This document shows positions 1 through 64,000 of a stretch of 64,000 bases of DNA, piece by piece; within the stretch, counting starts at the first letter, position 1; each line of letters begins with the position of its first letter. Under the pieces are notes generated by a model. That model did no database searches. It was not told the origin of the DNA and was given only the letters and a program-made list of their open reading frames with translations. The stretch comes from Podarcis cretensis (lineage: Eukaryota). The position numbers were made by a program, and so were the translations under genes. The stretch is from contig OX638153.1 in the NCBI GenBank assembly GCA_951804945.1, positions 47,926,001 to 47,990,000 on the forward strand, in the 5' to 3' direction.

Positions 1-680
1 CTCAGTTTTTAGTTTGATTCCTTTATCATAGCTTCTATTTTTTTCTTTACTGATTAAGATTTCATGAAAACAGTAGTCAACAAAATAACTGTGGTCCTGC
101 ACAGCAGTGCAATGGATCTTTCTAGATTTATTCACTGGGTGCCTGTGGACTAGAGGTGCACAGGCTCTGGGCTGTGATCTCCAATCAGGTGAGCTGTGGA
201 AAGGTTATGGAGCAACTGAGAATGTCTAGTTGGTGGCACACTTGATTTATTTTGTCTAACAAGTGAGATCAAGCCCATTTTTACAGGGCCAGATTGGTGA
301 AACAGGTCCTGTGATTTCTCATAATACGGCATCACTGCAGTCTACTAATTTCCCCCTCGAAATGTTCCGGCTAAAGGGGACTTTCTAAGCAGCCTAGCCT
401 AGGGCCTGTGATATTCATAACACAGCACTGCTTTTGATGAAAATGCCATTGCTGAAGGGAAAATATGTATATATATATGAATAGGTCTGCTGAGACTCTA
501 GTCATTTTCAAGACATCTTCAGGTGGAAGTTTTAGATCTTCCGCTTGAGATAAGTAATACAAGTATTCCAAACCTAGAATGTAACACTTGTAGATGCAGG
601 GATAACTAGGCATGCCACATATTCCAGCATTAACTGAACACATATAAAGCAATAAATAATTCTGTATCTAGGAGTATCTA

Positions 681-929
681 GGAGAGCCAGTGTGGTGTAG
701 CGGATAAGAGCAGTCTCGTAATCTGGGGAACCAGGTTCGCGTCTCCGCTCCTCCACATGCAGCTGCTGGGTGACCTTGGGCCAATCACACTTCTTTGAAG
801 TCTCTCAGCCCCACTTACCTCACAGAGTGTTTGTTGTGGGGGAGGAAGGGAAAGGAGATTGTTAGCCGCTTTGAGACTCCTTAAAGGGAGTGAAAGGCGG
901 GATATCAAATCCAAACTCTCTTCTTCTTC
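681..929 (+). mobile_element. tRNA-derived SINE, Squam3(B)-like
   Basis: Head GGAGAGCCAGTGTGGTGTAGCGG (A box) and GGTTCGCGTCTCC (B-box-like), MIR/Ther1-like core GGGTGACCTTGGGC..CTCTCAGCCCCAC..CCTCACAG, (CTT)n tail. Confidence 0.85.
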
Positions 930-1859
930 CATGCCTTTTTTCTTCTGCAATATTTTTGGCTTCTGTTTGTGTTGTGTGATCTTTGTCTTAATTACTAAAA
1001 AGGTGTCTATATAGTTGCCAGCAAAGGAATGCCACTGCTGAATCTTCTTAGCAGTTGCTTAGGCAAGCAACAAATGTTAGAAGTGTTTTTTTATCTGATC
1101 CCCTACAGGCTAAAATAATCCCCAAGATTCAATAGTAATATATGTATTTTTTTTCCTTCATAACAAAAGCCAAATGGCTGATTTCTCTCTTCCCCCCAGG
1201 TAGTAGATGTAAATGGAAATGTCAGGCATAATATGCCTGCTGTCATTCTCATGAAGCATTTAAGTATCAGATCAGAGATTCTCCAAGAGTTATCTGTTAA
1301 ATCTCTACAGCCAGGTATTCCGTTTGATGATACAGAGAGAATTCAGAATGGTGAACAGTCTTCTTACCTGGGTATGTCACTATTAAATTTCTCTCCATAG
1401 CCAGTACCTGCCACCAGACTATACAAGCTCACTGCATTCTGCACTATATGCACTCTCAGAGCCAACACCCATCTAAACCAGTATCCAAATTATGAGCGAG
1501 AAGAAAGGCTCTGACCCATTAACCTCAGATGTCATCTCCCTTAGCTATTGTTTTCAGAAGGCTAGAAGTGGCAAGGTTAAGCTAAACTGGGAGGAGTCAG
1601 TGGTCAGGGCTGGTGAATTTCACAAAGGACCCACCATAAATTGAATACAGTACTATCCAGCGCCAGTCCAATACATTTTGCTGCTGGAATCAAAGTGGTG
1701 CTTCCAGTACAGTACAGAAAGTGGTTACACCAGAGATTGGATCTTCTTTCAACATGGATGACAAGACAGCACCCTCGATGGGGTGAGGAGAGACATTTGG
1801 TTCAGCTGGCATTTTAATGAGAAACTATGCGAGTCACACATCCCCCCCCAAAAAAAACA

Positions 1860-2418
1860 ATGCAAACTATCAGCTACCCTCTGAAATTATCATTTCTCTA
1901 AATTTTGTGATGCAGTAATTCAGCCAGGCAATGTATCCAAAAATGCATATGGCTGGGGAAAGTGTGCATAAAATAATTTACAAAACTCAGTATATTGGGG
2001 GAAAATACTTGCAAAAAAATTACTTGTATACAGTGGTACCTCGGGTTACCTACGCTTCAGGTTACATACGCTTCAGGTTACACACTCTGCTAACCCAGAA
2101 ATAGTGCTTCAGGTTAAGAACTTTGCTTCAGGATGAGAACAGAAATCATGCTCCGGTGGCGCGGTGGCAGCAGGAGGCCCCATTAGCTAAAGTGGTGCTT
2201 CAGGTTAAGAACAGTTTCAGGTTAAGAACGGACCTCTGGAACAAATTAAGTACTTAACCCAAGGTACCACTGTATTAGTGAAAATAGATTACAAAAATGT
2301 GTATTGTAGGAGAATGTGGTTTTGAGAAGTCATATATAACACTTTGATACACATTGAGCACTGAACTTAAAATTGTGAATTTGAGAAAAATCAAAATCAA
2401 CAGATTTATTCCTGCCTA
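1860..2418 (+). mobile_element. Old degraded non-autonomous DNA-transposon-like repeat, interrupted by the MITE at 2031-2272
   Basis: AAAAATGCATAT/AAAGTGTGCATAAAA-type motifs continue on both sides of the MITE; related motifs at ~12270-12400 and 56021-56140; boundaries approximate. Confidence 0.4.
2031..2272 (+). mobile_element. Tc1/mariner (pogo/Tigger-like) MITE, copy 1, 242 bp
   Basis: TIR CAGTGGTACCTCGGGTTA...TAACCCAAGGTACCACTG, TA on both sides (2029-30, 2273-74), three more copies in the window. Confidence 0.92.
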
Positions 2419-2581
2419 GATAAGGATGTGTAGGGCAGCCTGTAGGGGCCAGGACTGATCTGTTCTCCCAACATCTCGCCACTTCTCTCCACCAAGCAGC
2501 TGCCTCACTCTGTTTAATGACAGGGCTAGCCCAGCCACCACGAACTTCTGAATAAACATTCAAAACCCTGGCAGGCTACAA

Positions 2582-2710
2582 CAGGGATCTGTGGCCCTCC
2601 TGATTGTTGGAATCCGGCTTCCATCAGCCCCATCTAACATGGCATATGGTTAGGGGTGATGGGAGTTGTAGTCCAACAACATCTGGAGATCCTCAGGTTC
2701 CCTTCCTCTG
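2582..2710. mobile_element. Short palindromic hAT-like MITE
   Basis: CAGGGA..TGTGGCCCTCC...ACATCTGGAG..CAGGTTCCC..CTG imperfect inverted ends; same family as 29259-29395 and 11321-11448. Confidence 0.6.
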
Positions 2711-5006
2711 GGTTATGAAATGGCCTCTTCTCTGCACTTGTAAAGCACCAGATGTGAGTCTGGATAGAGATATTTATTTGCTTTATCTTTGATTCATTAT
2801 CTGGGATGCTTATGCCACTGAATCCATATTAGTGGCCTTTATATCATCAGGCTTTTTCAGTGGATAGTCTCACTTGCAATATTCCTGCTTAGAAGTAATT
2901 TACACACATGGATACTGCTTTATTAAATTTTTCAAGCTCATTTCCAGTGGTTTTTTGTTGTTTTAAAAAAAGCCAGTCTATATTTGTGACCCATTGCACA
3001 GAAATGATGCAGCTCACATATGTGCAAAAATAGTATAGAGGTGGCATTTTTCAAAAAAGTCAGTCTGTCATCCCCATGAATTGAACTGTCATACAAATGT
3101 TGGGGGTGTAGACTTAAATCTCTCTCTGGGCATCGTCATTTTCTACGTTTTACTTGGAATCTAGCTCACAAATGACATTAAGTAAATGTTAAGCAGAAAC
3201 AATAGCATCATGCTAAGTCCCACTGAGTCCAATGGGACTTCATAGAAGTTGTGTTGAGGATTAAATCTAAAGCACTTTGAACATTTAAAAAACTGAAATC
3301 TAAATTATGAAAACTTTTTTTAAAAGTCTAAAAAGCTAAAAACACTGAATATTCTTATCAGCTCAGAGATTGTTCATGTTGTAAAACTTTTCATCTGTTA
3401 TATTTTTTTAGAATGGCAGACAGGAAGAAATCAAAATTAAGAGGCAATTATTTCCGTAGTAACAAACCAAAGAACACTTTCTCTCCCTTGATCTATTATA
3501 GTGCTAAACTGTGGATCTAGCCCTAAGTATATGGGGTTCAGGCAGCAGAAAAATATTCCTTTTCATTTTCCATATTGAACACATCATTTAATTTGGCTAG
3601 AAGCTGCCTTCTTAATTTAAATTCATTAGGTACTTGCTATCCTGCGCAGTGAAAACAAGATTTTTTCCTCCTGAGATTGCTTATATGTCCCATTACCTGC
3701 TGTAATAGTCATCATAATAAATTCATAAAAATGAAGCAAAGTTTTTCCCCTGCTATCATCATTGGCTTGCTGATGCCTGATCACTAAACATTTATTGCTC
3801 CTGGTTATTTATGTAGCATAAAGATTGAAGATTGATTTTCTAATACTAGGTGGGGTTTGCTGTGCTAGCAGCTGGTTAAATTTCCTTTGGAGTATTCAAG
3901 AGAGCAAAATTGATCCAAGGATAGAGGAAAATAATTAAGATATATACTGTACTCTATCAATATTGTTCTGCTCTGATCTCAGGCATGTCCTATGCCCCTC
4001 AATGGAAGCTCCACGATATCACTCAATGCACATTTGTTACTCTACATCTCCATGATTGTGTCTTGTTCTGAAATCAGGTTCTAAGGCCAAGGGCAGAGAC
4101 AAATGCAATACAAGATGGTGGCTCACAGTGGCGTCCTCCTACCTTTGCAACTGCTCTGGCATCCAGATAGATTGAATACTGCTCTTGCTCCTTTGGGGCC
4201 ATGCTTCAGTCTCCACCAACATCTGAAGGGCTGCAGGTTCCCCATCTCTACTCAAAGCCATGGTTTGTCTGCTGTACATCTGGAAGCCCAAACCATGGTG
4301 TGTGTTCTCAGCTCTGGTTAGCACATGGTTTGGCGTGATGTCTGAATTGAGCCACAGATAGAGGGAATGAGAGAAATATAGGAAGCTATTGTAGGCTCAG
4401 AATAAGGCTGAGTTTTCTGGAGATTTGTAGAGGAATGGTGAAGCTATGGACATTCACAAGGCCCCTAGCTGGAATTGAAATGCAGGACTGGCCCAAGACT
4501 CCAGTTCATAAAACAATGTGTTTGCCATGATATCTGAGAGAAAGAGAAGAGAGCGCTCAGCAGACACTGGAGTTTACAGGAGAAAGCTGCTTATTCACTT
4601 TGCAAGGCTTTGGTCAGACTTTTGATGATACACAGAAGGGAAATATAAGGCAACAGAAGAACTTGGCTACTGCATCACTTTATTCCTTTGAGACAGGATG
4701 ACACAAGTCTTCCTAGCATAACTTCTGAAATTGCCACCATAGAAACTAGAGTCATAAAAAAAAAAGTTTGTCCCTTGGGACCAGAGAAGGGGAATGGCAT
4801 TTTGAATACCGTATATACTGCCACACAGCTTCGTTTCTTCAATAGCAAGTGTATTCTTTCTGTGGCTTAGGGACTTCTGCCCTCCCCACACTGTTCTACC
4901 TGGCTGCATCAGCTGTGGTGTGAGGGAAAACACAAGAGGAAAGCAGTCTGTCTTTCTCCTCTAAGAAGATAGCCTGACAAAACTCCCTCCAGAGCCAATG
5001 GCTATA

Positions 5007-5248
5007 CAGTGGTACCTCGGGTTACATATGCTTCAGGTTACATACGCTTCAGGTTACAGACTCCACTAACCCCGAAATATTACCTCAGGTTAAGAACTTT
5101 GCTTCAGGATGAGAACAGAAATTGTGCTCTGGTGGTGCGGCGGCAGCAGGAGGCCCCATTAGCTAAAGTGGTGCTTCAGGTTAAGAACAGTTTCAGGTTA
5201 AGAACGGACCTCCAGAACCAATTAAGAAATGAACCCAAGGTACCACTG
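5007..5248 (+). mobile_element. Tc1/mariner MITE, copy 2, 242 bp
   Basis: Same TIRs, TA TSD (5005-6, 5249-50). Confidence 0.92.
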
Positions 5249-5257
5249 TATATTTAT

Positions 5258-5478
5258 GGTCCCAGTGTGGGGCAGTAATTAAGAGTTTTTGACCAGCACT
5301 CAGGTCAAATCCCCACTCAGCCATGGAGCTCACTGGCAACCTTTGACCACCCACTGGCTTTCAAACTAACCTGCTTCACAGTGTTGTTGTGATGATAAAA
5401 TGGGAAGGGGAAGAAGCATGTAGACTACTTTGAGCCACTTCTAACTCTACAGTTCTAACTCTACAGTTCTATGATTCT
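5258..5478 (+). mobile_element. Old MIR/Squam3A-like SINE followed by a CR1-like 3' tail with a 14-bp tandem duplication
   Basis: CCAGTGTGG head, GGTCAAATCCCCACTCAGCCATGGAGCTCACTGG, GTTGTTGTGATGATAAAATGGG core; then (TTCTAACTCTACAG)x2 TTCTATGATTCT. Confidence 0.55.
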
Positions 5479-5850
5479 GTGTTTATGCAACCACAGCTGG
5501 GCATTTTCAATAACGTTCTTTTTCATGAACAGAGTTCTCAGAGGATCAATCCCATCTGCAGCTCTGGACCTCTTGAATAGTTACATTTTCCTTCTACCAA
5601 TTTACAGGCAACTCAGCTTTACTCTCTCAGACTATGCTGAGCAAGTTAATTTACCAGCAAGCAGGTGCTTTTATTCCTGCCAAATCTCATATGATTACAT
5701 TTTGCCAGTGCCACACAGTTGCAGACTTCAGTTTAGCTTAGCATGATACAATTCTGGACTTCATCTTAAAATCTGCACATATGCACAAATGATTGCTTCA
5801 GAAAAGCCCTGGCTGTTATAAACAAGGGCAATAAAATGCAGGGGCATAAC

Positions 5851-5998
5851 CAGTGCTTTTTTTCTTTAAAAAAATGTTCAAGGGCACTCTCATTTTCCTA
5901 CTCATATTGAAATACTGTCCCTCAAAGAGGCCAAACGTAGATTCACAAAATGTTTAGGGGTATGTGTACCCCTGTCCCCCCCCACAAAAACAGCACTG
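5851..5998. mobile_element. hAT MITE, 148 bp
   Basis: TIR CAGTGCTTTTTT...AAAAACAGCACTG; 8-bp TSD GGCATAAC/AGCATAAC (7/8). Confidence 0.8.
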
Positions 5999-6059
5999 AG
6001 CATAACTGGCATGCCATGAAACAGTGTCAGGCATCAGAGAGCACAGCAGCAGCTCTGTT

Positions 6060-6225
6060 TAAAGCAGTACTTAAAATATCAATGGCTTCCCCGAAAGAAT
6101 CCTGGGAAGTTCAGTTTGATAAGAGTGCTGAGAATTGTTAGAATACCTCTCTTCCCCTCCCAGAGCTACAGTTCCCAGAGTAACAGACCATTCCTCTTCC
6201 CTGGAAGCTCTGGGAGCTCTATAGT
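6060..6225. mobile_element. Degraded palindromic lizard MITE (ATGGCTTCCCC-AAAGAATCCTGGGAA family)
   Basis: Internal inverted motifs CCCAGAGCT / AGCTCTGGG; a related copy lies at ~24555-24730. Confidence 0.5.
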
Positions 6226-6855
6226 ACTGCCTATATTCTAACTGTTTGAAAGGCTCATTTCTGTCCATGTTGCCAGAAGTGGCTGACTGGAAGGGAGAGG
6301 CTGATGGATGAGGTGGTGGAGAGATCGGCACGGTGCAAATGCACCAGCAGGAGTACTGAAATGGCTCTGCCATTGCATTTGCACCACACTATACTCCCCA
6401 TCATCCCCTCTCCCTCTTGGTAAGGTAATATTGACACACCTGCTGTGAACCTAGGATAGCACCTCTGCTCCAACTGATGAGCCATTTTTGGCACATACTG
6501 TCCTAGGAGATATGAAATAGACCGGTATGTCGCCCACTTCATCCTCACTCTGCTCGACGCTCCAATGTTGCTGGTTTTAGATTTTTAAAATAAAATAAAA
6601 ATCTCAGTGTCTTAAAAACTATGATCACCTTCAATACAGCCATCATTATGCATAATTCTGTTGAAATATGGGAGGGCTTTTTATGAGTCCACAGAATGGA
6701 AAGATCTAGTTTATTCAACTCAATTATTCAAATAGATGCACAGTGTGGGCTCTTTGTTTGGATTTATATATATATATATATATAAACAGACCTGAAGAAG
6801 TTCATCTCCTGATCCAGATAGCAAAAATATGTTTTGGAAAAGTCAGTTCAGCTAA

Positions 6856-7458
6856 TGTCCTGATCCCCTGGCCTACCTGGCAGCAAGTCAGTATGTCAAC
6901 AGTCCAGGGCCATTCCAAGTAGGCCAAGTCTGAAGTCCAGCAGTCAGGATACAGACAGAGTCAAACCCAAAGCACAGTCCCTTAGAGGTCCAGGTGTATC
7001 CAAGGCAAGGTCCCTCAACAGGGGCAGGTGAGCAGACCCAGCACTTCAGCTCTGCTGCCCTTTTATACTTTGTCTGCTGTTTGCAGCACCTGGGTTTGAT
7101 GAGTCATGTGACCCTCATCTGCTCCAAGCCTACTCCAGCTGAGGAATCACACTCCTCCTCCCAGAGCTAGTGAGCCCCACCTAGGGAGCTGGGCTGTGGG
7201 CCCTTGCTTGCCTCTGCCTCCTGCTGCTTCCTGCACCTCAGAGTCTGCGAGGTTCATGAAGATAGGGCTCCCTCTGGCTCTAGTGATGGATCCTGCTGCT
7301 CTGGTTCCTGTGCCTTGACCTCCATCCCCTTGCCATCCTCCATCACCCTCTGAGTACTTACTTCCCCATCTCCTGCTCATCTCAATGTGTCCCAGTCCGG
7401 GCTACACGCCTCGCCAAGACCCTCTTCCTCCTCCCTGTTGCCCTACCAGTTCACAACA
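6856..7458 (-). mobile_element. Solo LTR (probably Gypsy-type), 603 bp
   Basis: TG...CA ends, flanks GCTAA/CCTAA (4/5 TSD), minus-strand TATA GTATAAAAGG (~7059-7068), purine-rich U3 like the other solo LTRs. Confidence 0.6.
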
Positions 7459-9832
7459 CCTAAATACCAGATTCTAGTTGTCACAAGCAGATATCTGGAC
7501 TGATGAGAGCAATTTCACCCACATATCAGCATGGCCACTAACCTTTGCTGTCACAACCGTGGGTGCCTCCTTCTCCTCCAGACTGTCACTATTTTGTGGG
7601 AGGGATTCAATAACATACTGGAAATTTAGGTTTGCACAATTGAAGTTTGCACGATTATAGTGCTCTGTCTCCGTAGCGCAAGAAGTTCACTTTTTAAAAA
7701 AGCACATGCAAAAAATAAAAAATAAAAAGTGCAATTAGAAAAGTGACAGGGGAAAGTGTTGTATGAACAAATAATTAAAAGGAAGATGTGTGAACACCCC
7801 ACAAGCAAATCAGGATCAAGCATGCTCATTACTGTTGCATAACTAACAAATCAGAAAGAACATTCACATCAGAAAGAACTTGGACATTGTCTAACTTCTG
7901 TGTAAGCTTTTGTGCAAGCAAATCAAGAGGAAAGCTTCATACACAAGACGTCTGAATGAGTCCTGTAATGCACTCAAGGCATAGGCTCTGTGTATGTTGA
8001 GTTCTTGGCAGAACAGGGAAAACTGATTCAGGCACACTGATTCAGAGGCAGAAATGTGACCTTGTCTCTTAGCAAGAGAAGTTCTTCTGTGGCAAGTGAG
8101 GCAGAAGAGAGTATCAGTGCCACATGAAAGTCATTCCACAGGGCAGGGTCTTTCAATAGGAAAGAAAGACTCAAAGGACTTGCAGACTTCAGTCACTTTG
8201 ATGTAATCATCCACATCTTAATTACTTCATGCAGCAAATCTTAACCTTCCAAAAAAAAAACAAAAACCACGGTTCACACTTCTGCTGGGTTCTTGTATAA
8301 CCAACTGCAATTGTCTGGTGTCTGTGGCTAATTGGACAGCTATTCTGTTCATTAAAGTATCAGTGTTGCTTTAGCACTGTTCATTTAAAGAAATTATGTC
8401 AGCTAACGGACGGGAAATTTATGAGGCTTTGAATATATGTGATGGGAGCCCCCTTGTGTCCTAAAATCACACTGCAATGTGTAGTAACACAAGATATACA
8501 TACATACTGGGTGGCAAGGGGTATATACAAGGGGCAGTAATATTGTCCATGGTGTATGCGTTCAGCAATTTGCTTTAAATCCTGGTTTATAACCCTAATG
8601 TAGCAATCAATATGGCTGATAGTCTAATTAATATTGTTAAGCAGGATGATTTTGCTGGATGCCACTGACAAGTATTTCACAATAGGACTAAAAGGAGGGG
8701 GATCATTGGTGGAATGGAGAAGAGAAAATATATTACAAAAAGAGAAATTCCAGAGAGAATTTTTGTCACACTTCAAAATGTCTACATTCTGGCGGGGAAA
8801 CCCATATAAGACTCTAGAAATGGATTGCTTTTGCTCATCCTCTCCTAAATTCACGGCAGTAGGAGGGGATGGAGAAGACTCAAGTCGTCTTCTTTTTTGT
8901 TTTTTCCCCATCTCTACTTGACAGCTTCATGGGGGAAAAGAGAAGGGGACTTGAATAACCTAATAGGCCATTTTAACTAAATCATTGTTCCATCAGGAAA
9001 GCCAAGATTTGAGTGCTGCTCTGGTGCCAGACAACCTTACCCAGAGGGTTCCTATTTATCATAATGCTGTGATGGAGTTTGAATTGACATTTTATGTCTC
9101 TCCTCTGGCAATGCCTGGAGCTTTCCTCTACACTCCAGGATTGACATAAAATCTTTCTTTTACCTGAATGGAAGCAGAACACCTGCTCCTTAAGATTATC
9201 TGTAACTCCATCCAGCTACACCAACTTTTCTTTTCTTTTGACTATGTGTGTGGAGGGAACTAGAAATATTATAAAAGTTTAGTAGCACAGGTCCAGTTCT
9301 CATTCTCACCCGCACCCCCCAGTTAGATATATAACTGTCAGGTGCAATGTGGGATGTAGAACAGTCAACATGGATACAGAATTAGGTGCTTGGGCTCAAA
9401 GCATCCACACCAAGGGACTTCAGAAGCACTGAGCCAGGAACTTCCCAGAATGAATCACAGTATTCTGTCATTCCACCTGCAGTGAATAGACAGTTAAGAA
9501 GAACTTCAGGTACAGAACTGGGGGGGGGGGGAATAGTACCTGCCAGTGTGCTATTCTACCACACCCCAAAAATGCGCTCCTACAAGCGGAATATGATTTG
9601 CAAACTTACAGAATAATTGGACATCTGTTTATGGCCAATTTTACAGGTGATGCTGAGGAAAGCTTTGTTTTAGTATTTAATTTGGAGGATGGCTATTTTT
9701 AAAATTTCAAGTTGTAGCCCCTAGGAATATGGTTATTACAGTCAAGTGATCAAGCAGATACTTTTTTTTCCCTCACTTGGTTTCCCATAACAGGTGAGGC
9801 ATTGCTTCCAGATGACATCATTCCATTATGTC

Positions 9833-10040
9833 AGAGAGCTGCCTAGTACCAAGTCCAGCATTGCGTGTCGAGACCCCGCAGCCACCCCCAAGTTGGAAAT
9901 AACTCACACAAGGACACGGATGCATTGTCTGACACCACTCCTCCAGGTTTCAGAAGGAGGTCTTTTTCCTGCCAGCTTGATGCCAGAGATTGAGCCCATT
10001 ACATTATGCATGCAAAACATGCACATTCCCATTGATGTGG
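9833..10040 (-). mobile_element. Degraded tRNA-Ala-derived SINE (Squam2-like)
   Basis: CTCCAGGTTTCAG..TGCATGCAAA motifs shared with 27612-27795 and 14510-14641. Confidence 0.45.
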
Positions 10041-11320
10041 ACCCTGATGCTGATCATTATCTTAAGCAGATAAAGATACGATGTTTCTTTGTCCTGCCCC
10101 ATACCAGATCATTGCAGATGGCATTGTTCAAGGAGCAAAGGAAGCAGAAAACTTCAAAAATGCTTCACACAATTAGTTGTGGACAGAAAATTCTGAAATT
10201 CTCTCTAGTGGAATCAGCATTGCCAGTTTGAAAATGTATTGATTTCTGCCATTCAGCAGAAAGGATGAATTAATCAGATGGGCCTGTGCAAAAGCATTAC
10301 ATTATCGCAGATCTGGAAAGCGTTCAGATACTTTAGCAAGAGGGGAAATGAACAGAACAGATCCATGTATTACCAGAAACACATTTGTGCCAATCTGTGC
10401 CTTCATTAGAAGTGCAGCAATATATGTCACCATGTAAATGAGCAACGTAATATTAATTTTACCTACCCTTCACATCCTGTAAAATGAATAGCTAAAATAA
10501 AAGTGCACCCAGTGCATCTTAAAATGCATTGTGTGTCCTCCACAACACAACTGTAATTAGGTGACTAATGTACACCCGATTGTGCAGACTTCTACCAGAT
10601 TTTAATGTTGTCATTGTTATTCTAAAGAATTCCATGCACTAGCAAAACAAGACACCTTTGTGAATTTACTGCTTTGCGGTGTTCTTACAACATCAGCTAA
10701 TTCTGGCAATCAGGAGTAATAAAACTGCCTGTGATGGTTATGTAGCAGCTTATGTGTTCGAGGTTTGAACAGAGTCATAAAGTATCGTTTTCCTTTTTAA
10801 ATCTTACTAATGGTTATAGCAAATCATTTCGAAGAGGGAAAATTATCATTGTTTGCTTGCCCAAAATGAGTGGAATTCTTATGCAAGCTTTTGTTCATTT
10901 CTTCCATGAGATAAATGATCATTCAAAGTCTTATAACATACCAGACAGAGAAAAGTGTACAGCAGCTTTACCCAGCTATGGGTTCATCCACATTTCTGTT
11001 TGGTCCATGACTTGTGGGCATGGGTCCAATAGGTTTTTCTCTTGTCCCACTGGTTTCACTGGAAAAACCTGCTGTTTATTGCTGAATCAGAGCAAATGGC
11101 AATCAAGCTTCCTGCAGGCTGATGTTTGTTCCAATTCAGTGGGAAACGGGTTTTTCCTGGGGAAAGTGGTGGAACAAAAGAAAAACAGCTTGGACATGTG
11201 CCTAGAAGTCATGGACCAAATGGAAGAAATCCCGGACAAGAGAAATTGTGGGTGAGCCTTTAGTGCCCTCCAGATGTTTTGGATTACATTGGACTTGGGG
11301 TGCATTATTTCAATGCCATA

Positions 11321-11448
11321 AGGCAGCCTTCTCCAACCTCGTGTCTTCCAGGTGTTTTGCCTGGCAGCTCACATCAGTCCCAGCTGCACTGCCTGAGGCT
11401 GATGGAGGTTCTGGTCCAAAACATCTGGATGACACCAGCTTGCAGAAC
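11321..11448. mobile_element. Palindromic hAT-like MITE, degraded
   Basis: TCCAGGTGTTTTG...CAAAACATCTGGA inverted pair. Confidence 0.55.
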
Positions 11449-14400
11449 ATGAGATGATGTATCACATGCTGCAAATTTCCCCCCACTCCTGCTCCACATC
11501 TCCGGCTACTGCTTGTGGGGAAAATACATGCCACATTCTGTTTCTAATCATTACTAAGAAAGAAGAGAAGATGTGAGACTGCTGCTGCTGTTGTTTTTAA
11601 AAAAATATATTATTAAAATGCAAAATTAAGCACAGAACAAAATCATTGCAGAAAACAAGTATGAAATGTTGACGCAGGGGCCATACATTCCAGACTGTTG
11701 AAATAAGAGAGATTATAATAAGTTATAAAAATAAAAACACCATTGACATGGATATTCCTTATTTTCCAGAGGAATGAGCTGCATTTCCAGCAAACCTTAT
11801 TTTATGAAGCTCTGCACGTATTCCTGCTTTCTTGTATTATCCACAGACATTTATAGGCCAGGGGTGGGGAGCAGGAGATTGGTGGTGTTCTGCATAATTA
11901 ATGTAAACAATAAAGTCATAGCAGATAGAAAGAAATTTGCCTTTACTTTTTTGACCTCTAGAGTTTCTCCGTTTATTTGTCAATTTTTCTAGCAGGCCTG
12001 ATTCCCATGTCTTCGTGTACCAGCAAGAAGTGTGTGTTCTGGTTAGGTCCCTCCAAAAAATCAGGCTATAAGTGGCTCTGGCCACATTTAGTATACAGAT
12101 AATCAACTCCTTACAGCATAAACCTTTATTATCTTCTTCAAAGATGTTTAGAAGAGCCAGTTGTTGCATGGGTGTTATGGGTGTTAGCATGGGTGTTATG
12201 TTACAAATTGTAATTGTGTTAATCTCTTGAAACACAGAAAACCAGGACTTATTTAATACCATATATTTTACACATATTTTCTGTAAAAGATGCATATAGA
12301 ATATGTACTGTATTTTGCTGGTGAGTGCACTGCAAAGTGTGAATTTTACACTGTGTGAATTAAACATCTGTCCTTTTTGTAAAAAGTGTGCATAAATGCA
12401 ACAGAAAGGCCTGGAATGGTATGAAAGAGATCTGTTATTGAATGTTACCCAAATAGGACAGAAGCGGCTCCTCAGTACTTCCCTGTCTCAGAAAAAGGGG
12501 AGAAGAATTATGCCATCCCTTTTTCTTTCACACCAAATCATCACTTGAGAAACATCCCATCTAAAGTAGTTTTCTTGCACTTGCCAGATGTTCCCAGTGA
12601 TATAAAACTAGGTCAGCTCTCTGTTAATAATGTGTCTCTTCAGTGAAAGAATGTCATTATTACCTTTGTGTTTCTTGAGAATTTTAAAAACAAAGTTCCA
12701 TCACTGCTTTCCCTGAAATATAGGGCCCACCATACTGAAACATTTGAGGGCCTCTCCAGACTGGTGATTTATTGTGAATGTATTCTGCAATGTGATACTG
12801 GTGCAATAATGATCTATCATGCTAGTGATGGATTTATTCTGAACATCTACACATCAATTAATTGTTCTGTTATGCTTCCACAGGGTCGCTGCATCATTGC
12901 TGCCTAAAACGGCACTCTTATGCTATAATGCAATAAAAGTGATACAAAACAACAACAACAGCAACAGAACATTTGTAGTAGGAAAAGTTACAGGATTTTT
13001 TGCAGGAAGCTATGAGACATGTCCCAACTGGAAACACAGCAGTAGATCCATTCTTAAACCTTAGCAGGTACAAAAAAGAAAAGAAACTGGAATTGCATAT
13101 AACCACCCTGACAGCATCATGAGCACAAATCATCATCAATAAAGAACAAAAAAATGATTTCTAGAAGGACCTTTAGGGCAATGACTCGTAAGGTTGGATA
13201 ATTACTTCTTCATATGTTCCCTGAGAAAAGGACCACAGGGCTCCTTTAGTGTACTAGTTAAATGATCTCCTTTAATATTTTTCTTCTTTTGTGCTGTTTC
13301 CTGAGCAATTTCCCACAAAATTGCAACTGTGAAGAAGATAAAAAGGCAACATGATTCACAGCTGTGTGTGAGAGTGTTCATGCAAGCATAAATGTATTGT
13401 TAATTTCCTGCAATCTATGGTACACTGAAGGTTCTTTATTAAGCAAGAAAACTGCTTGAGTCCTGGCTTCCAAGGTATAATAAATCAGTCCTGGGTTTCA
13501 AGTTCATCATTCCTCTTAATAGCAAGCTGACGTGATTGAGTGCAATCAGTATGGGAGAAAAACAGAGTCACCAAAGGTGGTGGTTTTCACATACTCTGGG
13601 GACTCCTTAAATATACAAAAAAATATATACTTGCATACTAAGAGGAAAATACATCTACTTTTCTTTTTATAAAAGCCTGACCTATGAGCTTCCAGTCTAT
13701 ACCACACCAATGCTCCAAACTGATCTCATGTTACGTAATTTCAACAATAATCAGCTGCCCCATCCTCAACGGAAGCAAAGGGACACCTGCGTCAGAGATC
13801 AAATAGAATACTTTGCCCATGCCTCTTTCCAGCAGTGCTGGTTAAATGATGTGGATGACCCATATAGCTAAAGACGTGTACAGAACCATGCAGATAGGGT
13901 GAATATATCGGAGCTTGCTCTGGTCCCTCCACTACTGCCTAAAAAGGTTTCTCTGAGCCTTTGCAAGGTGAACGTCACAGATAAGTTTCTTGCATCACTG
14001 TGAAAAGAGAAACTACGTATATCTGCTTGGTTTCTTTGCATCACCGGCTATTAAAAGCAGGCCTTTGGGGCATGGGGAGTTCTGGAGATGCACCTGCTGA
14101 TATGAGCTATCACACAATGCAATTTTGCAACACAGCAAAATTTGTCTCCATGACAGCTTTCTGCCACACCAAATTTGCAGTCATAAGATAATGAGGTCAA
14201 CGTAGATTACATTTTACCCAGACTCTCCTGAATCTACTATTCTAACTATCTGCACTGGAGTTAATTCTGTCCTTGTGGCAGGAGTGGAAAGGCACAATAT
14301 GGGGTCTAAAATCTGGCTTGATATAAGTCCCACTTTTAGGATCAGGTTGTTAATCTTTTTAGCCTATTCCGTAAGTGTTCAGTAAATCTGATTGCCCTTC

Positions 14401-14509
14401 ACTTGGCTTTTTCCAACAGAGACCCGTCCTTGCATTTATGTAAGCAAAATTGTACAATAATGCAAAATTCTGATGCAAAATAGCTTATCAGATTTGGTGA
14501 CATAACGAA

Positions 14510-14641
14510 GTCAATTGGCAACAATTCTCCAGGATTTCAGACAGAAGTCTTTTCAAGCCATGCCTGGAGATGCTGAAGATTGAACCTGGTATCTTCTGCA
14601 TGCAAAGCATGAGCTCTGCCCCCAAGCAATAGCCCTTCCCT
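14510..14641 (-). mobile_element. tRNA-Ala-derived SINE (Squam2-like), partial
   Basis: Minus strand GGAAGGGC...GCTTTGCATGCAGAAGATACCAGGTTCAATC...CTGAAATCCTGGAGA. Confidence 0.7.
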
Positions 14642-14731
14642 AAGCAGAGCATTAGGGTATAAAAAAAGCATTGTGGGAACACTGGAAGAATAATAGCTGG
14701 GGTGTATTCCAAAATTAACACTCCCTGCCCA

Positions 14732-14869
14732 ATAGAATCATAGAATTGGAAGGTGCACAATGATCATTTAGTCCAATTCCCTGCAATGCAGGAATCTTTC
14801 ACCCAACATGGGGCTTGAACCTACAAACCTGAGGTTAAGAGTCTCATGCTCTACCAACTGAGCTATCCC
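14732..14869 (-). mobile_element. tRNA-Lys(CTT)-headed SINE with a CR1 LINE 3' tail
   Basis: Minus strand GGGATAGCTCAGTTGGTAGAGCATGAGACTCTTAACCTCAGG..GGTTCAAGCCCCATGTTGGG closely follows vertebrate tRNA-Lys-CTT; then AGATTCCTGCATTGCAGGG..CCTTCCAATTCTATGATTCTAT (CR1 end). Confidence 0.85.
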
Positions 14870-14985
14870 TCAGGGGTTGCTAGGCTTCAAGCATCTATCT
14901 ATGTAAGTTTTCCACATGCAGAAGTGACTTCCTGCAACATCAAGAAAAGAAGTCAATAAATCTAATACATGAACAAGATCTTAAG

Positions 14986-14986
<1 letters not shown>

Positions 14987-15027
<41 letters not shown>
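14987..15027. repeat. (TAT)n microsatellite
   Basis: Direct reading. Confidence 0.95.
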
Positions 15028-15028
<1 letters not shown>

Positions 15029-16397
15029 AATCTCTAGGCCGATTTTTACAACTACCCAAACATGATTTCATAGAGAAAGCACCTTGTGCCATAATTAATA
15101 TCAACACAGAATAATACTGTACTACAGAGAGTTATTTTGGATCAAAGCCTAAGTATTTCATGAATATATGAAGGGAATCAGTGTGATGGAGGAGCTCAGC
15201 AAGGATATCATTTAATGCAGATGGTATCAATTAAATTAAAATCACAATGGGGGGAATTCCTATGTTCTAATTTCTAATTAATTCTCTGCCCCACATAATA
15301 AATATTAAGGGTACCCAGAACTATCAGATAAATTAAGGATGATTAGAAGGTATTTTTGAGATGAATAGCTCCATAGCTGTCAGAGCATAGTCTTCCTGAA
15401 GAAAAGAGAACAATAGATGTTTGATTATAATAAAGTCCAAAAATAGGCCAGGATTTCCCAAGATTTGAGTATATATGCCCCTCACCCACTAAAGAAATGT
15501 GTTAGGTCCTAATTTAATCTAAAGAGAATTTCTAACCAAGCTTCCGTTTATGGTTGAGAGGGGGTAGGAAAACTTTATGTGATCATCAAAGTTAACCTCA
15601 CCTTAGGGTGGAACAATACTATACTTCAGATTTTCAGTGGCTATAAAGTATTCTTTTTGAAATGGACTTGATTGGCACCCTAGAGGATCCCCAGATAAGT
15701 CATAAAGCTTCACTGTTCTTCCATCTGCCTGGTTTTTCTGTTTATTCCAAAATGCAGTTTTATATCTGTCTTCCCAGACCTTAATAGGATGAAGGAGATG
15801 ATGCCAGTAAAACCTTTGCATGGAGCTTTTCCCACCATGAAAGGAGTGTGGTAAGAAATATTTAGTATTCTGACATAATTTTTGTCATTTCTCTGTGCTT
15901 ATTTTTCCTGTTTATTAATGTTGCCCAGGTTGAATCTCTTGAATTTTTTTAAGTTATGGGTGTTATTATCCTGGATCTTGCCCAGATCACAAGCACATTG
16001 GCTTTTACTTGAGAGTAAGGAAGAGATCGATCTTCAGACAGAAAAGAGATATGAGCTCAGGAACAGGTCACAGCAGCCACTATACTCAGGCTAGATGATT
16101 AATGAAGCATAGGAACAGGTCATAAAAGCTTTTAAATATGGTTCAGCTATTTGAGGCAGCTGACCCACTTTCAACCCCCATGCAATGAAACAGACCACAA
16201 TCTGAAGTAAGTTTAAAAATGATTTACTTACTTAAATCCGATGTCACAATCATGCACTACCTTCATGCAACAATAAGAATATGCAGGTAAATGTTCTTGG
16301 GTAGAAATATATAGCAAAGGCAGCCTCAGACACATATCTGAGGCAGAGAGATAAGTTGAGGCATGTCTGTCTCTGTTGCTTGAGTGTGAAAGGGCAG

Positions 16398-16400
<3 letters not shown>

Positions 16401-16448
<48 letters not shown>
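16401..16448. repeat. (GA)24 microsatellite
   Basis: Direct reading. Confidence 0.95.
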
Positions 16449-16450
<2 letters not shown>

Positions 16451-16784
16451 AGGAACAGAAAACATCACCCGGCATACTGTAGCAATCATAGAATCATAAC
16501 ATCAGCTGTTCCTAAAAGCTTGGGGAAACATAAAGTGAGAGCTGATTAAGTGAGAGCAGGTTAATCTTTTTGTCTGTTTGAATGGGCTGTTTCTGTACAG
16601 TATTTTAATTTGCTCCATTATTTCATATGGTTATATGGTTAATAATAATAATTATCCTTCTCTTCCCAGCAGAGGTACATCTGGCAAGATCATTTTTCAG
16701 CAAATGCTCCTCTTTAACCTGGACTTTGACATCTGAGATGTATATGATTAGGATCCATAAGATTTTTGTGACTGCATTGTGCAT

Positions 16785-16870
16785 AACTGTAGATTTTTAA
16801 ACTGCTTTTAATGTTGCATTTTAAGTTGTGGGACCATAGGGTGAAGGGCGGGCAATCAATAATAATAATA
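16785..16870 (+). mobile_element. L2-type LINE 3' end remnant
   Basis: GGGACCATAGGGTGAAGGGCGGGCAAT followed by an (AAT)n tail. Confidence 0.5.
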
Positions 16871-17000
16871 GGGGCTACAATGCATGCATGAAGCTCTTTT
16901 TTAAAAGTAAAATTCTGCTATACAGAAGGGGATGGGAGGCTGGATTCTCAATGATGAGGGTAGACCCATGTATGCCATCTTGAGTTAAAGGTGAGCTATA

Positions 17001-17030
17001 AAGAAGAAGAAGAAGAAGAAGAAGAAGAAG

Positions 17031-17060
<30 letters not shown>
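17001..17060. repeat. (AAG)20 microsatellite
   Basis: Direct reading; gives the poly-Leu in ORF 16875-17117. Confidence 0.95.
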
Positions 17061-17061
<1 letters not shown>

Positions 17062-18019
17062 TTGTGAATATCAGCAAAGATGGTCAAGAGTTGCCTGTCA
17101 ATGAACACAATGGACAATTGTCTACTTAGTCATAATCAGAGTAGACCTATTAAAATATATGAACTCAGAGTAGACCCATTTACCTCAACTTGATGATTGA
17201 TTTCCATGTTGGTATGACTAACATTGACTATCACTGAATAAATCAGTAATAAGGAGGCTGATAATTTTCTGTGGTTCAAACATTTCTAGTCAAAATTGAC
17301 TAGCCTCATAACCTTCATGGGTTTCAGCTATGAGAAACCTTGGTGTAGACTCTAATGTTTTATGGCCTCTTTGGAGGAAAAGAGAAACCACACTCACACC
17401 ACTATGTGTTTCTAATGGACTCTTCACAGTATACCTCTTGACCTGGAGGGGCAGAAGAGAAGAGTTAATTACTCCCTTTAAAATGTGCTAATAGCTTACA
17501 CTTTTTATCTTGGAAGGCTGCCTGCATCTGAAGTGAGCTACATACCTTCACTTTTCAGCAATGCACTGAATCCACAATACTAACTTGTTTTGATGTCATT
17601 ATTATTACTATTATATTGAGGAATTGCTAGGGATAAGAAAAGCTTGCTTTGCTTTGTACGATAACACATCACAGCATTTCCTGTCAAAACTTAAAGAGGA
17701 TTTTCTTGCCTTCCATACACTGGCAAGAACTACAAAATGCACATCCGGCAGTTTCGGAAGCTATAAGCACACCACTCTAGAAATATTCCTCACTCACGGT
17801 TTCCTAGCAATGTTCTTTGTGCTTTTGAGTGGTATTGTTCTAATTGTTTTCGAATGGCACATAAGGTTTGGATCCTAAGTAAATTTGAGGCAGGGGTCAC
17901 CACTGTGGCACCCACAGGCACACATGTGCCTACAAAGGTCTTCCCTGGGGCCCACCAGACTCTCCCCCCCCTTTCTAAAACAGGCTTTAAAGAAGCTTCC
18001 AGTACATTTCCGAGCACAA

Positions 18020-18187
18020 CTTGATGTCAACGAAATAAACACTATCTGACTTTTAGAAGACATCTGAAGGCAGCCCTGTTTAGGGAAGTTTATAATGTTT
18101 ATTTTTTATCGTGTTTTTAATATTTTGTTGGAAGCCGCCCAGAGTGGCTGGGGAAACCCAGTCAGATGGGCGGGGTATAAATAAGAA

Positions 18188-18238
<51 letters not shown>
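18020..18238 (+). mobile_element. L2-type LINE 3' end (ORF2 C-terminus, 3'UTR, (ATT)n tail)
   Basis: Translates ..YLTFRRHLKAALFREV; GCCGCCCAGAGTGGCTGGGG..GATGGGCGGGGTATAAAT; (TAT)n tail. Confidence 0.75.
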
Positions 18239-18239
<1 letters not shown>

Positions 18240-20324
18240 TTGCAAGCAACAGGATACGCTGAGGCATATGCTATGCATATGTGGTGCCACAGCAGTTTCT
18301 TTCATTTGCAAATGTTCCGCCCAAAATTAGTGACCCCAAGTAAGGAAATTCATGGAAAGAAAGCTTCCTGTCCCCTTCTCCCTTGTGCAGCCTGTGTCCC
18401 CTTTGCAGCTCCCCACAATAATCCAGAGCCCCCCCCCCCAATCCTGTATGGTAAGGTTTTCAGCGTACAAAGGGCTGCAGGGAAATGAGGAATTGGTGAA
18501 AGTCTCTTCTGCCTCTTCCGCCACTGGGAGCACTCATGAAGGGGTGCTCCCTCTAATGGAAATGAACTCAATATGTATGTTAGCTGTATAAAATATTGCT
18601 GCAAGACTGTACTTCTCTCACACACATTTGCATTGTAAAGTGTGAGGCTGCTATAAACAACAGCTCAGACATCCCATATAGGCAGGACTTTCAAAGAATG
18701 AATCATTCACCTTTCTGCAAGTTACACAAACACAGCACATCCAAATCAGCTCTTGCAAGAGAATAATGAACACCTTCGTAGCATTTTTTCATCAGCAGTT
18801 TTTCAAGCCCATCACAAGCTTTATGTCATTAAATCTCCCAATATGTTTCCTGTGATACACCATTCATGCCATTATAAATGTGGTTAATATTAAAAAAAAG
18901 TTGAACTTGTTTACATGAATGATGGAGATAATAATGAATCCCCCAAGAGACAACCTATTGTTTCTTTGTGGCACTGTCATGGCACATAAATAGCAGATCT
19001 TGATTAAGATTCATGATTAAGTCTCCAGCAGGGTTGTAAACTTTGCAGTGCTGTCAAGAAAAAAGATTGACTTTGAAGAAGGTTTGATCAGAATTCGGTT
19101 CATCAGGACCCAAAGAAAATTCAGGAAAGACAAGCCATTCAATGCTTCTTCATAGGGGAGCAGGGTTGTGGCAAATTCGTCCAAGTCAAGAGTAGGAATG
19201 GCAGTGCCAAAATCTCTTCTCCAATTTCCTGGATGCTTTATTCCATTTTTCAGTCCATTATTTTTAGGGTGCTTGTAATTTCCTCCTTTGAGAAGGGCAG
19301 AAGAACCTCAGAGATGTTACTGTGAAAGTTGCATGCACAACCACACAACAACATGGAGACAGTTCCTCTCCCGCCTCAGAGCACCAAATTGGACAACATA
19401 CTTTCCAAATGTAGGAACTTCACAAAGCTCTAATAGCGGCAGACAGGACATTCTTCATGCTTTCAGGTCTTGTTAAGAACTCAGCTCAGCAGAAACGTTC
19501 AACACAGTCAATCTGCATAGCTATCTCTTTGCCAATTGGAACCGTACATCTGGAAACAATTTAAGAAAAGGAAAGCGACCCATTAATCTTGGGCCTCAGG
19601 ATTATTCTGCTGTAAGAAAAACATGGAAGCTAATCAGTTCTTGCTAGGAAAACATGTCTGCTTGGAATGGATAAAGCCAAGCCTGCAGTTCAATGAAATT
19701 CAAGCTCACAATTCTATTCCTCTCTTTTCTCATTCTGCCACATATTTTTTTTTAAAAAAGAGCTACAGTAAAAGCTAGTGCAGATTGTCCAACAGAGGCA
19801 GTCAGTCCACGATAATAAATGAGATGCTACCTTCTTCACTACCTATAGCTTCCCACCTGAAGCTGTGGCTAAAGGAGATATGTGGATTTTTATCCATGAA
19901 TCTAAATAAGTAGCAAATTAGAGCTAGGCTAAAGTCTCTCAGAATACTTCTTTGCTGAGGTTTTTCTATTTCTCATCTCCTGCCCCACCAAGAAGATCAC
20001 ATCACAGAATTTTCTCTGACTATTGTCCACCTTTGTCATGTGTGTGTTTTTTAATCACCATTCCTCCAACCTCCACAATGTCTCTGAGTGATGCTGGGTC
20101 AGCAAAATTGTGGAGGCTACAAAATGGTGACCAGATCAGTATATATTTCTAAAAACACAACAAATGGGGAGCGTTGGAGAAAGAAATTGTGCTACTGCCA
20201 TTGCTAATGGGCTCCACCTCTGAAAAGCTGTAGGATAATTTCACCTTCCCTGGTAGAAGAGCAATTTAGCACATTTGCAAAGCTAGACAGAATCTGACAT
20301 GGTTTCAGATTGGATGGGGGACCG

Positions 20325-20400
20325 TGTGTTGAGATTCCTTTATTTCAGGGGGTTGGACCAGATGACCCTCTTGGTCCCTTCCAACTCTATGATTCTATGA
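20325..20400 (+). mobile_element. CR1 LINE 3' end
   Basis: GGGGTTGGACCAGATGACCCT..GTCCCTTCCAACTCTATGATTCTATGA. Confidence 0.8.
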
Positions 20401-21945
20401 AAAAATGGGGATCCCTCAAATGTAACTGTTGTAGTAGCTAATCAGGTTCAGTTAGGCTCATTCTGAGAATGAAATGAAACCATTATATGAGTTGTAGGGT
20501 TTTCTCTAGATGGTAAGCTTACATATTTCCAACAGCACCTGGTAGACTTGGAGGCTGAGAAGAGTCCCAGGAAAAATCTATCATTTTTGCCACCAGTGCT
20601 CCCTTGAGGCCATTTTTATCACTATTATGCCTGCCATTGTCCTGTTTACTCATGAGGAATGACAGTGTAGACAGATCTGCATGTATTGAATCATTCTGTA
20701 GCTCAAGATAGCACTGAATCTTTTTTTAAAATACTATCATCCCTCATTCCACAATTGGAGGTATTTGGGTACACCAGTGCAACGTGGTTGCATTTGGACT
20801 TTACTGCTATCCCCACTGACCTGTTGCCCATATGGCTCGTGAATATGAGCCATTATCTTTTGGTGCATATGGACAGGCTTATCATGGTCTGCAGGAAGTT
20901 ACGATGAGAAGGGTTTTGGCTGATCAGCGCAAAAAAAAGGCACACAGTTATAATGCTTTAGTAACACCATTATGTTCTTGCTGTCGAGATAAGTTCCTTC
21001 AGTGGAACCTGGTTGTGCTTTTTTGTTCATTTGTTTCTTTGTCATTTGTTTTGTATTATATGTTCAGAGCACAATAAGCATTTTTATTGTGCAGCAGCAA
21101 TGAAGCTTTCTTGCAAAACAGGGGGGGGGGACCACCAGCATTCTTGTTTATCAGCTTTATGGCACTTTTACGGTTCTGTCAAGCATCATAAAATTGAACT
21201 CACAGCAGCTCATCCCAGGGTTTCCCAGGGCACATTTTGTCATATGCAATAGCCTTAAATGGAAGGCAAGTTGCTGATTGAGGAAATCGTCGGCGTAGGA
21301 GATAGCAAAATACAACACTATTTTGGGATAAACTTGAAAAAAATTGAATTGTCCTTGAAAAGGACTTTTAACCCTTAATGGTAGTTAGGCAGCAGATTTC
21401 CTCCTTCCCCTATATTTCCTTTTCTGTTTTGTAGCGTCTGTTGAGAGCTTCTCACTTTTGCTAGAAATTGATGTTGCACTCATCTGGTCCCTCAATTATG
21501 GGGGGAAAGGCAAGTGCTTAAGGGGATCGAGAAATATCATCCGCCTGAAAGGGAGCATTCCTCCTTCTTTCTGCGGTCTAGCACATTCCCTGCACTGTTG
21601 AACAGACAGGGTAGAGTAGGAGGTATTTGGATCTTCAGGTGAATTAGGTTTAGAGAAAAGTATCTGTGAAGAGTTAAGCTCAGGTCCTGCAAGCTGCTGA
21701 TCACTAGCCTTAGGTTCAGTACGGAACTCAGTATAGCTCCTCAGTTCATGGGTACAGTAGTTGTGAACTTGGTTGATTCATTCTCGTCTGACTCTGAGAG
21801 CCATATAGTGCATACTTGTGCTTTCAGGTAGGTGAGTCATGAGTTCTAGCTCAGTCACCTATGCCATAATTCAACAAATGAGGCTCAGAACTGAGAGATA
21901 AAATCACCAGTGAAAAATGCTACACTGAAATGCCCAATGGCAATA

Positions 21946-22187
21946 CAGTGGTACCTCGGGTTAAGTACTTAATTCGTTCCGGAGGTCCATACTTAACCTG
22001 AAACTGTTCTTAACCTGAAGCACCACTTTAGCTAATGGGGCCTCTTGCTGCTGCCGCACCGCCGGAGCACGATTTCTGTTCTCATCCTGAAGCAAAGTTC
22101 TTAACCTGAAGCACTATTTCTGGGTTAGCGGAGTATGTAACCTGAAGCGTATGTAACCTGAAACGTATGTAACCCGAGGTACCACTG
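21946..22187 (-). mobile_element. Tc1/mariner MITE, copy 3, 242 bp
   Basis: Perfect TIR CAGTGGTACCTCGGGTTA, TA TSD, inverted relative to copies 1-2. Confidence 0.92.
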
Positions 22188-24554
22188 TACAAGGAAGCAT
22201 CAAAAGAATGCCAAGGTGCATAAAACTGCAGTCATTTGAAGGGAACCGTGTGCCTGCGTAGGTCATGTGAATTTGCAGCATTCCCTTCATGAAAAGAGGA
22301 CCCCACCAACTGAATAGAAGCTTGGTCACAACCATCATTTCATGATAGTACAGGATAGTACCGGCTGCCCTAACATCACCTAGCTGTCAGTATTCCAGAG
22401 CACCATGACTGATGTTAGCAATTAAAGAACAAAATGGAAAGAGGCTTTAAACTACTGGAGTTCAAATCTTAAAGACGGCATATGGTATTGGGCTCTGTGC
22501 TACTGAAGCTGGAATTGGACTTATAAAAAAAGGAGTAGAGAGCAAAGAGAAAGAGAGAGAAATGGTTTTTAAAATGGTCACAGCACTGCGGGTCAGAGGA
22601 TTTCTTTTCATCCTTAACCGTGGGAGCATTTGCGAAACAATCCCTACTATCTGGTATAGCATGCTAGGGAAATGATCTATGCAGTTGCAGGGAGATTAGA
22701 CAAATTCATGGAGGATCAATGAATTTCAGTGGCTACGGATCATCTGTCTATCTGCTACCTACATTGTTAAGTGTTGGATTTTCATAGGTGTTCCAGGGTT
22801 TCTCATCCACACCAGTAGGTTGTACTTGTTGGAATGTTTCTGTGTTGTGTTTCTTGGCAATTGCTACTCCCCTATCGTTCACTACTTTTTTCTTGTTTTG
22901 GGCTTGCATACAAGTGTTTTCACAGGAAGTGTGCAGATGTTACAAGGCCCTAGTTGTCAATATTTACCCTAGGGTGGGAGCCTAAGGATACTTCAGAGTA
23001 ACTCCCATTGAAACCCAAGAGATGTATCTGTGAGTAAATAGGGATAGAATCAAGTTGATACCTGCCTGTTTGGGAGGGCTAGTCCTATAGGGAGCATAAA
23101 AGGATACAAGGCAGATAGTTACCCTTTCTTACAGTGCAGCCTCCAAGACTGAATTCCTGGCTCATGCAATCCTACCTTGTAATGCTCACCTCTCCAAAAA
23201 AAAGCCAGTAGCATTAAATGAAAAGTTGTATCTCTGCTATGGAATTCCAAGTGATGTATTAAAAATAACTATGGGAACCAGATTGCACTGCACAATTATG
23301 TCAGATACATATATATGTGTGTGTATGTGTATATATATACACACACACACACAAAAACCTAAATTTCCTTTAAAAAAACCCTTCTACTCAATAAAAAACA
23401 AGCAGAAAATACATATTCAAGAGCTCAAAGTTATCCATAATGGATGGCAAGCATGAGACCATATTATCTCTCATGGCACAAGACAGATTGCTGGAAAGAG
23501 GAAGATACAGCGAAATGTGAAAGGTGCAGATACTAGTAAAGTAACTTGGAAAGTCTGTGAAGTTTGTTTGATAACAAAATGACTGCAAGGATTCTTTAAG
23601 ACAAGCAGCAAATGAAGACCCAACAGTCGCTGCAAATTAAAACAAATAAAAGCACACTGATGTAGGATAACATTTATTGAAATGTGACAGTAAATCAGTG
23701 TTATCCTGCAGAAGCCTTATTTCCACAGTTAGAGATCACAGCTGGGATTCAAAATAAAAGTCATACTTTAGGGAGGAAACCTCTCTGTAACTCCGGGGAT
23801 ATTGGAAAATACTGTCTTTCACGTAAGTGAAATCAGAATTTAAGGAGCCCTGGAATCTGCTAAACTCCAGCAACGTACGCATAAAGAGTGTCTCTGGGCA
23901 AATGGAGAATGTCTTTCCCTTAGCCCTAAGTCCTCACACATGGGGAAATAGCATCCAGATTAGAAGTTGCAACTGCCTGCAAAATATGCTTGAACTTCGT
24001 TTCTCACACTAGAAACGAAATCTTGATTAGTGACTGCTTCTTGCACCTTCCCCCAATGCATCCAGAAAGCAACTTCAATGAAACCAATCAGCTTATTTAA
24101 AATGGGAGGATTGGCATTCTATTCCACTTAAGCATCCGCAATCAGCAACCATTTTTGGAGCACCGTATTTTGCACTGGTGGAGAGAGCTGGGAACTGCCA
24201 CCTTGCTTCATTTAGTCCAGCTAAAACACTGAAGGAGAGGATGATGAGAAAAATCAAATTCCTCCCTCGCGATACTCCATGCTTTCCTTGAGAGGTCCAT
24301 TTCAAAGTTGAGACAAGTGATTCTATACCATGTTTTCTTCTAAATTGCACAGCATGTTATAGTGGAGTCAATGGTATGGCTATGGCTCTTAAGGGACACT
24401 TGCTGCTGTTACAAGATGCCTTAATAGTTGCTAGGCAACTGTTGCATTGGGTTCACTATGGCCAAGGAGAGCTACTGTTTTCACTGTTTACTGTGGGTCC
24501 AAAAATGCCAGGTTTGCATAAGAGCAATTGAGCATATGCCGTAAGTCCATTGAA

Positions 24555-24730
24555 GGGACAGAGCTGCAGTTCCCAGAATGGCTGAACAATCATTCCTTCT
24601 ACACAATGAAGTTGGGGGGGGCAGCTCAGTGAGGGGGTATCCAAACAATTCTCAAGACACTTAACAAATTCTTTGGGGAAAGCCATGACTGCTTGAAGTA
24701 GTATAATATTGCTTTAACTATGTTCAGCTG
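24555..24730. mobile_element. Degraded palindromic lizard MITE
   Basis: AGAGCTGCAGTTCCCAGA...TTCTTTGGGGAAAGCCATG, related to 6060-6225. Confidence 0.5.
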
Positions 24731-27611
24731 CGGTCCTAGACACTACTATTCTCTTGTGGCCCAGCCGCTTTACATCTAATGGTGATAGGGCACAAAGTGC
24801 AACCTCTGATGCCAATCTTAGGGCTTAGAAGGAGGCAGCTCTTATAGTATCTTGGTCCCAGACTGTATGGGGCTTTTAGTGCAAGCATTTTGAATGTAAC
24901 CCAGAATCATAATCTCAGGATTACATGACCCATGTAACAGTACATAACCGCAAGGGACATCTTAATTGGCACATGGAAATGTGCCTTCCTCTTGTTCCTC
25001 TCTTGCCAGTATGATGCAGCAGCTGTTGCAGAGGAGTGTTGAGCTCTACATTATCCAGAGCTTTTTCTAGTTTGCACATTAGGGCTCTCAGATTCATCTC
25101 ATTTCACCAGGAGGACCTTTGCACCTGTTGCTATGAGCTGATGGCTCAGCAGAGGAGGTCATTAGCAGCAAACCATAAGTATATTGTCTTGTCAAACACA
25201 CAACCCAGTAACATGTTTCAAATAACCACCACAACCACTATATAGTACCCTATATAGTACAATCGAAGCAGGTATGTAACAGCATTTTCAAGAGCTTCTC
25301 CTATCTTCCTTTCTTCTGGTGAATGACTGAGCTTAAATTTGCACTGCATGGCTTGTAAAGTTCAAGCCACATATTTGCAAGTTGTAAGCATCCATGTTAC
25401 TATAAAAATATTTAAGCAGCTACCAATTTACACCCTAATCCTAAACACATTTGCTTGGGCAAAGACCTATTGATTTCAGCAGAATGACTTTGAAGGGAAC
25501 TGTTCCAATCTAGCAAAAAGAAAATTGCTGGATTAGGTCCATGCATCCCCTGCTGAATAAGGAATACCTTAAAATAAATGGATACTGTCTGGGAAGCCTG
25601 GAGCTATTCATGTGCACCCCAATTGGGCAAATGCACTGATTGTATGTTCAAAGCTTCACCCCAAGGCTCACATGCCCAAGATCAAGCCAGAAATCAATCC
25701 CCATAACTGTTAGACAGCATTTGCATTTCCTTGACTGTGCTGCCCTTTGATGAACTGCCCAGGTACCACAGCTACAGGTTTAGTCGGAACCTGAAAAGCC
25801 AGGCAAAAAAAAAAAATTTAATTTCTCGCAATGCTCCTAACATTGCATCACTCTAGAATTGTGGGGAAATTAAATGGCCCAGACTCAGGGACCACAGATG
25901 CTCAAGGAGATCCATCAGAAGGCATCTTGCTTGTGGAGGGCACTTCCAGTGGGGCAGCACAGGAAGGGATGTGTTACTAACCTGGATTCCCAGTGTTGGG
26001 CGCCACTGCTGGTTACTGAGAGGGCAAGGGGCAAGGTAACAGGGAGGTAACAGGGAGGTCAGCACAGTGCAGGCACAATGTCTGAGGCACCAGACTGGCC
26101 ACACTGTGGTGAGCTCCAGGCTGCCTCCCCCTCCCCCTCTCAGTAAGTGGCAGTTGTGTACAATGTTGGGAATCTGTGCAGCCCCACCTTTGCTGACCCA
26201 CCAGCCACTACTGTTAAGCCTTAAGAGGCACCATTGCTGGGTCTCAAAATTGTGCCTGCAGAACCCCAAAGCGAAGCTAGGAAGATACTCCTCAGTTGCA
26301 AGTACACCATAAACTACTGTTGTGTATGCACACATAACTGAATTAGGTTTTTTTTAAAAAAAGGACTGAGAAGTTACATCCCACACTAACAAATTGTGAA
26401 GGAGAGAAGCTTTTTTCTCTGAAATGTATAATCAGAGAATTTAACCAACAACATTTGCACTTAGTACCAATAGCTGGCAATCCATCTTTAAATTCCACAT
26501 GCAACCCCCAACTCCAAATGTTGCAGGAATTCACATACAGCTTTAGCCTATTTGTTGACATTTGAAACTCTGCATCAGTATTTCACACAAGTTTCCTTGA
26601 AAAAAATCCACAGGCTTTATAGAACATGTTTGATGGTCCACAGGAGAGAAATTGCCCATAGTTAGCAAGAGAAAGCGGCCACCTCAGAACAGACACAAAT
26701 GGAGACTGTTGTGTGCATTTAGTTGAAGATGGACACATTATTTGAAATATACATGCCCTTCAGAGAGACAGGAAACCATGAAAAAAGGAGAGTTTAAAAG
26801 GAAGGCTAGACAAGGCAAAAGAGAGAGTAAGGAGGTCATAACAAGGCTGGAAGGCAGAAAAATGGAAAGCTGGCTGGGTTGTCAAGATAAGTGAATTATA
26901 GTCAAGAGAGAAAGAAGTATCCTAGATATTTTCTTTAATCTCCAGGTCAGCCATCCAAGCCACATCAGATTGGCAGGAGCATTTGACAGCCACTTCAGAT
27001 CCTTTGTGAAATCACTCTAAGACCTAGAAGACAAATGGCTATGCAATCAAAGATGCCATCCTGTCACAACTGTCATTCGCTGCATCAATAGAAGTCCTAA
27101 AAGGCCAAACAGGAAACAGCAGATTGAAAATTCTGGCCATTTGAGCTCTTCCAGGCCATTATTGCAGGGCACATTATGGCAGCTCTGCTGTGAATTCTTC
27201 TGAGATGCTGTTCATACAAATACATTTCAATACTCTAAAAGGAAGAAATTCAGTTTCTGGATATCTGGCCAGAATGCCCAATGCTATTTTCTGTATTGCA
27301 ATTACAAAAACCAAAACCTCAAATGCATTGGTATATATTGTTAGGGATTTGAGGGGACCCTCCTAAAACCTAGAAATTAATAAATTTTGATTATTTGGGA
27401 TGTAAAGGAGAAAATACAAGCTGTAAAAAAAATCCAAAAGAATTCTCAAGGTGGCTCCCATTTCCTCCCCATTAGATCTGACCATCGATAATTGCTCAGT
27501 GTATACTGAACCAGATATGTAATCTATCTATCTATCTATCCACGCACAATACAGCCAGAAGTAAGCATCTTGGTGGTACCCATTATTTCAATGGGAGATA
27601 GTTAAGCATGA

Positions 27612-27795
27612 GGGATGGGCAAGTAGCTCTATAGCACAGTTTCTGCTTTGCATGCAGAAGATCCCAGGTCCAATCCCTGGAAAGGCTACGGGAGACCCCT
27701 GGCTGAAACCTTGGGGAGCCACTGCCAGTCAGAGTAGACAATGCTGAGCTAGATGGATCAATGGTCAGACCCAGTATATGGCAGCTTGCTATGCG
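27612..27795 (+). mobile_element. tRNA-Ala-derived SINE (Squam2-like)
   Basis: CTGCTTTGCATGCAGAAGATCCCAGGTCCAATCCCTGG head; TGCCAGTCAGAGTAGACAATGCTGAGCTAGATGGA..GGCAGCTTGCTATG tail. Confidence 0.75.
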
Positions 27796-28977
27796 TTTCA
27801 CTCTCCTATTGAAATGCAGTTCTGTGTTTCTGTAATTTTTATTTGCTGCTTCTTTGCTTAGGACAGCCACCTTGAGCATAACGAGAAAGGCAGGATTTGT
27901 ACTCAGATTAATAAATAAACAGAGAGCCCTATGCCCACAATATTTTTGTTTCTTTGTTTCTGTTGTTGTCCCTGTTGGCATATCTCATTCACATATGTGC
28001 AGGAGGAAATGAATGTTGGAAAGGATTTTGGTAAATGTGAACAGGTTTGAAATGAATTTCAGGATTTCATATGCGGATCTCATTATGGGTATTTTAAAAA
28101 GTTGCATGAAATATTGATTCAGCATGGTTATTATTTTATTTGAAAAACACACCACTGGCATTAAAAAACAACAACCCTGCTATACTCCTTTAAAGCAACC
28201 TCCTGTGAAATCCCATAGTTACACATTCTGCACAAAATAAATGTAGCATTTTATTAGGACAGACCCCCCAGGAACCCAGGGTGTGTGTGAAGCATTATTC
28301 CACTCTGGTGTCAGGAACAAAGCTGGCAAGGAATGTACTACTTATTTCTGAATAATAGATAGTATTGCTTTTTCAGTTTATCATTTACTCCTCCTTATTT
28401 TCGTTGTGAAGTTTTCAAGTCCTGGGAGTGGGCAAAACCTGCTCTTTGTGTTTCCAGCCAGGAGAAATAGTTTGAAAGATCCAGTAGTGTATTTGTTTCA
28501 GATTTTTGCTAGTGCAGTTAAAGCATTTCCTTCCAGCCTTTGTTTGTTTAGTCGTATTCTTTTCTCCAAAATCATCTTTCTTGCTCTTAAGGTAACAATA
28601 TGACCAACATTTCAGGGACTTTCTTCTTTTATGTCTGTGAAAGTAGAATGAATTACACTAATTAGTATAATTAGTGCAATTCCTTGATGGAGGTGGAATT
28701 AATTGCATTCATTTATTTTGGATCAGTTCAATGAATTGCAAAACTAGCACTAGTTTTTCAGTCAAGGCAGTGGGGGAAGGGTTAAAATGACTTTCTCCAG
28801 AAATGTATCTCTATTAATGCTGAAAGACAAACAGTAGGAAAAATACTGGTGATAGAAGTTCTTCCTCTACAATCCTAGGCATGCCAGTGAAAGGGCTTTT
28901 TATTGCAAGTCTACTTAGAAATAGGTATCACTGAGTTCAGTGGGAGGTGCAATCCTATACACATTTACCTGGAAGTA

Positions 28978-29181
28978 AACTTATATGCAGAATTGATCAT
29001 GCAAAAGGCTGGGCTGGATGAGCCCCAAGCCGGAATTAACATTGCCGGAAGAAATATCAACAATCTCAGATATGAAGATGACACAACCTTGATGGCAGAA
29101 AGTGGTGAGGAATTAAAGAACCTTTTAATGAAGGTGAAAGAGGAGAGCGCAAAATATGGTCTGAAGCTCAACATCAAAAAA
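28978..29181 (+). mobile_element. Bov-B (RTE) LINE internal RT fragment
   Basis: NLYAELIMQKAGLDEPQAGINIAGRNINNLRYEDDTTLMAESGEELKNLLMKVKEESAKYGLKLNIKK; YADD has become YEDD. Confidence 0.92.
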
Positions 29182-29258
29182 CACATCTCCAATAAACCCC
29201 AACAAAAGTGCAGCAACCCTCCCAAATAACACCTGAGGAGCACTTAGAAGCCCTAACT

Positions 29259-29395
29259 CAAGGATGAGAACCTGTGGCCCTCCAGATGTTGGTGGACTCA
29301 ACTCCCATAATCAACTGATCATTGACTATGTTGACTGGAGTGGAAGGAAGCTGGAGTCCAGCAACATCAGATGGGCCACAGGTTCTCCATTCCTG
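29259..29395. mobile_element. Palindromic hAT-like MITE
   Basis: CAAGGATGAGAACCTGTGGCCCTCCAGATGTTG...CAACATCAGATGGGCCACAGGTTCTCCATTCCTG long inverted ends. Confidence 0.75.
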
Positions 29396-29459
29396 TCCTA
29401 TGAGGTCTTGACCAACTCCTGAGATAACTGCTATAAGTAATTGACAACTGAGATGGCGA

Positions 29460-30771
29460 AACATTGGAGTCCAATAATGCCACCAAGTATTATGCACAGA
29501 CACAGATGCTGTTCCTATTTGCTATTGGTATGGGAAATCAGAAATCCTTTCACTATGTGGCTGGGCAAGGAAAATGGAGTGTTTGTATATGGAGAAGGCG
29601 CACTGGATCTTTACAAGGTTGCCTCTAGGGCACAATTATTACTTGGATTACTTTGAAATAGGACCAATCTACCACAGCGTGGCTGTGGAATTGATTCTCT
29701 CTCGGTCTCAGGAAGGAGTTTCTCCAATAGTGAGAATTAAGTTGGTTCTACAGCAACTTCGCTTCACTCTGGCCTGTCAATTGATTTCTTCGTTTTAGAG
29801 TCCCCAAAGCATTTTCAGACCATCTTCGTTCGCATGCTTGCTCCAAATAAGCTCCATTCCTATGCTGTTCTAGTAATGGTAAAACTCAGAGGTGCCTTCT
29901 AAGATGAGAGATGTGATCTGAGGCTTTACCGAGCCCTTGATTAGTTGTCCCTGACTTTTCATTTCTACTACTACTGTTATCATTAATTCAAGGGTCATTC
30001 CTGGTCTATCCCCCTCGGAATCTGCTCTGCTTGTGGGAAGTTGGCCTCTGCTTTTCTCAAGAAACATTCAACGTTTACTCATTAGCCTGGTTTGGTGTGA
30101 TTTTTCTCCATATAGTCCAACCCAACACAGCAAGCAGCTTGTATCCTTGCCAAGGGTTTTAATGGGGACTCTATCACCCCCAGGACTTTTAAAACTAGTG
30201 CAACTTGAACTTCAGCTTCCCTCTCTACTTCTTTCATGAATTATTTCCCCTCTTAGCATAGTCTCAACGTTTTCAAATTCACCTTTTCTTTAATAGTGCC
30301 CTGGATGTTTCTTGACATCTTGGAGACATCTTTTACCACAATCTTGTTCTACGGTTTTAGCTTCAGGGTTTGATTTGATCACAACCCCTCTCTGACAAGA
30401 AGGATGCATTTGTGGATTAATATTTATAAAGAGAAGGTCACATTTCCATGAGCTAGGTTGCTCTCTAAATAATACAGTCGTGCTTTTTTACATCAACAAG
30501 GAGTTGGTGAACTTGAAATATGTCCTCGTATTCCCCATCCATTCTAATCCATTTTAATTCACAAAAGCCCAGCCAGAGGCCCCTAACAAGGATGATAATG
30601 CATTTAACCTCTGAAATAAATCTAACGTACCAAAGTTAGGCAAAGAGATTGAAAAGAGCCATAGATATCAATCTTTATCAACTGAGGTTTTGAAGGAATA
30701 GCAAGCTGGGGGGAGAGGCCCTTCGCATCTGGGATGAGCATCCTGTGGCCACATGGGTTATATGTGTCCCT
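29460..30771 (+). pseudogene. Possible highly decayed DIRS-type RT/RNase H remnant
   Basis: Collinear, frameshifted fragments resembling DIRS motifs: HRHR/LFAIG..FHY, AHWIFTRL, YLDY, RNIQRLL, ALDVS, NNTVVLFYINKE, EALRIW; many stops. Confidence 0.3.
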
Positions 30772-30782
30772 AAGACTAATTT

Positions 30783-31137
30783 GGTGCTGGAGGAGACACT
30801 CGAGAGTCCTATGGACTGCAAGAAGATCAAACCTCTCCATTCTTAAGGAAATCAGCCCTGAGTGCTCACTGGAAGGACAGATCGTGAAGCTGAGGCTCCA
30901 ATACTTTGGCCACCTCATGAGAAGAGAAGACTCCCTAGAAAAGACCCTGATGTTGGGAAAGATGGAGGGCACAAGGAGAAGGGGACGACAGAGGACGAGA
31001 TGGTTGGATAGTGTTCTCGAAGCTACCAGCAGGAGTTTGACCAAACTGCGGGAGGCAGTGGAAGTCAGAAGTGCCTGGCGTGCTCTTGTCCATGGGGTCA
31101 CGAAGAGTCGGACACGACTAAATGACTAAACAACAAC
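30783..31137 (+). mobile_element. Bov-B LINE, 5'-truncated 3' end
   Basis: WCWRR..WTARRSNLSILKEISPECSLEGQIVKLRLQYFGHLMRR..HGVTKSRTRLND; (CAA)n tail; 11-bp TSD AAGACTAATTT (30772-82, 31138-48). Confidence 0.95.
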
Positions 31138-31177
31138 AAGACTAATTTAATGCAGCCCATATAGATATGGTAGAAGA

Positions 31178-31211
31178 GAGGGAGGGAGGGAGGGAGGGAG
31201 GGAGGGAGGGA
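31178..31211. repeat. (GGGA)n microsatellite, G-quadruplex-prone
   Basis: Direct reading. Confidence 0.85.
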
Positions 31212-33182
31212 ATGGCGCTTGAAATGAAAAAGGTTTGCCACCTTTGCTATGGATTTTTATATTTATGTTTCTTTTCTGAAGCGCAGTAAAATGCAGCACA
31301 AACATTAAAAATGAACTAAAGAGGGAGGTATAATCCATGGAAAATATATACATAGATATCTTAGAGTCTGTTAATATTCCAACAGTTGAATATTCATGCT
31401 GTATTTAATGAAAAAATGAACAGTTGCTGGAATTTACAACAACCTTTACAATAGTACTGATTGTAGTACTGATTCTTCACATTGTTCCAAAGCTTACATA
31501 ACACTGCCCCACCACAAAATGCTGGTTTGACAAGCAGAAGCACCAGTGTGCTCTTCCTTTTCCCCCATCATCACATAAAGGTATCTACTCCTCCCTTTCA
31601 GTTTTGAAAATATCTGTGGGTATATTTACATCTGTGCCAATCTTATTTTATTATACTATTGTGAACCAAAGTGAATGCCAAACCACAGTTTGCTATCATG
31701 GTCAGAAGCAGGTTGGCAGACTGTGCTAACTATGGTTAGCAAAAATATCAGAACAGGTATAACAATAACTATAGCTCTTTCCTACTCTGAAAGAGAAGGA
31801 CAGTGCCTATAATGAGAGATGAAGAGGGAGTGAGGAAGGAGTGTGTGAGCCCTTCTAGTCACCAACCCATGGTTGGCAATATGGAAACATTGCATCTGTA
31901 CTAGGCTATTGTTTACTGCACATCCTGTTCACTTTTCCTCTAAAAGAATCCACAATATAAACATGATTCAAGTAATAACCTTCCTATATTCGTGTGCTGG
32001 CTATACCCAAATCTGATATGAACGGTGTGTTCTCCAAGCCTCTGAGGTCAGTGGCTGGGCCCTAAAATGCTCTGTTGATTGGTCAAGGATAGAAGGTTTG
32101 GCTCACAGAATGCATACTAGGCCTGGACAACAGCGGCTTCCTATTACCTTCCAGTGGTAAGAGCCAATATTACATAGTCCACTTCTGTTCTCCATCTGAA
32201 AATCTTATTGGGCCTTAATAGCTTGCCAGGCTTAGGTGCCAACCTCAGGTTTCTGATTTAAGTTCTGGGCTTCCTAACAGATGAGGCAACTTCAGAGAAC
32301 CATTTTTCAATATTAATATTCTGAGAGGAAAACCCACCTCATTTGATATTCTCTTACTCCACACACTGTCCTATAAATTAGCCCACATTGTGCTGTACTT
32401 CATATTTCAGCTCCTACAAAGATAAAAAATGCTGATACACAGTTGTTTTATGTTATATGTTAAAGTAACTCAAGGAATATCAAGGAATTCCAGATCTGTG
32501 ATATCTATGTCAATTTTTCAGTGCCAGTTTTGGATGATTTCAAATTAATGCCACTCAAAAATTTATGATTTTTGACCATCTTCAACCAATAACAAATCTG
32601 AAATCCAGCTTTCTGTCTTGTAATGTAATGTTTCCCCCCAGTGCCAGATTCAGTAAGTAGATTTTCTGAGAGCAGACCTAATCAGGGACAAAATTGCTGA
32701 AGAATTAGCTCCTCTCAAGAAGCTGACACCAGATGTGATCAATGGCATTGTTTAAGAAAGTTCATAAATGTATCATTTTTCCCAGCTGGCACATCACTCA
32801 GAAGCACATTAGCCGAAACTGAACAGATTAAATTATTAATAGTTTTATAAGATGGGCAGACTCGCCACAGTATGAAGTCTCCAGAAAATGTTGGATCTTT
32901 GATCTTCAGAGACCAATCTATCATAATGAACTGGGGAGCCTTCCCACACATGCTAAAATATGTGATCTACTGCCTTTGTTCTTATTGTTTTAAATTATGG
33001 GGGTGCTGTGGATGCTACTGAAGCATTACTCCAGCTGCAGAAGTTGGTTTCTAGAGAAAGGGAAGGGAAAAGGATACAGTCTTACACCAAGCCAAGGTAT
33101 GGGAACTTTCAGAATTCTGTTAAATGCAGTAAGTCTGCAGTTGTTACACAGAATTGGCTGGATTTGCTATGCTTTATCCTGA

Positions 33183-33540
33183 GGACGCAGGTGGCGCTGT
33201 GGGTTAAAGCCTCAGCGCCTAGGGCTTGCCGATCGAAAGGTCGGCGGTTCGAATCCCCGCGGCGGGGTGCGCTCCCGCTGCTCGGTCCCAGCGCCTGCCA
33301 ACCTAGCAGTTCGAAAACAACCCCGGGTGCAAGTAGATAAATAGGGACCGCTTACCAGCGGGAAGGTAAACGGCGTTTCCGTGTGCGGCTCTGGCTCGCC
33401 AGAGCAGCGATGTCACGCTGGCCACGTGACCCGGAAGTGTCTCCGGACAGCGCTGGCCCCTGGCCTCTTAAGTGAGATGGGCGCACAACCCCAGAGTCTG
33501 TCAAGACTGGCCCGTACGGGCAGGGGTACCTTTACCTTTT
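33183..33540 (+). mobile_element. Sauria SINE (Squam1), young
   Basis: GGACGCAGGTGGCGCTGTGG A box, GGTTCGAATCC B box, CpG-rich body, (ACCTTT)n tail, TSD TTTATCCTGA(GGA) at 33173 and 33541. Confidence 0.93.
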
Positions 33541-34807
33541 TTTATCCTGAGGAAAACCAGCTAACATATCCACTGCTGATGTCACTGCTGTGTTTGATAG
33601 GCTGACCATCTGAAAAGTGCTAAACAATGTCTGGGCCAATTGACTTGGAGCTAAGAGCAACCAGAAGCAGGCAGTGGGATGCGGTGGAAAAGAGAAGATT
33701 TTGGAGAGCGGAGAAGTGGGCTGAAATTGCTGCTTTCAGATTCAGTTACTGCAGGACCTTGGAGAGCTCCCAGGGACACCCAGAGCTGATTCAAGAAAGT
33801 CCAATGCTAAGCTGACCCTTCAAAAACCCTAGTAGGGTCAGATGATGGCTAGGGTCCCAGATGGTGTGTCTGTAATAGAATGTGCATTTGGATACACAAC
33901 CGTTTCTGCCTTGTAGTTTAAATGACCCTATGGCAGAGCTGGGCTCAGGGTACAGGTGCATGGGGTCTGACAGTGCATGTTTGGGGGGGGGGACTTTTTA
34001 GGCTCCAGGCTAAAAAGAGGTTTTATGTAAAACCAAGGCATTCATTATTAAGCAGATTATAAATCCTCATTAATGAAATTTTAAATTGACAGGTCATTTG
34101 CTTCCCTTTTGTCTCCCAACTCCAGTGGGTGAGAGCTTGTGATCTGCTCTCTGACTCATCTGAATTCAGTGACAGGATGAGGGCAGTCCCTGCCAGTCTT
34201 GGGGGAAGTGAGAGCTTGACTTCCCTAAATGCTCTCATCTTCAGGAACTCTTGTCTCTTATCCCGTTTTTGTATATGCTTCATGCACATATGGGCAACAT
34301 ATTTTATTGGTAGCAGTTTTCGAAAAATCAAAAGCAGCCTGGACAGGCTAGGAGACTGAGAAGAAAAATGTTGAGAGGGGCTAAATAATCATTCCATCAC
34401 CTCCCAAGTCCTTTTGAGCTTGAGAGTTTCCTCCCCCAGCTGTTTGTTTGTTTTTTTAGTCTAGAATGTCCCCGTAGGGAACTATATTTTTTTCCACTGC
34501 TGGTGAAAAAGCAACCAGGGGAGCATTTCTGGACTGAAATAATGACCAAAGGGTGAAAAGATTTACCCACCGCCCTTCTTCCTCTCAAACCTGCAGCTCT
34601 CCCTGGACAGCTGCGAAGAGGAATTATAGAACACCATATAGCACAATGTTTAAACCTCAGATTAATACACCTCTTGAACTTTATTTAAAATGATGTCCAC
34701 AGACATGTACAGGAGTTTGTGCTGAATTTTATCTGCAAGAATGACACAAGAGTTTGGAAAGGACAGCTAGAACCATCTAAAATGTTTTTTAAAAAACAAT
34801 ATGGATT

Positions 34808-35031
34808 AGGCTACAATCCTATGCAAACTTACCCAGAAGTAAATCCCATTGAACTCAGTTGAATTTACTTCTGATTAGACATTTATACAATTGGTTAAGC
34901 TAACAGCACACTAGAAGCCACTATGAGTAATGGTTGCTGTGCAGCACAATCCTCTGTATGTTTACTCAGAAGTAAATCCCACTGTGGTCAATGGAGCTTC
35001 CTTCCTAGTAAATGCATTTAGGATTGCATCC
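34808..35031. repeat. Two adjacent copies of a short palindromic squamate repeat (CAATCCT..AGAAGTAA.TCCCA.TG..CAATGG..AGGATTG)
   Basis: Copies at ~34808-34895 and ~34940-35031; similar pieces at ~28900-28977 and ~48963-49053. Confidence 0.55.
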
Positions 35032-36892
35032 AAAGAGTGCTAGTCTGGACTCAGCATGTCTGTTCCAAAACTGCTTCTCCATTCCTTACTCCAAAATAAA
35101 CAACAGGATTACACAATAGGTGAAATACAGATAGCTTTGTTTGGTTTTGCTGTTCTTTTAGAGCCAATTATTTTCTCTGCTTTCATTCGCTTTATAACAA
35201 TGTGCTTGCATGTCTTTATTATCAAACCGTCCAGGCAGTTACTGCTTTGAGGATAAGAGTATTAATCTTCTCTTGTTCTCAACGATCTGTCGGATACAAT
35301 TCTCTAGTGAAAATTCAGTGTAATTTAATTCCTGTTTCAGGGGGCCACAGTGAAATGCAAGAAGTGCCCTTCATTAGCCTCACTTTTAATTGTTTTTCTA
35401 TCTCTGCGGGATTTAAAAATAGAGAGAGAGAGAAGAAAATCAGACAACAACAGCTTTTAACACTGCAATTTGAGGACTGATCAGATTCTCATGATCCTGG
35501 CACATGCTCAAAAGTTTAGAGCAAAGCAAAACAGCTGTACTTAAACACAGTGCATCTCTTGTCATCTGCCTGAAATGCATTGTCAGAAGGAGTGGAGTAA
35601 TGGTGAAGATATCTAGCAAGGTAGCACAAATCACATGGGGTTCACTGTCTATGTATTATCCTGCTGTGCTTGAGACATGATAGCTCAGGCAGATTCAAGC
35701 AATCCTATACAAAGGTTTAACTTCATTGCAATCCTCACCGAGACAACTGCCACATCAGCCTTTCCCACAATCCTTCTCCCTGCATGGCACAGCTGTGTTG
35801 TATGGAAGAATTGAATGGAGCTTTCCTGGTCTGGCACCAGCAATGGACCACCCAATGCTGCCCTCCTTAGCAGGGAATTAGAAGCTATGGCACCACTTTT
35901 CTATATTGTTAAGAGAAATGAAAAGTATTTTTTAGTTTTATGGGTTGGTGGGCATAAGCTGTGTGCTGAGACCCTTCTAATTCCTGGATCCAGCAAGTGT
36001 TAACATCTAAGTAAGGTTCAAATTCCTGGAATAGCCAGGCTAGCTTCCTGAAGAGGTAATGGCCCTCTTAGTATGGGCCTTTAAGGTAACAAAGAAAGTT
36101 CTGTGCCAGATGCCAAATGTCTGGGGGGCCCTCCCTCAACTCACTGGTAGTTGGACAAAGGCAGAGTGGAAAGTTGAGTTATGTGATCTAGAAGCTAGAA
36201 ACTGGCAGGATGAAGATTGGGCAGCTGGGAGACAGAGTCTTGCCTGATTTCTGTTGGAATCCAAGGCTGTGGCTATGGGGGAAGCAAGACCTTCCTTGGG
36301 TGTTATTGCTGTGAGCTCCTCCATAACAGGATCAGCTTGTATAATGTCTAATTTATGCTTTTGCTATTTCTATCATCCAGTTAGGAACAACATAAATGGA
36401 AATGCATTTTTTACTTTCAATAAAGGAAAGGAATGAAACATATAGCAAAAAAAGCACTATGAGACTGGTTTCAAATCATATTAAACAAAGGAAAAAACTG
36501 ATGCCCTTTCCAAACTTTGGTGCCAAGAAGGTAACTCAAAGGAACTATTTCACCGATACAGGAGGTGAACCAGCAGAGAAAAGAAATAGGCATTTGTCTA
36601 TTGCGTGTGAAAGTAGATAATGCACTGTACCATGTAACCTGTTGCCTTTGTGTATTCACCAATAGATGTCACCTGTAACAATTCTTCTCATTCATTAGCG
36701 CTAACTAAGATAAATATTAGCTGCATCTTGTCAGAAACAAATTGGATTTGGTGCCTTTTCAGACACCCTATGAAGTCCAAGCTGTGTGAGAAAATTGAGC
36801 ATGATTGAATTATTCCCATCTTAATACTTTGGGGTGCCAAGAGGTACAAAAATTAGAATAAATGGGAGGCTGCATGTCGAGCAAGTAGCCAC

Positions 36893-36950
36893 GTGTGTGT
36901 GTGTGTGAGAAAGAGAGAGAGAGGGAGGGAGGGAGAGAGAGAGAGAGAGA
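36893..36950. repeat. Compound (GT)n(GA)n/(GGGA)n microsatellite
   Basis: Direct reading. Confidence 0.85.
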
Positions 36951-37035
36951 GGTGTCAGTAACTGTCAGAACAACTGAAGGAACATGGTAAGTAGATCGCA
37001 GTCTCTTGGAAGTTGGCCACCCCTGATATAAGGTG

Positions 37036-37277
37036 CAGTAGTACCTCGGGTTAAGTACTTAATTCGTTCCGGAGGTCCATTCTTAACCTGAAACTGTTCT
37101 TAACCTGAAGCACCACTTTAGCTAATGGGGCCTCCTCCTGCTGCCGAACCGCTGGAGCACAATTTCTGTTCTCATCCTGAAGCAAAGTTCTTAACCCGAG
37201 GTAATATTTCTGGGTTAGCGGAGTCTGTAACCTGAAGCGTATCTAACCTGAAGCATATGTAACCTGAGGTACCAGTG
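37036..37277 (-). mobile_element. Tc1/mariner MITE, copy 4, 242 bp
   Basis: TIRs with a few substitutions (CAGTAGTACCTCGGG / CCTGAGGTACCAGTG); flanks TG and TA. Confidence 0.88.
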
Positions 37278-37496
37278 TATTCATTTCTGCACCATTCACT
37301 TTAGTCAAGGGAGAGCTGCAAGGACAAAAAGCACAGTCAGGGCTATCCCTTTCCATCAGTAGGAATGGGCCTTCTCCCTTTGAGGAGAAGAAGAACTTCA
37401 TCAAGGTGAGAGAATTAACTACTCGGGACCCCTGAGCATAAAGTCTCAACCCACCAAAGGGGTAGGGCATAAGCAGGAATTGGCCAATGCCTTAAC

Positions 37497-37815
37497 TGTT
37501 GATGGGGAACCCTTTCTCAGCCCAGTTCCCTATTGAAGCCCACATGCCAGAGCAAGACAGTGGGAACAGTGGGCAGAGGAACAGATGCAATTTTTACCTT
37601 CGTATAGTAGGCTAGTTTCTACAGATACTCACACATATGTCTCTATTCTCCATCCCAGCAAGCAAAAGGCATTATCAGAGTTCAAGGACTCGTTCTGGTC
37701 AGGCCAAAATATTCAAGGAAGGTGCAAAGCAGCAGTGGCAAAGGGAGAATCCTGAGGGTCAGACTGAATGGCTCAGGGCAGCTTTGGCTCCTGGTCCTGA
37801 GGTTTCCCAGCTCTA
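37497..37815. mobile_element. Degraded non-autonomous hAT-like element
   Basis: GATGGGGAACC...GGTTTCCCAGC imperfect inverted ends; boundaries approximate. Confidence 0.4.
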
Positions 37816-38823
37816 CATTACATCAATAGGGAGCCATACTGCAGAGAAATACTTTTGTACCTAGCATTCCATTCAGCACAGATGCTTTTGAAAAGTTGTC
37901 TTTAATAAAGCTGTTGCTCATAATAAACCCAATTTGGTTATTGCTGCATCTGAGGGGGAAATCGCACAACGCCAATCACAAGCTGTCCTCCACTCCCCAG
38001 AGGCACCGTTCTTGCTATCCTATTTGAGGCAAAACAAAAACCTGTACCAATAATTTTATTTGAAAATTAATGAATTAGAATCAAACTCCTGAAGCAAGCA
38101 GTGCGAGAGACCGCTTTGAATCTCAGCTGTATTAATCAGCATCCGTGCCGTTACAAAGAATAATGTCAAGTCTATTAGAGCTGCTAGAAAGCGAGTTGGG
38201 ACTGGATTGTGTATAGCCTTGAAAACCCTTCTGGCTAGAAAGAGGCCTATATAGACAATACTATTCTTTATCTTTCCCTCTCCCCATATTTTAGATATTC
38301 TGTCTCAGTTTTCAGAATGGGAAGTGTGTGAAGTGTTTTCATATTTTCTAGAACTTTCCATTATTTTCAAGCCCCAGACTCGGTGGCATAGCATAAGCCA
38401 ACACCACCATCTGGCAGCTTCCTCACACGCCACAGCCTCTTTCTGCCCCCTGGGCAGGCTTGAACCAGGAGTGGAACTGCAGCGTTGGGCTGTCGCATGA
38501 GGAAGCTGTCTCTGCAGCTCCTTTGCATTCCTTTGCACCAGGGTATTATGAGGGAGCCTGTTGTGGAGGTGCCTGGTCACACCCCCTCAAAAAAATGCAC
38601 CCAGGGCCAGAGGAACCCCCCCATGCCATGCCATGCCACTGCCACCCAAAGGTCTGTAGCTAAAGCACTCAGCATACAAAATTCACTGTTCTTACAACAA
38701 TGTTGTAATGACTTGAGCTTATTTGAATTATTGAACTCAATTGTTATGAAAATGTTGGGAATCCACAAGAGGCAACATATAGTGAAACAGTAAGCCACCT
38801 TCCCCATAGATTTGATGACAGTG

Positions 38824-39319
38824 TGTCTTGCATGAAAAGTCCTCTCCTCTCTTTGGTAACTTTACAAACAAGAATTAATGAGCAGCTTATATTTTATGGT
38901 TCTTTTTATTCAGTCATCTGGTTACAAGCAAAAATCCACATCTCTTCATAAGGAGAGCAGTTGGCTACTCTCAGTCCTCCCCGTTCCGTCCCCAGCAACA
39001 TCCTGGGCACCAACAGGAAGTTCCTCCTCCTCTCTGTTCTTTGTTCTCTAATACGGACAGACCTCCTAGTTCTTGGAGAGGGAGGGTCCCCCACACTCTA
39101 ATGAGTCTCTGCTGGCTGTTCCCTCCCTTCTGTTTCTCTTTCCACTATCTTGTAACTAGGCAACTCCTGTCGAAGCTGCTCAGTGTCTGTGTCTCTCTCT
39201 GCTCCTGAAACCACTGGAAACAAGGGGGTGAATCTTCCCCCTCCTCCTTCTCTTCAGAAAGGAGCGGATCTGCCTGAGAATGCATTCCCCACTCCTCTGA
39301 TTCAGACCATTCCCTGACA
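38824..39319 (-). mobile_element. Solo LTR (probably Gypsy-type), 496 bp
   Basis: TGTC...GACA ends, perfect 5-bp TSD CAGTG (38819-23, 39320-24), minus-strand AATAAA at 38905-10. Confidence 0.85.
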
Positions 39320-39820
39320 CAGTGCAATGGAATGAAAGAAGGCCTTGAGCAGGCCCATTTTGCATGAGAACAGACTGCTTCAGTGCAAATTGATAGGTCT
39401 ATAGGTTTAATGGGCTACTTGCAACAAACCAATATCCAGTGCAAAACTTGAGTGTGTCTGCATAGCAATGTGGACCACTGGAATATAATAAGAACACTTA
39501 GCATTCATATAGGTCCAGGCCAGGTGTTATTCTAAACATTAATTTAGCATTCCAGAAACAAGCCATTTTTTACTCCCCCCGCCTCCTCTTCCTCCAACAG
39601 ATACCAAAGAAGGAAGTTGGAAGCATTCACTTCCTTGTAAACTGCAGTTTCTTATTACATCAGAATCAGGAATTACAGCTCAATAAACTTATCAATTTTG
39701 GAAGTTATGGTTTGATCTTGACTTGTTTCAATAAGCCATAGTTTCAACAAAACACAGTTCAAATTGCATGACAAACTGTGGTTAGTGCAAAACAAGAATC
39801 TGATGCTTCCAATTTCCTCC

Positions 39821-40225
39821 TTCAGAACTTACTGGGTTAATTGTGTTCTGAGTTGTGCCTCCCATTCTCTGACATTTGAAAGGAGGGAGGAGCTCTACTT
39901 GTTGTTCTCTCTGTGTCTCTGAGAGAGCAGGACGCCATGAATGCTAGCAGTCCAGGAGGAGCTGAGAAATGCTGAGCTGTAAATATTTGCTGCAATAAAG
40001 AACTGTTGAATTTGGACACACAATGCTTGGTGTGTTTGGATCTGAAGCAGGCTCACAACAGTTTTGATCCGCTGTGTTTTTACTCTGCAAGGCGAAACCG
40101 GAGAGGAGAAGGTCTGAGAGCAGCGTGGCTGGGAAGCGTGCCGGACCACATTATACTGGGGCTAATTGGGGCCATAAAGCAATTAGCTGGCCAGTGCAAT
40201 TAAGATCTTATCAGATTTCGTCACA
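39821..40225 (+). repeat. 5' LTR (405 bp, lacks the first 8 nt TGTTGGGA)
   Basis: Matches 43147-43551 with 2 substitutions seen; AATAAA at 39994; ends in ..TCACA. Confidence 0.95.
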
Positions 40226-40239
40226 GGTTATGGAGGACC
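40226..40239 (+). promoter_or_regulatory. Primer-binding site, copia type (tRNA-iMet anticodon-arm), diverged
   Basis: GGTTATGGAGGACC directly after the LTR; the first 8 nt match the Drosophila copia-type GGTTATGGGCCCAG. Confidence 0.7.
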
Positions 40240-40475
40240 TAATTACCGCTAATAAAACTGTTGCTGTGAGTCTGCCGGTGAGCTTTGAAGTCAGCTTTGA
40301 AGAGCTGGGAGGACGCTAGACGAAGCGGAGGTCTGCGTTCTGTGTTTTGCCTGCTGCAGAGAGGCAAGAGTTGCTGAGGCAGAGAGCTGGGAAAGCAGCT
40401 GTGAAGAATCGGGTGCCGGAGAGCTGACTGGTGAAACGTGAGTACAGCAGCTGGGGCCCCGGGAAAGAGGAGAAA

Positions 40476-40874
40476 ATGGCAGACAGCCAGGTCCTGGAGG
40501 ACGTTCCGCTTGAAAAGCTCACTTTAAGAAGTTGGGCAACCTGGTCCAGAAGAGTAAGGGGTTGGTTTCTGGTTACTGGGCTTTGGGATGTAAGCCAGAA
40601 AGAGCCACTTCCCCTGACAGACATTGCAGGCTTTGAGGCTGCGTTGCCTGAAGATAGCCAGCAGAGAATGCAAAGAGAGCTTGCTATGCTGAAAGCATGC
40701 GTACATGCATCACTTTTGCCCAGTTTGGAGGGCGTAAAGTCAGCAAGGGCTGCCTGGGAGGTGCTGAGAAGTTTGTGTGAAACTTCAGCAGGAGACCGGA
40801 GCCCTGGACAAGTCATGCAGAGCCTGGAGATGGCTGTAGCCCCAGTCCCTGAGGTGCAAGTCGGGGGGGGCTGA
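40476..40874 (+). CDS. gag: Copia Gag N-terminal part (DUF4219/UBN2-like), ended by a frameshift in a G8 run
   Basis: EKLTLRSWATWSRRVRGWFLVTGLWDV...VKSARAAWEVLRSL fits the copia gag pattern (KL..NY..W......L....LW; TA..AW..L). Confidence 0.8.
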   Translation: MADSQVLEDVPLEKLTLRSWATWSRRVRGWFLVTGLWDVSQKEPLPLTDIAGFEAALPEDSQQRMQRELAMLKACVHASLLPSLEGVKSARAAWEVLRSLCETSAGDRSPGQVMQSLEMAVAPVPEVQVGGG

Positions 40875-40908
40875 GAATTCCAAAGGCAAGTTTCAAAAGT
40901 TTTCCACT

Positions 40909-42981
40909 GTGAGTGCTGAAGTGAAACGCAGTTTCAGCGAGGGCAGGGCTGGCACAGAGTGCTCTTCCGGAAGAAGGGGGGCCAGGCCAGCTGAAAGGAG
41001 CCCTGGGCAGTATTTTTCCACTGGGGATTGTCGTCGTCAGCCAAAGTCTGGAAGGCTGAGGCGAGCTAGACGTTTCAAGGTCGGCCACCTGGACAAAGTG
41101 AAGATAAGGCCTAAAGAGTCGCGTGGGAACGCAGAGGCCAGGCCGGTCTCCAAGGCAACGGAGGAGGCTACTTCTACGGAAGCTGCCAAGGTCCTGAGCA
41201 AGGGGGAGTTGGTTGCCAAGACAACCAGACAGAACTGCTGCAGAAGCCCAGAGAGAGGGGGCAGCGATACGTTTGTTGCCAGTATGGCTTTGTTTGAGGA
41301 CAGCTCTGAGAGACACACTGATTTTCGCTTTTTAATCGACTCAGCAGCTAACTGCAACCTGATCCCAGAGACCCCTGCAGTCGAGATGTGGAATTGCAAG
41401 GCAATTCCGGCTGGGAAAACTGTTCAGTTTGCAAGTGGGGAAAAGAAAAATGTGACTAACATTGCAAATGTATTGTTTTCTGTTTTGCAGGAGCAGATGG
41501 AAGTGTGCATTGTGCCGGGAGTGCAACACTGTATTTTATCTGTGCCTTATTTGTTGAAAAAGGGGTTTAAGGTTTGCTTTGAACACGATGTTTGTACAAT
41601 CTCCAAAGGAGGGAAGCAACTGGTCAGAGTTGCAAAGGGGCAGAATGATCTCTTCATTCTTAAAACGTCTCTGGAGGGTGAGGGGAAGGTTGAGAAAGCA
41701 CAAGCCCTGCGTGCTACAGTTCCCACTCATGTTTCATGTTCTTGTGTGTGGCATAAGAAGACAGCGCATGCTTGTCTTGAAGAACTACAGGTGCTACCTG
41801 AGGTTTCCAAAGGCTGTAGAATTGAAGAATGTGCAAGAGTCCTAGATTGTCAGGCTTGCAGACAGGCAAAGGTAAGAGGGTGCAGTTACCCCAGGGTGGA
41901 GAGGGTAACCACAAAACCTTTTGATCTTGTGCACATAGATCTGTTGGGTCCCATGAAGGAACCAAGTTTGGGAGGGGCCAGGTTTCTGCTGACACTGCAG
42001 GATGATTTTTCGCAGACCACCTGGACACATGGTCTCAAATCCAAGGAAGATGCAGCACAGCTGATTAGACGTTGGATTGAGGAGGTGGAACTAATGTTCT
42101 CCACGAAGGTCAGGGAAATTACTAGTGACAGAGGTTCACAGTTTACTGGGTCTGCTTTGCAGAAGTTCTTTCACAAGAAAGGGATAAGTCACACAGTGAC
42201 TTCTCCTCAACAGAGGGGGGTGGCAGAGCTCAGAAGTGAGGCTCTGGTTAAGGCTGCACAGGTGATGCTGTCAGATTCTGGGTTATCTCCAAAGTTTTGG
42301 ATGGAGGCAGTTAAATATGTGAGCTTCACCTGGAATCGGTCCTACAATTCAGTGGTAGGAGACACACCGTTTTTCATGCTTCACGGGAGGAAACCGCAGG
42401 TTCACTTCCTCCGTGCGTTCGGATCAACGGCCTTGCTGCCGGTGCCTGAAGCTTTGCGAGGGCCAGGTGAACCCGAGTTCCAGAAAATGATCTTCTGTGG
42501 GTATGAGCCAACGGCTCGTGCATGGAGGTTTGCGTACCCGTCAGGTGATCAGAGTAAGTTGCTGATCAGTAAACACGCTGAGTTCTGTAAGCAGGAGGAA
42601 AGGTCAAAGACCCCTGCCAGACGCGATATTCTTTCAGAATGTCTTTCTGATTCAGAGGAGGAAGGTTCTGATGAGGAGGAAGGAGAGCCAGGGGCTGAGT
42701 CTGCTGATGACGATCAGCTCACTGACCAAAGTCAGGAGCAGGATGGGGCATCTCCCCAAGTTGTAAAAAGAGAGCCCAAGAGTGAGCCTAGTTCTCCTGT
42801 GAGGGTAATTCCAAGGGTTCGAAGACGCGTTATAAGTCAGAGGGGGAATCCCAGGATGCAGAGGACACACCTGCTGACCACAGTGAGTCAGAGGAAGTGC
42901 CTGAGTTTGTGCCCAGGCGGTCCAGTCGCACAACGAAGGGAATTCCACCTGAGAGGTATCAGGCCACAGGTGCGTGGGTAA
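40909..42981 (+). CDS. pol: Copia pol fragment: aspartic protease, GAG-pre-integrase (HHCC), rve integrase, acidic linker
   Basis: FLIDSAA (D at 41338); WHKKTAH..CQAC (41749-41859); VHIDLLGP (D 41938), SDRG (D 42127), GVAE (E 42226); FWMEAV..NR, TPF..LHGRKP..FLRAFGS, IFCGYE. Confidence 0.92.
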   Translation: MSAEVKRSFSEGRAGTECSSGRRGARPAERSPGQYFSTGDCRRQPKSGRLRRARRFKVGHLDKVKIRPKESRGNAEARPVSKATEEATSTEAAKVLSKGELVAKTTRQNCCRSPERGGSDTFVASMALFEDSSERHTDFRFLIDSAANCNLIPETPAVEMWNCKAIPAGKTVQFASGEKKNVTNIANVLFSVLQEQMEVCIVPGVQHCILSVPYLLKKGFKVCFEHDVCTISKGGKQLVRVAKGQNDLFILKTSLEGEGKVEKAQALRATVPTHVSCSCVWHKKTAHACLEELQVLPEVSKGCRIEECARVLDCQACRQAKVRGCSYPRVERVTTKPFDLVHIDLLGPMKEPSLGGARFLLTLQDDFSQTTWTHGLKSKEDAAQLIRRWIEEVELMFSTKVREITSDRGSQFTGSALQKFFHKKGISHTVTSPQQRGVAELRSEALVKAAQVMLSDSGLSPKFWMEAVKYVSFTWNRSYNSVVGDTPFFMLHGRKPQVHFLRAFGSTALLPVPEALRGPGEPEFQKMIFCGYEPTARAWRFAYPSGDQSKLLISKHAEFCKQEERSKTPARRDILSECLSDSEEEGSDEEEGEPGAESADDDQLTDQSQEQDGASPQVVKREPKSEPSSPVRVIPRVRRRVISQRGNPRMQRTHLLTTVSQRKCLSLCPGGPVAQRREFHLRGIRPQVRG

Positions 42982-43123
42982 GTTTCGCACAGTGCGAATC
43001 TGAGAGTTGTGAGGATGTTCCACAGATGCCTGACAGGAACGCCAGGAGAGGGCGCAAGGCATTGGGGAAGGGATTGATCTCACAGAGGTCTGCAAAGGTA
43101 CATCCACAAATCACCTCAGGAAT

Positions 43124-43138
43124 GGAGGCAAGAGGGGG
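43124..43138 (+). promoter_or_regulatory. Polypurine tract
   Basis: GGAGGCAAGAGGGGG directly before the TG of the 3' LTR. Confidence 0.85.
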
Positions 43139-43551
43139 TGTTGGGATTCAGAACTTACTGGGTTAATTGTGTTCTGAGTTGTGCCTCCCATTCTCTGACG
43201 TTTGAAAGGAGGGAGGAGCTCTACTTGTTGTTCTCTCTGTGTCTCTGAGAGAGCAGGACGCCATGAATGCTAGCAGTCCAGGAGGAGCTGAGAAATGTTG
43301 AGCTGTAAATATTTGCTGCAATAAAGAACTGTTGAATTTGGACACACAATGCTTGGTGTGTTTGGATCTGAAGCAGGCTCACAACAGTTTTGATCCGCTG
43401 TGTTTTTACTCTGCAAGGCGAAACCGGAGAGGAGAAGGTCTGAGAGCAGCGTGGCTGGGAAGCGTGCCGGACCACATTATACTGGGGCTAATTGGGGCCA
43501 TAAAGCAATTAGCTGGCCAGTGCAATTAAGATCTTATCAGATTTCGTCACA
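43139..43551 (+). repeat. 3' LTR (413 bp, TGTTGG...TCACA)
   Basis: TG..CA ends, follows the PPT, direct repeat of the 5' LTR. Confidence 0.95.
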
Positions 43552-44744
43552 GAGTGCTCATTGATTTAGTTTTGCATCTGAAAAATGCAAATGTGTTTAA
43601 AAGTCATTTAAGACAGGGCCTGAGAGAACAGAGTCTTGTCTGCTACTATGTTTGCTCTGATTCTTTTATATTCATTTACCACACCAACCACATTTTAATT
43701 CTCAAAGGCCATTTGGCACAAAAATCTATTTCCAGGATTCCAAAAAGTTTCATTCCTTAATGCAGACCAAACTGCTACTGAATCAGGTTTTGAATTTTTT
43801 GGGGAACCATTATAATAGTCTCCAAGGAAACTGACAGTACAAATATGTTCTACACAAATAACTATTTCCACATTAATGTAAGGGCTCACTTTTTCACAAG
43901 AATTGAAGTATACAGGAAATATCTTAGTATTGAAAGAATGCTAGAAATCCATTCTTTTGAAAGGAAAACACCTATATGCATCATCTATTATCCCTTTATT
44001 ACTTTCCACCCTTGCAGTATGGAAACAATGTTGACATTTAATATTTGTTCTGGAGAATTGATTTCGTAGCATGATGAGGTCCGGTGAGACAAAAAGGGGA
44101 GGGGGGAATACTTCATTGCAGTGTATTTCCTAGGGTTTTTTAATCATTCAAATCCTAAATGGAATTGGGGAAATAAATTGCTTTTCATTCTTTTTCTTCA
44201 TTTCTCATAGGAAAAGTGTCTGACAGCAGCTGTACACTGTAATACTTGAGCCTGTGACACCATCCATAGAGGACAAGACTGGGAATTATGTTTATTTATT
44301 TATTACTATTACTATTACAAAACATTGTTTGAGCTAGAGATATGAAACCTGTAGCTACAGAGACTTCACTGGGGGAGGGGGGAAGAGGCATATTATAATA
44401 ATAAGCAGAACAACACCATAACCCCCAACTTCCCCTCATGCAACACACTTAGCTGTCTTGCTGCGAGTAGTGAAATGATATATCAGTGCATTTTCAAGTC
44501 AACAAGACAATTTGCAAACTCCCAGTCCCCAAAGTGTCAGAAGATTATCATATTGCTGTCTGGTAACTCAGAATAATAGATCCTTTTGGGGAGGCTACAA
44601 TAGCAGCTTCAGAGATGTAGGTTTTTTCCAGCCAAATATTGGCAGGATATCTTGAAATGCAACATGTGTTATTTACAGGTTGTACTTTTTGCAGGAAGCA
44701 GTAGTGTCACTTGTTGCAGCAACACACGGATGAGGCGCTTGTCG

Positions 44745-44868
44745 CAAACAAGGTGCTGGGAATCAAAAGTGGGGAGAGTGGTTGTACCACTCAGGTCCTG
44801 TTTGCAGGCTGCACTGTGAGAACAGAATGCTGGACCAGATGGAGCCTTGGCCTGAGCTAGCAGACACT
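44745..44868 (+). mobile_element. CR1 LINE 3' UTR remnant
   Basis: TGCTGGGAATCAAAAGTGGGGAGAGT..CAGGTCCTG..CACTGTGAGAACAGAATGCTGGACCAGATGG. Confidence 0.6.
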
Positions 44869-47800
44869 CACAGAGTGAAACAAACAAACCATCTCAGGTC
44901 TGAATGAATTGCTAAACCATTGCTTTTCCCTGGATATCATGACAGCAGCAGGACTGTGTGAGGAATGCAATAGCTCCAATCTTCACTCTAAGAAACTGCA
45001 CACTTGTTCATTCTAAGCCATGGTTGGGATATGCAAATTGGGCCTGTGTCAGTTGGCTATGGAAAGCCCTGAAATTTCAGGTGACCTCTACAAGAAGTAC
45101 TTTCAACCCCGTGTAAAACATATATGCCCTATTTAAAAAATAAAACGAATGAGTGAGTGGTGGCCTCTCTTTAAATTCAGGCTTAGAATGAAACCTGAAT
45201 CTTGTAATAAAAACCAAGGCCCTATATTCTAAAATGAAAAGAACATTTTCCCATTTCTAACTGGAAAGACACACAGATTCTAAAGTGCAAGAAGATAATT
45301 AAAACTTGTGATTTAGCTCACTTAAAGTTGATTTTGCCAGTTTAGAATCTTGTACATTTATTGCCGAGACTCAGAATTGTTACAGGTAATATATTTTATT
45401 GAACCAAACTGAATTACAAGAAATAAAATTCAGAGCTGATTAGTTTTCATATTCTTTCTTTATAATGGTCTTCATACCTTTGGCAACTGACCTTGACCCA
45501 TTTTCCTGCCTTTTACAAATGCCTTATGTGATTTTCCAACAATCACTATACGTTTCATTAAGACTTACTATTGACATATTCCCCAGAAAATTTGTGAATT
45601 AGTAAATGCTAAAATGAATAGCTATGGTAATTGCAGCTATTCTTTTTAACAGCCTAATGCATAAGTAAGTTGTTCAAGACTTCTTAATCCCTGTTTTCTC
45701 CCCTTAAATTGCCATAAATGGGTTTAAGGATCTTCATTACTGGCTCCAGAAAATGCTCTCAAGTGAGTATCTGTGTACTTGGGGGGGGCACATTGTCCAA
45801 TACATCTGTATGCATTTAGTTTCTTATTTGTTTAAGGTTTTTTTGTTTATTACGCAACCACTCAACAACTCTCCAGTGAAACAAATCCTTCCATCAGTGC
45901 ATCATTTCCCAAACAGTTCCATTATAACGGTGCAATAAATCAAAGAGGTGATTTGTGATTTGTAAACAGCATAACATCATTATCTGAATGAGTACCCTTT
46001 ATGATCTTGTGCAGTAATGTGTTCAGGTTGTTAGCAACTGTTAATTAAAAGGACAGGTTTTCCATTATAAATGCAGGGACGGTTCAAACAGGATTATCCG
46101 CACCTAAAGTTTCTACTATTGAGGTAAAAAAAGACATTGAGCATTTGCTACTTACATAGATGCTTTAGCAAAGGTGTTGTACTCTAAATAGGGAAAATAT
46201 ATAGGGTGGAATTCAACATCATACAGGGTAGGGGAGAGAGGAGGGGCAAGCCCCACTGCACTAGCAGGAGTCCTTGCACTAGCTTCTGCTAGCAGGACAA
46301 CATATTTGAATCTGGCCCTTAATTCCTAGAGCAGACCTTGTGGGGGGCCCTTAATTCCTGTCCCGCAGACCTTGTGGGGGGCCAGACTATATTTTTTTTG
46401 GAGGGGAAACTGATGCAAGAGTACCACAAGCCCCAGTGGCAACTTACCTGTGTCTTGCAAGCGGCAGGGGCTGGGGGTGGCAACGGGACATAGAGCAGCA
46501 TGCAAAAGGGCTCTGAAGAGGGGCTGCTTAAAATGGCAGCCGCTCGAGCACTGCTGCTGCTGGCACCAACAAAGCCCAGCCCCCTTCCTCCCCTCGGCAG
46601 GGTGCTGTGCTAGTTTTAGCTTCACCACCCTTGGGTTCTAATGGAGTCAGTTGCAGATGGGGTGATGGAGCTGCACGTTCACCTGATCTCTCTCTGACTG
46701 AGTCACAGCTGCATGCTGGGATGGAGAGAGGAATGGACAAGGCAGAGAGCTCAGTGCAGTAGAAATGCACCTGCAGGAGCACAAATGTGCCAGGACAGCT
46801 CCGCCAGCTTGTTTGCACCACGCCAGCCTTGCCACCACCTGGCCCCTCCTGCTCTCAGTATGGTCAGCTCAGCATGACCACACCACCATTCACTGTTGTA
46901 TAGAGGTATAGAGCCCTGGAGAGCAGTTCATAACAATTGTTTGTGTATAGCAGAAATTCTAACGGGAAGAAAAGGCAACAGAAGCCTTCCTTTATTCACT
47001 AGGGACCACGCAACCAAATGTCAGTTTCATAAATATTTATAAAGATAATCATCAGACAAACTATATTTGAGTCTTAACTGTTTAAGGATATTACAACTGC
47101 TTTACATTTTTTAACAAAACCTGTAGCTCTTCCATACTCTTGGGATCACACCTTCCTGATGCTGTGTTTTTACAACTCAATGAAAAACGATATTCCATCT
47201 TGAGATTAAAAAGGTTCACTGATGCAATTTTCTAGAGCTCTCCAAAAGATCACTATTTTCATTGCTTACATAAAACAATGCCCTGAACCTTGCCCTGAGC
47301 TTTTTTGGGCGATAGAGCAGAATTCATGATGATGATTATGATGATGATGATTGCCAGCACCAGTATTATTACTATTAATCTCATTATTGTTATTGTTAAC
47401 TTCACTACTGAGCAAAGTACCCACAACTACCAGGCATGCTCTTCTCAAAAATTTCTTCCACATCTCTTTTTTAAGCCATTCTCCTTAAATCAATGAGAAA
47501 AGAAATTGTTTTTGAAAATTATGAAGGGGAGAGAGAAGATATGGTGACATTCTCATGGGTGGGATGCAGTATTTGTGTTTGTGAGTGTTCTCCCTTTCCA
47601 GTCGTCTCACCAGCGGCCTGCACTGTACAGCCTTCATAGATGCCCATGCTTCAATTAAAGAGCATCATGAGGTAGCTCCTCCCATGGGGCTTTTTCAGAT
47701 CTGGAAGCTTGAGCAGACAGGGAAGCTACAGGGAGTGCTGGATAAATGTTAACTGGAAAGGAAAAAGCACACACCACGGTTGGCCACCTTGCAGTGACAA

Positions 47801-48707
47801 GGTAAGCTCAAAACCCTTCACCCACCAAAATTATGAAGGAGTTCTAAAGTGCAAAGAGAACAAGGTAGAAAAATGGACCCCACTTTCAAAGCAGGAGGAA
47901 ACTTTTGAGGAATTGGAGGGTGGATTTAAGAATAGCACTTCTCAAAAGAGTACTGCCCCCCAATAATAAGATGTCTTCCTAGGGACTGTTCCTCACCCTC
48001 CACAGCACCTCTGCTTAAGGCATAAGTCCAGTTAATATAATAAGTAGTCTTGCTGTATAGAATCAGAAAGCACGCCATAGCTCTTTTTCCTTATTATCCT
48101 TTTTTATTATTTAATACTCTGCATATCCCATTAAAGCATTCCTACATGTTGAAAAATGCAGGTAAATTACTGATGATTCTGAATAGGAATATGTAATGGA
48201 TTCTCATGAAAACTCAAATGCTAAGTAATAGATATTGTCCATCTACAGAGTGGCTTTAGGTTATATCAAAGTGCACAGCAGCATAAAAGGGTCCAAATAG
48301 CATTTTCTTAAGAAGTGAAGTGTTTAAGCAGGAGCCTGTCACTAAAGAACTTGAGTTTTATCACTGAGGTGTTCCACAAATTAGAGTTACATCCCATAGA
48401 ATCATTTCCTATTCAAACCGTCTCTAAACACTCCAGTATCTAAAATGTAAGCCTCTGCCTGTGCTGCCCACATGAAATGTCTCCTCTATCTGATGAGTAA
48501 TTGATGCCTTATTTTCATATTGGCTCTTAAGACAGATGTCCCTCTTCTTCTCAGGGGCGCTAAGGGCTGGGTGGTGGACACAGACTCCAACTGCCTGATG
48601 CTCAAGCAGGAACAAGGCGCAAACTCCTTGTACTTTTGAGGGGGGGACAATTACATTGTATTTCTATGTCTGCACAAAAGTAAGTGCCATTGATACTTCC
48701 ATATATC

Positions 48708-48764
48708 TAAGCCGCCCAGAGTGGCTGGGGAGGCCCAGCCAGATGGGCGGGGTATAAATAATAA

Positions 48765-48802
<38 letters not shown>
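48708..48802 (+). mobile_element. L2-type LINE extreme 3' end with (ATT)n tail
   Basis: Same 3'UTR as 18132-18238. Confidence 0.75.
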
Positions 48803-48803
<1 letters not shown>

Positions 48804-50332
48804 GAACTCCTATAGGAGTATTCAAGAAAGTGACCACCTCAAATTCTTAGGTACTTCATTTATTTGATAAATTTATATCCTGTCCTCCCTCCCAGAGCAG
48901 CCCAGAGCAGCAACCCCTAAGTGCTATGAAATGAAATAATGAAATGTTACAAAATAAGAGCAATGGCTAGAATCCCAACCTTTTTGGCTCAGAAGTTAAG
49001 TCTTAGTGAATTCATGGACTTATGACCAGGTAAACTGACTTCGGATTCCAGCCTTAGTCTGTGTATGTTCCCTTCAAAGTAAGAGTCTCCGGTATGGTTT
49101 GGACAAAAACATCCCTGCAATGTAGCAAAAAAGGAAAGCCCCACTGCCTACAGCCACCTCATAACAAAAAGGGAAGCTCAACCCTGACCTCACTGAAATG
49201 CTAAAGAAATTCCAGAGCATTCTGAGAAAGTTCTTTTAGAAAAAATGGTGGACAGGTTTCAACAGAGAGCTAGCTATTTGTGTGGTAAGCAGCACACAGT
49301 GATGCACACGCTGTAAGATTAAAGAGATCAGAGGAATTGTGTCTTCCCAGCTTCCTCTAGCTAAATTCTCAAAATCGTGACTTCTTGCTCGCTAGGCTTG
49401 TCTCATTACTTAGTGATAATTAGATTGAAGATGACAGGTAGCTTTGTTGTGAGAGCAGTCTTTTTGATGCACGACTTTTTCCAGTTGCAATCCATTATCT
49501 TGGGAGCAAAGTCAATTCAGTTCAAAGGCAGCTAGACAGTGGGGAGAAGATACTTTTAATATGTGTTTATGTTGAAAGAATGACAAGCCAAGGTGGTTCT
49601 CAAGAATCATCTGAATTCATATTCTCAGGCTGACTTGCAGAGACTTTTGAGTCCATGGTAGACAATGGCTTTTGGTCAGCCTGGAATGTCTTTTTTTATG
49701 CAGTCATGAGTTCATATGGTCATGTAAAATCAGACCACTGCTGCCTGTTGCACACTAAGCTTTTCTTGGGAAAGCTCTTTGTAACCATTGCCTGATCCAG
49801 ACTGAACTCAATGTGCATTTGGGAGCAGTGACCAGATATCACATGGCTTTTCTGACCCTATAACATTGCAAGGGAAAAAAATCAGTTCAAGTTAAAGAAA
49901 AATATCACATCATCCACTGGCTCAAAAAGTTATGTGAACTGAGATCAGTAACTGTTGGTCAAAATATCCCCCCCCCCCCCAAGGAAACTAATTCTTTTGC
50001 TAAAAAGAGTGTTCACACTCTAGGAATGTGCAACACAAGCGATCAGGCCTGCCAAGCCCCACTCAGCCATCTCTTGCCTATCCTCATAGCTCTTCACCTT
50101 TCCTGAACCCCCCCCCCCCCCCGTGGGTATTATCTCAAAGCTTTTTAAATTCTGTTCTGGGTCCCTTTACATACTGCAGCAGTGCAGATGACACTGGAAA
50201 ATGAAAGGGGCTCTCTACTTACTAGAGGCGAGAAATGTTTCTCTGTAAGGTCCACCAGTGGCCATGTTGCACTGCTAGTGTGCGACCTCGGATGGCTTTT
50301 AAAAAGGATTGGACAAATTACTAGAGGATGCA

Positions 50333-51074
50333 GTTGTGGTTCGAGGACCCGACCCCCGCGAAGTAAAATGAAGACACAGGGACACGTGATATAAGGTTAA
50401 TGGGCTAGAAAAGGCCACAACTTTATTGATTACAGCAATGAAAAGGTATTGGCTTAGGCATTGGATCGCGAAACAAGTGGGTTTATTCACCAGGGGTTCA
50501 TCACCTGTTGATGCTAATCCAACTATAGGCTCACCCCTGATGTCACCGAGGGTCGTGCTATGGCCTCCCGCCAAGCAGGCTTCGGACGGAATACACGACC
50601 GCCAGATTCCATTAACGGAATACCCCTAGAAATTGAAGGCATAGGCGATGGCCACACCTAGCACTTCGACACACCACAACACATTATTCCAATGCCTAAC
50701 CTACCCACCAATACCACCAAAAAGTTGTGACGATTGCTACGAGGTAGGCGAAAAAACCAAAAAGCCTAATGCCAAATGGAAAAACTCCTACCAGGCCCCC
50801 CGGGCAACCGGGGCGACCAACCTAAGGTCCATAGCAAGGCCAATGACCTAAGCCCTAACTCAAAGGGAGTGGAGGGTGGGTGACTCGCCCAGGACGACAA
50901 AGAGAAATGAGGCCGGGGGGGAGGCTGGCACTGCAGCATAAAGGCTGCTGGACACGCCCCCCCATGGCACCTGGTTGGACAGCCACCGGGGGGGGCGTGA
51001 GTGCCAGCCAGGTGAGCTGGAGGCAGGGGGCAACGCCCCCTGCTAGGAGCGGTGCTCGGGCTCCCGTCCACAAC
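50333..51074 (-). mobile_element. CpG-rich DIRS/Ngaro-like (tyrosine-recombinase retroelement) non-coding terminal-repeat unit
   Basis: Ends GTTGTGG/CCACAAC with no TSD visible; minus-strand GC box and TATA-like motif, AATAAAGTTGTGGCC near the 3' end; sharp rise in CpG; family assignment from memory of lizard DIRS ends. Confidence 0.55.
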
Positions 51075-53299
51075 CACTCCCCTCTCTTTCAGGGAGGAGA
51101 GTCTTTGGGCTCTTTTTATATGTGTTAAACACATTACATGCATGCCCGCATACTTGTATGCCACCTTTCCTTACTCCAAACCATTAGCATTTGCAGCCCT
51201 TCTTGGAGATTTGTAGCAACGTAAAAGAAATTGTCCTTTTTCAAAATGATTCTAAAAGGAAATTGTATTTCACTTTTTTTTCTTGAAGGACACTGTTAAC
51301 TTGTCTCAGCTCCCTATGACATTGGAGCTTATCTGAGGAAAGCTCTTTCAGGATTTGTATTTGTTTGCCATTATGTGAAAAGTCTTTAACTCACCATAGT
51401 TATCCCATCAAGTCTTCCTTTTGATGAAAACAAATTACAATATCTCTGGCTTGAGATTTATCTCTTGGCCAGGGCTGTAAAGTCCAAAGGGGATCGCTCT
51501 AATTCTGACTTGGAAATTTCAAAATCAGGAGGGAGAGGATTGATCTAGTTAATAATAGATGCTTTCAAATCCTCCAATTCAACTCCATCATTTCCCTCAC
51601 ACTAAGGGGAAGATTGTTTGTGATTGTTCTCATGATGTTCCAGTTTAATGGCTTCCTGAGCATGTATAAGATTTATATATATTTTAAAAATGGTTATTAA
51701 TGTTTAGCTGTAAGATTCATAGTTGAGTTAGCAGTTTTAGCTATTTCATCTACTGTGGAGGTTAATGCTGTAATCTTTTCCTCAAGAGGTTTAAAAGCTT
51801 TATCAAACTTCTCTGTGAACTCTGTTGTAATTTGCTGAAAATGCTTCATAAACTCTTTAGTACTCAGAGGCCCATTTTCCTCATCAAGTGTTCTGGGGAT
51901 TTTGAAGGAAACATAACCACTTTAGAACCACAATGCGATCCCTTCTCATTAGTGTCCAATATTTTCCTCACCTTGAAACAGCTTGTTAACAGCCACTCCT
52001 TTTTGATACAGGCCCAGGAAACATTCCCCTCAGCTCCTACTTCAAATCAATCAATCAATCAATCACTTTAGTATGGTCAATGACCTGTATTCCTACCTCA
52101 ACATTTTTTCATCTCACCACTTTTTCTAGGAATGTCAGTCTTTTTATTTTCTGTCAGCATCAGAGCTTCAAGTTCACGTTGCAATCTTGGATCCTGGCAA
52201 AACCACACAACACAAACACACACACACACCAGTTTCAAATCTACGTCACTTTTGCATATGTGCATCCACAGTTCCATTTCTGCATTTTGCAACTTTGCAA
52301 TCATTTTCAAGGCAAAGAAGGATAGAAGCCTATCCTTCCACGACAAGGTGCCTTCAACCAGCAGCTCCCCCTGCTCCTGAATTTGTCTCTTTCAAACAGC
52401 AAACTTGCTCTTTCTTCATGAACACACACTCACTCACACTTGGTCCCTCCCCTAAACTGAGGTAGGCATACAGGTCATTTAATATCCCAGGAACTTATTA
52501 CGAGATTTTGAGACCGCCCTAGGGTGTATTCATACTTCAACATTTTTTTTTATCGCACCACTATTTCTAGGATTAGACCTTCCCCAAACTCTGGTTTCCC
52601 CTGAGAACTAAAGAGAGATTCCCTGCCCACCCCCATTATTTCTTGCACTGACGATTTAAAAAACAAACAACCAGTGTTGTTTAGTTTACTGTTTTCTACA
52701 GATACTTGCACACATGAACAAAATTGTCCTTAGAGTGGGGAAAATAGCTGCCTCCTATAAGTTATTTCATAGCACATTGGTCAAATAAACAGGGAAAAAC
52801 TGCACCAAAGTTACAGGTAATCCCCTAAAATTTCTCAATAGTATTCTAGGACTGTTAAACAATTTGCATCTTTCAGTGTGTTAAGAACAGAACTGAAAAA
52901 CAAAGATCTGCTTGAAAACATGGTTAGGTATCTTAGGCATTTGTGTTTTCATTTCCAGGAACTTGTGGGGAAGAAGAGTTGATCCTCTATAGCCAGGACC
53001 AAGCTGCAAGAATTTACCTTGAATGCAAAAGAAAATGTAAATTCCTGAGCTCAGTAAATTACCAATACAATGGCCCTCTTTTATTGTAATGTTCTTATCT
53101 CACCATAGCACCTTTTGCAATGTCATAAACATGTCTTTGCTTTTCTTCTAACCACCCAGGTAAAGATTTTTCTTTGTACAATCTTGAGAGGAAACCAATA
53201 GGTCAGCAACTTATCTGTATTGGTTTTCCTGGAACAGAATGTTGATTTACACCAACAAAGGATCAGGCCTGTGCTTTTAAAAAGGACTCACATTGTCCT

Positions 53300-54051
53300 T
53301 GTTGTTGTTTAGTCATTTAGTCGTGTCCGACTCTTCGTGACCCCATGGACCAGAGAACGCCAGGCACTCCTGTCCTCCACTGCCCCCCGCAGCTTGGTCA
53401 GACTCATGCTGGTAACCTCGAAAACACTGTCCAACCATCTCGTCCTCTGTCGCCCCCTTCTCCTTGTGCCCTCCATCTTTCCCAACATCAGGGTCTTCTC
53501 CAGGGAGTCTTCTCTTCTCATGAGGTGGCCAAAGTACTGGAGCCTCAGCTTCACAATCTGTCCTTCCAGTGAGCACTCAGGGCTGATTTCCTTCAGAATG
53601 GAGAGGTTTGATCTTCTTGCAGTCCATGGGACTCTCAAGAGTCTCCTCCAGCACCATAATTCAAAAGCATCAATTCTTCGGCGATCAGCCTTCTTTATGG
53701 TCCAGCTCTCACTTCCATACATCACTACTGGGAAAACCATAGCTTTAACTATACGGACCTTTGTTGGCAAGGTGATGTCTCTACTTCTCAAGATGCTGTC
53801 TAGGCCTGTCATTGCCCTTCTCCCAAGAAGCAGGCGTCTTTTAATTTCGTGGCTGCTGTCACCATCTGCAGTGATCATGGAGCCCAAGAAAGTAAAATCT
53901 CTCACTGCCTCCATTTCTTCCCCTTCTATTTGCCAGGAGGTGATGGGACCAGTAGCCATGATCTTCGTTTTTTTGATGTTGAGCTTCAGACCATATTTTG
54001 CACTCTCCTCTTTCAAAATATTTTGCATATTTTGCACTCTCCTCTTTCAAA
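53300..54051 (-). mobile_element. Bov-B LINE, 5'-truncated, 3' ORF open over ~235 codons
   Basis: KEESAKYGLKLNIKKTKIMA..FLGS..EIKRRL..YGSESW..HGVTKSRTRLND; (CAA)n tail; 10-bp TSD ACATTGTCCT (53290-99, 54052-61). Confidence 0.96.
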
Positions 54052-56729
54052 ACATTGTCCTAGGGTGACCTTTTCCTTACATTCCCATCATTCAGAAAAT
54101 GATCTCCAGAAGCTCATGTTCTAGTTGTTAATCATGAGACAGTGGCTATAGTTTTAACTTGCAACCTAAGAGAAAATCCTTTGTAGATTACCATTTCCCC
54201 CTCTGCTTTAAAGGAGGAAATAAGAAGGGAAAGCTGTGTATGTTGTACTCGTTTCCTGGCAACAACATCTTTGCCATTTTCTACATAAAGTTGTCACTAG
54301 ATCACCTAGGCATTAGAATTCTTGCTAATACAACATTAAAGGTACAATTCTGTTGTTTTCTTTTTTGCTCTTAAGTATGAATATTTGACTACAGTGTTAC
54401 GAGAATTCAGTATCTGGTAGCAAGGGATTTGTATATATGATATTGACTGGGAACAGAATGTTAGTCATACCCTCCAAGGAGAAGCCATTAGAGCTGAATT
54501 AGTGGTTCATCAAAAGCACATGATAAGAGTTTTTATGGAATTGTACCGCTTTATAATGCTGGGGTGCGGAGAGGTGGAGAGAATCACATTTTTTTAAAAA
54601 AAAAAATGTTCCCATTTATCATACAAAAGGAAAGAAGCTTCTGCATACAATAAATATGCAGAATCCAATCCAGCTTTTCCTTTCTGTGCGGGAGCTATAG
54701 CATTTCAAATGCAAGCCCTCACCTGTAGTCTGAAGTGGTTCAGCACCACGAGGACTCCTAAATGGTGCATTAACTCTGCCTAATGTCACTCAGCATTGAT
54801 TATATTTCTGAGCATCTATGAATGTCTTATCACTGAGTGTGTTTGACACTTTTAAATCATGTATGCCAAGCCGTATAAGCTGTCTTTGAAGCAACTCTAA
54901 AAATTCTTTCTTATCCATATCTACATGCTTTGGCTTTGACTTTCAGCAGACTCCTAAATCACTATAGGAGTCCTGAATGTGCTGGAATAGGTGGGACTTG
55001 GTTGCAAAAAAATATGTTTCATTAGGACTGGGAGTAGATGATGCTGTCCAAGAAGGCACATTCAGCTCACAGCACTATCTTCACAACTGGCTGGGCTGAA
55101 GTGTCTGGAAGTCAGCATGAGTTTGCTTTTTCTTCTGTCTGACATGCTGAAAAGGGTGTGTAAAGAAGTCCTGTGTTTGCTTATCTCTCTTCCCGCCGCC
55201 CTCCACCTTCCTAGTTTGCTGAGCTCTCAACATTTCAGGAGTTTCTTACCACCAATGAATTAAGCATCAATATTTCAGTGACAGGTAGGCAGGAAGACAG
55301 ATAGATGGAATTTTTTTTGAGAATGGGAATCTAGTAACTATGTTATTTTTGGCAGGATGGTGACAGACAATAACGTTAATTGATTTTTTAAAAAATATAA
55401 TGCCTGTGTTTTCATTAAGCATTGATGCTAATGGCAGTGCAGGCTTCTAATGACCAGCCTGCCTATCCACTCAGATGCAAATCTTTACAGCTATAGCATA
55501 GTTTAATGAAAATCTTCTGAATGCTAGTGATGTATTTTTAATCAGCTGCATGATTTTGCACAGGAGGTTCTAAAATGTGCAGGGATTCTCCAAGCATGTA
55601 AGAGGTTCCCAATGGCAGGCAACTGCCTTCCATGGGCTGGAAGGTGACAAAAACAATGACAGATGGTCATCTGTGCCCTTCAGCGGGCACATATTAATAT
55701 TGCCCTCTTTGCAAGCTCTAAAGACTAACAGTTCTAATGAAATCACAATTGTCACTGATAACAATAGTGTAATCATAATGTAAGCAGCTGTGAGACCAGG
55801 AAGTGGAAGCTTTTGAAGTACTTGGGTTGGAAAGGAGATGTCATCACAAGAATAGAAAATAAAGGGACATAGGTCGTGTCCTCTGCTTCCATATTTTATA
55901 AGCCCATATGCACGCTCAGGGTTGAAATAAAAGTGATTTCAGTTCTTCCCATCATGGATAATTTGCATTCTAGTACAAATGGATTTAGTTATCTTCTTAC
56001 TTAATGAGTCCAGGGCTGACAGGATGGGGGAATTCAATTCAGTTTGCATTTAAAATTTCTAAAATACTATGAGAACTGAAACAGAGCCTTCCTTTGAAAA
56101 ATGCATTTTTCCACATTTTGCAATGCAGTTTTCTCTTCTAACAAGTATCTTGGATGATTGTTCTTTTGAAGGGCACCTCTTTTTAAGAAAGCATGGGGGA
56201 AGTGTGATTTAAAGCACAGGCACAACCTATAGGTGCCAGTGGCTCTTATGAACCTAACGAATGTGCAGTTTGGAGCGAGCTGGAGAACAGAGGGATGCAC
56301 ACATTCTGATGTGAAAGTTCTTCTTTGCAGTTCCCTGGCCTTATTTGCATGGCATATAAACACAGAGACTCTTGGCAGGTTGTGCCATGATTGTCATTCA
56401 GACTGTGCTAGTGAGCCAAAGGAAACTCAACAGGAGATCACAACCTTGACCTTCCAGCTCTGCAGTCGGAGAGAATAAGCAAAATGCCATCTGCTGATCA
56501 CATTGGCCCTTCAGCTGAGCTGCAATAGCTAATTATCTAGAGTGCTGGGTATTAAGATTTTAAAATGACATAATCTCTTCAGTCAACATGCTAAACATTT
56601 TGGAATTCACACCACTGGGGGATTATAATGCCTATCTCTTTCCATCCTGGATTTACCACAGAATGGCAAAGTGCAAAGATGGAATAAAACTTTTACAATA
56701 CTAGCATCAGACATGTTTCATGAGAGAGG

Positions 56730-57086
56730 GTTGTGGTCTACTAATACCCTGGGATCCTTTTCACATATACTACTGGTAAGCTAGGTGTTCACCATCTTAT
56801 ATTTGTGCAGCTTCCTACTTAAGTGTACTTAAATTCTGCTTAAGTGTAGAATCTTGCATTTGCCCCTATTGAAATTCATTTTGTTAGTTTTGCCTCAGTT
56901 CTCCAATCTGCTAAGGCCATCTTGAATCCTGATTCTATCTTCTGTGGCATTAACTATCCTTCCCAGTTGGTGTCATCTGCAAATTGGATGAGCCCTCTCC
57001 CCTCAATTCCTTTGTCGAAGTCATTTATAAAGTCATTTATAAAGATGTTGAACAGCGGTTAGGCCCAGGACAGAACCCTGTGACTC
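56730..57086 (-). mobile_element. CR1 LINE RT fragment, degraded
   Basis: Minus strand QGSVLG..LFNIFIND..FADDT..EDRIRIQD..NKMNFNRGKCKILHL. Confidence 0.85.
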
Positions 57087-58089
57087 ATTAAACTTTAGTT
57101 AATTGGGCCAAATGAGCACTGTAACTCCCTATTGTCATGCAGAATCATGCAAAATGCCCAAGATTTCTCAAACCTCAGTTTTCTATTACGTCTGAACAAA
57201 GAGCCTGTGATTAATCTCTGAAAATTAGGTTCAGGTCTTTGTTTCAGATCCTGGGGTATAGTAAGAAATTAAACTACAGCTTCCCAGTGCAGCTATAAGA
57301 TTTGCTTCAGGACACGTAAGAGAGGGCAGGAAGAAAGTGGAAAAAGAGGCATTTTGGCACAATAGTTACAGTATTTGTAGACTACTAAGCCATGGTTATG
57401 GCTGAACTGGACCAGAGAAGCATTGTCCTATATGTTATCCATGCATCATCTTTATTGCTACAATTTGTGCATCCCTAAATGAGAAGATTTGGAATCATCA
57501 GAGAATAAATATTCAGTTATCATGAGTATGGGGTTTTACTCTCCCTGCTGACTACTCCTGTTGTTTTGGCATGTATTCTCTAAATTCATGCCCTCATGTT
57601 CACAGCATGGCATGATCAATACATATATTGTTCTCAATACATATGAACTTTACACAGCATGTTATTGTGGGGCTTTTGCCTTTATCAGCAGGGAGGATTT
57701 CAGACTCTGGGCTTTCTTTTGAGTGTAAGATTTATGTATGTGAAATTGTGCTGACAGGATTACTCATGAGTGACAGAATGAAATGGAGCCACAAGTGTGT
57801 AAAGTGGTCATCCCAAATGAGTATAAATAAATCCAATATTTGGAGAAAGATGATGCCTTGCTTGATTTATGCCTCCACTGCCTTGGAAAACACTATTGAA
57901 GATTTTCAATTATTTTTGTTTGAGGTTGTCAGGAGGTATCTGTGCTTAAGGAAAATGGCCATTATGATCACTGGAGTAGAAAGGGAGCTGGTTATGTCAG
58001 GGAGGACTTCACTGTGCTTTTTAAAAAAGCTGCCTTTCTGTAAAACTTTCCATATGTTCTCAAGACACTTTACATGTTATCTCAGCAAC

Positions 58090-58365
58090 TAGCCCCCAAG
58101 ACAGGTCACTACCGTATCTCCACATTACAGATAGGAAACAATGAGATCCAGAAGCAGGTTCAAGATCCCTAAAGAGCTAAGACTTCAGCTGGGAGGTTAT
58201 CACTTCACTTGTATTTTATTTATCTCCACAAGTGCATTTATGTGACAAGGAACTATTGCTTCCAACTGCAGAGAAGGAACTAAGAAAAAGACTGACTTAC
58301 CACCTAAAAGTCATCCCATGAGTGCTGGGCTGAGGAGGGATTTGAACCTCAGTCTCCAGTCCAAC
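58090..58365 (-). mobile_element. MIR/Squam3-like SINE remnants
   Basis: CATTACAGATAGGAAAC and GGGATTTGAACCTCAGTCTCC motifs. Confidence 0.45.
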
Positions 58366-58594
58366 CTTTTTGATACTAGAGCCTGGTATTAAACCTTCCA
58401 CTCATCAACAGGTAAGTGAACAATTAAATCCTGCTTTCTGCAGGGGTCTGCTCTGCTAGTGTGGTACCCGCATGGAACACAATGGCAAAGCATTACTAAG
58501 CAGCTGATGAGTGAAAGGTTCAATCCTGTTTTCTTCAAGGTTCTCCTGTGCCAGTGCATTTACCACAGTAAACGTGCTGGCAAGGCAAGATCAA

Positions 58595-59078
58595 CGTCAG
58601 GGACTGGGCAGAGGAGGAATGGTGGAGACATCTCCTCAGCCTGAGCCTTCCAGAGAAGAAGAAGACAGTTCAAAATTACAACAGGGGGTAGAGGGAGGCC
58701 ACAGCTCAGAGGCAGATGAGGGGGAAAGCTGGGAAATAAAGGGAGAGGAGGAGGAAGAAGAAGCACCAGAGGGGGGACAGCTGACAGACACAGTGTTTTT
58801 AGAAAGCATTCCAGTCCCTCCCTCCCAGAACCCAGCGAGGCTTGAAAGTGGGAGAGCAGAGAGCTCAAAGTCAAAGAACACTTTTTAGTACCTGTAGCGA
58901 TGACACATGAGGAAGTGGGAGAGACGGAGAGGGTGGAGACAACACCATTATTCTAAGAGGCTGCATTCCCAAGCCTCTCTCTCTAAATACTGGATAAAAA
59001 GCAGATGGTAAATACTTTTCCTTGTCTTATCCGTTCCTGGCAACCTGCCGTGGGGGTTGATTCCTCTGAGTCCTGACA
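58595..59078 (+). mobile_element. Solo LTR (probably Gypsy-type), 484 bp
   Basis: (C/T)GTCAGGGACT...AGTCCTGACA inverted termini; TSD ATCAA/ATTAA (4/5). Confidence 0.75.
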
Positions 59079-59171
59079 ATTAAGCAGGATTGAGCTCTCC
59101 ACTCACCAACTGATGAGCAGGGACTTGATTCCTGCTATCTGCAGAAGTCTGAGTTGCCAGCATATTCACTG

Positions 59172-59190
59172 CAATGCCACCTAGTGGCAT
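59172..59190 (-). promoter_or_regulatory. Candidate CTCF motif
   Basis: Minus strand ATGCCACTAGGTGGCATTG fits the core CCACYAGRKGGCR. Confidence 0.4.
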
Positions 59191-60139
59191 AAGCTCATTG
59201 ATGGGTGGACATGGCTAGGGTCAAATTCGACCCCCTAACTGGCTATTATTGACCCATGGTCTGGAGGCTGCCCATTCCTGTATAAGAGCATGTTAGCTCT
59301 CATATCTCATAATGAGCTGACCAACACTGAATTCTCCTGATTAGTACTCATGCTGTCTACAGGGTTCCTGCTGCATGAAACTCTAAAAAACGAGAAACAC
59401 ATTGCAGCTTTAGCCATCAATGATCTAATGGCAAGTATTGATCTGAATCTGTCAGGTCAAAGTCCAGCATTCTACTTTCAAGACCATGCTGGCTCTTAAA
59501 AATACTTTAAGATAGTTTAGGCAAATAAACCATCAAAAAACCCTCTATATTGTTAGAAACATAGTGCATGACTTGAACCGCTGAATTGAAAATGCAGCCT
59601 CTGCCGGGAAATCTGAAGGACTATAAAATTCCATAGCACAGAGAGAGCGAATTGGCTGGTGTCAATTTGCCAGGGTCAGTGAATTTGAAAACAGTAACAT
59701 TTTAGTCAAAAGGAAAGGTCAGTCATAAACCCAAGACACTCATTATAGCTCTCCTTGTGAAACTTCATCTCTTAGCTTTGTACTTCCATCAGAACATGTG
59801 TACAGTCTGTAAAAATAAGTAAGACATCTCATATCCTCTTAATGGATACAATTTGTTTCTCATTTCTACATATGGCGGGTCATAAAATTAAGACTGCAAT
59901 GCTATAGCTACATAACTGGGAGCCATCTCCATAGGAATGCACTGTAATTGATTTAGTAATAATTATTTATTCTCCTGTTCACATAAGGATTTGTTTCTTA
60001 CATATAATAAAAAATTAAGTCTGTCATCAAGCTACAGCTTGCTTAGCAACTAACAGGTGGCTCTGCAAACTACAGTGTGCTGAGACACTTCTGAGACTTG
60101 CTGCACCAGTGGAAGGCAGATTTAGAGACAGAAGTAGGC

Positions 60140-60345
60140 AGGCAGATGTAAAGGAAAGTGATGGTCCAGGTTTGGCAATGAGTATAGGGAAGGGTGAGGT
60201 GTTAAAGAAGGGGTTTTGGGAGGTGTAAAGCAAGGAGATGGTTGGTTTTGGCAAAGTTTAAATGGTCTTTGGGTGGTTTGGGTGAGGTATAAAGTAATTC
60301 AGTGGGTGAGGTGTAAAGGGAGGCATTCTTTTTGTGAGTTGGAGA
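60140..60345 (+). repeat. Degenerate minisatellite (GGGTGAGGTGTAAAG-like units), resumes at 60712-60755
   Basis: Units at ~60142, 60192, 60218, 60280, 60304. Confidence 0.6.
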
Positions 60346-60706
60346 TGTTGGTTTCTGTGTGTTGCCACTGTGCAGTGCTTTGGAGTCACAAGACTCTGTT
60401 TTGCATTCCAGAGATTCCAGACTGTTGGAAGTCTCGTGGGAGACGGGAGACGGATGTGATGTTACTGATTTCCTGTTCCTTTGGTTCAGTTGCTCTCTGC
60501 TCTCACAGAGAGAGGATGTATTTCTTTTCTGTCTGCGTAGCTTAGCAATAAAACTCTTAGCATGTAGCTCATATTTCTCATCACTTTTGCTGCTTTGAAG
60601 CTCTGTGTAATGGGAATGTGCTTGGAGCCTTATCAAAGGCTCAGGTCATTAATCACATTGGAGGGCAATTCCGGAGGAGTCACTTGGTCGAATGCAGGTT
60701 CCGACA
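60346..60706 (+). mobile_element. Solo LTR, probably copia-type, 361 bp
   Basis: TGTTGG...CCGACA ends; perfect 5-bp TSD GGAGA (60341-45, 60707-11); AATAAA at 60547; GTTGCTCTCTG..AGAGAG.GGA block resembles the copia LTR at ~39901-39932. Confidence 0.8.
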
Positions 60707-62168
60707 GGAGACAGGTGAGGTTGGTGAGTAAAGCAAAGTGATCAGGGGTGTAAGCCCCTTAGTATGCAGTCTATCTACATGCAATTAATACATGGTAGGA
60801 AGACTGGAATTATTCCGATTTTCCCTAGCCCTGCCCAAGTTCCACACATTGAACTAGTCATGTGTACAGAGTCTGCAGCTGTTCAAGCTTGCAGGGTACA
60901 GATAACACAATCAGAACCTATGTAGTCAACATTTAGGTTCTTTGGAGATTTCTCACTCTGTAAGGGTAGTCAGCAGGGGCGATCTGCCCCTGTTCGCTAC
61001 CTGAAGCAGAACCTTCTGCCCTTCATTGCGCATCGCCTTCCGTCACCAGGGCACTCCTCAAAGTGTTGCTACTTGGCTTACCCCCACCCCAGGTGGGGAA
61101 CCAATCTGCAACGTGGCACACAGGAACACTCTGGCTCCCACCAAACTCAGTGAGAGCCAGGGCACTTCTCAAAGCATTGCTGTTTAGCTTCTCTGCCCAG
61201 GGACAGGGAAGACAAGTGGCAATTCCTTCCTCTCGGTGGTGGGAAGCAGTGGGACAGGTGGAGCGCTGCCTCTTGCACTTTTGCTGCCTGAGGCAGACGC
61301 TTTGGGCTGGCTCTGGTAGTCAGAGTACAGTCAGTGTGTCCAGCTTGCTCCTCTCGTTCACATGTTGCCAGCTTATAAGAATAGGGTGCTGGCCTAGATG
61401 GGGCAGTGACCACAGCCTCTTATGTTCTTAAGTTGATGGTAATCATATCAGTTCTCTGAGCAGACCTACATAAAAGTGGAGGAATAAGAGCTTTTTTGTC
61501 TTTGACATAAAATGTAGGAGTTTAATTAATGATGTTGAGAAACACTCTTGGCCAATTTACATTAAAAAGTAAAATCACCACCAATTAACACAGCATTCTT
61601 TGCACATTGTATAATTAATCAATCTATAGCACTCACAGAATGCTGGAATGAACTCTATCAGAACCTTTAAAAAGTTTTCAGCGATTCCACCATAGATACA
61701 TCTGTCAATGCATAACAGAACACTCTGTGCTTTGTGCTGGGAATGTATACAGGGCCCACAGTGTTGTGCCAGCACAGTACTATGGGACAATGCTGCTGTA
61801 GCGATGGCCACCTTCAACTCATCCCTGTTGTAATTGCTCTTTTAACATGTTTAATTATTATGCCATTTAACAAGTTTGTTTTATTATATATTTTAATTAC
61901 AGATGTTTTAAATGCTTTGCTGGGATGGTTTTATTGTGCATTTTAATTAGGCGTGGATATTTTATAAATCATTTAATACTTGTAAACAGCTTAGAAGCCT
62001 TTGTCAGATACAAACCTTGCAAACCTAGAAGCATTTGTCAGATAAGCAGGATATAAATTAATAAAATAGCAGAATGCTATGCTGCACAGCACACAGCTGA
62101 GGGGAGCTGGAGTGGAGGCTGGAGACACTATATGTGAAGGCATTTTAACTACTACTATTATTATTATT

Positions 62169-62533
62169 GGGGACGCGGGTGGTGCTGTGGGTAAAACCTC
62201 AGGGCCTAGGACTTGCCGATCGTATGGTCGGCGGTTCGAATCCCCGCGGCGGGGTGAGCTCCCGTCTTTCAGTCCCAGCTCTTGCCCACCTAGCAGTTTG
62301 AAAGCACCCCTAAGTGCAAGTAGATAAATAGGTACCACTTTATAGTGGGAAGGTAAATGGCGTTTCTGTGTGCTGCGCTGGTGCTGGCTCGCCAGAGCAG
62401 CTTCGTCACGCTGGCCACATGACCCGGAAGTGTCTGCGGACAGCGCTGGCCCCCGGCCTCTTAAGCGAGATGAGCGCACAACCCTAGAGTCGGACACGAC
62501 TGGCCCGCACAGGCAGGGGTACCTTTACCTTTA
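62169..62533 (+). mobile_element. Sauria SINE (Squam1)
   Basis: GGGACGCGGGTGGTGCTGTGG, GGTTCGAATCC, Bov-B-like GAGTCGGACACGACT tail, (ACCTTT)n; flanked by TATTATTATTATTGG repeats (TSD). Confidence 0.93.
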
Positions 62534-62629
62534 TTATTATTATTATTGGCAATTACAATTTTCTCCTTCCCCACAGAGGTGCATCTAGCATCTTTGTTTT
62601 ATATAAGATCTTAAAGTTCAGCTTTAGCA

Positions 62630-62920
62630 GGAGAGGCAGTCCGGGTATCCTAGTCCCAAGGCATTTGCAGCTTTAGATATCGGCAGCAAAATCTTGAACT
62701 TAGCTTGGTAGCTAATCTTTCAGTGCAGATTTTTCAACCCAATGAAGGATGTGTAAAGCTGGGGTTCCCACTAAGTATCTGAGCCACTACATTTTCCACT
62801 AGCAGAAGCTTCAGAACTAAGCACAAAGGTAGCCCCACATTCAGCACACCACAGGAGTCAAATCATGAGGTTGCCAATGTGTGAACCATGGTGAAGTCAA
62901 GGCATGGCTATCCTTGACTA
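62630..62920 (-). mobile_element. L2 LINE ORF2 remnant, degraded
   Basis: Minus strand MVHTLATS*FDSCGVLNVGLPLCLVLKLLLVENVVAQILSG resembles L2 VHALVTSRLDYCN.LY.GLP....KLQ.VQNAAARLL.G. Confidence 0.65.
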
Positions 62921-64000
62921 TGAATAACTCATATATGAATGCAATACACAGGTGCCTAACTGATATCTGCTCGTTGCTTCCTCTAATGAGACTGCAGTTG
63001 CCTTGCAGTATAGCAATGTAACTCTGGCCTATCCTTGCCATACCAAGATTGCCCCCTAAGCAATGAAAGTACAAGCCATTCTGTGTGTCATTGAAGCTAT
63101 CTGTACCTAAAGAACTGTGTGCTCGCTGCTTATAAACGCTACTGTGTGCAGTAAATCTGAACCGAAGCTATCCTGGGGACTATTGCAACAGTTTGGTAGG
63201 GTGAGCGTTACAAAAATAAATATAAATAGCTAATGCTCTCTTCAAAGCCTTGCCCACTGAACCAAAAATGTTAATATAAGCACATGCCCTTTCCCTGAGA
63301 GCTGAAATATCAGGCATCAGCATTTAAGTGGCTTGCAAGGATATTACCAGAACGCCTTGATCCACTTACCTGCTGATAATACACAGCATAAATTATTGTA
63401 GTATTTAAGAAAGCCACCACAGCAGATCACACACTTCACTGGAATCGTCCACATCCCGGTTTGGAAGAGCTTTCATTCCCCCCCCCCCCAAAAAAAAAAA
63501 AAAAAAATTCTGTTGCTTAGTAGAAAGTTGTTTCCCAGCCTGGAATCTGTTCAAGCTAACAATGAGTTGAATATGAGACACATTTCTTTCTTTTCTTGAT
63601 GGACTGAAGCTTAGCATGACCTTGGTTAACCTTTTGTTATTAACTGGGTAGTGATGCATGATTTAATCATGAATTTTATAATGAAAGTAGCCAAAAAAGC
63701 TGGGAAGCAATTAATTATTTACCATCTTAAACCACTACAGTGAGGATGAGAGAAGCAGGTTTAGAAATGTATAGTTAAATGTGTTTTTACAAATTTAGTG
63801 TCCCGGGGTAATTATTATTTTAAAAAAAAAAAACTATTTTATTTTATGTTTACATGTCTCGGCCCATATTATTATTCTTATTAGAGTGAAAATATCCTCT
63901 TTTTTGCAGCTGACAAAGATACCGTACATACCTCTGAGGCAAAAATGAGAAGCCTTTGTTATGTCAATAATGTTTTAAAAGTTTTAAGAATTAAAAAGGC

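Follow-up and report, generated by a model that had tools for sequence, protein, structure and literature searches.

Within the window, by which we mean the whole 64,000-nucleotide stretch of Podarcis cretensis DNA analyzed here, lies a member of a repeat family (family A) that is a half-tRNA-primed copia with a new three-part layout for primer handling. On its plus strand, an antisense box for tRNA-iMet, a sense look-alike of the 5' half of the same tRNA and a primer-binding site (PBS) of 8 nt follow each other in this order, and together they tile the whole primer. The box was absent from the initial annotation, which had pointed out the look-alike, a neighboring hairpin and the PBS. The features are collected in Table 1, where, as throughout, tRNA positions are numbered sequentially, with the anticodon at nt 33-35.

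Table 1. Features of the family-A copy in the window
Feature	Position	Strand	Remarks
5' LTR	39821-40225	+	2 differences in 405 nt from the 3' LTR
AT-rich block with AATAAA (at about 39994)	39976-40005	+	diversity 0.01 over 73 family-A LTRs
Antisense box, two parts	40068-40088	+	40068-40076, complement of tRNA-iMet nt 11-19; 40082-40088, complement of nt 2-8
Look-alike, 5' part	40118-40124	+	best read as tRNA nt 10-16; 6/7 identical in the window copy
Look-alike, core	40132-40147	+	tRNA-iMet nt 17-32, 14/16 identical; the firmest part
Family-A hairpin with CAU-containing loop	40155-40195	+	can alternatively pair with the PBS region
PBS, 8 nt	40226-40233	+	complement of tRNA-iMet nt 32-39, at the 3' end of the half
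Gag-like polyprotein start	40476-40874	+	by position and homologues
Protease-like region (by eye), integrase core (rve), SH3-like domain	40840-42981	+	
Polypurine tract	43130-43138	+	
3' LTR	43139-43551	+	second box 43394-43414, look-alike 43445-43477, hairpin

The window copy itself is slightly damaged. Its 5' LTR lacks the first 8 nt of the family LTR, a search of its flanks found no target-site duplication, and its reading frame is disrupted near a run of G at about 40865-40871; most of the listed family copies have a single open reading frame (ORF) of about 910 aa. The gag-like region had no Pfam match, and a domain search of the window element found no reverse transcriptase (RT) and no RNase H domain. 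The AATAAA block, which has a similar counterpart in related families, is by its sequence likely to be the poly(A) signal, and the stretch downstream of it would therefore belong to U5.

Family A comprises about 270 full copies, and 268 LTR-PBS junctions fit one tight pattern. The family is young: in 13/13 fetched copies, the LTR pairs are 99.5 to 100% identical and the length is 3.74 to 3.82 kb. The internal region is coding (about 3.75 kb), and the ORF of about 910 aa, which runs from gag through a protease-like part to integrase, encloses most of the 144 integrase matches listed. The 5-bp flanks match in 7/13 fetched copies, the other 6 being unscored because the blast match ends short of the LTR end. 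LTRs, a PBS, a polypurine tract and a 5-bp target duplication, as expected of Ty1/copia (Pseudoviridae), were thus all seen in family A, and its nearest relatives (46 to 54% integrase identity) have the copia-type order of rve followed by RVT_2. Family A lacks an RT, which would thus have to be borrowed; no autonomous member was found among the 144 integrase matches or among the 33 fetched of 150 listed RT loci, and a protein search for longer relatives gave four matches at 46 to 49%, one of them a Podarcis protein at 49%. The leaders of some family-A subfamilies start like the leader of the related family H.

To identify the primer, we used tRNA copies captured behind LTRs. ARAGORN recovered real tRNA-Met(CAT) genes from the genome (L042 to L046), to which the tRNA-iMet sequence given in the initial annotation proved identical. 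A search for tails containing tRNA nt 17-39, which excludes short tails, gave 53 matches: 8 tRNA genes, 2 tRNA-like variants, 31 copies of family B and 12 capture loci from six other families. At all 12 capture loci the LTR end is followed by an antisense tRNA copy beginning at nt 39, and 7 of the 12 tails stop at nt 9 to 11. G9 of the tRNA is methylated (m1G9), and these ends fit a block at that base. At an additional locus (L180), the tail reaches nt 1 with 2 mismatches. Three of the captures belong to family A (L049, L063 and L081), with 29 to 30 nt identical to the host tRNA gene, and a genome-wide search for further family-A loci with a tRNA-templated tail found none beyond these. Since the tails behind family-A LTRs were templated by the host tRNA, they show that the 5' half of host tRNA-iMet, nt 1-39, is the primer of family A.

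In L063 and L081, the tail passes, at two different junctions, into inverted U5 sequence (its reverse complement) that starts within the look-alike. L182 has a fold-back elsewhere and carries no tRNA tail, which makes fold-backs a general habit and not proof of function. All three loci show inverted fold-back 5' ends of inserted elements that were rescued by further template switches. Long tails were captured at rates of 3/271 in family A, 2/110 in family G, which has no look-alike, and 4/26 in family D. The idea that a variant look-alike core causes read-through was rejected as unsupported (3/3 captures carry a variant core, compared with 50/100 of the first listed cores; P value about 0.125). 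Other families had tRNA-derived sequences of their own. Family B (L031, L048, L058 and 28 more copies) is young and has long ORFs. Its PBS, about 30 nt that copy tRNA nt 10-39, is fixed, while position 9 varies; from its sequence it looks like a fixed read-through product. In family G (L080/L115), a tRNA-templated tail has recombined with the antisense box of U5, and the LTR end is duplicated. The family-D LTR (L176, L053, L051 and L054) carries, about 75 nt before its PBS, a sense copy of the 3' half of tRNA-iMet (nt 39-56; 17/18 identical in L176, 0/1,000 shuffles), a separate second capture of primer-tRNA sequence.

The initial annotation took the 8-nt PBS to be drifted, a description that does not hold. 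The identical 8 nt occur in all six sampled families of the clade described below, and their length is thus the norm of the clade and not decay; in annotation, an 8-nt PBS should not count as decayed. The two nucleotides after it are hypervariable. A hand count over the first 100 listed family-A copies (of 268) found the tRNA-templated G directly behind the PBS in 43 and the second templated base (C, position 10) in 0. This junction pattern, G9 and not C10, fits a trimmed primer stub; host removal of a mismatched flap fits it equally. One family-H locus (L159) has a PBS of 14 nt behind its LTR, and its leader differs; this may be an intermediate tail or a recombinant. In family G (L113 to L116, L120 and others) the spacer between LTR end and PBS varies between 4 and 5 nt across 110 matches.

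We then examined the sense look-alike. The letters and positions that the initial annotation gave for it (40119-40151 and its counterpart in the 3' LTR), for the hairpin arms (40161-40168/40180-40187, with the outer pair 40155-40159/40191-40195) and for the PBS are correct. Aligned to the tRNA, 40119-40151 gives 36 columns, of which 28 are matches and 4 are gaps. The shuffle test proposed there bore out that the match is not random: its score was reached by 1/2,000 and 0/2,000 dinucleotide shuffles under two scoring schemes, and of 12 control tRNA halves from the genome, none (0/12) scored a P value of <0.05 against the window LTR. ARAGORN and Rfam found no tRNA and no RNA family at the site, the four Rfam matches (E > 1) lying elsewhere. 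The degenerate core has 748 matches genome-wide, and the heptamer of tRNA nt 10-16 is exact in 44 of 73 distinct family-A LTRs. The earlier statement that the match starts at tRNA nt 1 with 10 of 11 identities was flattered by the window copy, in which 40125 is G, as in 6/30 near copies (24 have T); a start at nt 1 is true of families H and N. In families A, H, I and N, the look-alike ends at tRNA nt 31-32, where PBS pairing starts (with a few extra matches in I). Within family A its diversity, estimated from 73 LTRs that are biased toward two subgroups, is 0.094 for the core and 0.141 for the 5' part, compared with 0.101 for the whole LTR. Taken with the related families, the look-alike is very probably a real, conserved feature. 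At L169, two tRNA-iMet gene variants occur whose D-arm substitutions are the two commonest polymorphisms of the family-A look-alike, by chance, selection or re-templating.

The antisense box lies upstream of the look-alike. Its duplex with the tRNA in the window copy has a predicted energy of -30.9 kcal/mol (P value = 0.003), and no stretch of the family-A LTR is better conserved (diversity of 0.001, in the top 1% of windows over 73 LTRs). When tRNA nt 1-21 was paired with the last 190 nt of the plus strand, 9/12 family representatives gave P values of ≤0.017. The combined P value was 6 × 10−12 for tRNA-iMet (300 shuffles) and 0.005 for the best of 12 control tRNAs (60 shuffles). By plain identity the family-A box is not significant (1,022/2,000 and 1,111/2,000 shuffles reach it); the signal emerges only with wobble-aware energies and across families. 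Predicted binding is two to three times stronger at the box (-24.5 to -32.2 kcal/mol) than at the PBS (-11.6 to -14.8 kcal/mol), and the box is accordingly predicted to be a second, upstream primer-binding site. Once the acceptor and D arms are opened, the rest of the tRNA from nt 40 on is predicted to form one long hairpin (-10.3 kcal/mol). In "hyperprocessing," RNase P cuts at nt 39/40 on a hairpin of such a shape. From this modeling, the box may open the tRNA for a cut at nt 39/40, with RNase P as a conceivable agent.

Next, we looked at how these features are distributed among related families, into which 33 of 150 listed RT matches were fetched and sorted. Families H, I, N, J and M carry an RT and the same 8-nt PBS as A, and where LTR pairs were measured (H, I, J and M) they are 96 to 100% identical. 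In an integrase tree that covers A, H, I, N, J, M, G, K, C and B, with D and F unplaced, a branch (86/95) separates the short-PBS families A, H, I, N, J and M from G, K, C and B. The integrases of the short-PBS relatives are 45 to 54% identical to that of A, and the LTRs cannot be aligned between families by blastn except for the pairs I/N and J/M. Conservation across related LTRs, another check suggested by the initial annotation, came out in favor of the look-alike: its sense identity was beaten by shuffles 0 (A), 0 (H), 4 (I) and 0 (N) times in 1,000, and the look-alike of family H matches 25/31 nt without gaps from tRNA nt 1. By plain identity the sense copy is not significant in J, M, D, F, G, K and C. 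In family B a sense match was reached by 5/1,000 shuffles, 267 nt before the PBS and in a palindromic stretch; this is probably chance and a warning about P values near 0.005. Since the short-PBS families are one clade, the association between PBS length and look-alike counts as a single evolutionary event. LTRs of this clade (L107, L110, L111, L119 and the 3' LTR of the window) also share a short motif 10 to 30 nt from the LTR start, possibly, to judge by the sequence, a clade signature. In copia elements from metagenomes, probed with the vertebrate tRNA and hence a weak test, 0/5 tested loci with a half-tRNA-type PBS (of 80 loci collected) had the sense copy, and 1/5 had the box (0/100 shuffles), with 1 more marginal. 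On one metagenome contig (L241), the box upstream of the half-tRNA-type PBS of a distant copia is predicted to bind tRNA nt 1-21 (0/100 shuffles, vertebrate probe).

A sense copy is unable to bind the tRNA as RNA; its minus-strand DNA copy is able to. In predicted pairings with tRNA nt 1-31, the minus strand gave P values of ≤0.033 in 6/6 short-PBS representatives and in 0/6 others, and in J and M, with nt 17-31, only the minus-strand pairing stayed significant (P values of 0.003 and 0.007, versus 0.23 and 0.16), both stretches having been chosen after the alignments were seen. With nt 1-25, none of the six long-PBS representatives tested positive, and neither did I, J or M, whose pairing therefore depends on nt 26-31. 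All 73 family-A LTRs fall into variant classes with mean energies of -38 to -45 kcal/mol, computed with RNA:RNA parameters for what would be an RNA:DNA hybrid and ignoring tRNA modifications. Both halves of the look-alike are altered in 1 of these 73 LTRs, which are phylogenetically clustered. The preference for the minus strand is not significant in general: against the null, 75 to 82% of random mutants also favor that strand, J alone lies in the tail, and family H has no strand asymmetry. An argument from the direction of wobble pairs was dropped because it was not significant against the null.

A possible mechanism follows from the order of the elements. The upstream box is predicted to bind about nt 1-20 of the primer, giving most of the binding energy and clamping the primer on the template ahead of RT. 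An RT leaving the PBS would meet and copy the look-alike first. Because nt 20-31 are free of both box and PBS, they would be available as a toehold, with which the new cDNA would pair, peeling nt 1-19 off the box. RNase H would then cut the RNA:DNA hybrid and leave a stub of about 8 to 9 nt, which is the weakest step, and the stub end would set the plus-strand stop in register with the 8-nt PBS without a stop of the m1A58 type. We are evenly divided on whether the sense copy works through the minus strand, with the nascent cDNA taking over the 5' part of the primer. Trimming of the primer by RNase H is a more tentative proposal, and so is the idea that this amounts to a new step of reverse transcription, in which an LTR-encoded guide strips the primer off its clamp for RNase H and the stop is set by sequence, which would let a half-tRNA primer function with a PBS of 8 nt; either may well be wrong. 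Several observations stand against the mechanism: the look-alike is of average conservation in A, J and M fail the identity test, and capture rates are similar in A and G. Moreover, families D, G and C have the box and no copy of the 5' half, so that in them RT would pass the box unaided. The look-alike itself likely arose when, in the ancestor of the clade, the nascent minus strand switched templates to its own primer. The initial annotation held that a by-product of reverse transcription must be antisense; this is too strong, since by standard mechanisms a nascent minus strand that switches onto the tRNA as template would yield a sense copy.

Other explanations of the sense copy have to be weighed against action through the minus strand. 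It may be a relic that entered once, when synthesis switched to the primer as template, or that is sometimes refreshed from the primer; it would then have no present function, and only box and PBS would matter. The average conservation in family A, the erosion in J and M and the low capture rate of family G without a look-alike agree with this, and the two common family-A variants, which are those of the two host genes at L169, fit re-templating. It is hard to reconcile, however, with a look-alike that persists among unalignable LTRs and integrases at 45 to 54% identity, with the minus-strand pairing retained in J and M, and with the rarity of LTRs altered in both halves (subject to their clustering). 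We consider a relic unlikely yet worth keeping in view, given the average conservation, the single evolutionary event, the strand null, the capture rates, the RNA parameters and the post hoc choice of pairing stretches. A role at the RNA level, with the look-alike masking the box as its hairpin partner, mimicking the tRNA D arm for a protein or seeding dimerization through a near-palindromic loop, has analogies in HIV-1, where a masked PAS and a tRNA-like element occur. Box and look-alike do pair in isolation (-25.7 kcal/mol in H and -20.5 kcal/mol in N), and the family-A core lies within a predicted hairpin loop; in the ensemble, however, the expected number of box:look-alike pairs is 0.6 in A, 0.0 in H, 0.0 in I and 1.6 in N (11.5 to 13.8 in J and M), in 6/6 families the tRNA is a better partner for the box than the look-alike is, the best-kept nt 20-32 have no partner in the box, and the anticodon lies outside the conserved copy. 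Such a role therefore seems quite unlikely.

The look-alike might also serve the plus strand by docking the 30-nt tRNA-templated tail of plus-strand strong-stop DNA at the second strand transfer. Two of the three family-A captures (L063 and L081) continue as inverted U5 from the look-alike, and so tail and look-alike can pair; these products are aberrant, though, and the fold-back of L182 arose elsewhere and without a tRNA tail. As tails mostly end at nt 9 to 11, nt 1-7, which H and N keep, could not pair with them, and J and M have lost tail pairing, which makes the docking improbable. Finally, the initial annotation had raised the possibility that the element encodes its own primer, in the manner of Tf1 and with a small RNA starting at 40119; a Pol III promoter as in Helenus may be considered alongside it. 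The hairpin loop does hold a 6-bp complement of the PBS, with a pair probability of about 0.2 in the local 97-nt fold, 1.3 kcal/mol above the local optimum. Three family-A loci that copy the host tRNA over 29 to 30 identical nt largely refute an own primer, and the look-alike ends short of the nt 32-39 required by the PBS, which leaves self-priming unsupported. The PBS complement, moreover, would lie about 170 nt inside the predicted transcript and not at its 5' end. Our pattern for a B-box-like motif matched 0/15 representatives of LTR plus leader, and the A-box region is degenerate. Either possibility is extremely improbable. As to the hairpin itself, it is present in family A, as annotated, and inspection by eye found no such CAU loop in the five families that share the PBS (H, I, N, J and M). 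It would thus be at most a family-specific modulator. A switch between U5 and PBS, also suggested in the initial annotation, is thermodynamically possible in family A only, where changes in the hairpin stem are one-sided and no compensatory change was seen. A role as decoy or mimic, likewise raised there, is conceivable.

Compared with known systems, family A stands closest to copia elements primed by half a tRNA, the Hemivirus type of Drosophila copia and yeast Ty5 and of the plant elements Osser and Bryco, in which the 5' half of tRNA-iMet is cut in the anticodon arm (PMC8515867); three further papers describe the same priming, with a PBS complementary to the new 3' end of the half (PMC10275265, PMC5371799, PMC6317226). 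Family A shares the tRNA-iMet 5'-half primer, a PBS to its 3' end and 5-bp target duplications, and its assignment to this type, which relies on the type of primer, is indicated by a PBS complementary to nt 32-39 and tails that begin at nt 39. It differs in that its PBS has 8 nt, most of the predicted binding lies upstream in the LTR, and a sense copy stands between box and PBS. In Ty1 (boxes 0, 1 and 2.1) and Ty3 (split PBS), extra RNA segments complement other arms of the primer (PMC3592414, PMC5371799). Family A resembles these and the retroviral PAS in combining a short PBS with extra conserved primer-complementary segments, for which pairing is here predicted. Those systems use the full 3' end of the tRNA and have antisense extra sites, whereas family A uses a half primer, has its box 70 to 180 nt upstream, in the path of RT, and has a second element that is sense.

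Sequences resembling tRNAs are known from other LTRs. Helenus, Cassandra and Ajax are described by Kojima (2024) as non-autonomous TRIMs with tRNA-like LTR sequence, and some fungal Helenus elements as primed at tRNA-iMet's anticodon loop (PMC10886601). In Helenus (TRIMp3), according to that paper, the retained A and B boxes form a Pol III promoter, the short internal region is non-coding, and the tRNA-like part does not contribute to priming (PMC10886601). Family A, in contrast, has no B box, the tRNA copied is the primer itself, the ORF has about 910 aa, and RT-bearing relatives carry the copy. HIV-1 likewise has primer-related LTR sequence with a proposed role in reverse transcription. A tRNA-Lys3-like sequence in its U3-R reportedly (Piekna-Przybylska, 2010) pairs with the tRNA at the RNA level and aids minus-strand transfer, and a TLE in its U5 mimics the anticodon for LysRS. 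In family A the copy, unlike the TLE, leaves out the anticodon and would, by prediction, act as DNA, and the CAU-loop hairpin was seen in A but, by eye, not in H, I, N, J or M. Elements of the Tf1 type use no tRNA primer and have a PBS that complements about the first 11 nt of their transcript. With Tf1, family A shares a short PBS complement in the LTR, but its 6-bp complement is internal and not conserved in the clade, and the host-tRNA tails contradict self-priming.

The layout bears on how reverse transcription of the primer ends. In retroviruses, plus-strand copying of the primer halts at m1A58, so that the copy matches the PBS, and in HIV-1 extending beyond this stop creates a functional problem (PMC13191261). 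In a half-tRNA primer, no m1A58-like base stands at the right place, and the genome preserves cases of read-through to about nt 10; against an 8-nt PBS, this would mean a 22-nt mismatch. In the literature searched, we found no account of how half-tRNA-primed elements handle read-through, nor any paper that describes copia LTRs with a sense copy of the half used as primer or with an upstream box; an earlier mention, for example in a Repbase report, is conceivable. Since young natural families with and without the sense copy exist side by side, the question of primer handling is directly testable. Elsewhere in the window, we observed a MITE-like repeat of about 245 nt, bounded by terminal inverted repeats and flanked by TA, in four copies (2027-2275, 5003-5251, 21946-22189 and 37036-37279) and, by eye, two SINE-like copies (33202-33542 and 62189-62535) and an RT-like LINE fragment on the minus strand (53312-54046).
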